From Octopus bimaculoides (taxonomy: Eukaryota), in contig NC_068998.1 of NCBI RefSeq assembly GCF_001194135.2, positions 28,984,663 through 29,023,853 on the forward strand: 39,191 nt of DNA, written 5' to 3'. The position numbers were made by a program, and so were the translations under genes. This document shows positions 1-39,191 of the stretch, one piece after another (the stretch's first letter is position 1; every line of letters starts with the position of its first letter). The notes under the pieces were generated by a model that saw nothing but the letters and a program-made list of their open reading frames with translations, made no database searches and was not told the DNA's origin.

Positions 1-196
1 CTGCAGTATCTCGTTCTTATGTGAGATGCAGTGGACGGCACATTTGGCACCGTGCAGTGGTGACCCGTGCGGGCATTCCTGTAGTACTTGATGCCAAAGT
101 TTGGCACCATTCCTTCCAGTATTTTCCATATGTATATTATTACATATCTCTCCCGCCTGCGTTCCAGGGAGTAGAGACCTAGTGCCTTCAGATCGA
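1..196 (-). mobile_element. CR1/L2-group LINE fragment, C-terminal part of ORF2 (runs off window start)
   Basis: Minus-strand translation LKALGLYSLERRRERYVIIYIWKILEGMVPNFG matches the conserved post-RT 'L.LYSLERRRERY.II..WKIL' motif of CR1/L2-group elements. Confidence 0.75.
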
Positions 197-394
197 GATG
201 GGAAGGATGACTTCCCTTTGCAAATATAGACAGGACACAGATGTGTGTCGATAGCCAGCTGGAGGAGATGTTCTCCTGGGGCTAAAAGCAGTAGTAACAT
301 CCACCCTTAGGGGTCAGTCACATTTAAGTGGCAAATATACTTCACCTTGTCGTGCAGTTACTGTTAATACCTCGCTCAGAGATTTAACATTGCT

Positions 395-541
395 TATATA
401 CATATATATATGCATATATATATATGTATATATATATCTATGTATATGTATATATATATATATATATGTGTATATTTATATATGATATATATATATATAT
501 GTATATATATGTATTGTATGTGTATGTGTGTGTGTGTGTGT

Positions 542-581
<40 letters not shown>

Positions 582-590
582 GTGTGTGTT
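395..590. repeat. Compound microsatellite (TA)n/(TG)n/(GA)n
   Basis: Directly visible. It explains ORFs 410..619, 438..665 and 528..725. Confidence 0.95.
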
Positions 591-600
591 TATACCCCCA

Positions 601-1870
601 CCTGTTACTTGCTTTGTAACATCAAAGTACTGTCGTACTGGAGTTTCTGTCACTCTTCGTTTCAAATTCTTGAAACATGTTTGCTGCCTTTCTTCCCAGT
701 GCCGTGCAATGTCCTTCAGGAATAATTCTCATAGAGTTGCAGTTCACTGGAGAGATTTGCCATGAACTTCCCAGATACTGTATCATACTGAGGAATCTCA
801 TCAGATTTGTTTTGTCTTCAGGCTCTGGCATTTCTCAGATAGCTTTCACCTTTTCAGGATCTGGCTTCAGTCCTTTGTCAGAGAGAAGATGCCCTACATA
901 TGCAACCTCCGTCATTCTCAGCTTGCATTTCTTTGCATTCAATTTCAGGCCACTTGAACAGTATGCAGTCTTTCATCATATTGCTTGACATCTGTACCCC
1001 ACACCAAAATGTCATCAATAATACATATTGTGCCTGATAGACCTTCTAAGATCTGTGACATTGTTCTCTGAAATACCTCCAGTGCTGACTTCACTCCGGA
1101 AGGTAGTTGAGTGAATCAGTATCTACCAAATGAGGTAGTGAAGGTACACAACTTAGAACTGCTTTCATCAAGTTGTATCTGCCAAAATCCAGACTCTGCA
1201 TCAAGAATGGTGAACGGCTTGGCACCTGGCATTCGTGACATAATTTCCTCAACAGTTCTCATGGGATAGTGTTCTCTTTTTATGGCACAATTAAGATCTT
1301 TTGGGTCCATACAGATCCTAATCTTGTTTGGTTTCCCTACTGTCACCATGTTATTAACCCAGTTTGTGGGTCGAGCCTCTTTGATGACAACTCCAAGCTT
1401 GGTCATTTGATCAAGTTCTACTTGCGCCTTGTCTATCAAAGCAGCAGGCACTTTTTTCTGTGGGTATACCATGGGTATGATTTTGTCCACTAATTCTATA
1501 TGGTGTTCTCCCAGCATGCATCCATACAACTCTGGATATTCTCCCAGTATGTCTGTATTCACTTTCTGAATGTTGTGAACTCACTCTACCAACTTCAATT
1601 TCTCACAGGCTTTTCTTCCCAGTATACTTGGGCAGTTTTCTTCCACAACCTGGAGTAGTACTTCGAAGTGCCACTGATTTCACTTGATACTGATAGTTCT
1701 ATTTCTCCAAGTGGGAATTGCTTTTCTCTGAAGTATGACACAGGTTTCACTTTTGATCTTGACAGTTACTTATTCTTCAAATTCAAACTATCAAACATTG
1801 ATTTGGAAATGATATTGCACTGTGCACCCATATCCAGTTTCACTTTCACTGGTTTCTTGTTGATTAATAA
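601..1870 (-). pseudogene. pol: Degenerate gypsy pol (aspartic protease + reverse transcriptase)
   Basis: KVKLDMGAQCNIISK (DTG to DMG is a single ACG>ATG CpG transition), RT motifs in ORF 1116..1562, IIDDILVWG, KPDPEKVKAI, FLSMIQYL. Premature stop at 1116. Confidence 0.9.
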
Positions 1871-2009
1871 AGTCTCATACGAGTCTTCATCATCTTCATT
1901 GGTGGTCCAATGAATAATTCCTCAAATTCTTCAATCTCTTCAGAATTGCCAACAATGTGAACATTTTTGTGTTTTCTCTCTCTAGTGTCTTGGCCGTCAT
2001 GCCGAGATG

Positions 2010-2450
2010 GTTTTACATATGCTGGCAAAATGATGTTTACCACTGCATTTGTCACAAACATTTCCAGCAGCTGGACATTTGTCTTTAGCATATTTGTAAC
2101 CACACTGTCTCCACTGAGACATACTTTCTTCTTGGACCCTTACTGATATTCATGGCATTGATTTCTTTGTATGTTTCTCAATCATCAGATTTTTCTTAGG
2201 TTCACAGTATTCCTGAAACTTTTTCTTCACTTTGTCATAATTTTTGCTATCAGCTTCCTCACTCCACTCAAAAGCATAATACACTTGAACTGCAGCCTCT
2301 CTTGCCATGTGTAGCACACTTCATATTCTGTGATTTAGTTGCAATTCTGCTAGCTGTAAGGTAAAGTTCAAACCTTTGTATCCACCGTTTCCAGTTCTTG
2401 GCTACATTGCCTTCAAGATTAAGTTCATTCAGGTTTCTTATCTGATCCAT
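2010..2450 (-). pseudogene. gag: Degenerate, internally deleted gypsy gag
   Basis: MDQIRNLNELNLEGNVAKNWKRWIQRFELYL is a typical gypsy Gag N-terminus. CDKCSGKHHFASIC (C-X2-C-X4-H-X4-C) at 2015-2056. Only ~430 bp separate the start codon from the knuckle. Confidence 0.85.
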
Positions 2451-2465
2451 TCGGACAATTATTCA

Positions 2466-2483
2466 ATCCCACTTCTGACACCA
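2466..2483 (-). promoter_or_regulatory. Primer-binding site complementary to tRNA-Leu 3' end
   Basis: Minus strand TGGTGTCAGAAGTGGGAT immediately after the LTR's terminal CA. Complementary to ...ATCCCACTTCTGACACCA, the 3' end of tRNA-Leu(CAA/CAG)-type tRNAs. Confidence 0.85.
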
Positions 2484-2606
2484 TGTAAATCATGACACGA
2501 CACAGGGTGCAGCCATTACTATGTCTTTATTTACATCGTCATACATACAAACTTGTGACGTCACACTTTTGTGAGTATATCTTAATGTAAAGTCACTCTC
2601 ATTACA
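2484..2606 (-). repeat. 5' LTR (~123 bp) with TGTAA...TTACA termini
   Basis: Inverted termini TGTAA/TTACA, minus-strand AATAAA near 2526-2531, abuts the PBS. The outer boundary is inferred from the terminal inverted motif only, because there is no second LTR to compare. Confidence 0.7.
2554..2565. promoter_or_regulatory. Perfect palindromic CRE (TGACGTCA, within TGTGACGTCACA) inside the LTR
   Basis: The motif is read directly at 2556-2563. Function is not demonstrated. Confidence 0.5.
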
Positions 2607-3098
2607 CCAATGTAAAGAATTAAAATGGTTATATACATAATAATATTTATTGATTATATATGATTTTTCATTTTATTTGTTCCCCAAAGTGATGAAAATA
2701 AACATCACCAAAAATTTTTCATTCGGGTTAGTGCATTGCATCAGTTAAGTGTGAGTCAATTCCATTCCATATAGTTAGTGTCTGTGAAAAAAAATACTGC
2801 AAATTTCAGCTGCAAACTTGTCTGGTGTCAAGTGAATGAAGTGACAAACAGATATTCATCTGTGAACTGTTGGATTTCTCTTTAAATAACCAAAATGTGG
2901 CTTACAGACTACTAGGTTCTGATTACTAAAATTTTTAATTGGTTAACATTTCTGATTGGTTAAAATCTCCCAAATTCTGATTGGGTAAAATGACACATAT
3001 GACAAAAGAGAACTAAAATGTCAGCAGTCAAGATAGTTCTGCCACACAGTCACTAAACTACTAATATTTAGTCAGTTTGAGTAGAAAGAGAAATGTTT

Positions 3099-3117
3099 CT
3101 ACTACTACTACTACTAC

Positions 3118-3163
<46 letters not shown>

Positions 3164-3165
3164 CA

Positions 3166-3217
<52 letters not shown>

Positions 3218-3219
3218 CA

Positions 3220-3286
<67 letters not shown>

Positions 3287-3299
3287 TGTTGTTGTTGTT
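3099..3299. repeat. (CTA)n/(TAG)n trinucleotide microsatellite ending in (TTG)n
   Basis: Directly visible. Source of the poly-Ser and poly-Val ORFs 3077..3307 and 3093..3302. Confidence 0.97.
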
Positions 3300-3490
3300 T
3301 AGCCTGAAGAAAGTCCTGATTAAACAGACTTAACTTCAAAGATATTCCAGCTTCTACCATTTTATCTTTTTGTATGTCTAGAACTATTTTCCCTAGTGTA
3401 TCCTTGTTTTAAGACGATAGGGCAGGACTTGAGGGAATCTAGCTGCTATTACTAGCAGGCTTAGCAACTATGTAAAGGCTTTCTTGGTTC
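3294..3490 (+). mobile_element. Short interspersed repeat (octopus-type 'GTTTAGCCCC..GATTTGAGGGAGATTTGGCTGCTATTTCTAGCAG' family), copy 1
   Basis: Shares GACTTGAGGGAATCTAGCTGCTATTACTAGCAGG with copies at 12105-12335 and 37262-37330. Confidence 0.65.
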
Positions 3491-5700
3491 ATAAATGCCT
3501 CCAGTGTTTTGAAACACCCTTACACAGGAAAATGACTTTAAAACCTTCCTTTAAGAAGTGATTTCAATGTCTTTTATAACTTCTGTAGCTTAACTTTTAA
3601 AAGGCGTTTGTATTTCCAAGAAACATTTGCATTATAAGTGCAGCAAATTTAGTGTATGTGTATTTGTGCATGCATATACACATACACACATCACCATGCA
3701 TGCTGAAGATGTTTGCATTTATGCATGTTCATGCTCTCTCTCTCTCTCTCTCCCTCTCTCTCATTCCCTCTCTCACTCACTCACAAAAATATATGCACAA
3801 AATCAGATTCCATTCTGGTTAAGGAACAAACCCATTTACATAACATGTCAATGAAACACATATAAGGAGGTCAATGAAACACATATAAGCCCAAGTTAGA
3901 GGACACAGGCACATAATCACTTCGTCAGAAGTATTTTTCAATTGTTTTTCCGAAAAGCAGTTTTTTTTTTTAATAACGCTCCTACATGTGTATTAAATTC
4001 AGTATTTAGATATGGACAACTTTATCTTGCACACCCAAAGAACTGTAGCAATTTACTACATAAAGTTCTACTACTGAAATAAAAATCATTATGGATTTTT
4101 TTAATATAGTAATTATAATATGTGTTAAGTCAATAAGTGCAAGACCAAAATTATAAAGCTTTCCTACAAAAAAATATTCTTTTCAGATTTCTAAATTTTC
4201 AATTATTGGAACATTTTTGGAAATCATTTTCTTAGAAGAGAAATTTATAAAATATTTTCCACAAAACTTATTTGCACTTGAAATAAAATTTAGTGAAGTT
4301 TCCAGCTTTATTTCAGTGTCAGAATATACATTATCTTTGAGCTTTGTTTGTTTATATTTCTATAAAATATTTAAATAACTCAGTAGTTAAAGTGTTGAAA
4401 TCAGAGCCATAAGTGTGATATTTAAATCTTTCTGAAGACATTAAATTGCATGTGAAGTAGGGGCTTTCGTTGTTTCTATTACCTGAGCACATCTAGAACA
4501 AAGAAATCATTCTCTGCCCGAAAGTGCATTCAGCCATAATTTTTTCTTTTATGTCTAATTTTAAAAACAACTTCCGTTTATGGTTAGTGAAAGTAAATGT
4601 GAAAAAAAATATTACCAATAAAAATTGTGACTTCCACTCCAGTGCTTAGAACACATTGTTAACTCACAAAAGCTTCTCAGATAATTATCTTCTACAGTTT
4701 AAAATTGCTCAATTTAGACAACAATATAATAATTATTTCCTACTACATTTGTCCATAAAGTGATATCAAATACTGTTCTGAAGAGTATTTGATATCACTT
4801 TCCACTATTTATCATTGAAGGTCTGAGCATTTACTTATTTTACAGGCCTGATTAATTTGTCTCAGCTGTCTGTAGAAAGTATCATTAAAATCAGCTAGCT
4901 CTAAAATATTATACAAAAAAGATTAAGTCACTAGTAAACTGCCATAGCAATTCCTTTTATATTGCTTAACATCAGCAACTAATGATCTGACTTATAATTA
5001 TGATATAACTGCAATTATTATGTTGTTTATAAGTCTATAGGTATGATATCAGAGCTTGTATGTGTAGTGCTAAATATGTGTGTGTAACAAAGACTTTAGC
5101 TCCATATTGACTAATCATTAAAAATGCATTTCTATAGACAAATCTTTTATAAACAATGAGAATAACTTCTTTATAAATAATCTAGTTAGTGTTATTATTC
5201 TTGAAGCTCATTGCTTACTGATATTACATACTACACTGACTATAGTTTTATTTGAATATTTTACATGTTGTTGATATCAAATACTTGTATATTAAAGATA
5301 AAAGGTAAAAATTATTGATCTTAATGGAGACATGTTTGAAATTTAAATGCAATAAACACATATGCTGTCTGTGATATGTTAGCATTCCTATTCATCTTCG
5401 ATCTGTTATGCTGTTTCGATTTATAAGGTATTTCACTACCCTCTTTATGCTGGTATATTGAAGAAAATGTGACAGCAGCAGTTGTTGCAGATGAAGCAAT
5501 GGTAGCAGCCACAGAAATAGAAACAGCAACCATAATATGCAGTCTTAGCATTTACAGTGAAATTTATTAACAAAAGCTAAGTAGTAAGTGTTAGTGATAG
5601 CAGTGGAACTACTATGGAAGGAAACTATCCAAGCCAATACTGATTCTCTTTGATGAACAGATTTAAGATTTTAGATTATTTCTCTCTTTCCTCCTCCATG

Positions 5701-5708
5701 CACACACA

Positions 5709-5762
<54 letters not shown>

Positions 5763-5781
5763 TTCTCTCTTTCTCTTTCTC

Positions 5782-5836
<55 letters not shown>

Positions 5837-6049
5837 TTCTCTCTTTCTCTTTCTCTCACTCTCTCTCTCACTCATTTTTTCTTTATTCTCCAATTTCCTT
5901 TCTCTCATTTTTTCTCTTTCTGCTTTTCCTGCTTCCTCACTTATTTTTCTATTTGTTAGGTTGTCTCACCACTCGTGAGTATGTCTGTGTGTGAGTGTGT
6001 CTGTGTGTGAGTATGTGTATGTATACACTCAAACACACACATATATATG

Positions 6050-6083
<34 letters not shown>

Positions 6084-6101
6084 TGCATATATATATATAT
6101 T
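5701..6101. repeat. (CA)n/(CT)n and mixed TG/AC/AT microsatellite cluster
   Basis: Directly visible. Source of the SL/ER low-complexity ORFs. Confidence 0.95.
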
Positions 6102-6701
6102 CAGGTGATGGTCACTAAATATAAAAATAGTTAATGAATGATCTTCTCTCAGCTGTCATATTCTTCATTAAAAAGGGCACCTCTCAGTCTTTCTATACCT
6201 GTCCCTATGTGTATTTCTATCTTTCCATTTACTCACACACATATGTAAGTGAGCATGTATATAATATGTGTGTGTGTATGTGTGTATAATGTATGTATAT
6301 ATATTTATGCATGTATGTTTGTGTGTGTGTATGTGTGCATGTAAATAAATATGTGCATGTATATTCTTTACATTTTTAATTAATATGTCTCTATTTTGCA
6401 ACTTTTTCTCCTTAACATGTCTTCAACCTTCCAACTAGTTCAGATTTTGGCTAGCCAACTACATCTGCAAAAGCCAAAACAATCATTACCTTTTTTCAAT
6501 AACTGTATTCTCTACCTTGCAATCACACTTGGCTACTTCTTCAGATATATCATTTATTTACTACAGATAATAATGTATAAAATTTATGCCAAGAAAGATA
6601 TCTTCTCCCTAGAAGATGGCATACACAATAACACTTGCTAATACCAATTACATTTTGTATTGTTAGTTATTTGTGTGTGTGTATGTGTGTATGTCAATGC
6701 T

Positions 6702-6744
<43 letters not shown>

Positions 6745-7645
6745 ACGTGCACACATGTGTATGAGTATGTGTATGTGTTTGTCAATTTGGTGTGTTACCT
6801 CAAAAATATGTTTATAGAAATATGATCCAGAGCTTTATTTTCTCCTTAAATTTTTAAAGCTAAATTGTTCATTATCTATTGATTTGCCTACATGTAAAGA
6901 AAAGATATTGATTTGCATGTATGCTAAGAAAAAAAAAATTATTTTCATATTGACAACTGATGTCAGTTTACAGCCCAAAATCTATATTTCTCTCTGCTAG
7001 CTCTGTTTTGGAATAACACTCACTATACACATAGCAGTTTACAGATACTCACAATTGGATTACTATAACCTACATGCTACATTTTACATGTTTTAATAGG
7101 ATTGATAACTTCTATTTACTGTGATATTTTCAATAAGTTTTATTATGAAATCTTCAAATATACCTCTATATATTGTGCTGTTCGTGATAACCTTGCATTT
7201 ACTTTGATTGGAAGACTACTACAGTGATGCCACTACCTAAATCAGATTGACTTAATATTTACTCTTGTTACTATTATTCTATGCATGTAAGCTCTATAAT
7301 GTACCAATTATGTCTTAGATTTACTTATCAACAGGCTCTATTCCATTTAATGTTACATATTCTTTTGATGGGCTTGTTATCATAGTAGCATGACTTAAAG
7401 AATATTCTTATGGATGTCGTATGCTTTGTTTAGAACAAGCTGATATGTACTCCTTGTTGATGTTTCAATACTACAAAACAAATACAATGCTATTGTTTTT
7501 TTATATATTTACCTACTTGCTCTTCTTGGATTGAATTCTATTGTACATGGCTTATCTTCTGTTCCACAGAAGAGGAAGCTATCATTAACCATACACCAGA
7601 ATCTCAATTATATTTTGATAAATTGGTTCCATTATATTTGTATGG

Positions 7646-7974
7646 ATGAGTGGGCATAGGAGTCGAAGTCTTTTTCGTCGGCGCCATCCGAGTACCAGTA
7701 GTGACTTGGACAGTCTTACTGTACCAGTAATTACAGTCAACATGCAATATCTATCTCCCAATCTTAATACCTCATCGGGCAGCCAAGGAAAAGCTCGCAA
7801 CTGGCTGTCAAAATTAAGACGAGAGCCACGAAGTAAAAGCAAAAATTCTTTGTCTTCTTCTTCCAGACATTCAGAGGATTTGATTGTTACCCCATTTGCC
7901 CAGATTCTGGCCAGTTTACGCAGTGTTCGGAATAATTACCTCAACTTAACCAATGTGAACTTACCAAAAGAGAG
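7646..7974 (+). CDS. PDE4: Putative alternative first coding exon of PDE4: 74-aa unique N-terminus fused in frame to the UCR1 C-terminal half
   Basis: ATG 7646 follows in-frame stops (7586, 7619) and is open into [10 protein letters not shown]. Nine CpGs at 7664-7830 versus two in the preceding ~660 bp. Ends at donor AG|GTTAGT (7974/7975). Confidence 0.6.
7867..7974 (+). CDS. PDE4: Internal exon of cAMP-specific 3',5'-cyclic phosphodiesterase 4 (dunce-like), UCR1 C-terminal half
   Basis: [30 protein letters not shown] matches the PDE4/dunce UCR1 motif HG(D/E)DLIVTPFAQ(V/I)LASLR(S/T)VRNN. Acceptor TTTGTCTTCTTCTTCCAG|A (7866/7867), donor AG|GTTAGT. 108 nt, phase 2-2. Confidence 0.93.
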
Positions 7975-8442
7975 GTTAGTAATGATTTCTACTTTTTCTT
8001 ATGTCAGTTGAAAAATGTAATAAAATAATGTCAATTAATAATTATCAATAAGTATATACACATTAAAAGACACATTGCTACAATATGCATACTAGACACA
8101 TACACACATATATACACATGTGTTTTGTGTGTGTGTGTGTAATTATGAATTGATATGTGGGTGTGTGAGCATGTTTGAGAGTATGGGGTTGCAAATATAC
8201 ATGTTGAATAACAGAATATGTGTACCTGCTTAAATGTCATTAATTCACATCTGCAGCAGGCATTTTATTTTGTTCCTAAGCATGACAACTCCATGTGCCT
8301 CTGTTACTCTTGCAATATGGAGTTAGTACCTGATTTCCCAGGAATATTTTCAGCTTCGTAAATCTACTAACAGGTGACAACTGTGAGCTTCTTTAATGTG
8401 TTCATACCTATTAATCCAATGCATGCATTTTTTTAAAGTTTA

Positions 8443-8551
8443 CCTGGATTTGTCATCAAATCTGATGATATACATGTGTATGTAGGTGAGGTATATATAC
8501 AGATATACATACATATACATACATATGTCATAATTTGGTGACAAACCCAGG
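8443..8551. repeat. Small MITE-like inverted repeat
   Basis: CCTGGATTTGTCATCAAAT (8443-8461) versus ATTTGGTGACAAACCCAGG (8533-8551): 17/19 complementary, around a TA/CA-rich spacer. Confidence 0.6.
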
Positions 8552-8740
8552 CCCTTTTCTAAATGCAGCATGTTCTGGATTAAAAAGCTATCTTAGATTT
8601 TAACCATGAAGAAGTATCAGCAGTTATAAGTCTGTTTGCTTATATTTCATAAATATGATTTCATATTTCAAATAAATTTGAAGAAGTTTATGTCTTGTGC
8701 CAAATCTACATATTTATGTTTTGCAAAATTCTACAGATTT

Positions 8741-8850
8741 ATGTATGTGTGTGTGTGTACGCGCACATGCACACGTGTGTGTGCATGCATGCATGTATGT
8801 GCATGCATGCATGTGTATGCATGCATGTGTGTGCGTGTGTGTGTGTGTGC
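8741..8850. repeat. Alternating purine-pyrimidine (TG/CA/TGCA) tract
   Basis: Directly visible. Confidence 0.9.
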
Positions 8851-11800
8851 ATGAATGTAGACAGGGTGAAAGAGAAAGAAAGATGTGTGACCTTTAATTA
8901 TAAATTCAAATTTTGTTATAGACAATATGTCTTTGGCATGACACATTAATACTTGCTTCATGATAGTGGGATTGCCACGAGCAAGGGTATCAAGCAGTCA
9001 TAAGAAATCCTTCTATTTCTGCTGCCACTGAGTACATGCAAACATAACAATTTATATAATTATTATGTGATTTATTTTGAAATAAACTCTGCCAGAAAAT
9101 CAGAAATTGTCTGTTTATTCCATCAAAATATTTATGATAAAAATCTAAAACTTTCTATTGTTAACTGAATGGAACAGATGTCAAATACAGCACAGTTGTT
9201 CTGCTAATGTGCACCTATTACACACAAAGCTTTAGTGTTATTTCATTAAACATGACTTTCAAATGTGACATTTATACAAAAATCATTAATAACTAACATT
9301 AACTACAAATCATTATTTTCATTAAAAAAGAAATCTTATTTGAATCTTTTTTTTACTGTTCTAAATTTACATTGAAATATGTTCATGGTAGCAATTAAAG
9401 TATTTTATTTGACAGTGTTACAGAAAATGAGAAGAATCAACTATTTGGTAAAGGCAGCAATCCAAATGCAAATATAAATTCTTTTTAAGTTATTAAAACT
9501 CCATGTTTTTGAAACATTATTTCTCTATTTCCACCTTTACAACTATATCGGTAACTGCTACACTAGTAAAACTGTATTTTTTATGCAAGTTGTTCCAACT
9601 CTTGAGAATATGTGTCTAAACTAAAATATATGAATATATTTCAGTTTATTACACCATATATAAAATAATCAGTAATATATATATATATATCATTTGTATT
9701 AAAACGTTTTAGCAAATATTAATATTCTCTATATGCAATAACCAACTATTCATAACTAACAGGTGAAAATATTTCTACGTATATGACATTGAACATATAT
9801 ATAATACATTATATATAATTCAGCATACAAGCAATAACAAACCGTGTATATTGTAAGCAGAAGATTGTTAGAACATAGTGAAGGAAAATCTTATGTACAC
9901 AGAAGATGAATAGTTATGTTGATACACTAAATTATTTCATTATTCTTTCGGTCTACTTGAAGAATATTATACTAGTCTACCAAAAATCTTTATAATTATG
10001 ATTAAATAATTACCCCAACCATGATTAAAACAGTAATGATCAATAGTTCTAAAATGTTTACTACTTCAACCAGACTGCCTATCATTAGTGACAGAAAATT
10101 AAGACCCCACTATACATTTGAACATTTTTCTCTATATTTCCTTTCCATATACCTGCTCAGCAACAACTCTCACTAAAATATAATATATATTAAGATTCAA
10201 AAGCAAGAATTCCCAGGCAGTCACAGTTTGAGCAGTTGCTATTTTTCATCTTATGAATCCTTACCAGTTATCAATCAATTATTGATTAACAGATTAGTAC
10301 TGAGTAGTCTCTTTGTGGATATTATAACTGTCAATAGTGTTATCAAAAGATTGTTTATTTATTAATGTTTGTCATATAATACTTGATCTTCATTAGCAGC
10401 CATTGAAATGATTTAGACATTCTTGTGAACATGATGTTTATGTTTTACTTGAAAAGTTAAACATATATATAAATATATGTGTATGTGCATCTGCCTTAGC
10501 AAACATCAAGGTCAAACCAATATTACTTTCTTTAATTTCTTTCACTTCCACAAAAATTGATTCACAGTTCCAAATTAAGCAAAAGTTCACTTTTCTGAAA
10601 TTTAAAAATATTTAGCACTTCTTATTCTGTTCAAATATTTAAAGTACTAAATTTAAATTGTGTTACCTCTTTGTCACAAATTACTGTATTTTACTGCTTT
10701 CTTTTTATCATGGCTAGAACCTGAAGCTAGTCATCTTCATACAATTACATAGTCACCTTGCAAAAGTTTAATACACAAAGGAAGTGCTTTTGTTTTCTTT
10801 GACATGTTTTTCTTCAAATTTTCCTTCAATAGTTTATAGTCTCCCTGAATCCTCATAAAATGTATGAAAGTTCCATTTTATATGTACCTGTAATATAATG
10901 TATTAAATAACTGAAATTTGAATAGTTCTTTCTATTAAAACAATCTCTTCAATATTTTTTAAGATTTGACCTTTGAGATGAACTATTCTATTTCTTACTT
11001 TAGTTTGTCAATTTAAAAAGTAGCTACTAGTTGTACTTCATGAACTATTTCATACTTTAGAAGCACTACCTGTTTTTAAAACATTAATTTCAGAAATTGG
11101 TGTAAATAAAAATAATAAAAAATCCACTAGTTTGCCTTTTATTTTATATCAGATATATTTCTGAATTGTGGAAACTATGGTACTGAGAATTACTTTATGT
11201 TTCCTGCTAGGCATCCAACTGTTTGGTTTATTTTTCATGTTGCTGGTAACATTAGTTGCTAACCACATGTCACTACCTTATTTTCTCTCAACTACCAAAC
11301 CATATAGCTTTTAATTTGCCATACATTTCCATTTGTATAGCACTCCATGCACTTCTATTTATGTACTTGTCTGTGATTTTTCTCAAGTTTTCCATACAAA
11401 ACTACTTTCTCAGGTTTATTATTTTGATTCTGCTAGGCCAAGGTTAATAATATACAGATACTCAATCCATTTTGGACACCTTTGTAATACAGTCAGGAAC
11501 TTGCTGAAAATGTTTTGTGGTTACTCAGTTTTGTACTTACCACATTGCTCCATCAAATACAGTCCAAAGAATGCACTTAAATTGTTGACAGTAACCAAGG
11601 TGTCTCATTGATTTTGAAGTATGGCATCACATCAAAGGAATTTCTGTAGATTAATAATTGCAGTTAAAATAATTTGTTTTCTGCTAAGTACTTATAGTTG
11701 TTTCACCAAAATAAAAACGAAAATCTAATTTTTTTTGCTCCATATATTGGTAAAAACTCCATATCCTTAACTATTAAATTCATATCTTTAGTTCTACATT

Positions 11801-12104
11801 TTGGTAAAATGCTATATTACACTCTTCATATTTCTGTGTACATGTTTTAGTAAAAACTTGATACTATGTCTAAAATTATTAAAATCTGCCTTAATTTAAT
11901 TGATTCTCATTAACATGATTCTTTAAATCAAGACATTTATTTCTCCTTGCTACCTTTGTAATACATAATGTTATTTTGTCAGCAGTTTCAAAGGCTTCAA
12001 TACAAATTATTTAGCCATCTGACCCTAAGTGAAATTATCTTTCGAGTATTCCTTTAATTACTTCAAAATAAATGAAAACAAAAGTTGTGTATGATGTTGC
12101 TGGT

Positions 12105-12335
12105 GTTTGCTCCCAGGATGGCCTCAATCAGGCAGGCCTATGATTAATGACATTCTAGGGATGATTATTCTACCTTTACTTCAGGCATGTGTATGCCAAA
12201 CTACATTACCTAATATAGTTTGAAGTCATTGGGTAATATAGTTCTTTTTTAAAAACAGTACAGTGTGATTTGGGGGAAATTTCGCTGCTATATCTAGCAA
12301 ATCGAGTGAACCACATGAGGGGTACATTGTTGGCT
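12105..12335 (+). mobile_element. Short interspersed repeat, copy 2 of the 3294-3490 family
   Basis: GTTTGCTCCCAGG...GTGTGATTTGGGGGAAATTTCGCTGCTATATCTAGCAAATCGAG is homologous to copies 1 and 3. Confidence 0.65.
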
Positions 12336-13737
12336 CATTGTTGTTAATGATGTCTATTTTGTGAAGGGAATGTGAGACTGATATTGTGAGAAGGAGCCAT
12401 TCAACATAGTTTTAATGTTAGTCTTAATTCAAGCTGATTTAGACAATCACTAGTCACCCATTTCTAGCATCCACAATTTCTCCCCCCACACACACACACA
12501 ATACATATACACATGTGTGTATAAACTTGAAATTTATTTGGTCTTTGTAATAACATTGTACAAAAATGAACAGAAAACTTAACACTACAGCAATATTATC
12601 TAATTTTACTATTTCATATACAAAATTTTTGACAATAAAAAACCCTTTTCAAAAAGTTTTTAAATTAATTTTTCAACTGTTAAGTCCTGATTTCATAATT
12701 TATTTCATGGGTGGTGTATCTGTATTTTAATTTTATTTTTATTTGTTTTTTCTATTAGTAAAACTTCCATAAAAAAATTCTCTCAATTATTGTGAAATTT
12801 TATATAAAGCTGTTGTACTGTTTTTTATCTTATTTATATTTCAGGTATTATAATATGTATTGCATTGACTGGTCAACCAGTGAGAAAGTATCATGCTTGT
12901 GTATCTAATGTAACAGTTTTAGTCATGAAGTTTACAATTTTCATTGTTTATATTGAAATTTGTACATTATGTTAGTTATCTGAATTATATACTCTGGTGT
13001 GCAAATTTATGGTTTCATTTTAGGTTAATTATTGTAGCATATTCTAACTATGACAATGTGATTAGATGTGATACATGTTAGGTTTTGTTTTATCCACTTT
13101 TAATGAACTGGGGTACATTTGGTTCATGTAGTATACCATATATATATGTGTGTATAGTTTTTGTATCTTTCCTGGGTGCTACATCTGTTACATCAGTGCA
13201 AGTGAATTTGTTCTTATATTGTTCAAGTTTATTATAATAACCAGCATTAATACTGTTTGTTTTACTTGCAACATATAATACAATAAACAAAATAAAATTA
13301 GAATAGTTTTATTTAGAATTCCTCAAAAAAAAAAATGAAAAGAACTTTACTATGGAAGCTTTACTAACAGCAAAACGTAAACCAAAACTTAACAGCACAT
13401 AAAATAAACCATGAAATCAGTGCTTAAATAGCAAATAATTTTAAATACAACATTAATGATTTTGTCAGTTACAATAATATTCCTGTAATGTAATGTGACT
13501 ACTGCAAAGTATGTAAACAGCACACTATTATCATTATACTTTCATTATGATGATGAGACGTAGAAGGTCTTGAAACATTAATGGATTTATGAATTTAGGA
13601 ATACTATTGTCCCAAGTGAAACATACAGTACTAATAATGAAATACAAAAGTTGTGAATAAATATGAAGAAAATTGCACACAATCATGCTTTTAATATTAC
13701 ATATTTGAAAGACAAACTGGGTTCCCTATTTACAAAT

Positions 13738-13740
<3 letters not shown>

Positions 13741-13792
<52 letters not shown>
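13741..13792. repeat. (AC)n microsatellite
   Basis: Directly visible. Confidence 0.97.
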
Positions 13793-13795
<3 letters not shown>

Positions 13796-14118
13796 TACAC
13801 ATACACATTGTTATACATATGTATGTGTTTATGAATGTATGTATCTAAAAGATTTTGAAGAAAATAAACAAAAATATGCAAAAATGAAAGGAGAACTATA
13901 GCAGAATAACACTGTGCTAAGTGCGGAAATAATGTCACTCTTCAGTCACCCCTCAGTGTGGTTAGACTTGTCTTTGTAAGGCTGGCTTAACTTCACTTCT
14001 CAGAACTTATTTTCAAACAGTTGGCTTAAACGGTACAAAGATCAATCCAGCAGACACACTCATATGACATATTTTTAATGAGACATATAAGTCCTATGCT
14101 GGCCTAAAAGGTACTTAA

Positions 14119-14334
14119 CCCTTTCATTACCAACCCGGCTGAAACTGGTTCTGGCTCTGAGTACAAATGTCTTGTTTTCATAAGTTTGGGATTAAAATCT
14201 TCCACCAAACCTTAGTCACAATTCACGTTCCTAACACTAGCTGAATGATAACTGAGTTGTTTTACTAAATTCTTTGTAATATTTAAGATTAATTGAAAGA
14301 AACACAGAGCATCTCAAATACAGTAACAAAAGGG
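14119..14334. mobile_element. piggyBac-type MITE (216 bp) with TTAA target duplication
   Basis: TTAA (14115-14118) CCCTTTCATTAC ... GTAACAAAAGGG TTAA (14335-14338). CCC...GGG termini with TTAA flanks are the piggyBac signature. Confidence 0.85.
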
Positions 14335-14759
14335 TTAAAAATCTATAAATCAGACATGACAAACAGAACTGTGCCACTGGAGGTGAGACATATTTGCACT
14401 GTTTGTAACACAAATTGCAAACAGCTCTCAGAATTCAAAAGCCACTTATATGCTCCATGCATGGAAAAAGCACATGTAAGAAGTGGTCAAACTTTGAATT
14501 GTGGTAGACAGACTGAATATATTTTTATCCTCTTCATTGTTTTGATGTTCACTTTTCATGCTTACATGGATCAAATAGTAGATTCCTTATGGCAATGCAA
14601 CATTTCCCTCTGACTAGACATGTTTTCATGAAAAACTGCAAATACAGGACACTACATGTAGGTGGGTGATGCTCATTAACAACTATCTCATGATGTCAAT
14701 CAAGACAACAGGTGTCAAGTATATACGTGTGTGTGTGTGTGTGTGTGTGTGTTCATATG

Positions 14760-14880
14760 TATGTATCTGCAACAAGCTCCTTTCAGTTTCTGTCTACTAA
14801 ATCTACTCACAAGGTTTTGGTCAGTTGAAACCACATTTATTAGGAAGCAGACTTCTTGATCGCAACCATGCCTTGACCTA
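14760..14880 (-). mobile_element. Internally deleted tRNA-derived SINE
   Basis: CTTTCAGTTTCTGTCTACTAAATCTACTCACAAGGTTTTGGTC is the reverse complement of the SINE body at 26225-26300 (AAACCTTGTGAGTGAGTTTAAGTAGAAAGAAACTG). Confidence 0.65.
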
Positions 14881-14949
14881 TAATTTGTAAAAAAAACTTT
14901 GTATATTGTGAAGTGAAGTGATTTATGACTGTCAATAGTCAATAGTTGA

Positions 14950-16640
14950 AGATATAATGTAAAATATAATGCAAGAGGGTGGAGAGACAGGAAAATTAGG
15001 AGAAAAGAGTTGTAGGCAGAAGAGAAGAAAAGGTCTAACCAAGGTTTGAATAAAAAGAAAACATAATGAAAGAGGGAGAGAAGGCTTGTTGCTGAGGGCA
15101 AGCAACGACAGGATGGTAAAGGAACTGGAGAGAAATGTCTTGGATACATCCTAAAACTAAAGTTTTCAAAAAGGGGAGATATATTAAGGATCAAGGTGAC
15201 ATACGTGAAAAAAAAGTTTGAAGGTCAGAAAGTCGATATGAAGACTTGCTTAAGATAGAGTATTAAAAGCGAAGGACTATCATGTGTAATAGAATAGAAA
15301 GAAGAGCTTGGTTTGAAGTGATTGTATAGCCTCGAATTAGTCCTTAACCAACAGATATACCTAAGATGGGAAATGTTCCAGCTGTGATCATTCCATTTTT
15401 ATATATATGGACATAGTGTACATAAGACAGTCAGGTTTGATTTGAGAAAGATCTGACTGTTATTTGTAGCAGATCAAGTGACCATGTAGTAATTATCATA
15501 CCATCTCATGGTTTATTGGTATGGGTATGTGTAACAGGAAGGTAACAGCATATATCCCAGGTGTGATAGAGAATAAAATTTAACAATGAATAATGTTAAC
15601 CATATGTAAAGAAGTTAATTTCTTCAATCTTCAAGTTGAAGTATAACCAATAGAGTGGTCACAGAAACTGTGAAGAGATGATGGATTTAGTGTGGAGAGG
15701 GAAGTATGGAATGAGAAGAAAAATTAAGGGAAATTTGTACACTATAAATGCTATTATTGATAGTGAAAAAGGTGTCAAGGAAGCTGAAAGTTATGTTAGA
15801 GATGTTCATTGCTGATGAATAAGATTTAGCAGATGAGTTATTTTCTGGTAAATCAAGTTATTCTATGATTGGCCAATAGAATTGACAAATAGAATTGTGA
15901 ACCTTGATGTGTCTACATACAGGTTAGTTTAATTGAAGCCAATCCCAGTCTCAAAAGTCACATAGCTTAGGTGTGGTTAAAATTCCACCAAAGAAAGTGA
16001 ATAAATTTAGAGTAAGAATAAGTTCAGATAAGAAGAGCATGTAGGGTCTGGCAATTGAAGAAGTATTGTAAGTGTGATAGACCATCATTGAAAGGAAAGC
16101 CAATATATTAAGATTTAATGTCCATTGTGAGAAGTTTGGAAATTTCCAATTACATGTGAAAGGAGTTAAAAACATTGCAGATATGAGTAGTGTCAGTTAT
16201 ACCAGGGTGTAATGGAAAAGTGATATTTATTTGCTAAGATAATTGAGAAGAAATTCATCAGTTGAGCAGCTATAAGAATTAGAGAGACAAGATTTGCTAG
16301 GTTTTAGAAATTTCAGAAAGAAGTAGATAGTAGTAGTCAATGGTACTTTTAAGATGAATATAGATCTGTTCAAAGGAAGCAGAATGGTAGAGATAAGGTG
16401 ACTAATACAGACTAAGACAATCTTTAAGTTTTAATAAGGAAAGTCTTTGAGTAATTTTTGGCAGAAGAGTGGGATGGCTGAGCTGTTAGAGCACTTGAGT
16501 GTCTGCATTGTCAGCTGGTTTAAGGTAAAGAACTTCCTACTATGAGGCTTTTGGAGTATGTAAATTGAAAGTTGTTAGGGCCAATTTGAGTGTCCAATTA
16601 AAACTGTGAAAGAAGTCTTTCCGCTGAGAATGTGAGAATA
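14950..16640 (-). mobile_element. Highly degenerate non-LTR retrotransposon (RT/post-RT region; clade unresolved, I/jockey-like)
   Basis: Strong strand asymmetry (purine-rich +). Minus-strand remnants LNILAFLS..IARPYML and LLRLGLASIK/NLYVDTS resemble LINE thumb and post-RT motifs. Confidence 0.45.
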
Positions 16641-16657
16641 TGTTGTTATTTTTATAC

Positions 16658-16688
<31 letters not shown>

Positions 16689-16689
<1 letters not shown>

Positions 16690-17648
16690 AAGATATTACT
16701 ATTATTGTTGATAAAGAACGACAATAATATAAGTGGCCAACAAGCATTAATGCCAAAAAGGTAAATTCATAAATTTATAATTAATTATTAATTATAATTG
16801 AGGGTACATGAAGTACCAGCTTTGCTAGAAATAGGAATTGAAAAATATTCAAATAAGCCACTATTTCACTGAAAATTCAACAAGCTGATGAAAATAGAGA
16901 AACAAGCAAAATCTAACTTACCATTGTGGCTGAAAGGCACAAATGAAGATCACAGATATACCTATATCATGTGATTTCAAACTTTGAGATATTTCTCTTA
17001 GTTCTCATCTGTAAGTCTTGCTGTTGACAAGGGTTAAATTTATACTTGCTTTGTCATGCGTGTCAAAATCATTGAAAGACCAGCATCAAATTGAAACGAT
17101 ATCAGTGTATAATTATACATAAATAAAGGTATTATTATTCTTATTAATAAATAATAACCACAATAATATAAGTGGCCAGCAAGCATAAATGCCAGAAAGG
17201 CAAATTCATAAATTTGTTAATCAATTATTAATTATAAATTTATGAATTTGCCTTTTTGGCATTAATGCTTGCTGGCCACTTATATTATTGTTGTTATTAT
17301 TTATTAATAGTAATATCTTTATTTATTTATGTATAATTATATACTGATATCATTTGAATTTGGTGCTGGTCTTTCAACAATTTTGAACAGGGATAATGAA
17401 GCAAGTATAAATTTAACCCTTGGCAACTGTGAGACTTAATGATGAGAACTAAGAGAAATATCTTAAAGTTTAAAATCACATGATATAGGTATATCTGTGA
17501 TCTTTATTTGTGACTTTCAGCTGCAATGGTAAGTTAGATTTTGTTCGTTCCTTGATTTTCATCAGCCTGTTGAATTTTCAGTGAAATAGTCGCTTGAGTT
17601 TTTTTTTTCACTCTTATTTCTAGCAACTCTAGTACTTCGTGTACCTTC

Positions 17649-17655
<7 letters not shown>
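16689..17655. repeat. Fold-back structure: ~439-bp unit present as ~1.25 direct copies plus one inverted copy; 863-bp palindrome centred at 17226, flanked by (TA)n
   Basis: 16793-17225 is the reverse complement of 17227-17655. 16722.. repeats at 17161.. (period 439). (TA)n at 16663-16689 and 17652-17719. Confidence 0.92.
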
Positions 17656-17721
<66 letters not shown>

Positions 17722-17744
17722 GTATGTATGTATGTATGTATATG

Positions 17745-18389
17745 GTACAGCTGTCAAAACAATTCTTCCTGTGTTTATTATTGTAGATGGTTTTAGTAAT
17801 AATGTCATATCATGGAAAGGTAATATCTTGTAGACATTTTCTGACAACTGTTGCTGATATGAGTGTATTTTCCACATCAGTATGGCACAATCAACATTTT
17901 CTATCCCAACATAAAGTCTAGAGGCATCCCTATCCCTGTTGTTGATCAGATATTTAGCATTAAGTAGATTAGTCCAGCCATTCATAGTTCACATAGAGCA
18001 GCTGTATACTCAGAGTATCTGTTCAGGAGTTCTTTGCCTAATTTTATGATGTTATTACTTCTGCTGTTGAGATATAATGCACTTTCTTTATTGTTCAGTA
18101 GGTATGATTTGGCACTCAAAGGTCATTTAAACTAACCTTACATCTCCATCCTTCTGCTTAACATAGATCCTTTCAGAGTTGTCATGGATGAGGAGATTAC
18201 TAGTTAACACATTCTTCATCCTGATATCCATGTTACAGATTTCTCCAAGTATCCACTCTAGTATTCCAAATTTTGGGACTAGCATGGGCACTGTGAAAGT
18301 ATCGTGAGATTTGCTTGTTTTTTTTAACATTGACAGCTTTGAATTCCATAAGTCTGCTGGAGTAATCTTTTGTCAATATTGTTTCACTC
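17745..18389 (-). mobile_element. R4/Dong-type LINE, 3' segment (RT thumb to CCHC finger; restriction-like endonuclease missing)
   Basis: SHDTFTVPMLVPKFGILEW, ERIYVKQKDG (cf. DRLY..RK.GGRG) and frameshifted SCQKMSTRYYL..HDIVAKTIY motifs typical of R4/Dong ORFs. Confidence 0.7.
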
Positions 18390-19370
18390 TTCACACCATC
18401 CTTGATCTCCCCACCAACCATGGTCTGATGTTTTCCTCATCTATGTTTGGGTGTCAAAGAATTTAACGAAGTCTCCATTCCAACTACTACATGGTCTTCC
18501 TCTCCTTTTCTTTTTTTTTTCTAGACATAGTGTCCAATCTGTCCATTTGGTATACCACTTATTGTCCTTTCTTCTAAACACATGTCCTGCAAAAGACCAT
18601 TTCAGAGTTTTTATTTTCCAGACAATACATTAAAACTGTTACCCCTCTTATCCTATTGTTTCTCCACCCATCCATTTTGTTAAATCTTGAGCATTTTCCT
18701 TTCCATGATTCTTTGTGTTGCTCTTAATTTATTTTCATTGCTCTTGGTAGTTCATATTTCTGATGCATATGTAATGGTTGAAGACCTTTCTTTTTAGACA
18801 CATGGACAAAATTACTGCGCATATGGTTCAATTTACAAAAGGCTTCCCATCCCAAGTATATTCATTGTTCGATTTCTTTGGTCTGATTTTAATCCTTTAA
18901 ACATATTTGTCCAAGATAGGTGTATTGGTGTACGTGTTCAACTATTTCATCATTTATTACTACATTTTCAGCTGTGGTTAGATGGTTGGAAAATACCTTC
19001 ATTTGATTTAATATCTATTCTGAGTTCACATTTTTTGTTTTCTTCTTTTAGTTCTCTGAGGATTTCTGTTGATTTTTTAATGCTTTTGGAAATAAGTACA
19101 ATACCATCAGCAAATTTGAGATGATTTAGCATGATATTTATTCTTTTATCTGACCAATATAAGATTTTAAAAATCTTTTCTAATACAGGTGTGAATAATT
19201 TGGGTAATATAGTGTCTGCTTGTGTGCCTCCTTTACCATTTTTGATATCAATTGCTTTGTTGTTTATAGTTGTTGTAGTTCTACAGTTGGTGTACACATT
19301 CTCTATTAACTTGAAATAATTTCCTTCGATTCCCTTTTCTTCCAGTATATCATCAATTTCCACAGAATCT
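18390..19370 (-). mobile_element. 5'-truncated RTE LINE inserted inside the R4/Dong element
   Basis: DSVEIDDILEEKGIEGNYFKLIENVY, GGTQADTILPKLFT (QGD motif), LNHLKFADGIVLIS (FADD motif), C-terminal KKRRGRPCSSWNGDFVKFF. Confidence 0.85.
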
Positions 19371-20880
19371 TAGTATCAATATATGCAATATTCTCATCAA
19401 TTTCAAGGTGTGCGTAGCGCTCATCACTAGTAGTCAAGAAAATAGAAAGCTATTGGTATCCATCTTCCTTCCCTGATTGACAATTTTTCCTTGTTTGACT
19501 ACCATATATGAATGCTTATCCTGACCAAACTCCATTCCATTGTACCCTGAAAAAGTTGTACTTAGTTTTAATTGTGGTATATATTGCTCAAATGCAGCTT
19601 AAGGTGTGGGTAATATAATTTTTTCTTTTGTCAGTAGATACTACTGTGTAGCCTTTGTATTTCCTTAACAGGCTGACAAAAAGTTCATTGCTAGGACAAA
19701 GAGCATTGAAGATAAGCTGTCGGCGGTGCATCAGCATGGCCACAGCTCTAAGCTGAAACTATAAACAAATAAACCCATAAATATCCTTTTTGATAGCCTA
19801 ATTCTGTTAGTGACTTTAGTAGTAGCCCCAGTTCTTATCAATAGCTCTGTGGACCATATTGTTGTCAGTCTCTTAACAATATGAGACTAACATATTGTTA
19901 TGTCAGTCTCATATAGTAACTGGAACATTAGCAAAGCATAGTGACTCTATTATCATCCATGAATGAAGAATTAAGCCAAATGCCTTCTTATAGCCTAACC
20001 ATTACAGCCAACAGGTTTTGGTAAAGCTGCTTAAGCTCCTTGAAACCAGTTCTGTTGATGAAAGACTGTTTGGTACTGCCCCAGATCCCTTTCTTACCTC
20101 CTGCCTGCTTTTCAGTCACCACAGTATATGTTTCATAGTGACCTAGGGGAACATATTCAAGCAACCTGTATAATTTCTATATCACATTCAAACATGCTTT
20201 AGGCCTGAAGTCTTTGGCAACATATGTCTCCTGGCTTTTACCTACTAGAGTTGTATGTACAGCTGTCTGACACACCAATCTCAGCATTTATTGGGTTTTT
20301 TTAAGGTTAATGATGGCTGCCCTGTAAAACATGAACTTTTTAAACCAATAACCGACTATCAGGTTTCTCCAAGGTGATTCTTTGTTCAGTAGTTTTGCAA
20401 CAACCATCAAGAGAGCTTCACTGTTTATATATGTTTTAGGAGAGACATCTGCACATAACTCATTTAACCATTTCCTGTCGTGTTTGTGTTGGTTGTTTAC
20501 ATTTCCAATTCGTTCCCCAAATTACTCTAAATCATTACGGAGAGGAGCTTTTATTACTTGGATGACTTGGCTATGATACACTGCATGAAGGTTTAGTGCA
20601 AACTTGCAACTGATGTGCTTGCATTCTGGTAATATTTTCTGATAATGAAGTTTTTCACTTACTACTCACAATTTGTATTTAAGGGCAATTACTGCACCTG
20701 CCAGTGTCGCTTGTAGTTCCAACTGACCTTATATAATCTTTCATGAAGTCACAGCTGCTGGTGCGGGAATCTATTATTCGTTTTGCATTTAATGATAGTG
20801 TCTAAATGTCCAATATTTTTTCTAAGTTTGTTGATATTTGTCTGGAGAGAGGTTATTCATTTTAGTTATTTTGTTTTTCT
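19371..20880 (-). mobile_element. R4/Dong-type LINE, 5' segment (RT N-terminal part through palm)
   Basis: Frameshifted remnants IVGYWFKK, KDFRPKACLNVI, EKQAGGKKG, LGYKKAF, IKRIFMG|DSLSSMLFVLAMN, GMEFGQDK and ERYAHLEIDENIAY are colinear with the 17745-18389 segment. Confidence 0.7.
19722..19772 (+). mobile_element. 51-bp SINE 3'-tail-like insertion splitting the Dong RT QG|DSLS motif
   Basis: GGCGGTGCATCAGCATGGCCACAGCTCTAAGCTGAAACTATAAACAAATAA. Removing it rejoins ATG GGT|GAC AGC TTA TCT on the minus strand. Confidence 0.6.
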
Positions 20881-21363
20881 TGTTACAATTGATTTCTGTT
20901 ACTCCCATCTACAAGTGGATGATAGTCACAGCACAGTATAATAGAGCATTCGTGTGTGTGTGTGTGTGTGTGTGTGCATGTGTGTACGTGTGCATGTAGT
21001 ACATGAATTCATGAATACAAAGAAAGGTATACTAAATGCCATATAAGAGAATTACCTTTACTTTGAGAGAAACGTAAATAAGCAGCTAGCAGCAATTGCA
21101 ACTGTCTAAGAATGAGGAGGGGAGATAATCTCAAGCAATTAACAATGTTTTGGAAATAACTTGCTATTTATGAAAAGGTAGTGTTTGTTTCTTTCTGGAG
21201 ACCCATACATACACACTCACAAAGACGTGCACACACACTCACAAAGACATGCACGCACACACGCACACACACACACACACACACACGGAGGATTTTTACA
21301 TGGAATTATATAAATGGCTAGACTTTGAAGGACTGTTATGAGAACTTGTTCAATAATGAGTAT

Positions 21364-21752
21364 TGTCGTGGCACTCTGTCGGTTATGACGCCGAGGGTTC
21401 CAGTTGATCCGATCAACAGAGCATCATGCTCGTGAAATTAACATGCAAGTCACTGAGCACTCCACAGATACGTGTACCCTTAATGTAGTTCTCGGGGATA
21501 TTCAGCATGACACAGTGTGACAAGGCTGACCCTTTGAAACACAAGTACAACAGAAACAGGGAGAAAGAATGAGAGAAAGTTGTGGTGAAAGAGTACAGCA
21601 GGGTTTGCCACCACCACCCCTACTGAAGCCTCATGAAACTTCAGGTGTTTTTGCTCAATAAACACTCACAACGCTTGGTCTGGGAATTGAAACCAAGATC
21701 CTATGACCACAAGTCTGCTGCCCTAACCACTGGGCCATTGCACCTCCACCAT
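21364..21752 (-). mobile_element. Full-length tRNA-derived SINE with 12-bp target-site duplication
   Basis: Minus-strand head GGAGGTGCAATGGCCCAGTGGTTAGGGCAGCAGAC...GGTTTCAATTCCC (A and B boxes). TSD AATAATGAGTAT at 21352-21363 and 21753-21764. Confidence 0.88.
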
Positions 21753-24700
21753 AATAATGAGTATACATAGGTGACAAAAGATAAGTAGATCTAAGAGAAA
21801 CTAGCCATTAAAGTTGACATCAGTACAATTGCAAGCATAATTAAGGATATAAAGGCAAGAAAAACAGTGGGAGCATTAGGGATAGTTCCTGGTTATTCCC
21901 AAGATGCTGTCTAGTGAGAATCCCAAGATGATTGTAATGTGAAATGCAAACATCTTAAACATCTGTTCATCACACATACACATTGTTTACATTTCATCAG
22001 TTTCATAGAAAAAAAGTTATATATTATTTAAAATTTAATGTTATTCCTAATTTGATATGTATTAAGTTTCTAAGCAAACTAAGTGATGACTCCTTGTTTT
22101 CAAGTCTGCATTGTCAGTAGAGAGGTATGGCTAACTCCCTGGCAGAGAATCTACCATTATTCTTATTATTTTTATTATTAGTTTTAAATGTAATTCTCTG
22201 TTGCATCTCTGGATTCTTTTGCACCACATATATATTAATAACACTTCTCAACCCTTTTATGATCATATTTTTATTGACACTCTGTTCATAAAGTACAATT
22301 AATTTTGAAAATAAACCAAGATTCAGGAGAGATTTTCATTAAGCTGGTACTTGGAACATAACAAAAGATTCTTACATAGAATTTATTATGGAAAGTTTTG
22401 ATTTCAATTCAAGTACATTAAAATAACAACTTCCATGTGGTGGAAGGAGTTGGTAACAAATAGGTTAAGTAGCTAAGTAGTCTAATTCTTTTGTTCTTTG
22501 AATATTTTTCAGATCCTTCTACAGTTTGCCATGATCTTTGAGTGGATTCTATAGAAAGCTTTACAATTATAGGTTTTGCTGAGTTTAGCAATGTCTAAAT
22601 TTTTGTTAATTCTGTTAACTTTGAAGTTCCTAGTGCTAAAGGATTTGTTGACTGAGAATTAATATTATAAATGATGTTTTGCAAACAACTTGCACATGCA
22701 AGTGCTACCAGTCAAAAGCTCCACATACTGGAAGCCAGTAAGTGTATGGGGTCATCAGGAGAGAATGCACGCTGTTTCTGGGCCTACCTCTCAACTGCAT
22801 CATTGCACACCAGACCCCTCACTGATATGAGGCCCCGCTTGCTAGATCAACTGGTTATCAAATAAAGCTCAATATTCTTCTAGCCATCGCTCATCATCTC
22901 TTTTTAACCAATTAGAAGAGACAGATAATACTATTTGTGACCAGCATTTATAACATTTTAGAGAATGAACATTTATCAACTAGTTCGAGTGTAAGGGCTT
23001 GCTTTTAATATATTACGAAATATTTATATTTATAACAACTGTAATGTTAGACTAGGTGAACAGTATCTAAAGTATGTTGCATTTGTATCTATATGGAATG
23101 ATCAAGTATGGAAGGGTGAATTATTAATGGAAATGAATGCTGATTTTGCAATAATTTAGTATAGCTAAGTCTCACCATCTTTGATGAGATTTCAAGATAT
23201 AAAATTTGAAGCGAATTTCTTCTTTCTTGAATAGAGAGGATGTCATATTGCAAGACTATTTCTTTATGTATCATGGTGCTGTGGAAAGAGACTATATTGT
23301 TCTTGTTCTCTTTAGAGAACATTTTCAAGGATTTTGTTTATGAAAGCTGTACCAGTCTGGTATGTGTGCTAAGGTTGTATGTGAAGGTCTACAAAGAATA
23401 AGTTATGATATCACTACATAGGTGTACATGTGATTAGAAATAACAGTGAGTAGGTTGTTAATGTAGAGAAGAAAAATGTATGAAACATTTCAAGTTGGAA
23501 AAATGGGTAAAAAGCTGCTTAGCTCTAAATTAATTTTGATTAAGCAGAGTGATCTAAAATTACCAGCCCTGGCCATGATATTTTCTTGTGTATCTAAGAT
23601 TACAATAGAGTAGACATTTCTCTTCAATGCTGAGATTTTAGTAGCAAGCAGTCAGTAGTAGTGAACACCTATGAAGAATGTAACTGGTAAAAACAGATTG
23701 TTACATTCCTTTGAAACATCATTTAAAATGCATTATAAAACTTTTCATGGGTGATTTGAAATTATTGATTCTTCTCACTTTGTAGTATTTTCAAGAGGGA
23801 AATTAACATGTCACAAGAATCTGATGCAAGTAAATGTAAAAGCTTAAGCAAAATTTCCGTTTTCATATGTTTAAACTCATATACTCCGTCCAATCATTTC
23901 TCCTTAGCAGCCAGTCAGTAACAGTATATAGATTTCCTGAGCACGTGGAATGCTGCTGATAAATATAGATTAGGTCACTCACCTTTTTAAAAGTCATGTA
24001 AATTACACAATTGCTCGCATTTTGTTTGTAAATATCTATTCTCTCTCACTTTGGTCAAAATTATTTTTATATCATAAATGAACCTAAATCCCACCCTTTT
24101 CTCTTATTTTTGAAAACTACATTCTTTTCTCTCTATCTTCAGTTAGTAACAGACAACATGCATGCAGTGGAATTATTTTCTTTGATGTAGTCAGAATAAA
24201 GTTGACAGTTCTTAACATAAGCAAAATCTCTCAGAACATATTGTAAACAATCAAACAAAAACTTCATTTCTTTCAGTTTTCTGAAATAGGTTTTGGAACA
24301 ACTACAGAATAAATTCCTTTGAAAGAGGTAAAAATGATTATTTGAAAAATAAATTTAGAATATATGATTATAAATTTTTAACTTGCTTATTATAAATATA
24401 TTAAACATTTGAGACAGAAAAGAGTATCAATCCCTTAAAGGGACCTGTATGATATTTCTCTCACTGCTCTTGCTATTGAGAATATTAAACAGCACCTATG
24501 ACTCCCTTATTTTCATATTACATACTTAAATTTTTTTCTGGTATTTTTAAACTGTTTTACTTTTAAGAAGACACCTTACAGTTGCATATCACTAAATTTT
24601 TAGAAATGATTAAAGGAATTTCATCTAGAGAGATTTACAACATTTTTGAAGATTTTTAAAACCTTCTCATCAGCTTTGCCAAGTGAGTAAAATTAGTTGT

Positions 24701-26139
24701 TGTATAATGTTGTTCAGTTATACTATTTATATTTTATATATGCTTTGTTACTATTGTTAGATTATTGTTAAAGTCTATGTTATTACTAGAGAAACAAAAT
24801 TTATTCTATTGCCTGAACTATTAATAGGAAGTGTGTTGTTAAATTCATGTTAACAAGATTTTATTAGGAATGGTACCAGATTTATTGACGTTTGAGATGT
24901 ATATTATCAGAGAGTATATTATCAGAGAGTATATTAATTTACTTGTCAGGAAGTTTAAATGAAGTTTAGTAAGTAAATTCTGCTTTATACAAGAGAGTTC
25001 AGTAGTAAGATGTCAGAAGTGGAATTTTAAATTTAAGGTCCTTTAAGAATGTATTTTTACTTTCATCAGGTCTCTTTCACTGTTCAAGAATATTCCTTAG
25101 TGCAAGCATTTCTTTTTCTGTTCATTTCTAGAGTGTTTTAAATATGTAGTTAGAAAATATAATCAACTCAGTATCATATTGGTTCACAGGCTCTCAAGTC
25201 ATGCATTTAACCAACCTGTTAATTTATATCATTTAAGCAAGAGGCTTAGAGAATTAAAAATCATAGTGCAATCATAGAGTTAAAAAGAATATGCTAGAGA
25301 AAGAGCTAGGAAACACCCTCTTTCACTCTGCAATAAACTGAAGCATTGAGACAACAATACAACTGACCCACATCAGAGCACACAGAGCACACAGCATTAT
25401 TAAGTAAAAATTGAGTTCTTTGTTATTTGAATTAAGGCAAAATTCACTCAACAAACTTTTGTGCCTTGGATGATGCAGTCAGGCCCTATGGTATAGGAAT
25501 AAATGTTCATGTAAACATTTATTCCTACAGCCACATTCTGTTCCTTAATAGCAATATGATTTGTGTAGCCTGCATTGACAGTGTATTTTTCTGATGTACA
25601 GGGAAGAGGATATATGTTTTTATATGTGTGCAATTGATATTTGTCAATATGGACAATTTATGGTCAACTGATATTTACTTCATATGTAGGTGTCTAGATA
25701 TTCTCTTCAAAAATATCTGAAAATCTTTAGGTTAGGTCAAGTGTGGAGGCATGCATTGTTGCTGTGTGTTGCTGCATTCATCATTTCTCAGTATATTCCT
25801 GAGTCCTCCCAGGCCACCTGTCAAGCAGAATCCCAGTCAGTCCCCATCTCCACAAGACACTGTTCAGGCTCTTTCAGCAGTGCCTGAACTCGTTTGGTGT
25901 CAGGGTGCTTCGCAGGACTGTCTTTAGCACTAATCAAAGTAGATGAGGAGACTTCATCTGTGAAAAGAAATTCTAAAAGATTGACAACTCAGGATGAGAC
26001 AAAAATCTATCAGAAATTACGTCAAAGTGAGATAAGTAGAGCAAAATACTAACTTCATTATAAGACAGGCTATGATAATGAACATATATATCATTGGTGT
26101 ATATTTAAATATGTATGTATGTAGTATGTTTGTATACAA

Positions 26140-26400
26140 TCATATACATATGAGTGGTTAGGAAGTTTGCTTTACAGCCATGAAGTTCCACAGACAATAC
26201 CACTGTATTGCACCTTAAGCAAGTGCCTTTACTGACTTTGGATCAAAGCAAACCTTGTGAGTGAGTTTAAGTAGAAAGAAACTGCATAGAAGCCCATTAG
26301 GTCTAGCTGATTCTACTGGAGAATTACATGAATGATGCCAGTCAACCACTTTGCACATTAATTCAATGAGTAGATCATCCAACTGGATGCTCATATGACA
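26140..26400 (+). mobile_element. Degenerate tRNA-derived SINE
   Basis: GAGTGGTTAGGAAGTTTGC...CACTGTATTGCACCTTAAGCAAGTGCC...CCTTGTGAGTGAGTTT. Same family as 14760-14880, opposite orientation. Confidence 0.6.
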
Positions 26401-26449
26401 ATAATCAATGCTATTTGTGTTTGTGTGCGTGCGAATGATTACATGTGTC

Positions 26450-26700
26450 TATATTCAGGCAACTTTTAATATACTCCTATGTAGATGATGCAACACTTTT
26501 TTCTTTGATGACCTTCCATAGACATCATTTGCATATAGCCAAGATACCTTAAGACAAACTTGTAGTACTTGTAAGAACTGATTTCAGAAACACACTCCAC
26601 AGGGACTTAATAAGCTAATGTTCTTCAACTGTACCAAGAAACAGTCTGTACAGAAAATGACTTACAATGCATCATGCTCTCTATTGTTAAACACTCTGAA
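26450..26700 (+). mobile_element. LINE RT fragment (jockey/CR1-like)
   Basis: YSYVDDATL (YADD-type motif) at 26472-26498, followed by a degenerate ..LMFFN..K segment. Confidence 0.5.
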
Positions 26701-28944
26701 ACTCACTATAGATGATATGTCTCACAGTTATTGATATGTTATATTCATGATAATGTTTATAAGAGCTTAATTTAGTTCTCTATTCTATTATTAATATATT
26801 CACGAAGACAAGAGTAAAACATGCTTGCTATTTCATTTGAGAAAAGTTTTAGTGTGCCAATAGGATGTTGGTGGACCACAATTCAGTTATATCAGACATT
26901 GGAGGATTTGAACTTACTCTTGATATTGGATTACTTACTACATTCCCTATCACTCATGCTCTCAGTTTACTCAGATGAATAAATTACAATCATGAACTCA
27001 CTTATTGACTTACTATTGTGAACTTATTTGATTATCATAAACACAATTTGACAATAAAGATTTTGCAACTCTAATAACCAGAAGATTTGCAGTTGAGTTA
27101 ATACTGTGGTGATGTAGTCTAATAAGCACTTCATTCTTTGTAATGTTCTGCCTTTAGATGACACTAAGCCAAAATTCTTTGCATTATGTGGTGTCAGTGC
27201 AATCATAAAAGTGAAAGATATCCTCTTCTCTACTATTCAAGTTTGTTCATTTGATGATTTAGTGTGCTGTTGAAAAAATAAGTACAACTAAAAAAATACT
27301 ATCATCTCAGGTTAAAATTTTGAAATCTAAAGCAAAAATAAGGAAAACTAGCATATGATTTCCTTTATAATACCCAATACACACACTTCTTTACATAAAT
27401 TTTCTACAATCAAAGGTGACGCAGACATAGAATAATTAAAACTGATTTTTATTAATAGAATCAATTGTGCGCAGACGAAAATAAAGATTCATAATTGTCT
27501 GAGAACTTCACCAAAAGCCTCCATTTCTGAATCGGTTAGACTTGCGATGGTACAACCAGAGTGAGCATTTTCTCTTTGATCAAGTTCAGCCAATTTCTAA
27601 TACTAAAGCATTTTATGCTACTAACAGTGTTAAAGAAAGTTTAGTAAAGTACTAGTATTAAAGAAAGTTTAATAAAGAACAACTAAGTGAACAAAACTAA
27701 GTTAAGATTTGCCTCAATAATGGATTGTCACATCTTTCTAGCTTATCCTACATGTGTGAACAAATGCTTTAACTGTGATAAGTTGGGCTATTTCAGAAAA
27801 TTCTGTAGCTCAGAAACACTGTATGCTATTAAGTGTGTCTGGTGGGTGTCCTAAACAAGAAATAGTTTTTAATGTATGCTGTGCAGTATTTGTTCTAGAT
27901 CTTTACATTCTACGTTCAAATCCTGCTAAGGACAACTTTACTTTCACTGTTTTGTGTTAAAGTGTCAATCAAATATTGTGGTTGATTCTAAGGTTCCCCT
28001 CACCCAAACTTCAGGTTCTGTGCTTATGTTAGAAAGCAATTGTAAAGCAAATTACAATTTACATTGGATAAATTATAATTAGTTAGAATACAACTGGATT
28101 CTGGTACATTTCGGTTTTACTATTAATCTAAATAATTAATGAAAAACATTCAATATTTTGTGATGATTCAAAATTTAGAGGTAGTTAGTACTACAAAAAC
28201 TTTGCTTGACTTTGGAGATTTAAAACAACAGCACTTCAACTTTGTGGTAATTAATTGCAATAATAACTTTTGATTAATTAAGGTATACATTCTGAAATGT
28301 ACATAATGTCAATGCATTTCTGTTTAGCACCAATGAAAAGGTGACAATTCTGAAGATTTTCATGCTGCTGCCCATCACTACCTGCCATGGGTGTCAAAGT
28401 CACTGCTATTCCCATCATCCTCCTCATATAGTGGTTTGGCAGAAGTTGTAGAGTATCAATGTACATAGGGGTATTTAGCTTCATTCTTCTATTCTGGAAC
28501 TAACTTGTCTTGCATCCTTCTAGTGTTGAGTAGATGCTAAATAAGTACTAGTAATATACTGAGATCAGTTCAGTAGACTATTTCACACACACACACGTGT
28601 ATGCATGCACGCATGCATACACACACACATGTGCCTCCTGAAATCAACCCTCCCTACTTTGGCCCATGTCCTGATCTTCCTCTCTCATAGTTCCCTTCCA
28701 CGCTTATAGCTTGGTTCTCCTTTACCCAACTCTTAAATTTCATCCTCATCACATGTCTGTATCAGCTTCATTTTCTGTTATACATACTCCTACTGATTCT
28801 TTTTATACTCGTTTTATTCCTCTCAGCACAATTAGACCTTGATTTCAGGCACATTAACATTACGCGTCCATCAGAGTATGATCACATTGTTTCTATCCAG
28901 TCCTCATGCTTCATTCACATTCAGTATCTCATATATCAGCAGAG

Positions 28945-28945
28945 G

Positions 28946-29028
<83 letters not shown>
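28945..29028. repeat. (GA)n microsatellite
   Basis: Directly visible. Confidence 0.97.
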
Positions 29029-29029
<1 letters not shown>

Positions 29030-29411
29030 CGGACAGACAAACACAGAGAGAGAGTTGGGTGGAAATAACTCCCTGAACTATTTCCTTCCCATTTTTATTC
29101 TGGTTACTGGGCTTTCAATATACCAACCTTCATTGCTGATTAGGTCACCTAGCTAACAATAGCTATCAATTACTTCTACAGAACTTTCTGGGCATTTGAA
29201 AGAGATCATTTTATGATTGATCCCACAGCCAACTGCCGCTATGTACTTGTTATACACACATGCATATATGTATATATAATTAGTGAATTAAAGCTTGGGT
29301 CTATGTTGATTAAAGCATGTTTACTGTCTTTGGCTACCTGATGTCATCCACAGAACTGATATAAATGCCACTGAATCTACCTCAGGAATTTCTCAGCGTT
29401 TGTCAAACATA

Positions 29412-29875
29412 CAACAAATGGGAGAAACAGAAAATGGAATTAACGAGATTCTTTATTAATCTTGCATTGATCCCTTGTTTCAACCCATCTTGCATCAATC
29501 CCTTTTGGGTGAGATTCTGGACAAGTGGTTATGGTGCATCATTCGGTGCAGATGTGTCTCATCAGGTGACTTTTCAAAAGATACCTTATTCAATAAACTT
29601 GGTTTCACCTACAGTCCTTGTGGTTTTGAGACCACAAAGCCTTTAGGCAACTACCTGCAGGCAAATGCTATATAATCAAACCAAACGAAACAGAGATTAT
29701 TGAACAAGGTACCTTTTGAAAAGTCACCTGACCAGACTCATCTGCACCAAAGGATGTACCATAACCAGTTGTACAGAATCTCACCCACAAGGCATCGATG
29801 CAAGATTGATTGAAATGATCATTGTGATTGATAAAGAATCTCGTAAATTCCATTTTCTGTTTCTCTCATTTGTTT
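29412..29875. mobile_element. Fold-back MITE with ~190-bp inverted arms and ~80-bp spacer, TA-flanked
   Basis: AACAAATGGGAGAAACAGAAAATGGAATTAACGAGATTCTTTAT (from 29413) pairs with ATAAAGAATCTCGTAAATTCCATTTTCTGTTTCTCTCATTTGTT (to 29874). Inner ends ~29606/29687. Confidence 0.85.
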
Positions 29876-30054
29876 ATATATATGTATATATGTATGGACC
29901 TAGTACACTTTGTTAAGTGATTGGCACTAGGAAGGGCATCCACCTCTGTATTATTGGATAAAGGATAGATATACATATATATACTAAATAGTTTAGTGGA
30001 TGCGTAGAGGTAGTTAGCAGCAGGAACATCTATGTAATGAATGCCTTTCAATAC

Positions 30055-30150
30055 CTGGAAGATTCTGTAGAAGTTATTGACAGCTTTTGTTACCTAGGTG
30101 ACAAAATCCACAATGGAAGTAGGTGTTCTCAAAGCATAGTATCCAAAGTA
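30055..30150 (+). mobile_element. Short RTE LINE fragment
   Basis: SVEVIDSFCYLGDKIHNGSRCSQSI resembles the RTE 'EVVDSF.YLGD.....GGC' RT motif. Confidence 0.6.
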
Positions 30151-30246
30151 TGAAGGAAGCAAGATTATAAATTGACATGTTTGAATTTTATAACATACAC
30201 TGAGTGGATAAAACAGAATAAAAAGATATTACACACAAATACACTT

Positions 30247-30248
<2 letters not shown>

Positions 30249-30299
<51 letters not shown>

Positions 30300-30321
30300 T
30301 TCTCTCTCTCTCTCTCTCTCT
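30249..30321. repeat. (AC)n(TC)n compound microsatellite
   Basis: Directly visible. Confidence 0.95.
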
Positions 30322-30753
30322 CCCTCTGTTTCTCTGTGTTTGTGTATGTGTGTGTGTGTGTGTATGATCACTCGTATGATCATTTTGTTCCATTTTATTC
30401 AATCAGTGACATTCAAACCTATCCACTCTGTGTCTGTTTTTATCATGGTGGTTGAAATGGTTAATTATACTAGTGAAAGTTTTACAACAAAAATAGCTAA
30501 ATGAAGTTGTCAGTAAAAATCTTATGACATCCATGATTCATATGGTTATTGCACAATGAAGTAAAATGATGTGAAGTTATTTGAATCAGTATTTTGGACA
30601 TTTTGCAGAAAAAATTTCCTATCTACTAAGGAGATTTATACAAAGATGATGACCTCTTAATATCACACAGTAATTAATGAATATGTATTCAGAAAAGACC
30701 TTATAAAATTAGTGTAGCTAATTTTGAGAATATACCCTAAAATTAGATACAAA

Positions 30754-31050
30754 CTAGAAAAGCATTCAGAGAATGCAGACCTCCGCCAAGAAGCTCATTT
30801 CCACCCATATACACACATGCTGAAAATTGCCCCATTTCCCAAACCAACGCCGGCAAATCCCATTCTTATCTCGACCATCATCATCATCATCAACACTGTC
30901 TCTGCTTTCACCACAATCACCGTCAAAACTACGATCACCACAATCAGTTTCTTTACACAGCTGAAAATCCATTATCCGATACTCATGGGACCGAGATTGT
31001 TGCAGATTTTTGATTTTTCTAATTTCGGAGTGCTTTATTAAAAAAAAAAA
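30754..31050 (-). mobile_element. Helitron/Helentron-like element 3' terminus
   Basis: Minus strand ...CTTGGCGGAGGTCT-GCATTC-TCT-GAATGC-TTTT-CTAG-T: subterminal repeat, 6-bp hairpin (30762-30776), then CTAG (30754-30757). The inner boundary is uncertain. Confidence 0.65.
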
Positions 31051-31236
31051 TTTGCATCTACAAAACAGAACAGTTTAAGGATAGAAACCAAGTCTAAACA
31101 CAATAGCTTATAGATATACTCTGAATGTAGGTCTATATAAATCTTTAATAATTTTTTTATAGTTAAGACAATCAGAAATGTTAAGACATCAGCCTCTACC
31201 CACCTAGTCATGCTTTGATTAAAAGGTTACAGCATA

Positions 31237-31716
31237 GATTAGATTACTTAGATAACTTTCGGCCGAAGTTGACTCAGGCCATGTCTAATTTAATAACACC
31301 ACCTGGAAGAGATACACAGTCAGCTCTGAGGAACCGTAGCCCATTCAAGCAGAGGGTTTCTGTTTTCAGAGACATATCTGGGTGTGGGTGGTTTATCTGG
31401 TATTTATTGGGGGTAATCATCTAGGGATTGTTTGAATGCCGTGAAGTCACTTTCCTCCTTTATATGTGTCTGGCATGATGTTGAAGAGAGCAGGGCCAAT
31501 TGAGGTGAAATAGTTCTGTCATGGTGTTGTGATATGACACGAACATTTCTGTAGTGGACAGATGGCACAGGAGCCAAGCCTCGGACGAATTTTAACGATG
31601 GGCAATGTTGATGGAATATTTTCCACATCATACAGATGATATAAAGCTCACAGCGGTGGTGAAGGGAGTAAAGCTTGAGCTTTTTTGAGTCAATCCCAAT
31701 AGTCAAGGCTTGTCAT
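31237..31716 (-). mobile_element. 5'-truncated CR1/L2-group LINE 3' end with (ATCTA)-like tail
   Basis: KLKLYSLHHRCELYIICMMWKIF, FTAFKQSLDDY/IPDKPPTP..; tail TAGATTAGATTACTTAGAT on +. Related to the 1-196 fragment. Confidence 0.75.
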
Positions 31717-31725
31717 GTCCTCCTC

Positions 31726-32110
31726 TGCAGACCTCCACCAAGCAGCTCATTTTAAAATAGATACACATGTAAAATTACTAATAGAGAAACGAAAATAAAC
31801 TTTGAAAACAGCAACGCCACCATAGGTTACGTGGAAACGATGAATGTGTTTTCAAGGGAGATAATCTAAGAACGTAACGTAATACTTCATGTAAAGTAAA
31901 CATAACAAGTGAATAATCCTTCAAGAATCCATAAAAATTCCCAGATCACTACCAAAATTTCATCATCTGTTCCTTGTGTCATTACCAACTTTTTCTGCAA
32001 GTTTCATCAAATACTGTTCACAACGTTTTGAGTTATTTTTCAAACAGACGGACAGACGGACAAACCAACGCCAATGAAAACATAATCTCCTTCCTTGGTG
32101 GAGGTAATAA
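31726..32110 (-). mobile_element. Non-autonomous Helentron/DINE-1-like element
   Basis: Minus-strand 5' end TTATTACCTCCACCAAGG..GAGATTATGTTTTC, internal (GTCCGTCT)n at 32045-32062, perfect 12-bp subterminal inverted repeat ACCTCCACCAAG (31731-31742) / CTTGGTGGAGGT (32094-32105). Confidence 0.65.
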
Positions 32111-32505
32111 ATTTTGCCTACTAGAAACATAATAAAAGAATATTACATATAAATAAGAAATCCAACCATCTACCCAATATCCTATGAAATTCAATCATTA
32201 ATATTAGTATATACATATCCTCACTACTTTCAGATTATTCTACATTCATTAGTGTTTCTTCCAGTTAAAACAGGTCCCTTTGTAAAAGTAGCTTTACAGA
32301 CAAACACAATACATAGCCCATTCTAATATTCTTGAGTGTATAATTTTATACACTCAGTATTTTATGGTATAATTTACTTTTCGGTTTAAAAGTACAAACA
32401 AATATTGCAAAAAGTTCCTGAATTCAACCAATAACATCGTAAGATATTTTTTAAACAGAAATTAGATTTAGGTAAGCTATTCTTACTTACAGATATATAT
32501 ATATA

Positions 32506-33114
32506 TGGTGGTTGTCTACTCCTTAAACAGAGTTTGACCACCTCCTGCACCTACACCTTAGCCCTTTTATGGCGTCTGATGTGGCATTTTTAAACCAGAC
32601 AGTGTTTTGAAAAAACACCCACACAGATTGCACCTCTGATTTGCACTACCAATACCTGCAAGTAAGTTCTGCTCATTGTGGATCCTAACATGTCTTTTAA
32701 GACCCCCATTGGATTTGCAAACCCTCTGGCACACACCACATTCAAACGTGTGCACAGACATATAATCAGAATAGCTGGATGAGGTTTGTTTTCCATGGGT
32801 TCGCAGGTGAGATTTGAGGCCAGCCAAGGACAGACTTGGTCTGTCACAGACTGTGCACACAAAAAGGTCCTTGTCATTCACCTTCTCAGTCTTTACATTT
32901 TTCCTTAAATATCTCTTGAGCCCTGCTTGCATCATCTTGGCCTCTTCAAATGCTTTCACTCCACTCCACACCCTTGTTCGCCATCCAACTCGATCTGAAG
33001 CGAGGGCTTCTATATCTTTTTGGAGCCATTCCAATTGACTTCATAGCAGTCCTTATGCCATCCTTAAACCTTTTTTTAGGTTTATGCCGATAACGTTTCC
33101 CCTCTGCAAGCTCA

Positions 33115-33119
<5 letters not shown>
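32506..33119 (-). mobile_element. RTE (BovB-like) LINE 3' end encoding three tandem C2H2 zinc fingers, between (TA)n tracts
   Basis: YGELAEGKRYRHKPKKRFKD..ASDRVGWR is an RTE ORF C-terminus. Fingers CTVC..LKSHLRTH, CGVC..LKRHVRIH and CNLC..LK(C)HIRRH, the last restored by removing one base of the T5 run at 32587-32591. Confidence 0.85.
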
Positions 33120-33159
<40 letters not shown>

Positions 33160-33264
33160 AAGAATATGAGGGGTTTAGTTCATTTGTGATCTAAACAAAT
33201 AGGTACGCTGGGTAAGTGCTAAGGCTCAATCTAGGGATCCGTGTAAGGGTTCTATTATAGCAGG

Positions 33265-33637
33265 TATATATTATATTAGAGGAAAAATCAAAACCAAGGT
33301 AGAATGAGCATCTCAAGTCATTTAGAATAATTTAATTAGGGTAAGGTGAATTTGAAGTCTTAAAGCTGTTTCGGGATAACCCAAATGGTTGGTTAACATG
33401 TCCATGCATTGGTATTCCATCATCAGAGACAAGGTATGAATATTTTAGACAGGAAATATTCATACTTTGTCTCTAATGATGGAGTACCCAGTGCATGGAC
33501 ATGCTAACTAACCACTCAGATTATCCCAGAAACAGGTGTAAGATTTCAAATTCGCCTTACCCTAGTTAAACTATTCTAAATGACTTGAGATACTCATTCT
33601 GCCTTGGTTTTGATTTTTTCCTCTAATATAATATTTA
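33265..33637. mobile_element. Near-complete palindromic MITE (~180-bp arms, 8-nt loop), TA-flanked
   Basis: ATATTATATTAGAGG (33268-) pairs with CCTCTAATATAATAT (-33634). Centre GTATGAATATTT-TAGACAGG-AAATATTCATAC, loop 33446-33453. Confidence 0.9.
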
Positions 33638-33895
33638 TATATATATATAAATTCCCACATATGTTTGTATATCCAAACACACAAATATGTATATGCACAT
33701 GTGCACACACACACACACACACACACACATGATGGCTACCAGCTTGTTAGATGAGTATGACCATGGTTCTTAAATTCTATCAGTGACTTGCAGAACTTGT
33801 GGGTTTGACATTTATAGAAATTCTTCTAACTTCTTGGTTGTTCTAGATCATTCTGATGATTTTATGTGTACTCCCTCATGTGCCTAGATAACATA

Positions 33896-34040
33896 CAAGG
33901 TGGTAACAAAAGGTTCCCAGAATAGTTTTGTTTAGTAGAAAATAACTTGTTTACCTAATTTTTAATATCATCTCCTTTGAAATAGTCACCTTGTCCCAGC
34001 ATTCCTGCCACTTCTGGAATCTGGCCTGGAAGTTGTTTCC
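33896..34040 (-). mobile_element. Tc1/mariner right end: TIR plus transposase C-terminus
   Basis: TA (33894-33895) + CAAGGTGGTAACAAAAGGTTCCCAGAAT resembles mariner TIRs. Minus-strand GDYFKGDDIKN* matches the mariner C-terminal GDYFEG motif. Confidence 0.7.
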
Positions 34041-34079
34041 TGTAAGCAAGTCGAGGACCAAGACTTCTCACCTGGAGGC

Positions 34080-35056
34080 TCCACCCATCTCTCTTCTTTT
34101 TGACCAGCAGCTTCCTATTAGATTGCATTGCTGTCACATGTGTTGATAGAGCTTTTTCTGTCTTACTCTCTATAGACTCTAGTGTTTTCCAGGATTTGCT
34201 TTTATTCCAACCTCTCTTCCTTCTATCCATCAATGACCTACCTGGCATCTCATCCAACAATGCCTGGTTGACATTATTTTTTATTCCTCCCAAAGCTTAC
34301 CTTAACATGCAACAATCACATGCATTGATTCCATAAACAGAGACCTTGAGAGTAAACTCCAGCAGGGTTATGCCACCCCTGTCTCTTTTAATATAAAAAA
34401 ATTCCCAAATACACAACTTGTATCAAGAAAACACCACCACACCACACCCCACTAAATGTGAGTTCACTCAGCTAGAGCCCTCACAGTTGCTTCAACTGCT
34501 TGGCCTCACTATCTTTGTAAATCTGGTGAAAGTACATCTCTAGTACAACCAGGAACCACTTCCTAAAGACTAGCCCTTCTCTTTAGAGCCGGATGATAAC
34601 AGTTGCCAATACTCTACAAAGTTCAACAATGAAGCATTGTTCCCATATCTGGAACAATGCTGCTGCTACACACATACACACTGACATCCTGGATCACGTT
34701 CAGAGAAAGGCTACTCAACTGACTGGCACCCCATCACTAAAAGAACACTCCAGCCTGTGTCTTACAGGCATACTATCTCCTCTCTCTCTCTCTTTTTACT
34801 GTCACTACTATAATGACCTCTGTCTCATACCTCCACTATTTGGGAACCCCCAACCCATTCCTCTCTCCACCTCTTGGTACACTTAGTGTGTCCAATCCGA
34901 CCCCAGCTCTGCACTAACTGCAGTGCCTAATTCTGCATCTCCAGAATATCATCCCTCTGGAATCTTCTCCCCATTCATGTCTTTCCTACAAGTGCCAATG
35001 CATGAAACACTTGGCCCTTCAGCCACAATGTAACTTCTGTTGATGAAATAAAAAAT
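34080..35056 (+). mobile_element. Degenerate jockey/CR1-like LINE (RT to 3' end)
   Basis: PLFLLSINDLP, MKHCSHIWNNAAA, ILDHVQRKA, SFYCHYYNDLC motifs; A-rich end at ~35047-35056. Confidence 0.7.
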
Positions 35057-35161
35057 ATATATATATATATATATTCATGTTTTGAGTTCTATTTTCCTGA
35101 TTATATTACCAAACCTATACACACACATCTCTCTCTTTATTTATCTATTTATTTATCTCAA

Positions 35162-35163
<2 letters not shown>

Positions 35164-35240
<77 letters not shown>
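35164..35240. repeat. (TG)n(TA)n compound microsatellite
   Basis: Directly visible. Confidence 0.95.
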
Positions 35241-35245
<5 letters not shown>

Positions 35246-37261
35246 TTGTGTATATATAATATCTATATATATATAAAGTGTATGTATATATAATATCAGT
35301 CAGAAAGTATACTGCAGTATGCATCTTCATGTGAAAGAACTCAATACAATAAAAAATATGAGTTAGGAAATGGGTATCATTTGAGACATGTATATACATT
35401 CCTAGATCTATTGATCTCATCAGTTGAAAACATTTCTCTTCATTATGGGGTAATTTTAAATGATTAAAATGTTTTTCTAACTCACTACATTGAATATGTT
35501 AGTTCTTCTCACTCAACAATATATGTTATAGGTGTAGTTGCTATGAGAGATCATCAGAGTAAAGCTTCTGTGATGGTGTTTAGCCATGAATTATTCATGA
35601 ATAATGTTGGTTATCATGTTCATAGATTCTCTCGATATGCACAGTTTCTGTGATTTAGTACTGATGAATAAGAGTAGGTTGTCATGTTTCTGTTGATGGA
35701 TGAGATTTCTATTTATAGAGGATGTACAAGTATATTGAGTCTCTTCCTGCCACTAGTGGCTCTGCAAAAGGTCACCAGAGCTGTTTTTCTTTCTTTAGCT
35801 ATATCATAAAAAAAATGATATATAGTAGCATCTGGATTAAATGTGCATACAGATGGAAAAGATAGAGTGGAATGTGATGTCAAAGTGTTTGTAGTTAGAG
35901 CTGGTAGAGAGCAGTGATTAAGATGGGAAACAAGAAATGAACAACATTTGTAACTGTAGGCTCCAATCTTTGAGCATCCTTCAAACCAACTTAAAATTAC
36001 AAACCTCCCAGCTACTTGACATTTCTAACTTTCAGCTAACATTTAATATCTGTTGAATGATGTTTTTAATGAATCTTTGACAATGTGTATGGGGGGACAA
36101 TTCTGGACATGCCTTAGCCTTAATCAGTGAAGCATAACCTTAACTGTACTTGTCATAGTTGTGATGAGAGAAATGCTAAGGAGATGCAAAAGATTACGAT
36201 GAACATGATGACTATATGCTGCACCCCCTTTTTATTGCTTTTCAAAGATTTCTTTGGATTCCTATGTTTTCAACAACAAAAATTTCAATGTTGCCAAAGA
36301 AGCAGTTTTTCAAAATTTCAGTTTTACCCACCAACCTCAAATTATTTGCTTTCAAAACTTAATATTTCTTAATTTCATGTTTAAGAAAATTTGAAGAATA
36401 TAATTCTGAAAATTTTTTTTTTTAATTTCAACACCTAAAAAGTTTTCCCTCAATCCTTGCTTTTGGCATACCTTGCACTCATCCAATATCAACATTCTGG
36501 AATTTTTTAACCCTGTCCATTTATTTGCACATGATTAGATTCCAGCTGAATGGACATGTAGGAGGACAGCCTCTCTGTAGTTGCATGACATGTTAGATAT
36601 AATAGCAAAGGCTTCCTGAAATTACACACCTTTAACAACTTATAAAATTTTTAAAAAAAGAATTAGTTACAAAATATTTGGGGAGTATTTATCAATTTGA
36701 GATTGTCTGCATTTTAGTAAGAGTGGAGAATTTCCCAGTAAATTTAAATTGCATTACCATCTGTAAAACATTTCCATACTGGAAGAAAGAAATTGGGTGG
36801 TGAAGATGCAATAGTGACAGTTTAAAGAGTGCTGATGCAATGTTTTTCATAAGAAAATAACATCCTGCATCTTTAAATGGACCTGTGCTTTAAGATTGGA
36901 AAGGTGATGAATGAATTGTCATGTTTGTTTTAAAAAATTAAGATAATTTTAAACTCTTAAAACTTGTCCAACACCTTGGCAAAAAAAAAAGCAAAATTAC
37001 TTGGATGCAAATTATGCCTTCTCATTAATAAAGAGATGGTGAGTGACAAAAAAAACTTACCTAACATTTGATGGTAGTAGTAGTGGTAGTGGTAGTTGGG
37101 AGAAGTGAGAATCACTCTGCTGATACATTTCTTATTTCTATTGGGTGTTTATCATTATTCTGAAATTTCAAATAAATTAATTTTCACAATCATGATCTCC
37201 ATATTTCTGTATATGTTGGATAAAATTGTTCAGTTTATAAAAAAGTTTTCTAAGACATTTG

Positions 37262-37330
37262 AGATGCATGATTTGAGGGAGATTTGGCTGTTATTTCTAA
37301 CATCTCAAATAGTCACAAGGAGGCTTCCTT
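37262..37330 (+). mobile_element. Short interspersed repeat fragment, copy 3 of the 3294-3490 family
   Basis: GATTTGAGGGAGATTTGGCTGTTATTTCTAACA...GAGGCTTCCT. Confidence 0.55.
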
Positions 37331-38299
37331 CTTTCATGTCATCATTCAGCAGCTATCTATGCATGGAAAAGTTAAAAAACTTACAAAGGTTTGTGTCAGG
37401 CAGGTGTAGGTATTCTGAAAGCCAGTCATGAAAGGGGTATTTTTAAAGATTGAAATTTTGGAAAACGATCTTTTCAGAATTGTATTCTCCACCTTTAAAA
37501 AAAAATTTAAACATAAAAGCAAAAAAAACTGGAGTTTAATTAGGTAACTGGTTTTTGAAAAGCTGTTTGTTTCTTTTTTGCTTGGAAGTGGGGTGTCATC
37601 ACGTTGTTGAAAATATAGGAATCCTAAGAAGTTTTTGGAAAACAAAACAAGAAAGGGGTGAAATGCATGTTCCACATAGCCATATTTGTTACTATAGGAA
37701 AATAAAATTATTTAGAAATTAATTCAAGTATGTCATCTGCTTAATTCTGAATTTAATACTATCATAATAACATATATGTTGTATGGACAGTTATCAGCAG
37801 GTTTATCTCCTAATCTTATCTGGATTAGTTGTTTCTTCATTGGATGTTGAAAATGGGTTCATTTTGATGTCCTATTATAACAACTGCCATATTTCAATTG
37901 TATCATTAATTTTATTGCTATTGTCTTTAACTGCATACTCACTGAAGACAACACTCTCAGTTTCTTGTTTTTGTTAAGTCCAACCTTTACAGCTTCTCAC
38001 TAGAAAATATAACCATTATCAACAAACACTTTTAAAATATTCTACAATAGTATAGAAACAACCTCTACAGAAACAAATAGTTACCTCCTCTTAGGAAATA
38101 AAAACGTACCTTTAAAGAATGTTCAAATGTTATCCTCATACTAGATTGTATCCAAGAAAGAACCTTTCCTTGAAAAGCAAATCCTCCATTACTACAAAGA
38201 AGCTTCTATCTCATTTTAGCTCTGTTAGCACTTGATTTACTAAAAATAGCAATTAAATTCCTGTATTTCACACCTTATCATTTTAAAAACAGAAGGCAT

Positions 38300-38850
38300 A
38301 TTTGCCAGCATAGAGCCAGATATACAGAAAGACTGGATGGCCATGGCTGAAATAGTTATAATCACATTTATACTTTATCAGTGCTGAGCTGAGGCTAGCC
38401 AAAAACATCATGCTGAAACTTTTACAAAAGACCATGGTCTGGTGAGTCGCATTATATGGATCTGAAGCATGGATCCTAAGGGTGACAAATACAAAACTAC
38501 TGAGTGCATTTAAGATGAAATGCTACAGGTGAGCACTGCAGATCAGTTGGGCAGCTTGTAAAGCAAGCAATTCAGTATTGTGGGAGATGGCAGCAGAATG
38601 AAAGTTGGTGGTGATAGTCAGAAAGAAAGACGACAATATTTTGGCCTCGTTGTTAAAGTTCAGAATCTTGGGTGTTAGATGGATGGAAAATGGACTTGCA
38701 GGTGACAAAGATGAAGACAGCATGATGACATCAAGGACTGGATAGGGAGTACCCTGGTAGAATGTACTGTGGCAACATGAGACCGCAGTGTATGACAAGA
38801 AGTGGTAGTTGTATCTGAGTCCCACAACTCTCACACATGACAATGGTATA
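38300..38850 (+). mobile_element. Degenerate RTE (BovB-like) LINE 3' portion
   Basis: ALYGSEAWIL, SAFKMKCYR, RQYFG, DDIKDWIGSTLVECT motifs across frames. Confidence 0.7.
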
Positions 38851-38890
38851 TTCATCTTCATTATTAAACACAGAGATAGCATGATTTTAT

Positions 38891-38933
<43 letters not shown>

Positions 38934-38937
38934 TAAT

Positions 38938-39151
38938 CATGGTTTCAAATTCTAGCACAAAGCCAGTAAGTTCAAGGGAAGGAGTAAGTTGATTACATCA
39001 ACCCCAGTATTCAACTGGTACTTATTTTATTGACCCTAAAATGATGAAAGGCAAAGTCAACCTCAACAGAACTTGAACTCAGAATGTAAATTCAGACAAA
39101 ATGCCACTAAGCATTTTGCTGGTGTGCTAACAATTCTGCCAGCTCATTGCC

Positions 39152-39153
<2 letters not shown>
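38938..39153 (-). mobile_element. tRNA-derived SINE embedded in an (AAT)n microsatellite
   Basis: Minus strand GGCAATGAGCTGGCAGAATTGTTAGC...GAGTTCAAGTTCTG (A/B-box-like) ...GACTTTGCCTTTCATC...AAGTACCAGTTG. (AAT)n at 38891-38938 and 39153-39191. Confidence 0.8.

Positions 39154-39191
<38 letters not shown>

Follow-up and report, generated by a model that had tools for sequence, protein, structure and literature searches.

We identified, in the PDE4 gene of Octopus bimaculoides, a segment (positions 7646–7866) that we read as the protein-coding portion of an alternative 5′ exon, giving rise to a predicted isoform with a unique 74-residue N-terminus and only the second half of UCR1; we put the probability of this reading at roughly 0.85. 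Positions are those of the window, i.e., the whole 39,191-nt stretch of chromosome 18 that was analysed (C18:28984663–29023853; NC_068998.1). PDE4, known as dunce in flies and as ApPDE4 in Aplysia, has a central role in cAMP-dependent learning. On the sequence evidence, the exon is a real, conserved and apparently unannotated alternative 5′ coding exon, and it supplies an isoform that has been missing from PDE4 in a model cephalopod; octopus PDE4 gene models, as well as isoform-specific probes and knock-downs, should take in the exon 7646–7974. In the model that we propose, transcription would start inside the 120-kb intron between the two UCR1 exons and the mRNA would continue, unspliced at the internal acceptor at 7866, into the second-half exon of UCR1, making this a hybrid first/internal exon; normal splicing at 7974 would then join it to the linker, UCR2 and catalytic exons, and translation from the ATG at 7646 would yield a predicted PDE4 of 664 residues.

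The gene was mapped exon by exon in a whole-genome search with human PDE4D as query. The UCR1 second-half exon (75% identity to human PDE4D by tblastn; Table 1) is the one recognisable PDE4 exon inside the window, and its 35 residues are the same, 35 of 35, in octopus and cuttlefish. The RRES-carrying UCR1 first-half exon, which the initial annotation had noted as absent from the window, lies 120 kb upstream of this second-half exon at C18:28872540–28872728, and the UCR2 and catalytic exons are found 57–127 kb downstream. RefSeq octopus isoforms show either an ...IASEL/HSEDL or a ...QR/HSEDL junction at 7866/7867; hence, the strong acceptor that had been called at 7866, with its polypyrimidine tract and CAG (7864–7866), is genuinely in use.

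Table 1. Coordinates of the features discussed in the text, in window positions.
Feature	Positions	Strand	Remarks
In-frame TAA stop	7619–7621	+	24 nt before the ATG; 5′ bound of the reading frame
Out-of-frame mini-uORF ATGGATGAGTGGGCATAG	7642–7659	+	Begins 4 nt before the main ATG and overlaps the start codon
Start codon and codons 1–32, basic N-terminal extension	7646–7741	+	Known from two cephalopods only
Codons 33–74, probable counterpart of the Aplysia-type unique N-terminus	7742–7866	+	Based on position and a short motif
Predicted basic amphipathic helix, residues 46–58 (ARNWLSKLR)	7781–7819	+	A50, W53, L54 and L57 on one face
Polypyrimidine tract and CAG	7846–7866	+	3′ splice site of the long and MENPNY forms; codons NSLSSSSR in the readthrough isoform
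UCR1 second-half exon	7867–7974	+	35 residues plus AG of an Arg codon; holds the RNN dimerisation motif
5′ splice site GTTAGT	7975–7980	+	AG/GTTAGT at 7974/7975; alignment of the spliced cuttlefish transcript stops exactly at 7974

Re-translation reproduced the reported open frame, which runs from the ATG at 7646–7648 through the acceptor at 7866 into the UCR1 exon (74 aa before the junction) within a plus-strand stop-to-stop frame of 7622–8011. Because stretches of at least 81 open codons precede 1.4% of all window positions (and 8 of the 210 candidate-acceptor/frame combinations), the frame on its own is suggestive, not decisive; it is the cross-species evidence given below that marks it as more than chance. 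A recount likewise returned the 9 CpGs reported for 7646–7866 as against 2 in the 660 nt before it. This corresponds to an observed/expected ratio of 0.83 (GC 0.44), compared with 0.14 in the preceding 660 nt, 0.20 across the whole window and a mean of 0.38 in 12 other coding exons of the same PDE4 gene. The CpG excess is thus real; by itself it is no proof of a promoter and may equally reflect Arg codons.

Comparison with cuttlefish provides the main support for a coding exon. A 684-aa protein (P0135), belonging to a 90%-identity cluster that adjoins the octopus cluster, has the same N-terminus followed by UCR2 and the catalytic domain. It is coded intron-free on a 2,286-nt Logan contig (L032, run SRR9970001; CDS 227–2281), which is accordingly a spliced mRNA, and its start is identical to that of a 239-aa NCBI gene model for PDE4 from Sepia/Acanthosepion pharaonis (CAE1304724.1, P0136), identifying the second species as a cuttlefish. 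The contig aligns to the window with 76% nucleotide identity over 7619–7974. Octopus and cuttlefish agree in 68 of the 74 encoded residues, and their nucleotide differences number 10, 5 and 35 at codon positions 1, 2 and 3, respectively (pN 0.059; pS 0.77, i.e., with the synonymous sites saturated). Octopods and decapodiforms split a few hundred million years ago. That 68 of 74 residues were kept despite saturated synonymous divergence argues that the segment is protein-coding and under strong purifying selection rather than an intron. The initial annotation had pointed to stops or frameshifts in related species as what would speak against it; the orthologous cuttlefish segment is intact and spliced (pS 0.77 versus pN 0.06). 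Its proposal that a transcript containing the segment specifies a unique N-terminus joined to half of UCR1 accordingly finds support in the spliced cuttlefish mRNA, the S. pharaonis gene model and the signature of purifying selection.

After residue 45, the cuttlefish N-terminus has seven additional Ser residues, encoded by TCA repeats (L032 nt 362–382, corresponding approximately to window position 7780); no other indel separates it from the octopus N-terminus. The 74-residue peptide is single-copy in the O. bimaculoides genome. The predicted octopus products, whether begun at M1 or M33 and whether completed with the O. bimaculoides or the O. sinensis body, had no exact match in a collection of 15 billion proteins, and the start was seen in none of the 15 members listed of the 27-member octopus PDE4 cluster. 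A search of a library of papers returned no text joining "truncated UCR1" with PDE4, none with MQKLNF or SRR9970001 and, among the papers listed for PDE4 together with cephalopods, none in which PDE4 is mentioned. An antisense frame of 116 codons opposite the exon (7585–7935, minus strand) is open in cuttlefish as well. We rejected it as a real gene: the differences sit on the third positions of the sense codons, and it is most likely a by-product of the sense constraint.

The initial annotation had further suggested that this may be the equivalent, in cephalopods, of the short form known from Aplysia, and for this exon specifically the suggestion is backed by its position and a nine-residue motif. 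According to PMC4580752, plasma-membrane targeting of the Aplysia short form involves a hydrophobic N-terminus, a basic domain and UCR1–UCR2 oligomerisation (Jang et al. 2010, Learn Mem and Kim et al. 2014, JBC, as summarised there and in PMC6567041); the primers in Table 1 of PMC6567041 specify an Aplysia kurodai N-terminus beginning MQKLNF..., with RKSSTD at residues 25–30. By an exhaustive phmmer search, we recovered a protein (P0147; ...MQKLNFLSPLFYKNGKKCEKRQAGRKSSTDNRKG...NKER) that fits these primers, three synonymous changes aside. It is coded on a 926-nt Aplysia-like contig (L034), where its exon abuts the UCR1 second-half exon and ends in AG/gtgagt. A further 13 ORFs, including one from the sea slug Plakobranchus ocellatus and several bivalve-like ones, display the pattern MQK(L/I)..(F/Y)L(S/T)P.F, a basic/Ser stretch and then R directly followed by H(A/S)(E/D)DLIVTPF. 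An exon contiguous with the UCR1 second-half exon and read through the acceptor was found in octopus, on L034 and on two further mollusc contigs.

At the sequence level, the octopus peptide NMQYLSPNL matches KLNFLSPLF over nine columns (hhalign P = 0.0037, with a probability of just 8.9%). Cephalopod peptides outscore 91–98% of shuffles against an HMM of the non-cephalopod sequences (p = 0.02–0.09), and the motif Q[YF]L[ST]P, itself defined post hoc, appears in 1e-4 of shuffles. This modest sequence evidence, combined with identical genomic position, frame and junction, makes orthology to the Aplysia-type exon likely; spliced-mRNA expression of the Aplysia-type form is seen in the cuttlefish orthologue L032. 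Like the Aplysia short form, the predicted octopus form places a unique N-terminus directly in front of half of UCR1 (the second), with UCR2 and the catalytic domain coming next, and the two resemble each other in showing (Q/N)(Y/F)LSP, a run of basic residues and an Arg codon that takes in the acceptor AG. Unlike it, the cephalopod form begins with 32 additional residues, which are highly conserved, and lacks both the hydrophobic MQKLNF start and Cys residues; outside the nine-residue motif, the Aplysia and cephalopod N-termini are unalignable. The three gastropod/bivalve-like contigs examined contain no in-frame counterpart of residues 1–32. Membrane targeting has been demonstrated for the Aplysia form only; the composition and a predicted amphipathic helix of the octopus form are consistent with plasma-membrane targeting.

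Turning to the 5′ end, the in-frame TAA upstream of the ATG recurs at the corresponding site in the cuttlefish transcript (nt 200), and 7622–7645 contains no AG dinucleotide; this fixes M1 as the start and precludes the splicing of any coding exon ahead of it. We also considered a variant, unlikely though worth serious attention, wherein 7646–7866 is not part of a first exon and one or more non-coding leader exons, transcribed from a distant promoter, are spliced to an alternative acceptor such as the ttccacAG at 7570. The pyrimidine-rich AG at 7569–7570 would serve such a leader, no promoter was identified and the cuttlefish 5′UTR is at least 226 nt long, of which just the last 27 nt align to the window (no L032 sequence alignable upstream of 7619 was found there). 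However, UTRs would be unalignable anyway at such divergence, and the 226-nt cuttlefish 5′UTR matches neither the window upstream of 7619 nor any other part of the octopus genome, so that it offers no positive evidence of a leader; moreover, the protein product is identical either way.

We also weighed the possibility that the exon is coding but is translated from Met33 (ATG 7742), with codons 1–32 forming 5′UTR. Met33 lines up with the MQK start of the Aplysia-type N-terminus and has an A at −3, while the context of the ATG at 7646 is weak, with T at −3 and A at +4 as in cuttlefish, and an upstream ATG overlaps it. Against this, 30 of residues 1–32 are identical in cuttlefish at a pS of 0.98 and a pN of 0.04, a substitution pattern that is explained by protein-level selection only and makes an exclusive start at Met33 very improbable; the corresponding figures for codons 33–74 are 38 of 42 identical residues, pS 0.61 and pN 0.07. 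With M1 retained as the start of the predicted isoform, both M1 and M33 might conceivably be used through leaky scanning. The cuttlefish transcript contains the identical motif ATGGATGAG at the mini-uORF, which is 7 codons long in that species. More speculatively, and in our estimation doubtfully, the 32-residue extension, the weak start context and the mini-uORF could together constitute a translational switch, with leaky scanning producing M1 and M33 proteoforms that adjust how cAMP is degraded locally in the nervous system of cephalopods. If so, the M1 proteoform would carry a 10-residue cluster and an RxRxxS kinase motif, that from M33 would represent the ancestral, Aplysia-like start, and the two would differ in membrane affinity or kinase control.

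At its 3′ end, the segment performs a double duty. Third-position identity to cuttlefish is 30–50% in codons 1–50 and reaches 90% in codons 61–70, which comprise the polypyrimidine tract and AG. This rise indicates that the splice site is under double constraint, whereby the residues NSLSSSSR are dictated largely by the 3′ splice site of the other isoforms. The invariant Arg before the His is composed of the acceptor AG and the first base of the exon (last codon AGA, 7865–7867). The same tract and CAG precede the UCR1 exon in three other mollusc-like contigs, and coding use of a 3′ splice site is a feature shared by cephalopods and the gastropod- and bivalve-like contigs. The octopus tract also bears on a further candidate explanation, which we rejected as highly improbable, namely that the 74 N-terminal residues stem from a copy of the canonical UCR1 first-half exon that has since diverged, in which case the isoform would have an alternative UCR1a instead of none. 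With HMMER, the match to human PDE4D reached as far back as residue 65, across 17 residues, and a 12-residue stretch resembles its canonical counterpart by eye, but the alignment to the canonical first-half exon is no better than that of shuffles (local score 30 versus a mean of 28 for composition-preserving shuffles, p = 0.33; global p = 0.25), and the Ser-rich stretch is accounted for by the overlapping polypyrimidine tract. The least tenable account is that of an ordinary intron with a chance open frame and CpG excess and an intron-retaining pre-mRNA assembly in cuttlefish: frames this long do occur at the above 1.4% of positions, Logan contigs are automatic assemblies and the octopus product is without annotation, yet the residues were kept while about three-quarters of the synonymous sites changed, alignability is lost more than 27 nt before the ATG, the start codon and upstream stop are both conserved, an independent Sepia gene model begins identically and a like arrangement recurs on the gastropod- and bivalve-like contigs as well as in the short form cloned from Aplysia.

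We reconstructed the 664-aa product of the proposed isoform from the UCR1 second half in the window and the remainder of RefSeq isoform X7 of the same gene. It is predicted to possess both elements that define a PDE4: an intact PDEase_I catalytic domain (PF00233, 5.5e-96) and the PDE4_UCR module (PF18100, 2.7e-47), matched from VTPF onwards over positions 1–119 of the 119 in the profile. The 74-residue N-terminus matched no Pfam family. With 14 K+R against 3 D+E (net +11), 23 S+T and no Cys, it is predicted to be mostly disordered, Ser-rich and strongly basic. The exception is the predicted helix at residues 46–58, to which single-sequence AlphaFold2 assigned a pLDDT of about 69, with the rest of the N-terminus being low-confidence; 12 residues of the helix region are the same in cuttlefish, and we infer a possible membrane-binding role for it.

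Mammalian PDE4 long forms have a single site for activation by PKA, RRESF in the first half of UCR1; in PDE4D5, UCR1 dimerises through its RNN motif, and both UCR2 capping and PKA activation need dimerisation (PMC6613170). The part of UCR1 retained in the octopus isoform includes SVRNNY, with its RNN, and the part lost is the one with RRESF. By analogy with the mammalian long forms, capping of the catalytic site by the UCR1/UCR2 module would persist, and release through PKA phosphorylation of the canonical UCR1 serine would be impossible; the isoform would thus lack the canonical UCR1 PKA feedback switch and may be uncoupled from PKA. No [RK][RK]x[ST] site is present in the 74-residue N-terminus, which has a single conserved RxRxxS motif (R11–S16). 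Directly after UCR1, both octopus and cuttlefish have an RRGS motif (TRRGSSTG; L032 nt 572–586, encoded by the next exon, outside the window) that fits the PKA consensus and is common to all UCR1b-containing isoforms, with similar RRGS motifs in Lingula and Candidula. The presence of RRGS and RxRxxS makes kinase control possible, and PKA input could still reach the protein through the former. By analogy with the Aplysia short form, the product would be a membrane-directed, dimerisation-competent PDE4.

Such a protein falls between the recognised classes. Mammalian short forms are without any UCR1 and monomeric, and the four PDE4 categories (long, short, supershort and dead-short) include none for half-UCR1 forms (PMC6613170). 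The octopus isoform shares with the mammalian long forms PDE4D3 and PDE4D5 the UCR1 helix/RNN interface, UCR2 and the catalytic domain but, unlike them, lacks RRESF, the RRES exon being bypassed. With the mammalian short and supershort forms it has in common an alternative start within the gene, an isoform-specific N-terminus and the absence of the UCR1 PKA site; in contrast to the short forms, it keeps the dimer-interface part of UCR1. Its UCR1 is thus neither complete with RRESF, as defines a long form, nor entirely absent, as defines a mammalian short form. Molluscs appear to conserve a PDE4 class outside the mammalian scheme that has no PKA switch in UCR1 and, by analogy, would be able to dimerise.

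At least two half-UCR1 classes occur in cephalopods, beginning MENPNY... and MSGHRS... The former comprises octopus RefSeq isoforms starting MENPNYSKVVLPRVLSTSALRVPKQRYSFWQR (O. bimaculoides X7/X8 and O. sinensis X7–X9), which are products of the same gene, likewise with half of UCR1, without RRES and with the same UCR1 exon. They use a different first exon (C18:28907108–28907203), 85 kb upstream, from which splicing leads to the acceptor at 7866, optionally via microexons of 7 residues, and their N-terminus is unrelated to the MSGHRS... start of the readthrough isoform. A word-based search with the MENPNY N-terminus returned no matches. N-termini of this type (STSALR.P...FWQR) are common to bivalves, Aplysia californica and a mayfly; A. 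californica thus also has the other half-UCR1 type (...STSALRIPRQRKTFWQRHAEDLIV), the counterpart of the octopus MENPNY isoforms. The microexons encode HHTGEAR and QHLGDQR, one or both of which are inserted at the UCR1-half junction in RefSeq octopus isoforms (QHLGEQR in cuttlefish), and in the octopus they are placed on C18 between 28907203 and 28984663. A cuttlefish-like Logan contig (P0002) has a further half-UCR1 start, MLLEWQNKDILSGKGK, followed by QHLGEQR and HSEDLIV. The window contains none of HHTGEAR, QHLGDQR, MENPNY and the cuttlefish MLLEWQNK start.

Elsewhere in the genome, seven uninterrupted open frames of 812–1153 codons (C24:10408175–10452932 and 11085355–11086281) match the PDE catalytic domain with 28–32% identity to human PDE4D; six of them lie within 45 kb, and the arrangement suggests PDE-like genes clustered in tandem, apparently without introns. 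Within the window, intronic mobile-element remnants are present at 1116–1580, 18968–19369 and 32567–33040 (all minus strand), and comprise two reverse-transcriptase fragments (RVT_1, below the Pfam cutoff) and one C2H2 zinc-finger ORF. CpG-richer patches occur at 1–500, 21001–21500 and 31501–32000.
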